Assembly (NCBI RefSeq): GCF_963506605.1
Contig: NC_083282.1
Coordinates: 95,976,001 to 96,040,000, forward strand
Source of the DNA: Zootoca vivipara
Lineage: Eukaryota
Direction of reading: 5' to 3'
DNA length: 64,000 nucleotides
A program made the translations under genes and the position numbers. Position 1 is the first letter of the stretch, and each line of letters opens with the position of its first letter. Under the pieces are notes generated by a model, which saw nothing but the letters and a program-made list of their open reading frames with translations, made no database searches and was not told where the DNA came from. Below, piece by piece: positions 1 to 64,000 of this stretch.

Positions 1-1467
1 GTAATAGAGGGATACAATCTATTTTGGAGAAATAGACGAAACAGGAAAGGAGGAGGGGTGGCGTTATACGTCAGGGATGTGTATACCTGTGAAGAGTTCC
101 AGGATTTAAAACTTCAAAGCCATATTGAGAGTATCTTGGTCAAAATTAAGGGAGAGAAAAATAGCAGTGATCTCATTGTGGGAGTTCACTATAGATCCCC
201 AAGCCAAACTGAGGACACAGATGAAGCCTTCCTGGAATAGATGACCAAGCATTCAAAAGGAAGTGAGATAGTATAAATGGGGGATTTCCACTATCCTGAT
301 ATTTGTTGGATGTCAAACTCAGCCAAGAGCATAAGGTCGAACAGATTCCTCACTGGCTTTGCAGACAACTTCATTGTTCAGAAAGTGGGAGAAGCAACAA
401 GAGGATCAGCCATTTTAGATCTGATCCTAACCAACACCAAAAAGAGTTAACATGGGAGCTACTTGGATAACATACGATAAGATGATATTAGAAGAGGAAG
501 GACAAACAAAGATAAAAAAATATGAAAACATAAGGGAACAACTTAACACGTGTTTGGATTATTATCAGTTGAACGAATTATTCAAAAAGGACAATCAAGT
601 AGGGTTCCAAAAGGAGAGGTCAAGATTTGAAAAAGAACTGTTGAACGGCAAAACAAAACTTATTTCCAAAATGTATAAGTTGTTATTGGATTATGAAGTA
701 ATGGATGAAACGGTCACCGCTTCTATGACCAAATGGGCACAGGACTGTGGTTATCCGATTACATGCTCGGAGTGGGAAAATTTGTGGAAAATAAATATGA
801 AATTTACCTCGAGCTATAATATAAGAGAAAACATGCTAAAGATGAACCACAGGTGGTACCTCACACCTTCCAGACTTTCTAAAATGTATAAGAACATCGC
901 AAATGTCTGCTGGAGGTGTGGGGGAAACGATGGGAACCTGTTTCATATGTGGTGGACCTGTGAGAATATCAGGAAATTTTGGGATAAAATTCATGATGAG
1001 ACCCAAAAAATTATAGGTAGGAATATCCCCAAAAGACCAGAGATCTTTCTACTAAGTATCACCTTTCAAAAAGATATTCCCATACAGGCAAAAGAACTCC
1101 TTCTATATTCATTAGCAGCGGCTCGTATTGTTATTGCCAAAGGATGGAAAGAAAAAGAAGCTCCAAGAATTATAGATTGGCAAAATAAACTTCAAGAGTT
1201 TGCCGAAATGGCACAGTTAACAAACAGTTTGAGAGGAAAGGTTAAAGAAGAATTTCTTTAAAAATGGGACAGGTACAAGAAATATGTTAGAAAATATACT
1301 GAGAACAAAATTTCTATGATAGCGTTTGAGTAAAAAAGGGAAAAATCTGTTTGGATTTGCAGAAATCAGTTTCCTTAAGAAATAGGAGTGTCAAACGATA
1401 TGTAAAAACAGAGATAGCATGGATTGAATATACACTCTGCGACAAAAAGAGGAGAGTATGCTGATGG

Positions 1468-2032
1468 TGACAGCAGTCACGAAATTAAAAGACGCCTGCT
1501 TCTTGGGAGAAAAGCAATGACAAACCTAGACAGCATCTTAAAAAGCAGAGACATCACCTTGCCGACAAAGGTCCGTATAGTTAAAGCTATGGTTTTCCCA
1601 GTAGTGATGTATGGAAGTGAGAGCTGGACCATCAAGAAGGCTGATCGCCGAAGAATTGATGCTTTTGAATTATGGTGCTGGAGGAGACTCTTGAGAGTCC
1701 CATGGACTGCAAGAAGATCAAACCTATCCATTCTGAAGGAAATCAGCCCTGAGTGCTCACTGGAAGGGCAGATTGTGAAGCTGAGGCTCCAATACTTTGG
1801 CCACTTCATGAGAAGAGAAGACTCCCTGGAAAAGACCCTGATGTTGGGAAAGATTGAGGGCACAAGGAGAAGGGGACGACAGAGGACAAGATGGTTGGAC
1901 AGTGTTCTCGAAGCTACAAACATGAGTTTGACCAAACTGCGAGAAGCAGTGGAAGACAGGAGTGCTTGGCGTGCTCTGGTCCATCGGGTCACGAAGAGTC
2001 GGACACGACTAAATGACTAAACAACAAACAAC
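1468..2032 (+). mobile_element. BovB (RTE) LINE 3' fragment with 10-bp TSD
   Basis: EIKRRLLLGRKAMTNLDSILKSRDITLPTKV...RVTKSRTRL is the BovB C-terminus. (CAA)n tail. TSD ATGCTGATGG at 1458-1467 and 2033-2042. Confidence 0.95.
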
Positions 2033-2174
2033 ATGCTGATGGAGATAACAGGAAGTCCAAAGATAAAATTTACTTTCTTTTCTTTTCTTTTTTTCTTTTC
2101 TTTTCTCCTTTCCCTTTTTTTCTCTGGGAAAGGAGGATTAGAAATACGATACGAAAAATTGTAACAAACAAACA

Positions 2175-2178
<4 letters not shown>

Positions 2179-2207
<29 letters not shown>

Positions 2208-2240
2208 GTATATGTATGTAAATGTATATGTATATGTATA
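2179..2240 (+). repeat. (TATATG)n/(TATG)n microsatellite in L1 3'UTR
   Basis: Directly visible. Confidence 0.9.
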
Positions 2241-2515
2241 CAAGCATGAAGAACAATGTTCAGGTTTGGTGATGGGAAAAAATGAATAAATATCATTAAA
2301 ACAAAAATAGACCTGATCCTAACCAATAGTGATGACCTGGTTAGTGGGGTAGAAGTGGCAGGATCATGAGGTGAGAGTGACCATGCTCTTCTTGAGTTTA
2401 TTATACAGCAGAAAGGAGCAACCAAGGATACTAAGACTCAAATTCTAGACTTTAAGAAAGCCGACTTCAGAAAACTTAGGGAAACGCTGGGTGAAATCCC
2501 ATGGACAGAAATACT

Positions 2516-3679
2516 CCAAGCACGCCTGAAAGAAGCGGACCATTTGGATGCCTTCCAATCGGGATTCAGGCCTCACCATGGGACTGAAACTGCCTTGGTC
2601 GCGCTGGTCGGTGATCTCCGGTGAGCTAGGGACAAAGGTGAGAGCTGTTTCCTAGTTCTGCTGATCTCCCAGCAGCTTTTGACACCATCGACCAATATCC
2701 TTCTGGACCATCTAGAGGGGTTGGGAGCTGGGGGCACTGTCATACAGTGGTTCTGCTCCTTCCTCCTGGGCCATGTTCAGAAAGTGGTGTTGGGGGATGA
2801 GTGTTCAGACCCCTGGGCACTCACTTGTGGGGTGCCTCATGGTTCCGTTCTCTCCCCCATGTTTTTTAATATCTATATGAAGTTGCTGGGAGAGATCATC
2901 AGGGGGTTTGGGCTGGGTGTTTATCAGTATGCAGATGACACCCAGCTCTACCTCTCTTTTAAATCAGAACCAGTGAAGGCAGTGAAAGTCCTGTGTGAGT
3001 GCCTGGAGGCGGTTGGAGGATGAGGTTGAATCCTGACAAGACAGAAGTACTGTTTTCGGGGGACAGGAGGCTGGCAGGTGTGGAGGACTCCCTGGTCCTA
3101 AATGGGGTAACTGTGCCCCTGAAGGACCAGGTGTGCAGCCTGGGAGTCATTTTGGACTCACAGCTGTCCATGGAGGCACAGGTCAATTCTGTGTCCAGGG
3201 CAGCTGTCTATCAGCTCCATCTGGTATGCAGGCTGAGACCCTACCTGCCCGCGGACTCTCTCGCCAGAGTGGTGCATGCTCGGGTTATCTCCCGCTTGGA
3301 CTACTGCAATGCGCTCTACGTGGGGCTTCCTTTGAAGGTGACCCGGAAACTGCAATTAATCCAGAATGCAGCAGCTAGACTGGTGACTGGGAGTGGCTGC
3401 CAGGACCACATAACACCGGTCCTGAGAGATATACACTGGCTCCCAGTGAGGTTACAGGGAACCAGACAGAGGGCCTTCTCGGTAGTGGCACCCGCCCTGT
3501 GGAACGCCCTCCCAGCAGATGTCAAGGCAATAAGCAACTATTTTACGTTTAGAAGACAACTGAAGGTGGCCCTGTTTAGGGAAGTTTTTAATGTTTGATG
3601 CTGTACTGTTTTTAATATTCAGTTGGAAGCCGCCCAGAGTGGCTGGGGAAACCCAGACAGATGGGCGGGGGATAAATAA

Positions 3680-3730
<51 letters not shown>
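2516..3730 (+). mobile_element. L2-clade LINE 3' part (RT) with (TTA)n tail
   Basis: GVPHGSVLSP, QYADDTQLY, LNPDKTE, SRLDYCNALY. Internal deletion at ~3447. (TTA)n at 3681-3730. Confidence 0.9.
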
Positions 3731-3732
<2 letters not shown>

Positions 3733-4136
3733 AAGGGAAGGGAGTTCATGATGGTTGGGAGTTTGTTAAAAGGGAGATATTAAAAGGACAACTTCAGGCA
3801 ATACCAATGAGACAGAAACATGGCAGGTGCCTAAAGAAGCCAGGGTGGCTATCTAAAGAACTTTTAACTGAGTTAAGATTTTAAAGGGATATGTACCAAA
3901 AATGGAAAAAGGGGGAAACCACCAGAGAGGAATTCAAACAAATAGCCAGCACGTGTAGAGACAGAGTCAGAAAAGCTAAAGCACAGAATGAACTCAGGCT
4001 TGCCAGAGAGGTTAAAAGCAACAAAAAGGGCTTTTATGGGTATGTCCATAGCAAAAGGAAGAACAAGGAAACAGTGGCGTCACTTAGAGGAGAAGATGGT
4101 GAAATGCGAACAGGGGAAAGAGAAAGGGCAGAACTC

Positions 4137-5545
4137 TGAATGGCAGAAGAAGATGATAGAATTTATGGAACTGGCAGAGCTAACCGGGAGACTCCGAGAC
4201 CAGAGGGGAAAGCGGTGGAAGAAGATTGGAAAAAATTCAAAGTGTATTTAAGGAATAAACATGTTATTGGAAAGAATTAATAGAAGTTTAGGAGGTACAG
4301 GGAGGTTGTAGAAATAAAAAATGTTTAGATAAATATTGATATTGAGGTGTAGTTATAAATAAGCAGTATGTGTGAGATTTTTTATGATATAAGATATAAG
4401 GTATAAGGTATAAGATTAAGATTTAGAAATTACTACAGAGGATTTACAATGTAACGCCGTTGGAAGTAGAAATAAGCTGGAATTTTGCTATAAGAAGCTG
4501 ATGATCTAAGCCACAGTCAGTTCCAGGTCTTGTTCTTGCTGACTGTATAGAGCTTCTCCATCTTTCCAGAGGTAGGGGATGTTTTAACCCATGTTGATGG
4601 CCTTTCAGCTGATTTCCTGGTGGCCCGCTGGAATGTGGAGTTAACAAGGGCTATTGACTGTTTGGCTCTGAAGTGCCCCCTCTGATTGAATAAAAGCTGG
4701 ACAGCTCCATGGTTTCCCCCAAAGCTGAGTCGATGAAACAAGTTGCTGAGACGGCTAGAGCACCAGTGGCAGAAAACTCATTCTGAATTGGACAGGACAT
4801 GGGTTAGAGCTCGATGTCAAGCCTACCAAGTGGCGATAGTGATGGCGAAGAGGACCTTCTTCACTGCCTCTATTGCAGAAAACAGTAGCAGGGGACTCTT
4901 TCAGGAGGTTCGCAATCTAAAAACCACCTTCGCCATTGGGGCCTGGGAAGGACCCAATATCCCGTCTAGTCCAGTTGCATGGGATAAAATCCAATCTGTT
5001 ACCTCTGAGGATGTGGACAGGCTGTTTGAATGAGTGAAATCGACCACCTGTCTCCTTGATCCTTGCCCATTTGGGAAGGGCTGGGCGGCGGGCTCTGTGG
5101 GGTGGTGAATGCATCCCCCTGTGAGTGAGCCTTCCCAGACCCACTGAAAGAGGCGGTTACTAAACCGCTTCTTAAAAAACCATATTTTGACCCGGCTAAT
5201 ATGGCCAACTATCACCCAGTCTAAAATCTTCCATTCTTGGGCAGGGTGATTGAGTGGGTGGCTGGCTGCTGAGCAACTCCAGGCATGCTCCCATCATTCA
5301 GCCCAGACACTGAGGTCCAGCTCCGAGGGTCTTCTGGCGGTTCCCTCACTGCGTGAAATGAGATGACAGGGAATCAGGCAAAAGGTCTTCACGGTAGTGG
5401 TGCCCTCCCTGTGGAATGCCCTCCCATCAGAGTCAAGGAGATAAAGAACTATGTGACTTTTTAGAAGACATCTGAAGGCAGCCCTATTTAGGGAAGTTTT
5501 TAATGTTTTATCGTGTTTTTAATATTTTGTTGGAAGCAGCCCAAC
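4137..5545. mobile_element. Mixed degraded LINE fragments: L1 3' end (4137-4460, +), BovB endonuclease fragment (4470-4562, -), L2 fragments (4563-5545, +)
   Basis: EWQKKMIEFMELAELT (L1); RWRSSIQSARTRPGTDCGLDHQLLIAKF (BovB); L2 3' end similar to 3450-3640. Confidence 0.7.
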
Positions 5546-5550
5546 AAATA

Positions 5551-5964
5551 TACCATATATACTCGAGTATAAGTCTACTTTTTCAGCACCAAAAATGTGC
5601 TGAAAAAGCCGCCCTCGGCTTGTATTCGAGTGAGGCGGAGAAAGGCATAGGACTGGGGGTTCAGAGAAGCGCTGCGCTGCAACTCTCCGAACCCCTGTCC
5701 TATGCCTGCTCTGTGCGAGGCAGCGGGGAGGGAGAAGCAGCGAGGAAGGGATCCTTCCTCGCCGCTTCTCCCCCCCACCCTGCTGCCGACAGCTGGGAAA
5801 GGCATAGGATGGTATTTATTTTTATTTTTGAAATTTACCAGTAGCTGCTGCATTTCCCACCCAGGGCTTATACTTGAGTCAATAAGTTTTCCCAGGTTTT
5901 TTTGAGGTAAAATTAGGTGCCTCAGCTTATATTCGGGTCGGGTTATACTCAAGTATATACGGGT
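5551..5964. mobile_element. Tc1/mariner (Tc2/Tigger-like) MITE
   Basis: Imperfect terminal inverted repeats TACCATATATACTCGAGTATAAG / TTATACTCAAGTATATACGGGTA, TA-flanked. Confidence 0.7.
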
Positions 5965-5969
5965 ATATA

Positions 5970-6430
5970 TGAGATGTTGACAAGCTAGAATGTGTGCAAA
6001 GGAGGGCAATCAAGATTATCAAGGGTCTGGAAACCAAGCATTATGAGGAAGAGTTGAAGGAGTTGCTTATGCTTAGCCTGGAAAAGAGGAGAATGAGACG
6101 AGATACGATAGCCATCTTCAAATATCTCAAGGACTGTCACGTGGAAGAGGGAGCAAGCTTGTTTTCTCCTGCTCTGCAGGGTAGGACTTGAACCCATGGC
6201 TTCAAGTTACAAGAAAGGAGACTGCAACTCAACACCAGGAAGAACTTTCTGACAGTAAGAGCTGTTTGACAGTGAAATGGATTCCTTCAGAAAGTGGAGG
6301 ACTCTCCTTCCTTGGAGGTTTTTAAGCAGAGGTTGGATGGTCATGTCATGGGAACTTTAGTTGCGTTTCCTGCATTGCATGGGGCTGGACTAGATGACCC
6401 TTGGGGTCCCTTCCAACTCTTATGATTTCA
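5970..6430 (+). mobile_element. Older CR1 3' end
   Basis: QRRAIKIIKGLE...YEEELKEL...SLEKRR; CR1 3'UTR GGACTAGATGACC...TTCCAACTC. Confidence 0.85.
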
Positions 6431-6599
6431 TGTTGCTTCTCACTTGCCTTTTTTCTAAACCGATAAGTCCCAAATGCTGCAGCCTTTGTTCATGGGGTGC
6501 CACTCTATCCCCCCACTTAATCATTTGGGTTGCCCTTTCTGAACCTTTTCCAGCCCAACAATATCCTTGCGAGGGGAGAGGCTGGGGGAACCCAGCAAT

Positions 6600-7245
6600 T
6601 ATTATTATAGGTTATGATCAGATGGGCCAGAGATATAGGCCATACAATCCAGTTGGAACAATGGGAGAATTTATGGAGACACAACTTTAAATTTACAGCA
6701 TGCTCCATAATTAGAGAAAACTTAATGAAAATGATAAACCAATGGTATTTAACCCTGATTAAACTGGCTAAAACAGGGGTCAGCAAACTTTTTCAGCAGG
6801 GGGCCGGTCCACTGTCCCTCAGACCTTATGGGGGGCCGGACTATATTTTGAAAACAAATATGAACGAATTCCTATGCCCCACAAATAACCCAGAGATGCA
6901 TTTTAAATAAAAGGATACATTCTACTCATGTAGAAACATGCTGATTCCCGGACCGTCCACAGGCCGGATTTAGAAGGCGATTGGGCCGCATCCAGCCCCT
7001 GGGCCTTAGTTTGGGGACCCCTGGGTTGGAATATATAAATCAAAAACCAATGTGTGTTGGAGATGCGAAAAAGACATCGGAACAATGTATCATATGTGGT
7101 GGGAATGTGTACATATTTTAAAAATTTGGACCACTATGCAAGAGGATCTTTTAAAAATGCTTAAAATGCCGTGCAATAAAAAACCTGAAGTGTTCCTCTT
7201 GGGAATAATAACAAATGACATTCCTGCGACCAAGAGAAAAGTATT
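6600..7245 (+). mobile_element. L1 ORF2 C-terminal fragment interrupted by a hAT MITE
   Basis: MIRWARDIGHTIQLEQWENLW...WYLT continues after the MITE as CWRCEKDIGTMYHMWWEC. Confidence 0.8.
6774..7023. mobile_element. hAT-Charlie-type non-autonomous element
   Basis: TIRs CAGGGGTCAGCAAACT / AGTTTGGGGACCCCTG. Confidence 0.8.
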
Positions 7246-8312
7246 CTTAAGCTTGGTAATGAGTTGCAATTCAGCAACTTCTCTTTCCAGTCTGTTTCTG
7301 AATTTTTTCTGTAATAAGACAGCTACTTTGAGATCTTGTATAGAATGTCCTGGGAGATTGAAGTGTTCTCCTACTGGTTTTTCAGTCTTATGGTTCCTGA
7401 TGTCAGATTTATGTCCATTTATCCTTTGGCGTAGGGTTTGGCCTGTTTGTCCAATATAGAGAGCTGAAGGGCACTGATGGCATTTGATGGCATACACAAT
7501 GTTAGAAGATGAGCAATTACAGTGGTACCTCGACTAACGAATAACCCTACTTACGAAAAATTCTACTTACGAACGATACAAATTGGGGCCCGCCTACAAT
7601 TTTTTTCAACATCCGAAGGCCGGATCGGGCCCCGCCGCCTCCACTAGCAGCCTCCCGCCGCCTTGGGCGCTCGGCTCACAACCTGATCGGGCCCCACCGC
7701 TGCTGCTAGCGGCCTCCGGCGCTCGGCCCATGGCCGGATCGGGCCCTGCTGCCGCCACTAGCGGCCTCCGGCGCTCGGCCCATGGCTGGATCGGGCCCTG
7801 CCGCCACCACTAGCGGTCTCCTGGCGCTTGGCCTACGGCTGGATCGGGTCCCGCCGCTGCCACTAGCCGGCCTCCCGCCAGATCGCCGCCTCCCCCACTC
7901 GGCCTACGGCCGGATCAGGCCCCCACCGCCACCACTAACCTGCCGCCTTGCCGCCACCCACCTGCGCAGTTTGCATGCCTTTAAAGTCTCTTTTAAAGGG
8001 TCTTTTTCCTAGGCTCTGGAACGAATTAATCCATTCCCAATGCATTCCTATGGGAAACATCGTTTCGACTTACGAATCTTTCTACTTACGAATGTGCATT
8101 TGGAACGGATTGAATTCATAAGAAGAGGTTCCACTGTAAACAGCCCTGAGATGGTATGTTGGATGTTGTTGGGGCCAGTAATGGTATCTGGGTGTATGTG
8201 GGAGCAAAGTTGGCATCTGGGTTTATTGTAGTCTCTGGTACCAGTCTGGTGGTGGTATTATTGTGGGTGAGGAGTTAAGATTGGGTGGCTGTAGGCAATA
8301 AAAGGTCTTCCT
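7246..8312 (-). mobile_element. Penelope-like element fragment (GIY-YIG endonuclease) split by a Tigger-like MITE
   Basis: YAIKCHQCPSALYIGQTGQTLRQRINGH...VGEHFNLPGHS. The upstream Cys-rich linker continues at 8139-8312. Confidence 0.85.
7520..8136. mobile_element. Tigger-like MITE with internal GC-rich minisatellite
   Basis: TA|CAGTGGTACCTC ... GAGGTTCCACTG|TA. Degenerate ~55-bp tandem units GGCCGGATCGGGCCC...CCACTAGCGGCCTCC at 7618-7940. Confidence 0.8.
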
Positions 8313-8399
8313 CTAGCATATGTTCAACACAAAAAACAGCGACAATCTGTTACTGACAAAGGACAGCAGGACACAGAAAGGGCCCCATTCCCTTCAGGA

Positions 8400-9450
8400 G
8401 CTGAGGGCCGCATTCAACCTCAATCCGGCCCTCGTCGGGCCCCAAGGTGCAGAACCAGACCGGCCCCCTCTTCCGCTTCAACTTTCCCCAGGCGAAGGCG
8501 CCTCCCTCCCCTCCGCTGCAACGGAGCCCAGACTCCGGTCCCCGCCCCGCCCCGGAGGCGCCGCGAGCCGGCGAGCGAGGGGCGCCCCCCAGCGGCGAAG
8601 GAGAGCGCGGGCGCCCTTCCCCTTTCCCCTCGCCTCCAGGCCGCCGCCGCCTTGTGGTCGCGGGGAGAGCAGCGCCGGGAGAGCGAGCTCAGGCGCTGGG
8701 CACGTGTGGCGCCTGCGCAGTGCCGCTGGGAGCCGCGTGCCGGGCAGGCGAGCTGGGCGGGGCCGGAGCCGAGCCGCCGCGTTTCCCGCGCAGTTGCGCT
8801 GAGGGAGCGGACGCGAAGCAGCATCGGCAGCCTCGGAGGAGGAGGAGGAAGCCTCGCCAGCCTCGCCTCCGCTCGGGTCCCGCCATGGCTTCGTCGGCCA
8901 GGGCTCTCCGGCCCCGCCGCTCGGCCCCCGCGCAGTGAGTCCTGGAGGGCCGGCCGGGCGGGCTTTCCTGGGCCGGGCGAGGGCGGCGTCTGGACCGCGC
9001 TGGGCTGAGCTCCCTCTTGGTCCGCAGGGCGACCGGCAGCGACGACTCGGTGGCCTCCGATTCCGGCGGCAGCGCCTTCGAGGAAACCCTTCGCGGCAAG
9101 GCCGGCAAGCGGCAGGTAGGCGCCGCCCGCCCCGAGGGAGGGCCGGAGGGAGGGCGCTGGCCGGGGTTGTTGCTTCGTGGGGCGGCTGGGGCTCCCTGGC
9201 TTCCTCCCCCTCTCTCTCCGTCCCCCTCAGGCGACGAGGCGAAGGGCGGCCCCGAAGGACCCTCTGCCGGCCCGCGCGGAGCAAAGCGGCCTCTTCCAGG
9301 CGGTGAAGGCGGGCAGGAGCGCCGCGCAGGTGAAGGGGCGGGGATTGGGGGCGGGGGGCGGGGCTGCCTCTGAGCGCAGGAGCCGCTCGGAGAAGGCCCT
9401 GCTCTGGGCTCCAGTCTGGGCAGAGAGCGGGGAGGGCCCAGCGCGGAGAA
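8400..9450 (+). promoter_or_regulatory. STAG3 CpG-island promoter with E-box (8701-8706), NRF1-like (8711-8719) and E2F/E2F6 (8782-8789) motifs
   Basis: Very high CpG density around Kozak ATG GCCATGG at 8885; motifs CACGTG, GCCTGCGCA, TTTCCCGC. Confidence 0.7.
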
Positions 9451-12400
9451 GGCACCACCCCTTCTGGACCCCAAGGAGCTGCTTGATTCCATGGGATGCA
9501 GGTTGGGAGCAGCCTGGGAGTGCCAGCAGGAGGAGCCGTCCCCAGGGGAGCAGAAGGGGAGTCCCAGGAAGACCAAGCTCACTTTCCCAGAAGCAGTGAA
9601 ATGTGGGGGTGGCTCATCCTCCTTGCAGGTCTTGGGGTTCCAGTGGAGAAGCAGGGTGGGGGTGGGGTGTCTTCCACACATGTGGGATTTTACAAAGGAG
9701 CCAGTGAAAAGTTTCTGGCCACCTGGCCTACAGTAAAAAATTAGTTGAGGAGCAAACTGGAAGATTAGCACGGAAAGGGGGGCTTTTGAAGGAGAGGAAA
9801 AGATGTGCCTCCACCTCTGTCCTGTGTGCTGGAATGGGATAGCTGGCATGGTGGGCTGCAATGGAGCAAGGGTTGGGTTTTTGAAAGGAGACTTGGGGCA
9901 GATGAGAGTGGCAGGGTTGGCTGGAGAAAGATAAGGAGCAGGGATATGCTGGAGGGAAAGGACAGAGGAATGTGGCTTAGGGGAAACTCAAATCCTCTAG
10001 TATGCTTGTGCTGTTGTGGGTCTCACTTCAATCTCTTGTTTCTGTGTGTGTGTCCTTGCCCTGCTCCTTTTGCCTATTGCCATCCTCTGTCAACTGTCAC
10101 AGTCTGTAGTTGATGATTGGCTTGAGAGTTACAAGAAAGACAGGGAATCTGGGTTCCTGGAGCTCTTCAACTTCATTGTCCACTCCTGTGGTTGTAAAGG
10201 TGAGTTTAGAGTGGAGTGTTGTGCTTCTGCGTACTCTTGCAAAAGCCACCCTTCTTCCAGTTGCATGCTTGCCCTGCAGTGATGTGAGGCTGGACTGGCG
10301 CTCTCCTCCCTCTCTCTCCCCTTTCTCTTCCCTCCGCGGCCCTGCAGGTGTAGTGACCCTGGAGATGCTGAGAGGCCTTCAGAACTCGGAGATCATCCAG
10401 CAACTGACAGAATCATTTGATGAGGTGAGAACTAAAGGAAGGGGGTGTTTCTGGGGAGTTTAAATCTAAAAAGTCACCTTGGAAGGAGGGTAGCAGAGAC
10501 AAATGGTGGACTCAGACAAATCTTTTCCCAGGGCTCAGCAGAGTACCCGCTGTTGTTGAACACCCCAGTCTGGCGGCGGTTTCGGCAGGGGTTCTGTGAG
10601 CTGTTGGCGGTTCTTGTGCACCGTACACAACATGCTGTTCTCTATGATGAGTATTTGATGGGTAGCCTCATCGCCCTGCTTACTGGCATGTCTGACTCCC
10701 AGGTTCGTGCTTTCCGCCACACGAGCACCTTGGCAGGTAGGAGAGTAGTCTGGGTTTGGGTGAGCAGATGGATGCATCCCTTTCTGAGAGGAGCTGAGAA
10801 ATGCCATGCTATGCTTCGTCTTTTTCTGTAGCCATGAAACTAATGACAGGTTTGGTGCGTGTAGCTCTGAGTGTCAGCCTGCAGAAGGACAACAGTCAGC
10901 GCCAGTATGAGGCTGAGCAGGCCAAGGGATCAAGCTGCCGGGCTCTGGAGAAGCTGGAAGGGCTGCTGGAACAACACAGAGAGGTGAAGGTGGCAGGGTT
11001 GCAGCACAAGGTGGCATGGGGTGGGGTGGGAGAGCAGGCAAATATGACCTCATGGAAATTATTGAAATCTTGTAGAATGAGACTCATAACTTAACGTCAT
11101 CCACCTGTCTCGGGAGACAGTGGAGAAGGGCATCTTTGGAGGTGGGGTAAACTGTTGGAAGGTTACAGCACCAGTTCTGGCTGTAGAGTCCAATACAAAA
11201 GAGATGTGTTTTGTTGCAGCCGGGGCAGATGAAGGCATCTGGTTGTGCTGCTGCGGATGCACTATGGTGTTTCTTCTCTCTCTGCTCCTTTCAGCGGTCA
11301 TCCCTCTTCTGGTCACTGCTATGGATGCAGGACCTGTCTGTCTCCAGGCATTGTGGTCATCTGCAAAGGATTCCCACAGGGTGGTGTTGATGTTGATGTT
11401 TCCAGACTTTATGTCATGTTTGCAGACATTTTTGTAGCACAGAATTGGTCTGCCAGTGGGTCTGGTGGGCCTCACTATACGCCACCTTCGTAGATCTAAA
11501 AGCAGCCTTCGACACAGTCCCTAGAACTAATAATAATGTTAAATTATTATTTATACCCCGCCCTCCCCAGTTAAAACCGGGCTCAGGGCGGCTAACACCA
11601 ATAAAATTACAATAAGACATTAAAAAAACAATTAAAATACAGATTAAAATACAATATTAAAATTTAAAATGCAGCCTCATTTTAAGTAGTCCATAAATCC
11701 AAACCATAAGGGAGGAAAACACAGGGGTCAGACTGAATCCAACCCTAAGGCCAGGCAGAACAGCTCTGTCTTGCAGGCCCTGCGGAAAGATGAGAAATCC
11801 TGCAGGGCCCTGGTCTCCTGTGAAAGAGTGTTCCACCAAGTTGGAGCCAATACTGAAAAGGCCCTGGCCCTAGTTGAGGCCAATCTAGCCACCTTATGGC
11901 TCGGGATCTCCAGAATATTGTTTGTGGACCTTAAGGTCCTCCGCGGGGCATACTAGGAGAAGCAGTCCTGTAGGTACGAGGGTCCCAAGCTGCATAGGGC
12001 TTTAAAGGTCAAAACCAGCACCTTAAACCCGATCTTGTACTCCACCTGGAGCCATTGCAGCTGGTAAAGCACTGGATGAATGTGATCCTGTGGCCGGGAC
12101 CCCGTAAGGAGCCTCACCGCGGCATTCTGCACCCGCTGGAGTTTCTGGGTCATTTTCAAGGGCAGCCCCGCGTAGAGCGAGTTACAATAATCAAGCCTGG
12201 AGGTGACCGTCGCATGGACCACTGTGGCCAGATCAGGGCGAGAGAGGTAAGGGACCAACTGCTTGATACGGCGGAGATGGAAAAATGCCACCTTAGTTGT
12301 GGCTGCAGCCTACGCCTCCATGGAAAGAGAGGCATTGAAGGTTACACCTAGACTCTTGACAGAAGGCGCTGGCACTAATTGAGCCCCTGCAAGAGATGGG

Positions 12401-15400
12401 AGTTGGCCTCCCAACCCCATGTCGTCCCGACCCAGCCAGAGAACCTCTGTCTTCGAAGGATTTAGCTTCAACCGGCTCCCACGTAGCCATCCAGCCACAG
12501 CTTCCAAGCACTTGGTCAGTGTGTCCGGGGCCGAGGCAGGACAGCCATCCATCAACAGATAGATCTGGGTGTCATCAGCATATTGATGACAACCCAGCCC
12601 AAAACTCCGGACAATCTGGGCAAGGGGGCGCATAAAGATATTAAAAAGCATTGGGGAAAGGATTGCACCTTGCGGGACTCCACACACCAAGGAGTGCCGC
12701 AGCGACAACTCCCTCCCTAGCGCCACCCTCTGTCCCCAACCTGAGATAAAGGAGCGCAGCCATTGTTGGACTGCCCTGAATCCCCACGTCGGCAAGGCGG
12801 TCTAAAAGTTCGTGATTGACCATATCGAAGGCTGGTGACAAATCTAAAAGAATCAGTCCCGACCCACCTCGATCCAGCTGTCTACGGAGATCATCTGTTA
12901 AGGCGACCAGAGCTGTCTCGGTCCCATGACCAGGGCGAAAGCCAGACTGAAATGGATCTAGAGCCGATGTTTCATCCAGAAACCTACCAAGCTATTCGGC
13001 AACCGCTCTCTCAATTATCTTACCCAGGTACGGAAGATTCAAAACCGGGCAATAATTGGATAGATCTAAAGGATCTAGAGATGTTTTCTTTAAGAGCAGA
13101 CGCACCACTGCTTCCTTCAATTCCTCTGGGAAAGTCCCTAGACTTTGGGAGAGACTTCAGGGTACCATCATAGATCCAGGCACTTCACTCAAATACGGCT
13201 CTTAGAGTTAGGTGTAGCCCCTTGGACACCTAACAGACCCCATTAAAACCTTTAAGGGAGCCAGGCAAGGGTGCCTTTTGGCCCCCCTACTATTTTTATT
13301 TCAATAACTTAGTAACCGCTCTCAGTAACCCAGAATTCCACCCCACCCCCCCGAGCTAGCAAATCAGCATATTTCGGTTTTGCTTTACGCTGATGATGCG
13401 GTAATTCTATCCAGAACCCCCATTGGGCTCAAAAAAGCATTAAGAAAGCTTGCAGCCTACTGTGAAACGGAATGTCTTAATATAAGCTTACCAAAAGGCC
13501 AAGATTCTTGTTTTCGGGGGGGGGGGGGGGAACCTAAGTTTAGAAGCTGGGAACTTCTGAGGCCATAAACTAGAACAAGTCTCAAACTACTGTATAAGTA
13601 TTTAGGAATGGTGGTCCAGGCTTCAGGATCCAATAAACTACACATAAATTCCATCGGGAGCTCTGAGGAAAAAACAGCAAATTGCAGCCTCAAATTTTTT
13701 AGAACCCAAGGGGGCTTTTTCATCCCCACGGCCCTAAAATTATACAAGGCCAAAACGTTGGCACAGCTCCTATATGGATTCTTTCTGGGCCTGCCATCCT
13801 CTGCTTTCTCCCCCCTCCTCCCCCTTGGATTGGAGTGCAACCCAAACTCCTTAGAGCCCTCCTACAAGTTCCCAGATGCTTATCAAACGCATGGATCAGA
13901 GTAGAAACGGGGATGATGAGAGTGTTATGATCTCTTACTCACAAGTAGGACCCGACTGGCACGTTCTCTCCCTCCTGGTCGATTGTTCGGGAGCCTCAAA
14001 AGCTTTCTCCAGCCTGAACATCACAGCGACTGATGCCAACTGACATCAACACACTTATGGATCTTCAGAGTTTGCGCAATTGCATAACAGGCCTCAGCAA
14101 CACAGCATTTGGCTAATTATGTTTATTTACATATAAACACACATGGAGCACTGCAACATGGCTCCCTCTCTCTCTAGCATCAGGCAGCAAAGAGAAAGAA
14201 CAATTGTCCCACTTCACAGCACACAGTAACACAAACATCCTGTTTCCGTCACGTCCGACTCTGGAATGAAAACGTACACCATCATGTGATAGACAACAAT
14301 CCCATGAATGCAAACACAGGGAATGAATCTCCAATAACCTCCCCCGATTCATGAACCATGTTGCAGTCATCAGTGTAACTGCAACAAACATACAGATGCC
14401 ATACCCACAGTATATCCCTGTATTAACCCTTGGAACTACCTGCAACTGGATTGGCCTTGGGCCTTACCATCTTGCACTTCTTGGCAACATAGCCTTTCTG
14501 ACTATGAGGAAGTCTCACACTTGGCTTTGTTGGGACTTGAACCCTAGCCTTGTTCCTCTCTGAGGAATCAATGTTTTCACACATGGCCTCTGGATGTGAT
14601 TCTGCTTCCTTCTCCAAGGAAACAGTGTCTACCCTTACAGCCTTTGGGTGTGGTTTCCCATCCCTTGAGGACAAACCCTCTACCCCTTTTAAGACTCCGG
14701 GTTTCAAGACCTGTGTCGAGCCACTAACCACAGCTAAATCTGCAACGGCTGTGTTAGCAAACTCCTGAGCATACCTGGTGGGCATTTCATCCCTTGTAGC
14801 TCCTCCTGATCTGCGCACCTGGCACATCTCCACTGTATTAGTGGAACTCACCTCCGTGTTAGCATCAGCAGCAGACTCTGTATCAGAACCTTCCACAGTG
14901 GGGTAGCCTTGGAAAATACCCTTATTTTCCTCCCATACTGCACTGCACTCAACAACCCTAGTGAGTAAAATCAGCTCGGTATGAGGCCTTACCTGTTCAT
15001 GCCTCCATACCACAGGAAGAATCTATGCTCCCTGCCTTGTGACATCTCAACCCACATGTCAGACCCAATCATTGGCATCTTGGCTTTTTCCGGGTTTGCC
15101 TTGTCACTGTCACCATCTCCATTACCAATTGGGTGCCTCTGTGAGATACCCATATTGCCTCCCCCTTTTGCTTTGTCCTGAGCACTGGTACACCTGACCA
15201 TCCTTGTGTCAGACATCAGCAAGCTGGAAGACGCATGCACACATCCTGAATGAAAAAAATTGTTATCAGATGTAATAGCACATGTCTCTCCAACCTTCCC
15301 ACCATCCATAGAATCTTAGAGTTGGAAGAGACCACAAGGGCCATCCAGTCCAACCCCCTGCCAAGCAGGAAACACCATCAAAGCATCCCCCATGTTTAAA

Positions 15401-18400
15401 TCACAACATGGTAAGAACCAGCCATTCCTAGTGTTTAAACACATTAAACATCACAACGTTTCAGCTTTTTAGTTCCATGATCCCTGTGTTATGCACCCCC
15501 AAGGAGTCTCCAACCAACTGTTGGATCAGTTCCTTCTGTGGCGTACACAGTTCCATCTTGCACAAAGGTGTGCCTTCACCTCAGAATCTAGCACAAAAGA
15601 TTCTTGAACCTCAGCACTGGATCAGACTGTCACCAAATCTGCTGAAGCTCTGCATCCCTGGCCTTGCTTCATGTCGCCTGTCAGAAATGCAACAAATGTT
15701 CCTGAGAAGTCCAAACTTCTCAAAGGGCAAACTTTCCACTGCTCTGACCTCAGCAGTGCCACCTGCTGGTTGGAGTGATGATTGGGATGACTTCACAAGT
15801 CACTCCCTTCTCCTTCCGTTCTGGAGAGGGCCCCCCCCCCAACAGGAAACAATGCAATTTAATACCCCAGAGGACACGATAACACTTCAAAATGACCTTC
15901 CTTAACAGATTAGACAACTGGGCCAAAGCAAACAATGTGTCCAACAAATTCCTCACTTGGTCCTTGCCAACAGGGATGAACTGATCAACAAAGTAGAAGT
16001 CTTTGAAACCTTGGGAGGAAGTGATCATGTCCTCTTGGGTTTCAAAATGTAGAGGCAAGGGAAAGTTTGCTCAGACATGCACTCTGGACTTTAAAAAGGC
16101 CGATTTCAAAAAGTTGAAGGAACTACTGTGACATGCCATGGTTGGAAATACTCAGAGATTGGAGCCCAGGATGGATGGGAGTTTCTTAAAGGTGAAATAT
16201 TAAAAGCTTAAATGCAGACAATTCTAACAAGAATTGGATTCTCAGGAACAAGAATTTAAGGGAGAGAAAAACAACAGTGATCTCATTGTGGGAGTTTACT
16301 ATAGATCCCCAAGCCAAACTGAGGACACAGATGATGCCTTCCTGGAACAGATGGCCAAGCATTCCAAAGGAAGTGAGATAGTAGTAATGGGGGATTTCAA
16401 CTATCCTGATATTTGTTGGATGTCAAACTCAGCCAAGAGCATAAGGTCGAACAGATTCCTCACTGGCCTTGCAGACAACTTCATTGTCCAGAAAGTGGGA
16501 GAAGCAACAAGAGGATCAGCCATTTTAGATCTGGTCCTAACCAATAGTGATGACTTGGTTAGTGGGGTAGAAGTGGCAGGATCATTAGGTGGGAGTGACC
16601 ATGCTCTTCTGGAGTTTATTATCCAGCGGAAAGGAGCAACCAAGCATACTAAGGTCCAAATTCTAGACTTTAAGAAAGCCAACTTCAGAAAACTTAGGGA
16701 AACGCTGGGTGAAATCCCATGGACAGTAATACTAAAAGGGAAGGGAGTTTATGATGGTTGGGAGTTTGTTAAAAGGGAGATATTAAAAGCACAACTTCAG
16801 GCAATACCAATGAGACGGAAACATGGAAGGTGCCTAAAGAAGCCAGGCTGGCTATCTAAAGAACTTTTGACTGAGTTAAGATTTAAAAGGGATATGTACA
16901 AAAATGCAAAAAGGGGAAAACCACCAGAGAGGAATTCAAACATATAGCCAGCACGTGTAGAGACAAAGTCAGAAAAGCTAAAGCACAGAATGAACTCAGG
17001 CTCGCTAGAGAGGTTAAAAGCAACAAAAAGGGCTTTTATGGGTATGTCCGTAGCAAAAGGAAAAACAAGGAAACAGTGGGGTCACTCAGAGGAGAAGATG
17101 GTGAAATGCAAACAGGGGACAGAGAAAGGGCAGAACTCCTCAATGCCTTCTTTGCCTCAGTCTTCTCCAAGAAAGAAAACAACGCCCGACCTGAAGAATA
17201 TGGAGCAGATGATTCAGCAGGGGAAACACAGCCCAGAATAAGTAAGGAGGTAGTACAAGAATACTTGGCTAGTTTAGATGTATTCAAGTCTCCAGGGCCA
17301 GATGAACTATATCCAAGAGTATTAAAAGAACTGGCAGAGGTGATTTCAGAACCACTGGCAATAATCTTTGAAAATTCCTGGAGAACAGGCGAAGTTCCAG
17401 CAGACTGGAGGAGGGCAAATGTTGTCCCTATTTTCAAAAAGGGGAAAAGAGAGGACCCAAACAATTACCGCCCAGTCAGCCTGACATCAATACCAGGAAC
17501 GATTCTAGAGCAGATCATTAAGCAAACAGTCTGTGAGCACCTAGAAAGAAACTCTGTGATCACTAAAAGTCAGCATGGGTTCCTGAAAAATAAGTCATGT
17601 CAGACTAATCTGATCTCATTTTTTGACAGAATTACAAGCCTGGTAGATGAAGGGAACGCTGTGGATGTAGCCTATCTTGATTTCAGCAAGGCCTTTGACA
17701 TGGTGCCCCATGATATTCTTGTAAAGAAGCTGGTAAAATGTGGACTAGACAATGCTACCATTCAGTGGATTTGTAACTGGCTTACTGACCGAACCCAAAG
17801 GGTGCTCATCAATGGCTCCTCCTCATCCTGGAGAGTAGTGACTAGTGGGGTGCCACAGGGTTCTGTCTTGGTGCCCAGTCTTGTTCAACATCTTTATCAA
17901 TGACTTGGATGATGGGCTTGAGGGCATCCTGAGCAAGTTTGCAGATGACACCAAATTGGGAGGGGTGGCTAACACCCCAGAGGACAGGATCACACTTCAA
18001 AATGACCTTAATAGATTAGACAACTGGGCCAAAGCAAACAAGATGAATTTTAACAAGGAGAAATGTAAAGTACTACACTTGGGCAAAAAAAAATGAAAGG
18101 CACAAATACAGGATGGGAGACACCTGGCTTGAGAGCAGTACATGTGAAAAGGATCTAGGAGTCTTGGTAGACCACAAACTTGACATGAGTCAGCAGTGTG
18201 ATGCAGCAGCTAAAAAAGCCAATGCAATTCTGGGCTGCATCAATAGGAGTATAGCATCTAGATCAAGGGAAGTAATAGTACCACTGTATTCTGCTCTGGT
18301 CAGACCTCACCTGGAGTACTGTGTCCAGTTCTGGGCACCACAGTTCAAGAAGGATACTGATAAGCTGGAACGTGTCCAGAAGAGGGCAACCAAAATGGTC

Positions 18401-21400
18401 AAAGGCCTGGAAACGATGCCTTATGAGGAACGGCTTAGGGAGCTGGGTATGTTTAGCCTGGAGAAGAGAAGGTTAAGGGGTGATATGATAACCATGTTCA
18501 AATATATAAAAGGATGTCATATAGAGGAGGGAGAAAGGTTGTTTTCTGCTGCTCCAGAGAAGCGGACACGGAGCAACGGATTCAAACTACAAGAAAGAAA
18601 ATTCCACCTAAACATTAGGAAGAACTTCCTGACAGTAAGAGCTGTTCGGCAGTGGAATTTGCTGCCAAGGAGTGTGGTGGAGTCTCCTTCTTTGGAGGTC
18701 TTTAAGCAGAGGCTTGACAGCCATCTGTCAGGAATGCTTTGATGGTGTTTCCTGCTTGGCAGGGGGTTGGACTGGATGGCCCTTGTGGTCTCTTCCAACT
18801 CTATGATTCTATGATTCTATGGATGCAGAATGAGCTCACAGATGAGTTGAAATTTGAGAAGGGAAGAAAGGAAAGAATGGAGGAGGAGTATATACAAGTA
18901 GCCAACAGTTGCAGGGTGAATGTCAGATGGGCTAAAGCTCAGAATGAACTCAAGTTTGCAAGAGAGATTTAAAAAGGTGTTTGGGTTTTTTTTGGCTGTG
19001 TTCGAAGCAAGAGGAACAATCAAGTGGCAGGTCCTCTGTGTGGAGAAGTTGGAGAAGTGCTGTTGGATGAGAGAGAAGGCAAATGTCAGAGAAGTTCCTT
19101 CACTGACAGCAGAACTGCTCAACGCTTCCTTTACTTCTTTCTTCACCCAAAAGAAAATCAATGCCCAACCTAGTGATAGCATGATAAGTGAAGGGAGGGA
19201 GGGAGGAGTTGCAGCCCAAGATAGGAAAAGAGATGGTAAGAGCATCATAGCAACGTTAAATGCCTTCAGATCTCCAGGGACTGATGAGCAGCACCCAAGG
19301 GTACTAATGGAGCTTGCAGATTTAATCTCGGAGCCTCGATAATCTTTGAGAATTCTTTGGAGTTGTCATTCATGAATGTCTGGCATGCCACAGGTCTAAA
19401 GTGCAAAATACATCTTTGGATTTTGAGTTTCTTGACAGCATTTTGGGGCTCACTATGGTGCTGGAGGAGACTCTTGAGAGTCCCATGGACTGCAAGAAGA
19501 TCAAACCTATCCATTCTGAAGGAAATCAGCCCCGAGTGCTCACTGGAAGGACAGATCGTGAAGCTGAGGCTCCAATACTTTGGCCACCTCATGAGAAGAG
19601 AAGACTTCCTGGAAAAGACCCTGATGTTGGGAAAGATGGAGGGCGCAGGGAGAAGGGGACGACAGAGGACGAGATGGCTGGACAGTGTTCTTGAAGCTAC
19701 AAACATGAGTTTGACCAAACTGCGGGAGGCAGTGGAAGACGAGTGCTTGGTGTGCTCTGGTCCATGGGGTCACGAAGAGTCGGACACGACTATACGACTA
19801 AACAACAACAATGTTGATCTAGTATTTCTTCAGGTGAAATTTTGGAACAGAAACATGCAGATTCGGCACAGAAACCACCAGGACCCAAGCAGACCCTTCA
19901 CAACACGTCTTTTGGGAACATATCCCTGTGCTCACACACCAGAGCTCCGCAAAGCCCTCTGTGGACTTAAAGGGAGCATCTGCTGTTACACAAAGGCTCT
20001 CCACTGTGACTTCCCTAGACTCTTGTGGGAGTTAACATTTCTTATGGGTATCTGCTGGATCCCTTCCCCTGTCCCAACTTTTCCTTGTGCTCTCTTGATA
20101 AAGGCTTCAGAGCATCCAGGTGGCTGTGCTTGGGATCATGGAACTCTGGGGCTCTAATGTATCAATAAAAGCATTGGCTGGGTTCATTTCTCATAGACAG
20201 GAGGGGAAGGGTTCAATCTTCCTGTCACGGAACCCCTAGATTAAATGTTATAGCACTACAGCTACTGAATTGATCTTCTGTGGGCTGCAACCTCTGTAGA
20301 GATTCATTCTAACTCATTAGGAGGCAATTTTGACTCAGTGTCATTTTTACATGCCAGAGACGGAAGATGTGACTGCTTCAAGCAGGGCAGATAGCCTGCT
20401 CCTTGTGAGAGTCCCTTTGACATGTCAGATGCCGGTGGCAGCGCACACAAGTGCCTGGCTGGAGGCTTAAACCACTTGTGTCCTGCTTTGTGTGTTGCCA
20501 GCTCCAGGAGAAACAGGAAGAGCTTGAGAATTTGATGAACGCTATCTTCAAGGGGGTCTTCATTCACCGCTATCGGTGAGTTGGGGTGAGGGCAAGTTCA
20601 GCTAGAGCAGGGACCAGTGAACTATGCTGTCCGTCTTAACACTTTCTTCGTTATTTGCTTGTCAAGGGACCTTATGCCTGAAATCCGTGCCATTTGCATT
20701 GAAGAGATGGGCCAGTGGATAGAGCATTACAGCAACTCCTTCCTGACTGACAGCTATCTCAAGTACATTGGCTGGACGCTACATGACAAGGTAGGTAGGT
20801 AGGTAGATGGAAGAAGGTGGGTGTTGCATCCAGCGGGGCGTACAATAGTTCAGAGGAAAAACTTAACAACTTGCTGTTTTGCCATATGAAGCTTTCAGGT
20901 AGAAGTTACTTGACTTAGGACAGCTGTCTTGGAGTCCTTTGAAGTCAAGGCTCCTTAAAACCCATTGAAACAAAATTTAACTAAGATTGCAGGCTTGTTT
21001 AGGTGACTATAAGAATCTGTGGTTATACTAGTTACTTGTTCATCAGTGTAGATAGTGCAGGTAATATTCTTAGTTGGTTCTGTGAAAGTAGAAACATGTC
21101 TGTGAAAGTTGAGGTTCTCCTGGGAGAATGTCCACCTTAGGGTCTGGCCTTGCTGATCTCTCTTGAAGAAGCCCAAGGAGCTGGCCTGGCAGCTGCTAGT
21201 CTCTTGCTTCTAATCTCCTCCTGTTTGTCTTGCAGCAGGGGGAGGTCCGGCTCAAGTGCCTGCTTGCTCTGCAAGGACTGTATCGCAGCCAGGAGAGGGC
21301 TGCTCGCATGGAGCTCTTCACCAGCCGTTTCAAGGTAAGGGTCTTGACCTAAGAATGCTGTCAGCTGGATGTCTTCCACACCTTCTTGGCCTTCCTCTGT

Positions 21401-24400
21401 TCCTGGACCTTCTGCTGTGGGGTCCTTGTATCTGTGCGTTGCTCCCCTGCCCAATGCCTGCGCTCTTCCCTGCAGGAGCGAATGGTGTCCATGGTCCTGG
21501 ACAAGGAGCCCCAGGTGGCAGTGGAAGCTGTCAGGCTGCTCACCCTCATCTTTCAGTAAGTGTTGTCAGGGTGGGGGGGATGCTAGGGCCTGAGCCCCTT
21601 GGATCCCCTCCCCCCAAGTCCATAGTGTGCACACAGGAAACTTCCTTGGTCCAGTCAATGCAGTGTTGGCTGCGCTGACAAGCAAGCCGCCTCCAGGGTT
21701 GGGTCAAGGTCTTTCTCAGCCCTGCCTGGGACCTTTGCATGCAGGGCATGTGCTCTGCCACTGAGCTCCAGCCACGGCCCACTGATTAGTGGATGCTTGA
21801 TCTCCGTTCAGGAATATGGATGACGTGCTTACAGACTTGGATTGTGCAAGCGTCTTTCCACTTGTGTATGCTTCTAGCCATCCTCTTGCAGCAGCCGCTG
21901 GTGAATTCTTATATAACAAGTGAGTGTGTCCCCCCCTCTACCCCCCCTCCCCAGAACTGCAGCATCTCAAGCAGAAGACCAGCTTGTTTTTTCATCTATC
22001 TTGTAAATCATGTGTTTTGCTGCAATCAAGCGGTCTATAAATTTTATTAAATAAACGAGACTTGCTCCTGCTCTGCTGCCTCTTACAAGCCTTCCTGCAG
22101 AATCCTTGATTCCATCTCCCCTTTCTTAACAATAGCGGTTTGGCCCCTAGGTTGTTGGCTCCCACCTTGTGTGCCAGGGGGATGGCAGGGAAGCAGCGCA
22201 CCCGAGCCGCCTTCCAGCTGCTGCTGGCCTTTTCCATTGAGAGTGAGGTGAGGCAGCCGGGGGGGCAGGGGGAGAGACCTTCCCAGGCAGGGGCATGACA
22301 TTGCTCTCCCCACACAGTTCCACGACCATGCCAGCTACCTGGTGGACAGCCTGTGGGACTGTGCGGCTGCCTTGCTGAAGGACTGGCAGCTGCTGACTGG
22401 GCTGCTGCTGGAGGAACCCCCTGCGGAAGGTGAGGAACAGGGGGGGGGGCTGAAGGGACACCTGGAAGCAGTGATGAGCATTGACATCTCTGCCCAGCTT
22501 GCACAAGTGATGGGGGGGGGGGAAGGTTGGCTCTTGCTGGGCACGTCTGCAAGTGAAGTGTCTAAGGTGAAAGCTTTCAATCTGGTGTGGTCCAGGATCC
22601 ACCCAGCTCTTCAGTGATCAGCTCACAATTGCAAGGTCTGAGTAGAATAATGGAAGGGGAGGGGTTACCTCAGATTGGGCGCCTGCTTGTCATTTTTAGT
22701 ATCGCCTGGACACATTCCTAGCAGGTACATATCCAGCCCTCCTTTGGCTGCTTCCAAAGGCACCAGGGGAGGAGGCGGAGTCATTTGCATGTTGGCAGTT
22801 TTAAGCAGTTTCTCTGGCTGTGAAGAGATTCAGGAGCAGCTTTCAGTCTAGTTGCCTATTTTTTACCTTCACACAAGTCGAGATGGAGAAATAATGGCTG
22901 CTGGTGAAATGAAACCTCTCCTTCGAGACTTCTCACAGGGTAGGCTAAAGTTGGAGTGGGGAACATACAAGGTGGTGAACTACAACTCCCATCAGCCCTA
23001 GCAGGCGTGGCAGATGACCAGGGATGATGGAAGCTGCAGTTCACCAATGTTGAGGTGGGTTTAAAGGGCAGCCCAGACACGGACCGTGTATGAGGTGCAC
23101 AGTGTGGAACAACTACATTGCACAGGCCAGCAAAGGGCCTGCAGAACTCGCTCCCTGGCTCAGCTGCTGCCTTGTTCCACAGGCCTCGGAGACCGAGAGG
23201 AGAACAGCCTCATCATGTTCTTGGCAGCCAGTGTGCGGCAGGCCACAGAGGGGCAGCCACCTGTCGGTCGGATCTCTGGGAAGAAGGTAAAGGAAGGGTC
23301 GGGGTGGCCGCCTGAGGTGTTCTCAGCTCCGCTTCTACCCTCCACTGGGCTATGCTTCCCATTCTTTCTGCTCTGCAAGGTGCTTTCTGCTCGGGAGCGG
23401 AAGGTGCAAGTGGAGGATCGCCTCAGACTCACCCAGCACCTCATCCCCCTGCTGCCCCTGCTGCTGGCTAAGGTGAGCCCTGTGAGGGGTGGGGGGGCAT
23501 GGAAGCATTCTGGGGTGACTGACATGTCCCTCCCCCTTGGGGTCTGGGTTCATGGGACTTGACATTCTTGGCTTCTGCAAATGCAGACTAGATGGTTTCC
23601 CTTGCCCTGGGCAGTGCCTTCCTGTTCATGTCCCCTCTTGGCTATGTGGGAGCCTGAATGTTCCTTCTCTCTGCTCCCTTTGGCCAGTTCTCAGCTGATG
23701 CCGAAAAAGTGGTTTATCTGTTGGAGGTCCCGTGCTACTTTGACCTGACTCTTTACAGCAGTGGCCGTCTGGAAAAGGTGAGGGAGCCCTGCGCCTGCCC
23801 CCTCCCTTCGCCAGACCAGGGCTTGGGTGTGGGGCTGGGCCTGCCCTCTCCCCCTAGAGAAGCCTGTCCCGAGCTGCCAACCAACCAGGCTGCTGCCCTT
23901 CTGCCAAGCATTTAGAGCTGCTGCTGGCCCAGCTGTGGGAGGTGATGGAAAAGCACACAGACTGTGAAGTGCTGGAGGCTACTTCCAGGACTCTGCACAT
24001 GCTCTGCTCTCCAGAACTGGCTTTCTACAGCCGTGCAGATTTTGCCCGCAGTCGTCTGGTGGACCATCTGGCGGATAAATTCCAACATGAGGCGACTGAA
24101 CTGTTCCAGGTACAGAGCGCTGGTGGCCATGGCAGCTTGGAATGGTCAGTGGGAAGGCAGTGGCCAGGCCACAGGTGGAGGTGCCTGGGAATGTGGGGCT
24201 GGTGGCTGGGCTAGGCAGTGCATGTATGGAGCAATGCTTTTCCTTCATTTCTCCCTCCTCCACATAGGAGACTGTAAGAGGGTTGAGGTGCTGGGTTGCT
24301 TTCCTGCTTCACTGTCATTGCAGTCCATGGAAGGCCAAAAGACTGCAATGATCAAGGAGGAGGAGAAACGGCCATGGTCAATGAGGTTTTCTTTCTCTTG

Positions 24401-27400
24401 GTTCCTGTTCAGTCCCCCTGCTGTCTGGAGAATGAAGATGTATACCGTGTGGCTGCCACTCTCAAACGCATTGCCATCCTGCACAGGTGAGCACAGGGAG
24501 GAGGGAGAGAACCAGGCAGTTCTGTTGTTCTGCAGGCCCCATCCTAGCTAGCATCCCAGCCCAAGGCTTTTAGACCCTCCCTCTGCTGCTCTGGAGCAGC
24601 CCCATGCTGCTTCTGTTGCATGGAAGGAAGAGGCAAGGACTGTCTTTTGCTTTTTTGTCTGCAGTGCTCATGACCTGACCCCGTGGAATTTCTTTGACCC
24701 CTGCATCCGATTCCTGCACCACACGGTGGACACAGAGGAGATCCCCAAGCAGGTACTGCAGGGTTGCAGGGAGAGTGGCTTGAACTGACGAGTGCCCTGG
24801 AAAAGTGGAGATGAACATAGGCACATGTGCCCACAGTTGCATGCCTGTGTCGTCTCACTGTTGCTACCACATCCTACTCCCTTCCCCCATTTTTGGGGGT
24901 GGGTACAGCCTTGCAGCTGCAGAGTGGAAGGTTCCTCACCACCCCAAATATTCTTGATCTTGCTTTGGCTGCTTCCATATCTGCCTGACTTCCTTCGTTG
25001 CAGGTGGTCATCTCTGCCATATCCTGTTCATACTTCTCACTCTATTGGGAGCTGTACCACCTCTGTGCCGCCGCCACAGCCTCTGACCCTCTTCCCAGAC
25101 AGGTGAGCAGGGCTTTTAAGAGCGGGTGGGTCTCCCTTTGCACCACCACACACTCATGAGACCACTCCTCCTTCCAGGAGCAACTGCTCAGCCTGAAGGG
25201 AAAAGTGGCTTCCTTCTGCTCCCTCTGTCAGAACTACCTTGTGGACATGGACCCCGGTGTTCAGCAGCAGGTGAGAGCAGCAGACAGGGTTCCTGTGTTC
25301 CCTATGGGAGTTGGGATTCTGGCTCTTGCCAACTTCGTGAAACACTCAAAAGAGCCGGGCTTCTTCTGTTGGCCACAAGGATGCTTGCTCATCTCTTGTT
25401 CACATTCTCCCTTCACAACATGAGAGAGATAAGTTGCCAAATCTTACAACCCCTTCCTTCTTATTCATATGGGTACAAGCACCACTGCCACACAACTACA
25501 GCATATAGCAAAGGACTCTTGATACTCTGGGCAGGAAACCTTGGGGTGCAGGTGGTCTTTTCATCATTCCTTCCTGTTGAAGGCTGTGGCCCCCCCAAAG
25601 GGAAATACTGGAGGCCAACCACTGGCCGTGCGGGTAATGTCAGGAAGGGTTTGGCATCTTGGATCATGGTCTCCACTTCTTGAGGAAAGACTTCTGGCAA
25701 GAGATGGGCTGCACCTCACAGAATGTGTTTGCTAAGAGTCTCACAAACCTGATCAGGAGATCTTTAAACTAGATCCTGAGAGGGAGACAACATTACAGTC
25801 AGAACACCAGTTACTGGGGACAATAACTTCATTGATGGGTAGGAGACTGAGCGGTGCTCCAGAAACCTGCTAAAGGGCAAGAAACTACAAGAAGGAACGA
25901 CGCATGGTTTCATTTGTTGCATGGCTTGGCCTTGTGCAGCTGATTTGGGGTTGGGGTTTGGGGGGTTGGGAGGCAGCAGCCCCAGGCAGGAGTCATGGAG
26001 GAGGAGAGGCATTGATTTCTTGCCCCAGCCACAACTGTAATGCAGTGGACAAGGAAGAGGCTACTTCTCCCCTTTGCGTGCCCAGAGGAGGGGCGTACAG
26101 AAACAAGGCAGTGTGTCCCTGCTTGCTGCCATTTTCCTTCCCCCTCCCCCATTTTCTAGGACTTGCTCGTGAATTGTGTGATGTCCCTTCCTGCCCCCTC
26201 ACTTTCTGTCTCTGGTTTCCCTGCCAGGCCTTTGTGGTGCTGACTGACCTGCTCATTATTTTCGGCCCTCAACTGCCGTATGGGGGCCACCGCCTTCTCC
26301 GGGAGCTGGTGTACGAGCCGGATGTTGCTTTGCAGTCGCAGCTGGCTGGCTTCCTTGTGGACCACGTCTTCAACCATGACCAGGTTGAAGGTACTGGGCC
26401 GGGCCCATGAAGCCACTGGCTGCAGGAGGGCAGGGGTCCCTGTGCAGAGCACCCTCACCCACCCTCACCCACCCTTCCCCTTGTTGGTCGCAGGCAGCCA
26501 GGATGAGATGCTCCAGATCGAGCAACTGCACCAGCGCCGCAAGCTGCTGGCCGGATTCTGCAAGCTCATTATCTACGGAGTCCTGGAGCTGAGTGCTGCC
26601 TCAGACATCTTCAAGCATTACTCCAAGGTGGGGGGGGGGCGGATGTGCCCAGGCTCTTGGCTCTGACATGGGTCCCCTTCCTCTTGCTCAGCGATGTTGC
26701 TGGACAGCTGGTTGGGTGCCAGATTAGCCAGCAAGGCCCCAAGAGATGCACGACAGCTGGTCCTCCATGTGCAGCTCTGGTGGGCTGCGGTTTGGGGGGG
26801 ATGTGCTTTCGGCATTACCTGGGGCTGTAATGCACAGCAGCTGCCTGGTGGTAGAGGATGGGGACCTTCTCCCAGGCTCCCAAGGGATTCTTTTCCCACC
26901 CTGAGGATGGGGAATATGTGTTACAGTTCAAAAGATCGCAGGCTCAGGGTACAAGTGCAAAGCATTAGGCACATAGCCAGAAGCACACTGAACTCGGATG
27001 ATCAGGCAGCAGCAGATTTTAAAGACCCTATTTCCTCACCCAAAGTCTCACCACTACTCAGGAGGCTGGTCGGGCCTGGCTGGGGGCGTTCTGTGGGCAG
27101 GGGTTCAATTCTGGCTAGCTTTGTGCAGCATCCACCTGGGGACAAACCCTGAGGTTCTCTGTTCTACATGATGGTCAGCAGAGGACTGTCATAATAGCTG
27201 TCTTTGACCCAGTCTTTCTGGCATCCTAGCAGATGGCACTGTTGGTTATACAGTGGTTCCACTCCTTCCTCCTGGGCAGATGGCTGGGAAAGGTTCCTGT
27301 CACAGTGGCCGGAGCGGGCTACTTCAGAGTAACGATTCTACACAGCTCTGCATTTTATTCTTTTATTGGTGCTGCGTATTTACAGTGCTGAAGTCATTGC

Positions 27401-30400
27401 TATATACACGGAGCTATGTGTTCAGTCGGGTTCAGAACCTCCGAATGGCTTTTGGCGCGTCTTTCTCCAACACAAAAGCCTCGGTAGACCCATCCTCTTT
27501 CCTCTCCTCTTTCTGCGCAATTCCGGAGTTGGGGGGATGGGTCTCCCCCCCTTATTTGCCCCTTCCTGTTCCACCTGAGACCCTGGCTCCGCTACCTTGC
27601 CTGAGCCTCGGACACGACTTCCTGCTTCCCCACTGGAATCGGAACTCTCTCTGCTTTCCCCTGTGCTCGGGGATGGGCTTGAACTCAGGAGGGGAGGGAC
27701 TTCGCGATATCCCCTGTCCCTCACATCCACCCCCCTTCCAAGCTCCCCTTCTCCCCTCCCCAGGTCCCCCCCGGGTGTCGGTGACGACTGGAAGCCTAAG
27801 AACTCAGTACTTTCCGAGCCCGTTGGTGTGAACACCTCCCCCCAGTCTTGCGAGCCCCCCCTTCCGCCTGGGAGGACTGGAATCCCAAAAAGTCCGTGGC
27901 GTCAGAGCTGGTGGGGGTAAAAATGTGCTGCCAGTCTGCTTCTTCCTCTGACTGAGTGGATCTCGGCGACGCCCATACTTCTTCCTCTGGTTCCTCAAAC
28001 TCCGCTTCCCATCCCCATGGTGAACTGCTCTCCAGTACTTCCTCCCTCTCCCCCTCCCCCTCCCTTTCCATGTGCCAGGGCTTGGGTCTGTGGGGAAAGA
28101 GGGCGTGAAATTCTTCCACCAAGAATTCCTCCTGTATTTGAGAGGCTGGGACCCACTCATTTTGGGATGGCGGGGCGTCCTCCCATGCCATGAGGTACTC
28201 CAGGCCCCCCACCCCTCTCCGTGAATCCAGGATGGCCGTGGCCTCATTGAGTTGCTCCCTGCCTTCCCTCTCCCCCCCTCCCTCGGGGGTTTGGTCGCTG
28301 TCAGCAGCGATCTATGAAACACTGGATGCACCCTCATGTCCTCTGGTAGTGCCAATCTGAAGGCCACCGGATTGACCTGTTGCGTGACCGTGAAGGGGCC
28401 CAGCCGTCTGGGCGCCAGCTTTTTGCACCTCCCTCTAATGGGAAGGCCCTCCGAGGACAACCAAACCTTGTCCCCCACCCTGATGACCTCCCCTTGTCGC
28501 CTGTGGCGATCTGCCCCCTTCTTGTACGCTTCCTTGGCCCTCTCCAAGTGCTCTCTGAGCTGTTGGTGCACCGTCTCTAGTTCCTCTGCCCAATCCTCTG
28601 CCCGTGGGCCCTCCTCCTCCTCCTCCCCCTCCCTCTCCGGGAAAGATCTGAGGTCGCGCCCATAATTGGCCTTAAAGGGCGACACCCCTGTGGAGACGTG
28701 CACTGCATTATTGTAGGCAAATTCCGCCAGTGGCAGGCGATCCACCCAGTCCGTTTGCCTCTGGCTGACGTAGCATCTCAGGTACTGCTGCAGAATGGCG
28801 TTGACCCTCTCCGCCTGTCCGTTAGTCTGCGGGTGTCTAGCCGTCGATAAGCTGACCTCCACCTGCAGGAGTTTCATGAGCCGCCTCCAGAACCTGGAAA
28901 CAAATTGGCGGCCACGATCCGAAATAACCCTTAAAGGTAATCCATGCAGTCTGAAGACGTGGTCAACAAACAGTTTGGCTGTCTCTTCTGCAGAGACCGC
29001 CCTGGCACACGGTATAAAGTGGCACATTTTGGACATAAGGTCCACCACCACCAACACTGCGGTCTTGCCCCTGGATGCAGGCAGGTCCGTGATGAAGTCC
29101 ATGGACACCACTTCCCACGGCCTGTGAGGTGTGGCTAAGGGCTCCAGCAATCCTGCTGGCGCTGCTCTGACTACCTTTGCCCGCTGGCAGGTGTCACAGC
29201 CCCGTACATAGTCTCTAACATCTTCCCGCACCCCTGGCCACCAGAAGTGTCTCATGACTAGGTGAGCGGTTTTGTCCCTTCCAAAATGACCCGCCGTCGG
29301 GTTGTCGTGCATTTGCTTGAGGATCTTACGTCTAAGCTGGGTCGTGGGCAGGTATAGTGCCCCCTTGTGGAAAAGCAGCCCCCTGCGTTCTGCAAAGTCT
29401 TTTGCCTGCACCCCCCCCCCCTCTCAGTTCTCTGAAGATGCGGGAGGCAAACTCATCTGCTGCCGTCAGTGCTGTGAGTTCTGCCTCGCTCACCACTGCT
29501 GCTCCGCAGGACCATGCTGATGGGGGGGAAATGTGCCTGGGTGCTGGTGGCAACTCCTGCTCCATGTACTCTGGTTTGCGGGAGAGGGCATCTGCCCTGA
29601 CGTTCTGCTCCCCCGGTATGTAGTGGATGGAGAAGTTGAAGTTCGAGAAGAACTCTGCCCACCGTATCTGCCGCTGGTTGAGCACCCTGGCTGTTCTCCA
29701 GAACTCCAGGTTCTTGTGGTCTGTGCACACCTGGATGGGGTGCTTGGCGCCCACCAGGAAGTGTCGCCAGTGCTGGAAAGCAGCGTGGATCGCAAGAAGT
29801 TCCCTATCAAACACCGTGTAGTTGCGTTCTGGCTGGGTCAGCTTCCTGGAGAAGAAGGCACAAGGTCTCCACTCTCTGTTGGCGTCCAGTTGCAACAGGA
29901 TCGCTCCCAAAGCCCTGTCTGAAGCATCGGTCTCAACGCGTAGGGGCGCATCCTGCACCACGTGGAACAGGTTTTGGTCCGAAGCGAACACCCTCTTGAG
30001 GCTTTCGAACGCTGCTTGCGCCTCCTGTGTCCACCTGAACTTCTGCTTGCCTCTCAGGCAGTCCGTGATGGGAGCCGTAACCCGTGAGAAGTTCTTGATG
30101 AATTTCCTGTAGAAGTTGGCGAAGCCTAGGAGGCGTTGGGCATCTTTGCGCGTCCTGGGGCTGTGCCAGTCCAGGATGGCTTGTACCTTGTCCTTGTCCA
30201 TCGCCAGCCCCTTGTCTGACAGTTTGTAGCCCAGGAAGTCTACTTCCCTGGTGTGAAACTTGCACTTCTCCAGCTTCACATACAGGTGGTTCTCCTTCAG
30301 GCGCTGCAACACCTCCCTGACATCCTTCACATGTTGCACTGGGTCGTTGGAATAGATAAGGATGTCATCCAGGAAGACCAAGCAGTTCTTGAAGAGGAGG

Positions 30401-33400
30401 GACCCCAGGACGTGGTGCATGAAGGCCTGGAAGCATGCTGAGCCCCCTTGCAACCCGAAGGGCATCACCAGATATTCAAAAGAGCCCAGGGGCGTGAACA
30501 TCGTGGTTTTCCACTCATCGCCTTCCCGGATCCTGATTAAGTTGTACGCCCCCCTCAGGTCTAGCTTGGTGAAAATCTTGCCCCTGCGTGCCGCTGTCAG
30601 GAGATCGTCCACTCTGGGCATGGGGAAAGCCACTGGCTCTGTCACTGAATTCAGTCGTCTAAAATCCACCACAAGGCGGCGCTGTTGCGTGTCTTTCTTG
30701 TCCACCCAGAAGACCGGGCTGCCCCCTGCTGCCTTGCTTTCTCTGATGAACCCCCGTTTGAGGTTCTTGTCTATAAACGCACGCAGATCCTCCAGCTCCT
30801 GATCTGACATGGCGTACAGCTTGGCTGGGGGTATCGTTGCCCCTGGCACCAGGTTGATCTGGCAGTCAAAAGACCTGTGTGGGGGCAGGTGGTCGGACTC
30901 CGCTTCGCTGAAGACCTCCTGCAGGTCCCAGTATGGTTTGGGTATCGCCTCACCCCCTTTGACGTGCATGGTGGCCACCGTGGCTATTGGAGGCCCCTCC
31001 CCTGGTTGGTGCTGCATGCAATGTTCCAGACAAAAGTCCGACCCAAACGTGATGCATCTCTGGTGCCAACTGATGGAGGGGTCGTGGCGCGCCAGCTAGC
31101 TCATGCCCAAGACGATGGGGGGGTCTGAGATGGTGGTGACGTTGAATGCCAGTGTCTCAGAGTGCCTTCCCACCGTCATTCTCATGGGGGGGGGTTTGAT
31201 GAGTGATGGCCCCTCCCAGCAGCTCCCTGCCGTCAATGGTGGCTACGTGCAAGGGAAAGTCCAGCTGCAGAAGCTGTATTTGGTGCTCTTCTGCAAAGTT
31301 TCTCGAGAAGAAGTTGGCAGATGCACCACTGTCAATTAAGGCGAGGACTGTCAGGGGATAGCCATTTGGGAGCGTTAACGTCACTTCTAGAACCACTCCT
31401 GCTCTGGGAGGGGTGGGCTGGCTCTGCTCCGCGCTGTGCGGGTGGGTGGGCTGGGGCTGTTGTCTGCTGACTGCGCCTGGCTGCTGCCCCTTGTCTCCTG
31501 CAACCAGGCTTTCCCGTTTCCCTGCTGTGGTGCTGCGTCAGTGGGGGAGGGCACCACCGTTCCCGCCTTTCCTTGCCACTCTCTGCGATGTGGGCAGTCT
31601 CTGACGAGATGCTGGGGGGAGTTGCAGAGAAAGCAATTCCCGCCCCTTCCCTCCTTGCGTCTTGTCGCCGCTGGGGTTTGAAAAGCCCGCGCGCGCTATC
31701 AATTTGCATGGGTTCCTGGTCCTGGCTGGTCCCAGGCGTGGCTTGGAAGGGTTGTTGGGGGAGTGGCTTCTCCTGCGACCGTGGGAACCAAGCCCGCTTT
31801 GCGCGCGTTGCTTGCTTGTCGTTCCACCGGGATTCCTGTCTCACCCCCACCGCCAGAGCCGCTTTGCTCAGCTGATCCATATTACTGGGCTTTGGACCTC
31901 TCGAGAGCTCATCTTTCACATCCTCATTCAACCCCAGGTAGAACGCCGCTTCCATCGGAGGCGAGTGCAGTTCCCACCCCAGTCGGTGCACTAGCATGGT
32001 GAATCTCGCCCAATATTCGCGAACTGTCATTGTTCTTTGCCTTAAATTATGCAGTTCCTCCTTGGTCTGGTCCATATGACTATCGGACGCATACATAGTT
32101 TTTAAAGCCTCTAGAAATAGTTTGACATTCTTCATGCAAGGATTTTTTGTCGCAATTAACGGTCTTAGCCACTCCCTGGCTGCCCCTGTAAGGTGTTCCA
32201 CAATAAACGCTACCCTGTGCTCATCATCAGGGAACTCATCATGGTGCAGCTCAAGAGCATACACGATCTCAGTCTCAAAGCCATGATATTCCCTCGGGTC
32301 TCCATTGAACTTGCTTACTAGGGTTCCCGCTCTCCTTCCTGGCAGCACTTGGAGTTGGGGGGCCCCTCCCGCCTTGTTTTTCTCGGCATCCAGCTTGTTT
32401 TGGAGCTCTACCGCCACCGCCCTTAATTGCTGCTCTTTTTCCTGAAGCGCTCTCACCTGTTCCGCAAGTTGTAGCCGGTCCTCCTGGACCTTCTTGGTTT
32501 CTTCTTTAGCTGCCTTTAATTCCCCCTGTGCCTGCAGCGCCTGTTGCTGCAGGTCCTGTTGGGCTTTCTCCGCGATCTGCCGCCATTTCTCCACCTCTGA
32601 CGCACTCATCCCGGCAACTCCAAAGTAGCCCAAAAAAAGATTCGGAGGTTGCTGTCACAGTGGCCGGAGCGGGCTACTTCAGAGTAACGATTCTACACAG
32701 CTCTGCATTTTATTCTTTTATTGGTGCTGCGTATTTACAGTGCTGAAGTCATTGCTATATACACGGAGCTATGTGTTCAGTCGGGTTCAGAACCTCCGAA
32801 TGGCTTTTGGCGCGTCTTTCTCCAACACAAAAGCCTCGGTAGACCCATCCTCTTTCCTCTCCTCTTTCTGCGCAATTCCGGAGTTGGGGGGATGGGTCTC
32901 CCCCCCTTATTTGCCCCTTCCTGTTCCACCTGAGACCCTGGCTCCGCTACCTTGCCTGAGCCTCGGACACGACTTCCTGCTTCCCCACTGGAATCGGAAC
33001 TCTCTCTGCTTTCCCCTGTGCTCGGGGATGGGCTTGAACTCAGGAGGGGAGGGACTTCGCGATATCCCCTGTCCCTCACAGTTCCCTCTGCCTGTGCTCC
33101 AGCCCAGCCCCTTGGCAGCCTTCAGAGCCCAGTCAAAGGCATCTCAATGGCCCCTGAGTGCTGTGCTTTGGGGGCCTGAGGTGTCTCACGCAGGTTGCCA
33201 GCTGCTGTCCAGCTGCCTGATTTTCCAGTTAACCAAAATAGCCAGCCAGTGTATTGTTCACAGAAGCAAAACTTGAAATGCATAAGTCATGGCTCTTGGG
33301 CATAAGTGGATGTTTGGAAGCCCATTTCCAGTTGGACTCTAGCCAAGGAGTGCTGCCTGCTAGGACTATTGCCCATCCTTACCCATCCCATCATAGGGAA

Positions 33401-35988
33401 TAGACCTTTCTGTGTGTTTCTCTATGGCTTAAGCCTCTGCCCTGGGACTGGAGTGACGTTAGTGTTCTTCCCACTGTTGCTTCTTTCTCTGAATCACTCT
33501 TTGCCCCCACCAGTCCTACGACAACTACGGGGACATCATCAAGGCGACACTGAATGAGACCCGCCAGATTGACCGGACCGAATGGGCTCACACGCTGCTA
33601 CTTACTCTGCAGCAGGTAATGGGGAAAGGAGCCAAGAGGTTGGGGAGAGGCCTTGGGTGACACTCCCTTGCCCTTCCAGTGTGGTGTAGGGGTTAAGAGC
33701 GGTAGACTCCTAATCTGGGGAACCGGGTTCGTGTCTCCGCTCCTCCCCATGCAGCTGCTGGGTGACCTTGGGCTAGTCACACTTCTCTGAAGTCTCTCAG
33801 CCCCACTCACCTCACAGAGTGTCTGTTGTGGGGGAGGAGGGGAAAATAGATTGTTAGCTGCTTTGAGACTCCTTCGGGTAGTGATAAAGCGGGATATCAA
33901 ATCCAAACTCTTCTTCTTCTTCTTCCTCCTAGTTGCTGACTCAGCTGCTTCTGGAGCAGGGACCTGCAGGCATCAACTCGGCCACCTTCCTGGAGATCCG
34001 GGATTTGGCACGGCGCTTCTCTCTGCTCTTTGGGCTGCACCAGCTGCAGAACCGCTCCGCCCTTGTCACACTGCATAAGTGAGGATGCTGCTGCCAGAGG
34101 CTTCTCCTGTCTTGCAGGGTGTGGGAAGTAGTGGGGGGGGCAGGTGACACGAAGCCAGTTGAGCAGGTGGAAGGGTGGGACTTGGGAAGCCAGAGATGGC
34201 TGGTCCACTGGCTCAGTGCTCTCTACATCAACTGGCAGTGGCCTTGCAGGGTTCTGCCTGCAATGGACCTGGGCGCAAAGTAGCTGCTTCTGCCCTGAAG
34301 CACAGCCTTGCCCAGTTCCCAGGTGTGGGAAGGGCAAGCCAAGAGGGTGGCTCCCCAGGCCCAGGAGGCATCCCGACTGCACTTTCATTTGCCATAGGGA
34401 TGGGATAAAGTTTGCCTTCCAAGAACAGGTGGCCTCCGACTCAAGGCTGGACCTTGTCCACTTGCCCTTCTTGGAGCTGCTGAGCGAGTTTTCTCCACGG
34501 CTGTTGTCTCCCGACAAAGCCTTACTGTGAGTGACTTGCGAGGGAAGAGGGGAGGCTGGAAGGTCCCTGTGCCCTTCGGCTCCTTTCTCTGCTGTTAAGC
34601 CTAACGCACCTCCTCCCTCTGGCAGCCTGTCCTACCTCAAGAAGATCAGCCAGGCACATCTGTCCTCCCGACATGGAGAAGAGCACCTCTGGGGCTCGCT
34701 CCTGATCTATCAGCGCTCCTTGAGCCCCCAGGAGGAGACAGCCCCCTCACCAGATGCACCTGCCCAGCAGAAGCCTGGACCACCTGCCAAGAGGCGGCAC
34801 CTGAATGGTGGGAGGCGGAATGGAGGGGGGCAGGGGGGTGGTGCTTGTACGGCTGCAGAGTTGGAAGTGGAAACGGCCATGTTTCTCCTGCCTTGGCAGA
34901 GTCCCTTGGGCATAGCGATACCAGTTTCTCCTCCACTTCCGGCAGCCGCTTACAGAGCCCCTTGCTGACATCCACCACCCTGCGGAGAAAAGGCCACTCA
35001 GCTGCCCAGCTGCTGGGCCAGGAGGACTCGGGCTCCGAGTCGGAGTTTGTGCAAAGGTGAGCTGGGCTGGGGGTGGGCTGGGACTTGCTAGCACCCTCCC
35101 TGCAGGTGGCTTGACTTGCTTCTCTTCTGCCTTTTCAGCCAACCACCGCTGGGGCCGCAGCAGCGCCACAAAGCTCCTCGCCGCCAGCTGCAGCCCAAGA
35201 ATCGTGGCAGCCTAGGCCCGCAGCTGGGGTGGTAAGTTTGTCTGGGAAGCTGGAGAGCGGGCAATAGGGTTTCGCCACGAGGCCTCTGGTAATGTAATGT
35301 TTTCCATGAGAGAAGAACAAGTGATACAAGATTCTGTATACATTATTTTATGGGTTTGTGGTTTTATTCATTAATATGAATAGTCATTATTACAATAAAG
35401 CTAAGCTGCTTGGCATCTGTGCATCCAGAGAGAGATTCCTGTGACCAGATGGTCTTTGCAGGGCAGCTGTGGAAAGGCAGAGGCGGGACAGGCACCAGCT
35501 TGGAGCCATCCAGACTGCCTCCCCAACATGGCCAGGCAGCAAATGTCGCTTTGCTGGGCCAAGACATGCCTCTGTTTCTGCCTCACAGGCTGACCCTGAT
35601 GGAAGTGGGAGAGGCGGTGGTGGAAGAGTCTGAGACCAGCGAGGAGGAGGTCGCCTTTGGCAAGGTGAAAAGAAGCCCCTGGCAATGGGGGGGGGGGGAG
35701 AATGATGCCTGCCCCCAGGTCCCCTGAGAGCCCCAGCCAGCCTGACCTGCAGCACCTGGTCCTCCTTGCGCCCTGGTTTCCCTCTTGGGGGCGGGAGGAA
35801 GGGCTGCTTTTGGCTTTGCTGGAGTGACTCCACTTTGGCCCGCCTGGCTTCTGTCCGCAGGAGTCAGAGCTGAGGCCTCTCCTTGCTTGCAGGATCTTAC
35901 CTAATGGCTTCTTAAAGGATAAATGAGCGGGGCAGAGCAATATGGCTCCCCTTAACACCTGCTTTCCCTTTTCCTGCAGGATTCCTGA
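8885..35988 (+). CDS. STAG3: Cohesin subunit SA-3 (meiotic stromal antigen), multi-exon
   Basis: Approximate exons: 8885-8934, 9029-9115, 9230-9329, 10103-10199 ([11 protein letters not shown]), 10348-10424, 10531-10736 ([15 protein letters not shown]), 10832-10983, 20501-20574 ([10 protein letters not shown]), 20666-20790 ([12 protein letters not shown]), 21236-21334, 21476-21555, 21811-21918, 22151-22247, 22318-22429, 23182-23286, 23379-23471, 23688-23777, 23915-24109, 24413-24485, 24665-24752, 25003-25101, 25177-25269, 26228-26389, 26494-26627, 33513-33614, 33932-34078, 34398-34526, 34626-34806, 34900-35056, 35138-35231, 35589-35664, 35980-35988. STAG/SCD motifs plus linkage to AP4M1/MCM7/COPS6 identify STAG3. 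The last exons are less certain. Confidence 0.9.
11095..11460 (-). mobile_element. RTE-clade LINE 3' end
   Basis: [17 protein letters not shown]...[13 protein letters not shown], a typical RTE C-terminus. Confidence 0.6.
11475..13922 (+). mobile_element. Degraded LINE RT (RTE-X-like) interrupted by an L2
   Basis: [17 protein letters not shown] (~11475), [11 protein letters not shown] (~13263), [13 protein letters not shown] (~13378). Confidence 0.6.
11545..12905 (-). mobile_element. L2-clade LINE 3' part
   Basis: [42 protein letters not shown]. Confidence 0.9.
13923..15797 (-). mobile_element. Unclassified, probably degraded copia-derived element (with a small CR1 3' insert at 15308-15390)
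   Basis: Remnant motifs [12 protein letters not shown] (protease-like, ~15560-15600), degenerate zinc-knuckle-like strings, [16 protein letters not shown] linker; TG...CA ends. Confidence 0.35.
16255..18819 (+). mobile_element. Young, 5'-truncated CR1 LINE with nearly complete ORF2 (EN and RT) and (ATTCTATG)n tail, inside older CR1 pieces (15850-16250, 18820-19400)
   Basis: [51 protein letters not shown]; a few frameshifts. Confidence 0.95.
19455..19812 (+). mobile_element. BovB 3' fragment
   Basis: [18 protein letters not shown]...; (CAA)n tail; near-identical to 1670-2030. Confidence 0.9.
21640..21780 (-). mobile_element. Old tRNA-derived squamate SINE fragment
   Basis: Minus strand GGCTGGAGCTCAGTGGCAGAGCACATG tRNA-like head. 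Confidence 0.5.
27298..27725 (-). repeat. 3' LTR
   Basis: Identical by eye to 32653-33080; minus-strand AATAAA x2 at ~27355-27367. Confidence 0.95.
27422..31522 (-). pseudogene. pol: Pol (protease, RT, RNase H, integrase, chromodomain, acidic tail), disrupted
   Basis: [36 protein letters not shown] zinc finger, SMDFIT...SDRG...GQAER, GPF, YLMAW. TGG>TAG at 31096-31098; frameshifts at ~31190, ~29415, ~28300, ~27855. Confidence 0.9.
31387..32609 (-). CDS. gag: Gag (coiled coil, capsid, CCHC zinc knuckle), one apparent frameshift at ~31690
   Basis: ATG at 32609; [18 protein letters not shown]; [14 protein letters not shown] appears in a shifted frame; stop at 31387-31389. Confidence 0.9.
32653..33080 (-). 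repeat. 5' LTR
   Basis: Identical by eye to 27298-27725. Confidence 0.95.
33676..33925 (+). mobile_element. tRNA-derived squamate SINE (Squam3-like) with (CTT)n tail
   Basis: A-box TGGTGTAGGGG and B-box GGTTCGTGTC-like; body GGGTGACCTTGGGCTAGTCAC; L2-like 3' end. Confidence 0.8.
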
Positions 35989-36209
35989 GGTAGGCTCCCC
36001 CCTCACAGTTTCTCAGGGGGCTCTATGCTGCGCTGCCCCTCCTGGGGTTGGAAGCTTCAGTTGCTTGTTGCCAGTGCTGTTTGTCTAATTGACGATCTGT
36101 TTTTGGTGCCTTAGGGGCTCTCCTTGCCCCCATTTGTTGTTTTGCACTTGAGGTTTTGCCTCAGCTGCTCTCACTTGTGAGACTATTTCTGTTCTGCTGT
36201 TGGCTGAGA

Positions 36210-36215
36210 AATAAA
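36210..36215 (+). terminator. Probable STAG3 polyadenylation signal
   Basis: AATAAA ~220 nt after the stop codon. Confidence 0.6.
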
Positions 36216-36303
36216 ACTGTTTATGGAAAACTTTTGGTGCCTGCAATGAGGCTGCTTTGACGGGGGCTGGCGAGGGATGTTGCACAGTTGGGCCCTAATG
36301 CAT

Positions 36304-58749: not shown

Positions 58750-59847
58750 CGGCCGTCGAAGAACCTCTCAGTGCCGCTTTCTGGTGGCTCAGCGTGGAAC
58801 AGCAGCAACAGCACCTCCGGCTGCTTGGAGAGCGCCGACTTCCAGTACCTGCTCTTCCCCGTGGTTTACAGTCTGGTCTTTGCCTTGGGCCTGGCGGGGA
58901 ACCTCTTCGTTCTAGGCTACTTCTTCCGCACCAAGTCCGCCGCGGAGCCCGCCAACGTCTTTTTGGTGAACCTGGTCGCCATCGACCTGCTCTTCGTGCT
59001 AACGCTGCCCTTCCGCATTGCCTACCACGCGCTGCGCAATGACTGGGTCTTCGGCGAGGCGCTGTGCAAGATCACTGGCTGCCTCTTCTTCGCCAACCTG
59101 TACGGCAGCTCCCTCTTCCTGGCCTGTATCTGCCTGGAGCGCTACGTGGCCGTCGTGCACCCGCTGCGCCACCTCCGGCTCCGGCAGCTGCGGTACCGGG
59201 TGACGGCCGCCGTCGGGGTTTGGGCGGTGCTAGCCGCCGCCGTCCTGTACCTGGCGCTCCGCGGCCCGCTGACCAGCCGCTTCCCCGACGGCCGCACCGC
59301 TTGCTTGGAGAACTTCTCCTCCAGCTCCTGGCGGGGACGCATCTCCTCCGTCAGTCTCTTCGCCGCTGCCGTGGGCTTCCTGCTGCCGCTCTTCCTCATC
59401 GGCGTCTGCTACCCGCTCATTGCCTGGCGGCTGTTGGCCACTCCAGGAATGCAGCCTGGCTCACGAGCGGTGCGGCGCAAGGCGCTGCGCACGGTGCTAG
59501 TGGTGCTGGGCGTCTTTCTGGTTTGCTTCGCGCCGTATCACCTGGTGCAAGTGGTGCACACGTTGGGGCGCGCAGGCGTGCTGGGAGGCTGCCCGCTCAT
59601 TCGCGCCACCTACGTGGCCCGCCGGCTCACCATGGCCCTCACCAGCCTCAACGCCTGCCTCGACCCGCTCGTCTACTACTTCGCCGCCGAGCGCTTTGCC
59701 TGGAAGCCCGGTTGGTGGAAATGCTGCTGCTGCTGCTGCTGCCGGCTAGAAACCGCCCAGCCGTCCCTGCTGAGACTCCGCGGGTTTGTGGCCAGTAAGC
59801 AGGGGTCATCCTCGGGGGGAGAAAGCGCTCCCGGGACGGCGCAGTGA
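58750..59847 (+). CDS. Class A GPCR, P2Y/LPAR6-like orphan (main coding exon; ATG probably on an upstream exon, candidate 57332-57337)
   Basis: 7 TM with GN, DLLFVLTLP, W-FGEALCK, ERY, CLENFS, CFAPYH, LDPLVYYF; splice acceptor TTTTCCCAG ending at 58749; no in-frame ATG before TM1. Confidence 0.9.
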   Translation, partial: RPSKNLSVPLSGGSAWNSSNSTSGCLESADFQYLLFPVVYSLVFALGLAGNLFVLGYFFRTKSAAEPANVFLVNLVAIDLLFVLTLPFRIAYHALRNDWVFGEALCKITGCLFFANLYGSSLFLACICLERYVAVVHPLRHLRLRQLRYRVTAAVGVWAVLAAAVLYLALRGPLTSRFPDGRTACLENFSSSSWRGRISSVSLFAAAVGFLLPLFLIGVCYPLIAWRLLATPGMQPGSRAVRRKALRTVLVVLGVFLVCFAPYHLVQVVHTLGRAGVLGGCPLIRATYVARRLTMALTSLNACLDPLVYYFAAERFAWKPGWWKCCCCCCCRLETAQPSLLRLRGFVASKQGSSSGGESAPGTAQ

Positions 59848-61946
59848 GCTCTCCAGCAGATCGGTGATCGTCGGAGGTGCGACCGCGTGCTCCTCGGGCA
59901 TTCTGGCTGCGCGTTCGTGCGAGCGAAGTAGTTCCTCAGCCTTCGACAAGCATCCCATTTCTGACAAGCGTCCAGCATATTGATGACCAGTTAAACTGCC
60001 CTGGAGGAGGTCCCTTCGCCCTCTTCACGTTAAAGTGCTCATTTACACCCACAGCCCGTTCGTCGCAAGCACAGTGTGAGATGGGAATGTGGAAGGCAAA
60101 GAGAGGGAGAAGGAGAGGGCGGGGGAGAGAGAGTTCCCCTCCCTTGAAGGGGTTTCTAGAGCTGCTGCTGCGGGAGTTGGGGTTTCGCAGTTGGGACCTC
60201 TTCCGAAGTCTTTGTGGCAGGCAGACTTTAACAAGGTGCAGGTACTCCCTGCTTTCTATACACCAATTAGAGTAAAGGTAGGGAGGGGCTTCCACACCCA
60301 GGCAGAAGAAGGAGAAGAGAGCATCTTTTGCACGCAGAGGGGCCCAGCTTCAATTTCTGACGTTTCCAGGAAGGGCTGAGAGAGACCGTAGGCTGAAATC
60401 TGGAGTGCTGCTGCCAGTCAGCGCAGACAGCATTGAGCTAGATGGTCTGTCGAAAAATAAGGCAACCTTCTATCTTGCTAATGGATCGAAAAAAGAAGGA
60501 GTGCTGTATGGGCCTATGTACCCCTTTGCCTCACACCCTCCTCAGCATCTGATGCGGCCATTCTGCACATGCACAAACACACACAAATATGATGTCTGAA
60601 TGGCCAAGTTTGCCAGGGAACATCCCAACAGCCCTCATTGCCACTTGGCTGTGAGTGCAGGGGTAATAAGTGGAGGGGGGAGCCAGCAAAATGGGCGGGT
60701 GCTTCTAGGAAACAGTGTTAGTGTCAGAGTAATGCAGTTCAGGTAAGACACAGTATTCACATATTGCAAAGAAGATGGGGAGAGGGTTACAACATACAAT
60801 ATAGGTTGCTATAGGCATTGATTCTCTTGCTCCTGCCCAAATCTCTGTTTTTAGTCTAGAGCCTTTCCATTACAATACCAAAACAACAACTAGCTAAACA
60901 GCAAAAGATGTTAAATAACTTTATTTTGCCTGGGGGGGGGCAGAGTAAGTGGCAACACATTCTACAGAGTGGAACAGGTTGGTCTGGGAATCCCAAACCT
61001 GAAACTGTATTACAAGGCATTTTGGTTGAGACATGTTATACAGATAATTAGAGATGCAAAAGACCTTCCTTTGTGTTCAGCTTGATTCACTTCTTTGTGC
61101 TCCAGCATCAAGGCATTACTGCTTCTGAGCCCATCAAGGTCATTGATTTGGAAAAGTAGCCACCTTTTCCTCCACTCTGGTGGTATGGGGGAAAATGGAA
61201 TGCAGGCCTGTCCCTGGCTCCCTTCCAAAATTGTATTGTCCAGATAAATACAAACAATGTGACAGATGGTCTAAGGTACATAAAATATTTATTTGCTACC
61301 GTAGAATGTTTTACATTTCTCTTTAAACCCTACAGGTGTGGGATAAATGGCAATATACCCCTATCAATTGGTTTCAGCATTGCATTGGAGGGGCTGCAGT
61401 TCTGTGGTGACTGGGCTGCACATGTGGTGGGACTGCCCATCAGCAAAAGAATGTTGGGGAACGCTTCCCAAGAGTTGGGGAAACTACCCGTGTCCCCCCC
61501 CCCAGTTTTTGTTCTTGTTTGATCTTTAACCTAAGAAATCATAACAAGCTAGCATTATAATTTCATGGTGGCAGCTGGTTGGGGGCAAGACACTCCTAAA
61601 ATGTCTAAATTGGCCAGCATGACTAAGGCACTTCTGGCAAACCAGAGCTACAAACGGAAACACTGTTTACCTTCCTGCCAGAGTGGTACCTATTTATCCA
61701 CTTGCACTTTGAAGTGCTTTCGAACTGCTAGGTTGTCTAGGGTAGGCTTGTCTAAAAAGGAAGTTTTCAGCAGTCACCAAAAAGAGCACAGTGGCAGGGT
61801 CTGCTTGACATCAAGAGGCAGGGAGTTCGTAAGGGCAGGTGCTGCTGCACTAAACCATCAGCACCCATGAAAAACCCATCGCCCTGGTGGGAGCTCATCC
61901 TATTGCGGGGATTCAAACCGCCAACCTTCTGATTGGCAAGCCCTAG

Positions 61947-63527
61947 GCCTAAAGAATATGGAGCTGATGCGGACACAGAGCAATGGATTCAAACTACAAG
62001 AAAGAAGATTCCACCTAAACATTAGGAAGAACTTCCTGACAGTAAGAGCTGTTCAACAGTGGAATTTGCTGCCAATAAGTGTGGTGGAGTCTCCTTCTTT
62101 GGAGGACTTTAAGCAGAGGCTTGACAGGCATATGTCAAGAATGCTTTGATGGTGTTTCCTGCTTGGCAGAGGGTTGGACTAGATGGCCCTTGTGGTCTCT
62201 TCCAACTCTATGATTCTATGATTCAGCAGGGGAAACACAGCCCAGAATAAGTAAGGAGGTAATACAAGAATGCTTGGCTAATTTAGATGTATTCAAGTCT
62301 CCAGGGCCAGATGAACTACATCCAAGAGTATTAAAAGAACTAGCAGAGGTGATTTCAGAACCACTGGCAATAATCTTTGAGAATTCCTGGAGAACAGGTG
62401 AAGTCCCAGCAGACTGGAGGAGGGAAAATGTTGTCCCTATTTTCAAAAAGGGGGAAAGAGAGGACCCAAACAATTACCGCCCAGTCAGCCTGACATCAAT
62501 ACCAGGAAAGATTCTAGAGCAGATCATTAAGCAAACAGTCTGTGGGCACCTAGAAAGGAACGCTGTGATCACTAAAAGTCAGCATGGGTTTCTGAAAAAC
62601 AAGTCATGTCAGACTAATCTGATCACATTTTTTGACAGAATTACAAGCCTAGTAGATGAAGGGGATCCTGTGGATATAGCCTATCTTGATTTCAGCAAGG
62701 CCTTTGACAAGGTGCCCCATGATATTCTTGTAAAGAAGCTGGTAAAATGCGGGCTAGACAATGCTACCATTCAGTGGATTTGTAACAGGCTGACTGACCG
62801 AACCCAAAGGGTGCTCATCAATGGCTCCTCTTCATCCTGGAGAGTAGTGACTAGTGGGGTGCCACAGGATTCTGTCTTCGGCCCAGTCTTATTAAACATC
62901 TTTATCAATGACTCAGATGATGGGCTTGAGGGCATCCTGAGCAAGTTTGCAGACGACACCAAATTGGGAGGGGTGGCTAATACCCCGGAGGACAGAATCA
63001 CACTTCAGAATGACCTTAACAGATTAGACAACTGGGCCAAAGCAAAGAAGATGAATTTTAACAAGGAGAAATGTAAAGTACTACACTTGGGCAAAAAAAA
63101 TGAAAGTCACAAATACAGGATGGGAGACACCCGGCTTGAGAGCAGTACATGTGAAAAGGATCTAGGAGTCCTGGTAGACCACAAACTTGACATGAGTCAA
63201 CAGTGTGATGCAGCAGCTAAAAAAGCCAATGCAATTCTGGGTGAAAGGTTGTTTTCTGCTGCTCCAGAGAAGCGGACACGGAGCAATGGATTCAAACTAC
63301 AAGAAAGAAGATTCCACCTAAACATTAGGAAGAACTTCCTGACAGTAAGAGCTGTTTGACAGTGGAATTTGCTGCCAAGAAGTGTGGTGGTCTCCTTCTT
63401 TGGAGGTCTTTAAGCAGAGGCTTGACAGACATATGTCAAGAATGCTTTGATGGTGTTTCCTGCTTGGCAGGGGGTTGGACTGGATGGCCCTTGTAGTCTC
63501 TTCCAACTCTATGATTCTATGATTCTA
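61947..63527 (+). mobile_element. Young CR1 RT fragment with a CR1 3' end inserted at 61971-62224 and an internal ~300-bp deletion at ~63241
   Basis: ORF 62274-63359 (SPGPDELHPRVL...FADDTKL), near-identical to 17190-18819; two (ATTCTATG)n tails. Confidence 0.93.
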
Positions 63528-64000
63528 GGGTCCCAGCCTGCGTAGCAGATGGAGCTGGTAGACAGTCGTCCTGGACACAGAATTGACCTGCACCTCCATG
63601 GACAGCTGTGAGTCCAAAATGAGTCCTAGACTGCGCATCTGGTCATTCAGGGGCACAGTTACCCCATTCATTAGCCGCCATCCATCTTCCAACCGCCTCC
63701 AGGCACTCACACAAGGGTAAGGGACCTCTTGTACTGTAATTCTTTGAACTCTTCCATCATAGGCTCAGGTTTTTATGAAAATAAAACAAGTGTGTGCATA
63801 CAGAGTGAATGAGAGAGAAGCATATTAGAAAACAACAACAATTGAATTCCTCCAGTATTCCATTCCAAAATAATTTAACTTTGTCGCAGTGCCACCATAT
63901 ATGCACAAATGTCCCCACTTCTTTCTTGCACCTCCAACAGAGGTTGTCTTTAATTCTGTACATTTTATTTATTTTTACCAGTGTGAGGTACCACTTGTAA
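63528..64000 (-). mobile_element. L2 fragment (63528-63715) and L1 C-terminal fragment (to window end)
   Basis: LGLILDSQLSME; CWRCKKEVGTFVHIWWHC. Confidence 0.8.

Follow-up and report, generated by a model that had tools for sequence, protein, structure and literature searches.

Tandem candidate LEDGF/HRP2-docking motifs in the integrase tail of a lizard chromovirus with a cage-less chromodomain

A recent chromovirus insertion in a cohesin gene

The window analysed here, 64,000 nucleotides of Zootoca vivipara DNA (NC_083282.1, positions 95,976,001 to 96,040,000), contains a whole copy of a Ty3/gypsy chromovirus. Its borders were set by the element ends, a 5-bp target duplication (GTTCC) and the flanking exons. 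TG...CA LTRs, the 5-bp duplication and the order gag-PR-RT-RH-IN are all present in this copy and place it among the chromoviruses. The following features were assigned:

27298..33080, minus strand: Ty3/gypsy chromovirus, whole copy, 5.8 kb
32653..33080, minus strand: 5' LTR, 428 bp, TG...CA, 0 mismatches to the 3' LTR
31332..32654, minus strand: gag ORF (Pfam Retrotrans_gag, Ty3_capsid)
31157..31537, minus strand: aspartyl protease frame (Pfam)
29332..31095, minus strand: reverse transcriptase and RNase H frame (Pfam)
28300..29423, minus strand: integrase with H2C2, rve core and Tf2-type SH3; the window copy departs from the family reading at ~28300
28105..28242, minus strand: chromodomain; central cage Trp kept, first and third cage aromatics gone; pN/pS 0.06
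27973..28017, minus strand: acidic Trp-containing stretch without FxGF, like the middle motif of three-motif relatives and presumably a decayed unit
27880..27933, minus strand: TIM-like motif 1 (W-x-x-I-F, 9-residue S/T/D linker, FLGF)
27791..27844, minus strand: TIM-like motif 2 (W-x-x-V-F, 9-residue S/T/E linker, FLGF)
27298..27725, minus strand: 3' LTR; about 100 Pol codons read into U3; RNA 3' ends pile up at 27350
27461..27541, minus strand: basic stretch ending LLCW, the Pol C-terminus, within the 3' LTR; pN/pS 0.17

At the integrase C-terminus an SH3-like module (PF24626) is followed by the chromodomain (PF00385), and both belong to one ORF in natural copies. Since the two 428-bp LTRs are identical and a 5-bp target duplication is present, the insertion is very recent. 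The copy lies antisense within the intron 26628-33513 of a STAG/stromalin cohesin gene. The original prediction had placed it in an intron of a germline-expressed gene; the intron is borne out, and germline expression would follow if the gene is STAG3, as synteny with MCM7/COPS6 suggests. One intronic copy is expected by chance. The element is covered by RNA reads from three runs of a single study, two of which also reach the motif region. As the reads are mostly 90-99% alike to the window copy, they stem from other copies. A search of sequencing runs listed no carrier registered as RNA. Six reads of one run skip 1144 bases (window 29728-30873) with GT..AG ends on the sense strand of the element, whereby most of the reverse transcriptase is removed; they could represent a spliced integrase message or a deleted copy.

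Tandem TIM-like motifs in the integrase tail

Two motifs follow the chromodomain, at exactly the minus-strand positions that had been predicted (W to last F: 27933-27880 and 27844-27791). W, [IV]FTPT and FLGFQSS are common to both, with different codons. The prediction had named one slip in the frame, in a G run near 27855. This slip is present and is confined to the window copy, but a short deletion at ~28300, at the junction of the SH3-like domain and the chromodomain, breaks the integrase frame as well. Consequently, the integrase core of the window copy shares its frame with neither of the motifs. In the family, they are in frame with the integrase, as anticipated: one ORF joins the SH3 end, the chromodomain and both motifs in 14/30 close copies (11 of these 14 also have the integrase core motif within that ORF) and in 34/40 copies of a younger sister subfamily. 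From the SH3 end through LLCW the frame is open in 9/30 close and 31/40 sister copies, and open frames of 1379-1380 codons span the tail region in many genomic copies. Pol thus ends neither before the motifs nor directly after motif 2, as its ORF stays open for about 100 further codons within the 3' LTR.

The motifs are under purifying selection, which had also been predicted. Among 11 natural family copies, pN/pS is 0.06 for the chromodomain and 0.21 and 0.09 for the motifs, versus 0.53-0.56 for three flanking stretches. The motifs show 9 nonsynonymous and 19 synonymous changes against 80 and 52 in the flanks (p=0.007, an approximate value, as the 11 copies are related and not independent). 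Related lacertid families carry one to three units of the type hydrophobic-x-x-[VI]F, acidic linker, FxGF. One or two motifs have been retained in Podarcis elements, though the aligned tail is only 42-48% identical, and at least one unit was found in 18/20 loci of older families in the same genome (a count biased upward, as the query held the motif). The expected conservation in relatives holds, as FxGF, across divergent lacertid families; the fish, amphisbaenian and snake chromoviruses among the matches are without it.

An alignment of 37 distinct units, all from the Zootoca genome, revealed how the pattern is maintained. The units were picked by a pattern permitting linkers of 7-11 residues, so that the invariance of F, G and F is by construction; their codons are free to vary. 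TTT and TTC are used 19/18, 21/16 and 19/18 times at the three phenylalanines, all four Gly codons occur, and seven different residues are found at the x of FxGF. The F and G codons are hence synonymously saturated. The linker has 8 residues in 13 units and 9 in 24; it contains 2-6 D/E and 5-9 D/E/S/T, and K/R are absent in 33/37. A hydrophobic residue at -4 from the first F (hydrophobic-x-x-hydrophobic-F) is present in 36/37 units, and S/T-x-x-D/E sites in 32/37. The linkers of the window family are less acidic than some of its relatives' and would therefore rely on presumed phosphorylation. Variants exist: P0203 has LxGF, as do four decayed proteins of Zootoca, and one unit of P0003 has FEEF.

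Could the motifs be a neutral by-product of local duplication in a low-complexity acidic linker? The two motifs of the window family clearly arose by duplication, and the linker readily suffers slips at homopolymers. Against this explanation stand the low pN/pS, the saturation at synonymous sites and the persistence of the motifs in a deep-branched clade; it is largely refuted by the codon data, and we attach hardly any credence to it. When a natural tail of 275 amino acids was shuffled, two FxGF arose in 0.07% of 200,000 shuffles, and [VILM]F-x8/9-FxGF occurred by chance 5 times per 1.39 million six-frame residues (80 random flanks).

Three further observations concern the tail. First, motif number turns over, as three different units are found in each of the relatives L033, L034 and L039; in the window family, earlier units seem to have decayed and the last one to have been duplicated. 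Second, four uncharacterized Zootoca LOC gene models (P0049, P0200-P0202) are decayed clade members with LxGF replacing FxGF, and are probably annotated element copies, not host genes. Third, the basic LL[CN]W stretch, which divergent families have retained, is under protein-level selection (13 nonsynonymous/23 synonymous, p=0.013 vs flanks). An Arg nine residues before its Trp is reminiscent of the nucleosome-binding motif of CENP-C, and the stretch might also act as a nuclear localisation signal.

In their FxGF and their linker, the units have the sequence features of TIMs (TND-interacting motifs) of the LEDGF/HRP2 type. TIMs consist of a short helix and an acidic linker of 8-16 residues, in which CK2 phosphorylation is frequent, with FxGF as an optional third part, and several host partners carry them in tandem (PMC9987994). 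In the lizard units, FxGF has a free x and is preceded by an acidic S/T-rich linker within the range of 8-16 residues. AlphaFold predicted a folded chromodomain and a disordered tail (pLDDT 45-55 beyond residue 70); ahead of the linker, the model has a three-residue helix at pLDDT ~53 in motif 1, whereas motif 2 is without one. When 177,635 PDB sequences were searched with a profile built from the 37 units, the sole match at E<=10 was the JPO2 motif of 5YI9, a fusion with the LEDGF IBD. This match belonged to the predicted class of target; it is weak (E 4.3, not significant alone) and covers the linker and FxGF portion only. The JPO2 stretch in PDB 5YI9 is the only host motif compared directly. 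PDB searches with single motifs and motif pairs gave unrelated chance matches only and did not recover 5YI9, and an ESM Atlas search with the P0002 tail gave nothing at 0.9 or above. For the lizard HDGFL2 IBD (P0157 458-548) together with motif 1 of the window, the predicted complex scored 0.01 in a run without alignments or folded controls.

As to possible partners in the host, its genome contains the HDGFL2 IBD exons and four HDGF-family PWWP loci; one HDGFL2 exon shows 97% identity to a Zootoca record. One of the PWWP loci, on C16, looks like PSIP1 by its signature residues, and the host probably has this gene. An IBD exon of PSIP1 was not recovered among the 3-5 candidates scored in the host genome.

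Short motifs are degenerate, and the tail might bind something else, such as another TND protein, an Atg8-family protein via W-x-x-[IV], or the Gag or chromodomain of the element itself. A LIR-like core, counted by the LIR consensus, occurs in 24/37 units, and the strongly conserved cage-less chromodomain must bind something. But the LIR core is missing in 13/37 units, for which reason LIR was rejected as the unifying motif, and it leaves the following F, the spacing of 8-9 and FxGF unexplained. FxGF is present in all known LEDGF and HRP2 partners and lacking in many other TIMs (PMC9987994). We therefore regard another partner as improbable. Mimicry of FG-nucleoporins was rejected too, the sequence being FxGF and not FxFG. 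Of the partners named in the original prediction, LEDGF and HRP2 are in keeping with the features of the units, whereas the TFIIS and IWS1 domains are not indicated; FxGF points to the former (PMC9987994). Taking all variants together, whether for tethering, for gene-body targeting or for purposes other than targeting, binding of LEDGF/HRP2 in some role seems quite probable to us from the motif pattern.

Loss of the chromodomain cage in the motif-bearing clade

Chromodomain proteins (244, one partial of which was dropped) were compared at the aromatic cage positions Y24, W45 and Y48 (HP1 numbering). All 11 motif-bearing proteins retain at most one of the three aromatics. By comparison, two or three are found in 224/232 proteins without the motif, and all three in 194/232; in this second group, 81 proteins have a tail shorter than 30 residues, and CBX-like host proteins are also included. 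Eight cage-less proteins do not show the pattern, and six of them are lacertid relatives in which the tail is shifted, variant or decayed. Among the matches, Rhineura, Vipera and fish chromoviruses lack FxGF and have kept the cage.

In a midpoint-rooted tree of 65 SH3-chromodomain rows, from which rows without an SH3-end anchor were left out, 16/16 motif-bearing rows form one clade (100/100), together with one extra row whose tail is apparently frameshifted. The clade has deep branches, and its named members are all Podarcis or Zootoca. On this tree cage loss and motif gain are a single event; their association is one of anatomy, not a repeated statistical correlation.

The lizard element shares the Gag-PR-RT-RH-IN-SH3-chromodomain anatomy and the 5-bp target duplication with chromoviruses of group I (MAGGY, fish sushi-like) and of group II. 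Group I chromodomains keep a three-aromatic cage and bind H3K9me2/3 (PMC3350952), whereas the lizard clade does not keep this cage. Its pattern, with the first and third aromatics lost and the central Trp kept, fits group II, in which the first and usually the third aromatic are lost and which has been described only in plants (PMC3350952). The lizard clade combines the group II pattern with FxGF. The cage-less chromodomain is thus a vertebrate parallel to plant group II, presumably reached by convergence. No other part of the tail is as constrained as this domain (pN/pS 0.06), so that it should have a function other than methyl-lysine reading. An extension of Pol into the 3' LTR, as in the lizard family, is also known from plant CRM elements of group A (CR motif); by description, CRM elements are set apart in that their chromodomain is replaced and they are centromeric, whereas the lizard family keeps its chromodomain and is dispersed.

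Insertion sites and the role of the tail

A genome-wide search with the tail sequence gave 1602 candidates, 40 of which were scored. On C1 (0-91 Mb), 48 near-identical young copies were found among the matches listed, many with open Pol frames. They represent a large recent burst, which by extrapolation would amount to roughly 750 copies genome-wide if evenly spread. The insertion sample comprised 40 of these 48 copies, which belong to the sister subfamily; a perfect 5-bp target duplication was found in 32/38. For each copy we examined the adjoining 8.7 kb in both directions, except for two 5' flanks that could not be located; 80 stretches drawn at random from the same region served as controls. 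Exons were sought with a simple finder, which ranked the real exons of the window top, and up to four candidates per flank were passed on to Pfam searches. Retroelement domains and two implausible weak matches (L091, L113) were excluded.

Host exons were confirmed in 6/40 and 9/38 insertion flanks and in 8/40 and 11/40 controls. There is accordingly no enrichment of exons beside young insertions (15/78 vs 19/80 random; OR 0.77, CI 0.33-1.75). The comparison covers one chromosome, its flanks are paired and a few of its controls overlap; the proxy is insensitive, and selection has acted on the copies since they inserted. GC, CpG and strand skews, as proxies of transcription, did not differ between insertion flanks and random stretches, and only one of eight measures did, the repeat-masked fraction (0.245 vs 0.189, p=0.03). 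The original prediction that insertions are steered into gene bodies thus found no support. It could be upheld by assuming that LEDGF tethering targets transcribed genes as in lentiviruses and that selection against genic insertions masks the bias. Only inherited copies are visible, the proxy (a Pfam-confirmed exon within 8.7 kb) is insensitive, and exons lie on both sides of the window copy and of several sampled ones (L098/L198, tetraspanin; L100/L200, kinase plus PH). However, the upper confidence limit of the OR is 1.75 in near-identical copies, 32/38 of them with intact target duplications, whereas HIV integrates 75-86% in genes (PMC8149907). A genic bias of lentiviral size is unlikely among surviving copies, and we consider masked gene-body targeting quite improbable.

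A different distribution was noted for older subfamilies, which are concentrated on C9 (45-75 Mb) and C18 (0-8 Mb; L144-L163) amid long young LINE/LTR ORFs, while the youngest subfamily is evenly spread, also along C1. This suggests a low-recombination or repeat-accumulating region. The C9/C18 flanks have more long ORFs, mostly of other retroelements (11/20 vs 6/40 and 7/40), and we read the clustering as retention in repeat-rich DNA. Targeting of zinc-finger arrays was rejected, as a C2H2 match was found in 0/20 of these flanks.

In our preferred scenario, the disordered C-terminal tail, remaining on the mature integrase, would bind the IBD of host LEDGF/p75 or HRP2. Phosphorylation of the S/T linkers at CK2-type sites would tune the affinity, and the tandem motifs on a multimeric intasome would give avidity. 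Such a tether would serve to capture broadly marked chromatin efficiently and not to target gene bodies sharply. The flat insertion pattern fits a broad tether of this kind, because the PWWP domains of LEDGF and HRP2 read H3K36me2 as well as me3 (PMC9987994) and HRP2 has been reported on silent chromatin with HP1, POGZ and MPP8 (PMC4797281, PMC9856275). The weak link is the step from binding to targeting. The motifs might bind LEDGF/HRP2 without any part in site choice, serving nuclear retention or stability of the integrase, recruitment of repair, transcription of new copies, or as a decoy against HRP2-POGZ-HP1 silencing. The same sequence evidence would hold for these roles, and they agree with the flat insertion pattern; moreover, homologous-recombination repair is reported to involve both LEDGF and HRP2, and POGZ, HP1 and MPP8 are reported associates of HRP2. 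Yet the motifs occupy the position of the putative targeting domain of chromoviruses (PMC3059260) and they co-occur with cage loss, so we hold a purely non-targeting role to be rather unlikely. That the tail docks on LEDGF/HRP2 through its tandem motifs, tethers the intasome to chromatin and thereby replaces H3K9me reading is, in our estimation, a proposal with about an even chance of being correct. For the lineage, we lean slightly towards a swap of targeting modules, in which the H3K9me cage was lost and multivalent, phospho-tunable LEDGF/HRP2-docking motifs were gained independently of lentiviruses, with a second selected motif inside the LTR.

Host-factor tethering by integrases is already known, and the combination of partner and motif as well as the module swap appear to be new. 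No report of LEDGF/HRP2 docking-motif mimicry by a retrotransposon or chromovirus was found in the literature covered, mostly titles and abstract openings. POGZ, one of the host TIM proteins, is transposase-derived but a domesticated host gene. Host TIMs (JPO2/CDCA7L, KMT2A/MLL1, IWS1, POGZ, ASK and fly JIL-1) share with the lizard units a hydrophobic pattern ahead of the linker, the acidic S/T-rich linker, FxGF, a disordered setting (predicted for the lizard tail) and tandem copies (PMC9987994, 10.1101/624023, PMC11910589, PDB 5YI9). As candidate TIMs, the lizard units differ from them in being encoded by an active mobile element and in having Trp or Val at -4. Lentiviral integrases, the only viral hijackers named in PMC9987994, would share with the element the proposed host factors, LEDGF/p75 and HRP2, and the same bimodal chromatin-tether logic. 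HIV integrase, however, makes no use of the unstructured motif; the dimer surface by which it binds is pre-folded and depends on D366 of LEDGF (PMC6382798), and the strong genic bias of lentiviruses is not seen in the surviving copies of the lizard element. In other elements, too, a short part of the integrase engages a host factor. This part is the integrase tail in Ty3 and MLV. Ty1 (AC40), Ty3 (Pol III machinery) and MLV (BET proteins) all engage a chromatin or transcription factor in the manner proposed here (PMC7459421, 10.1101/2021.07.27.453949, PMC8149907). Their motifs and partners differ from those of the lizard element, and none is reported with FxGF in these sources.

Judging from the sequence comparisons, this retrotransposon likely draws on host factors that HIV also uses, but reaches them in another way. 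Its motif variants, which number in the dozens and have diversified in nature, provide material for learning the TND-TIM binding code. As there are over a thousand candidate copies, many of them young, genome and resequencing data that already exist would suffice for a test of insertion sites. An old question also becomes testable, namely what the tails of vertebrate chromoviruses target after the loss of the methyl-lysine cage. Hijacking of LEDGF/HRP2 is otherwise known only from lentiviruses. If our interpretation is true, the element would be the first natural case of TIM mimicry in mobile DNA, and no other has been shown to exploit LEDGF/HRP2 through a short motif; independently of lentiviruses, it would have found its own route to a hub that lentiviruses reach by a folded integrase surface.
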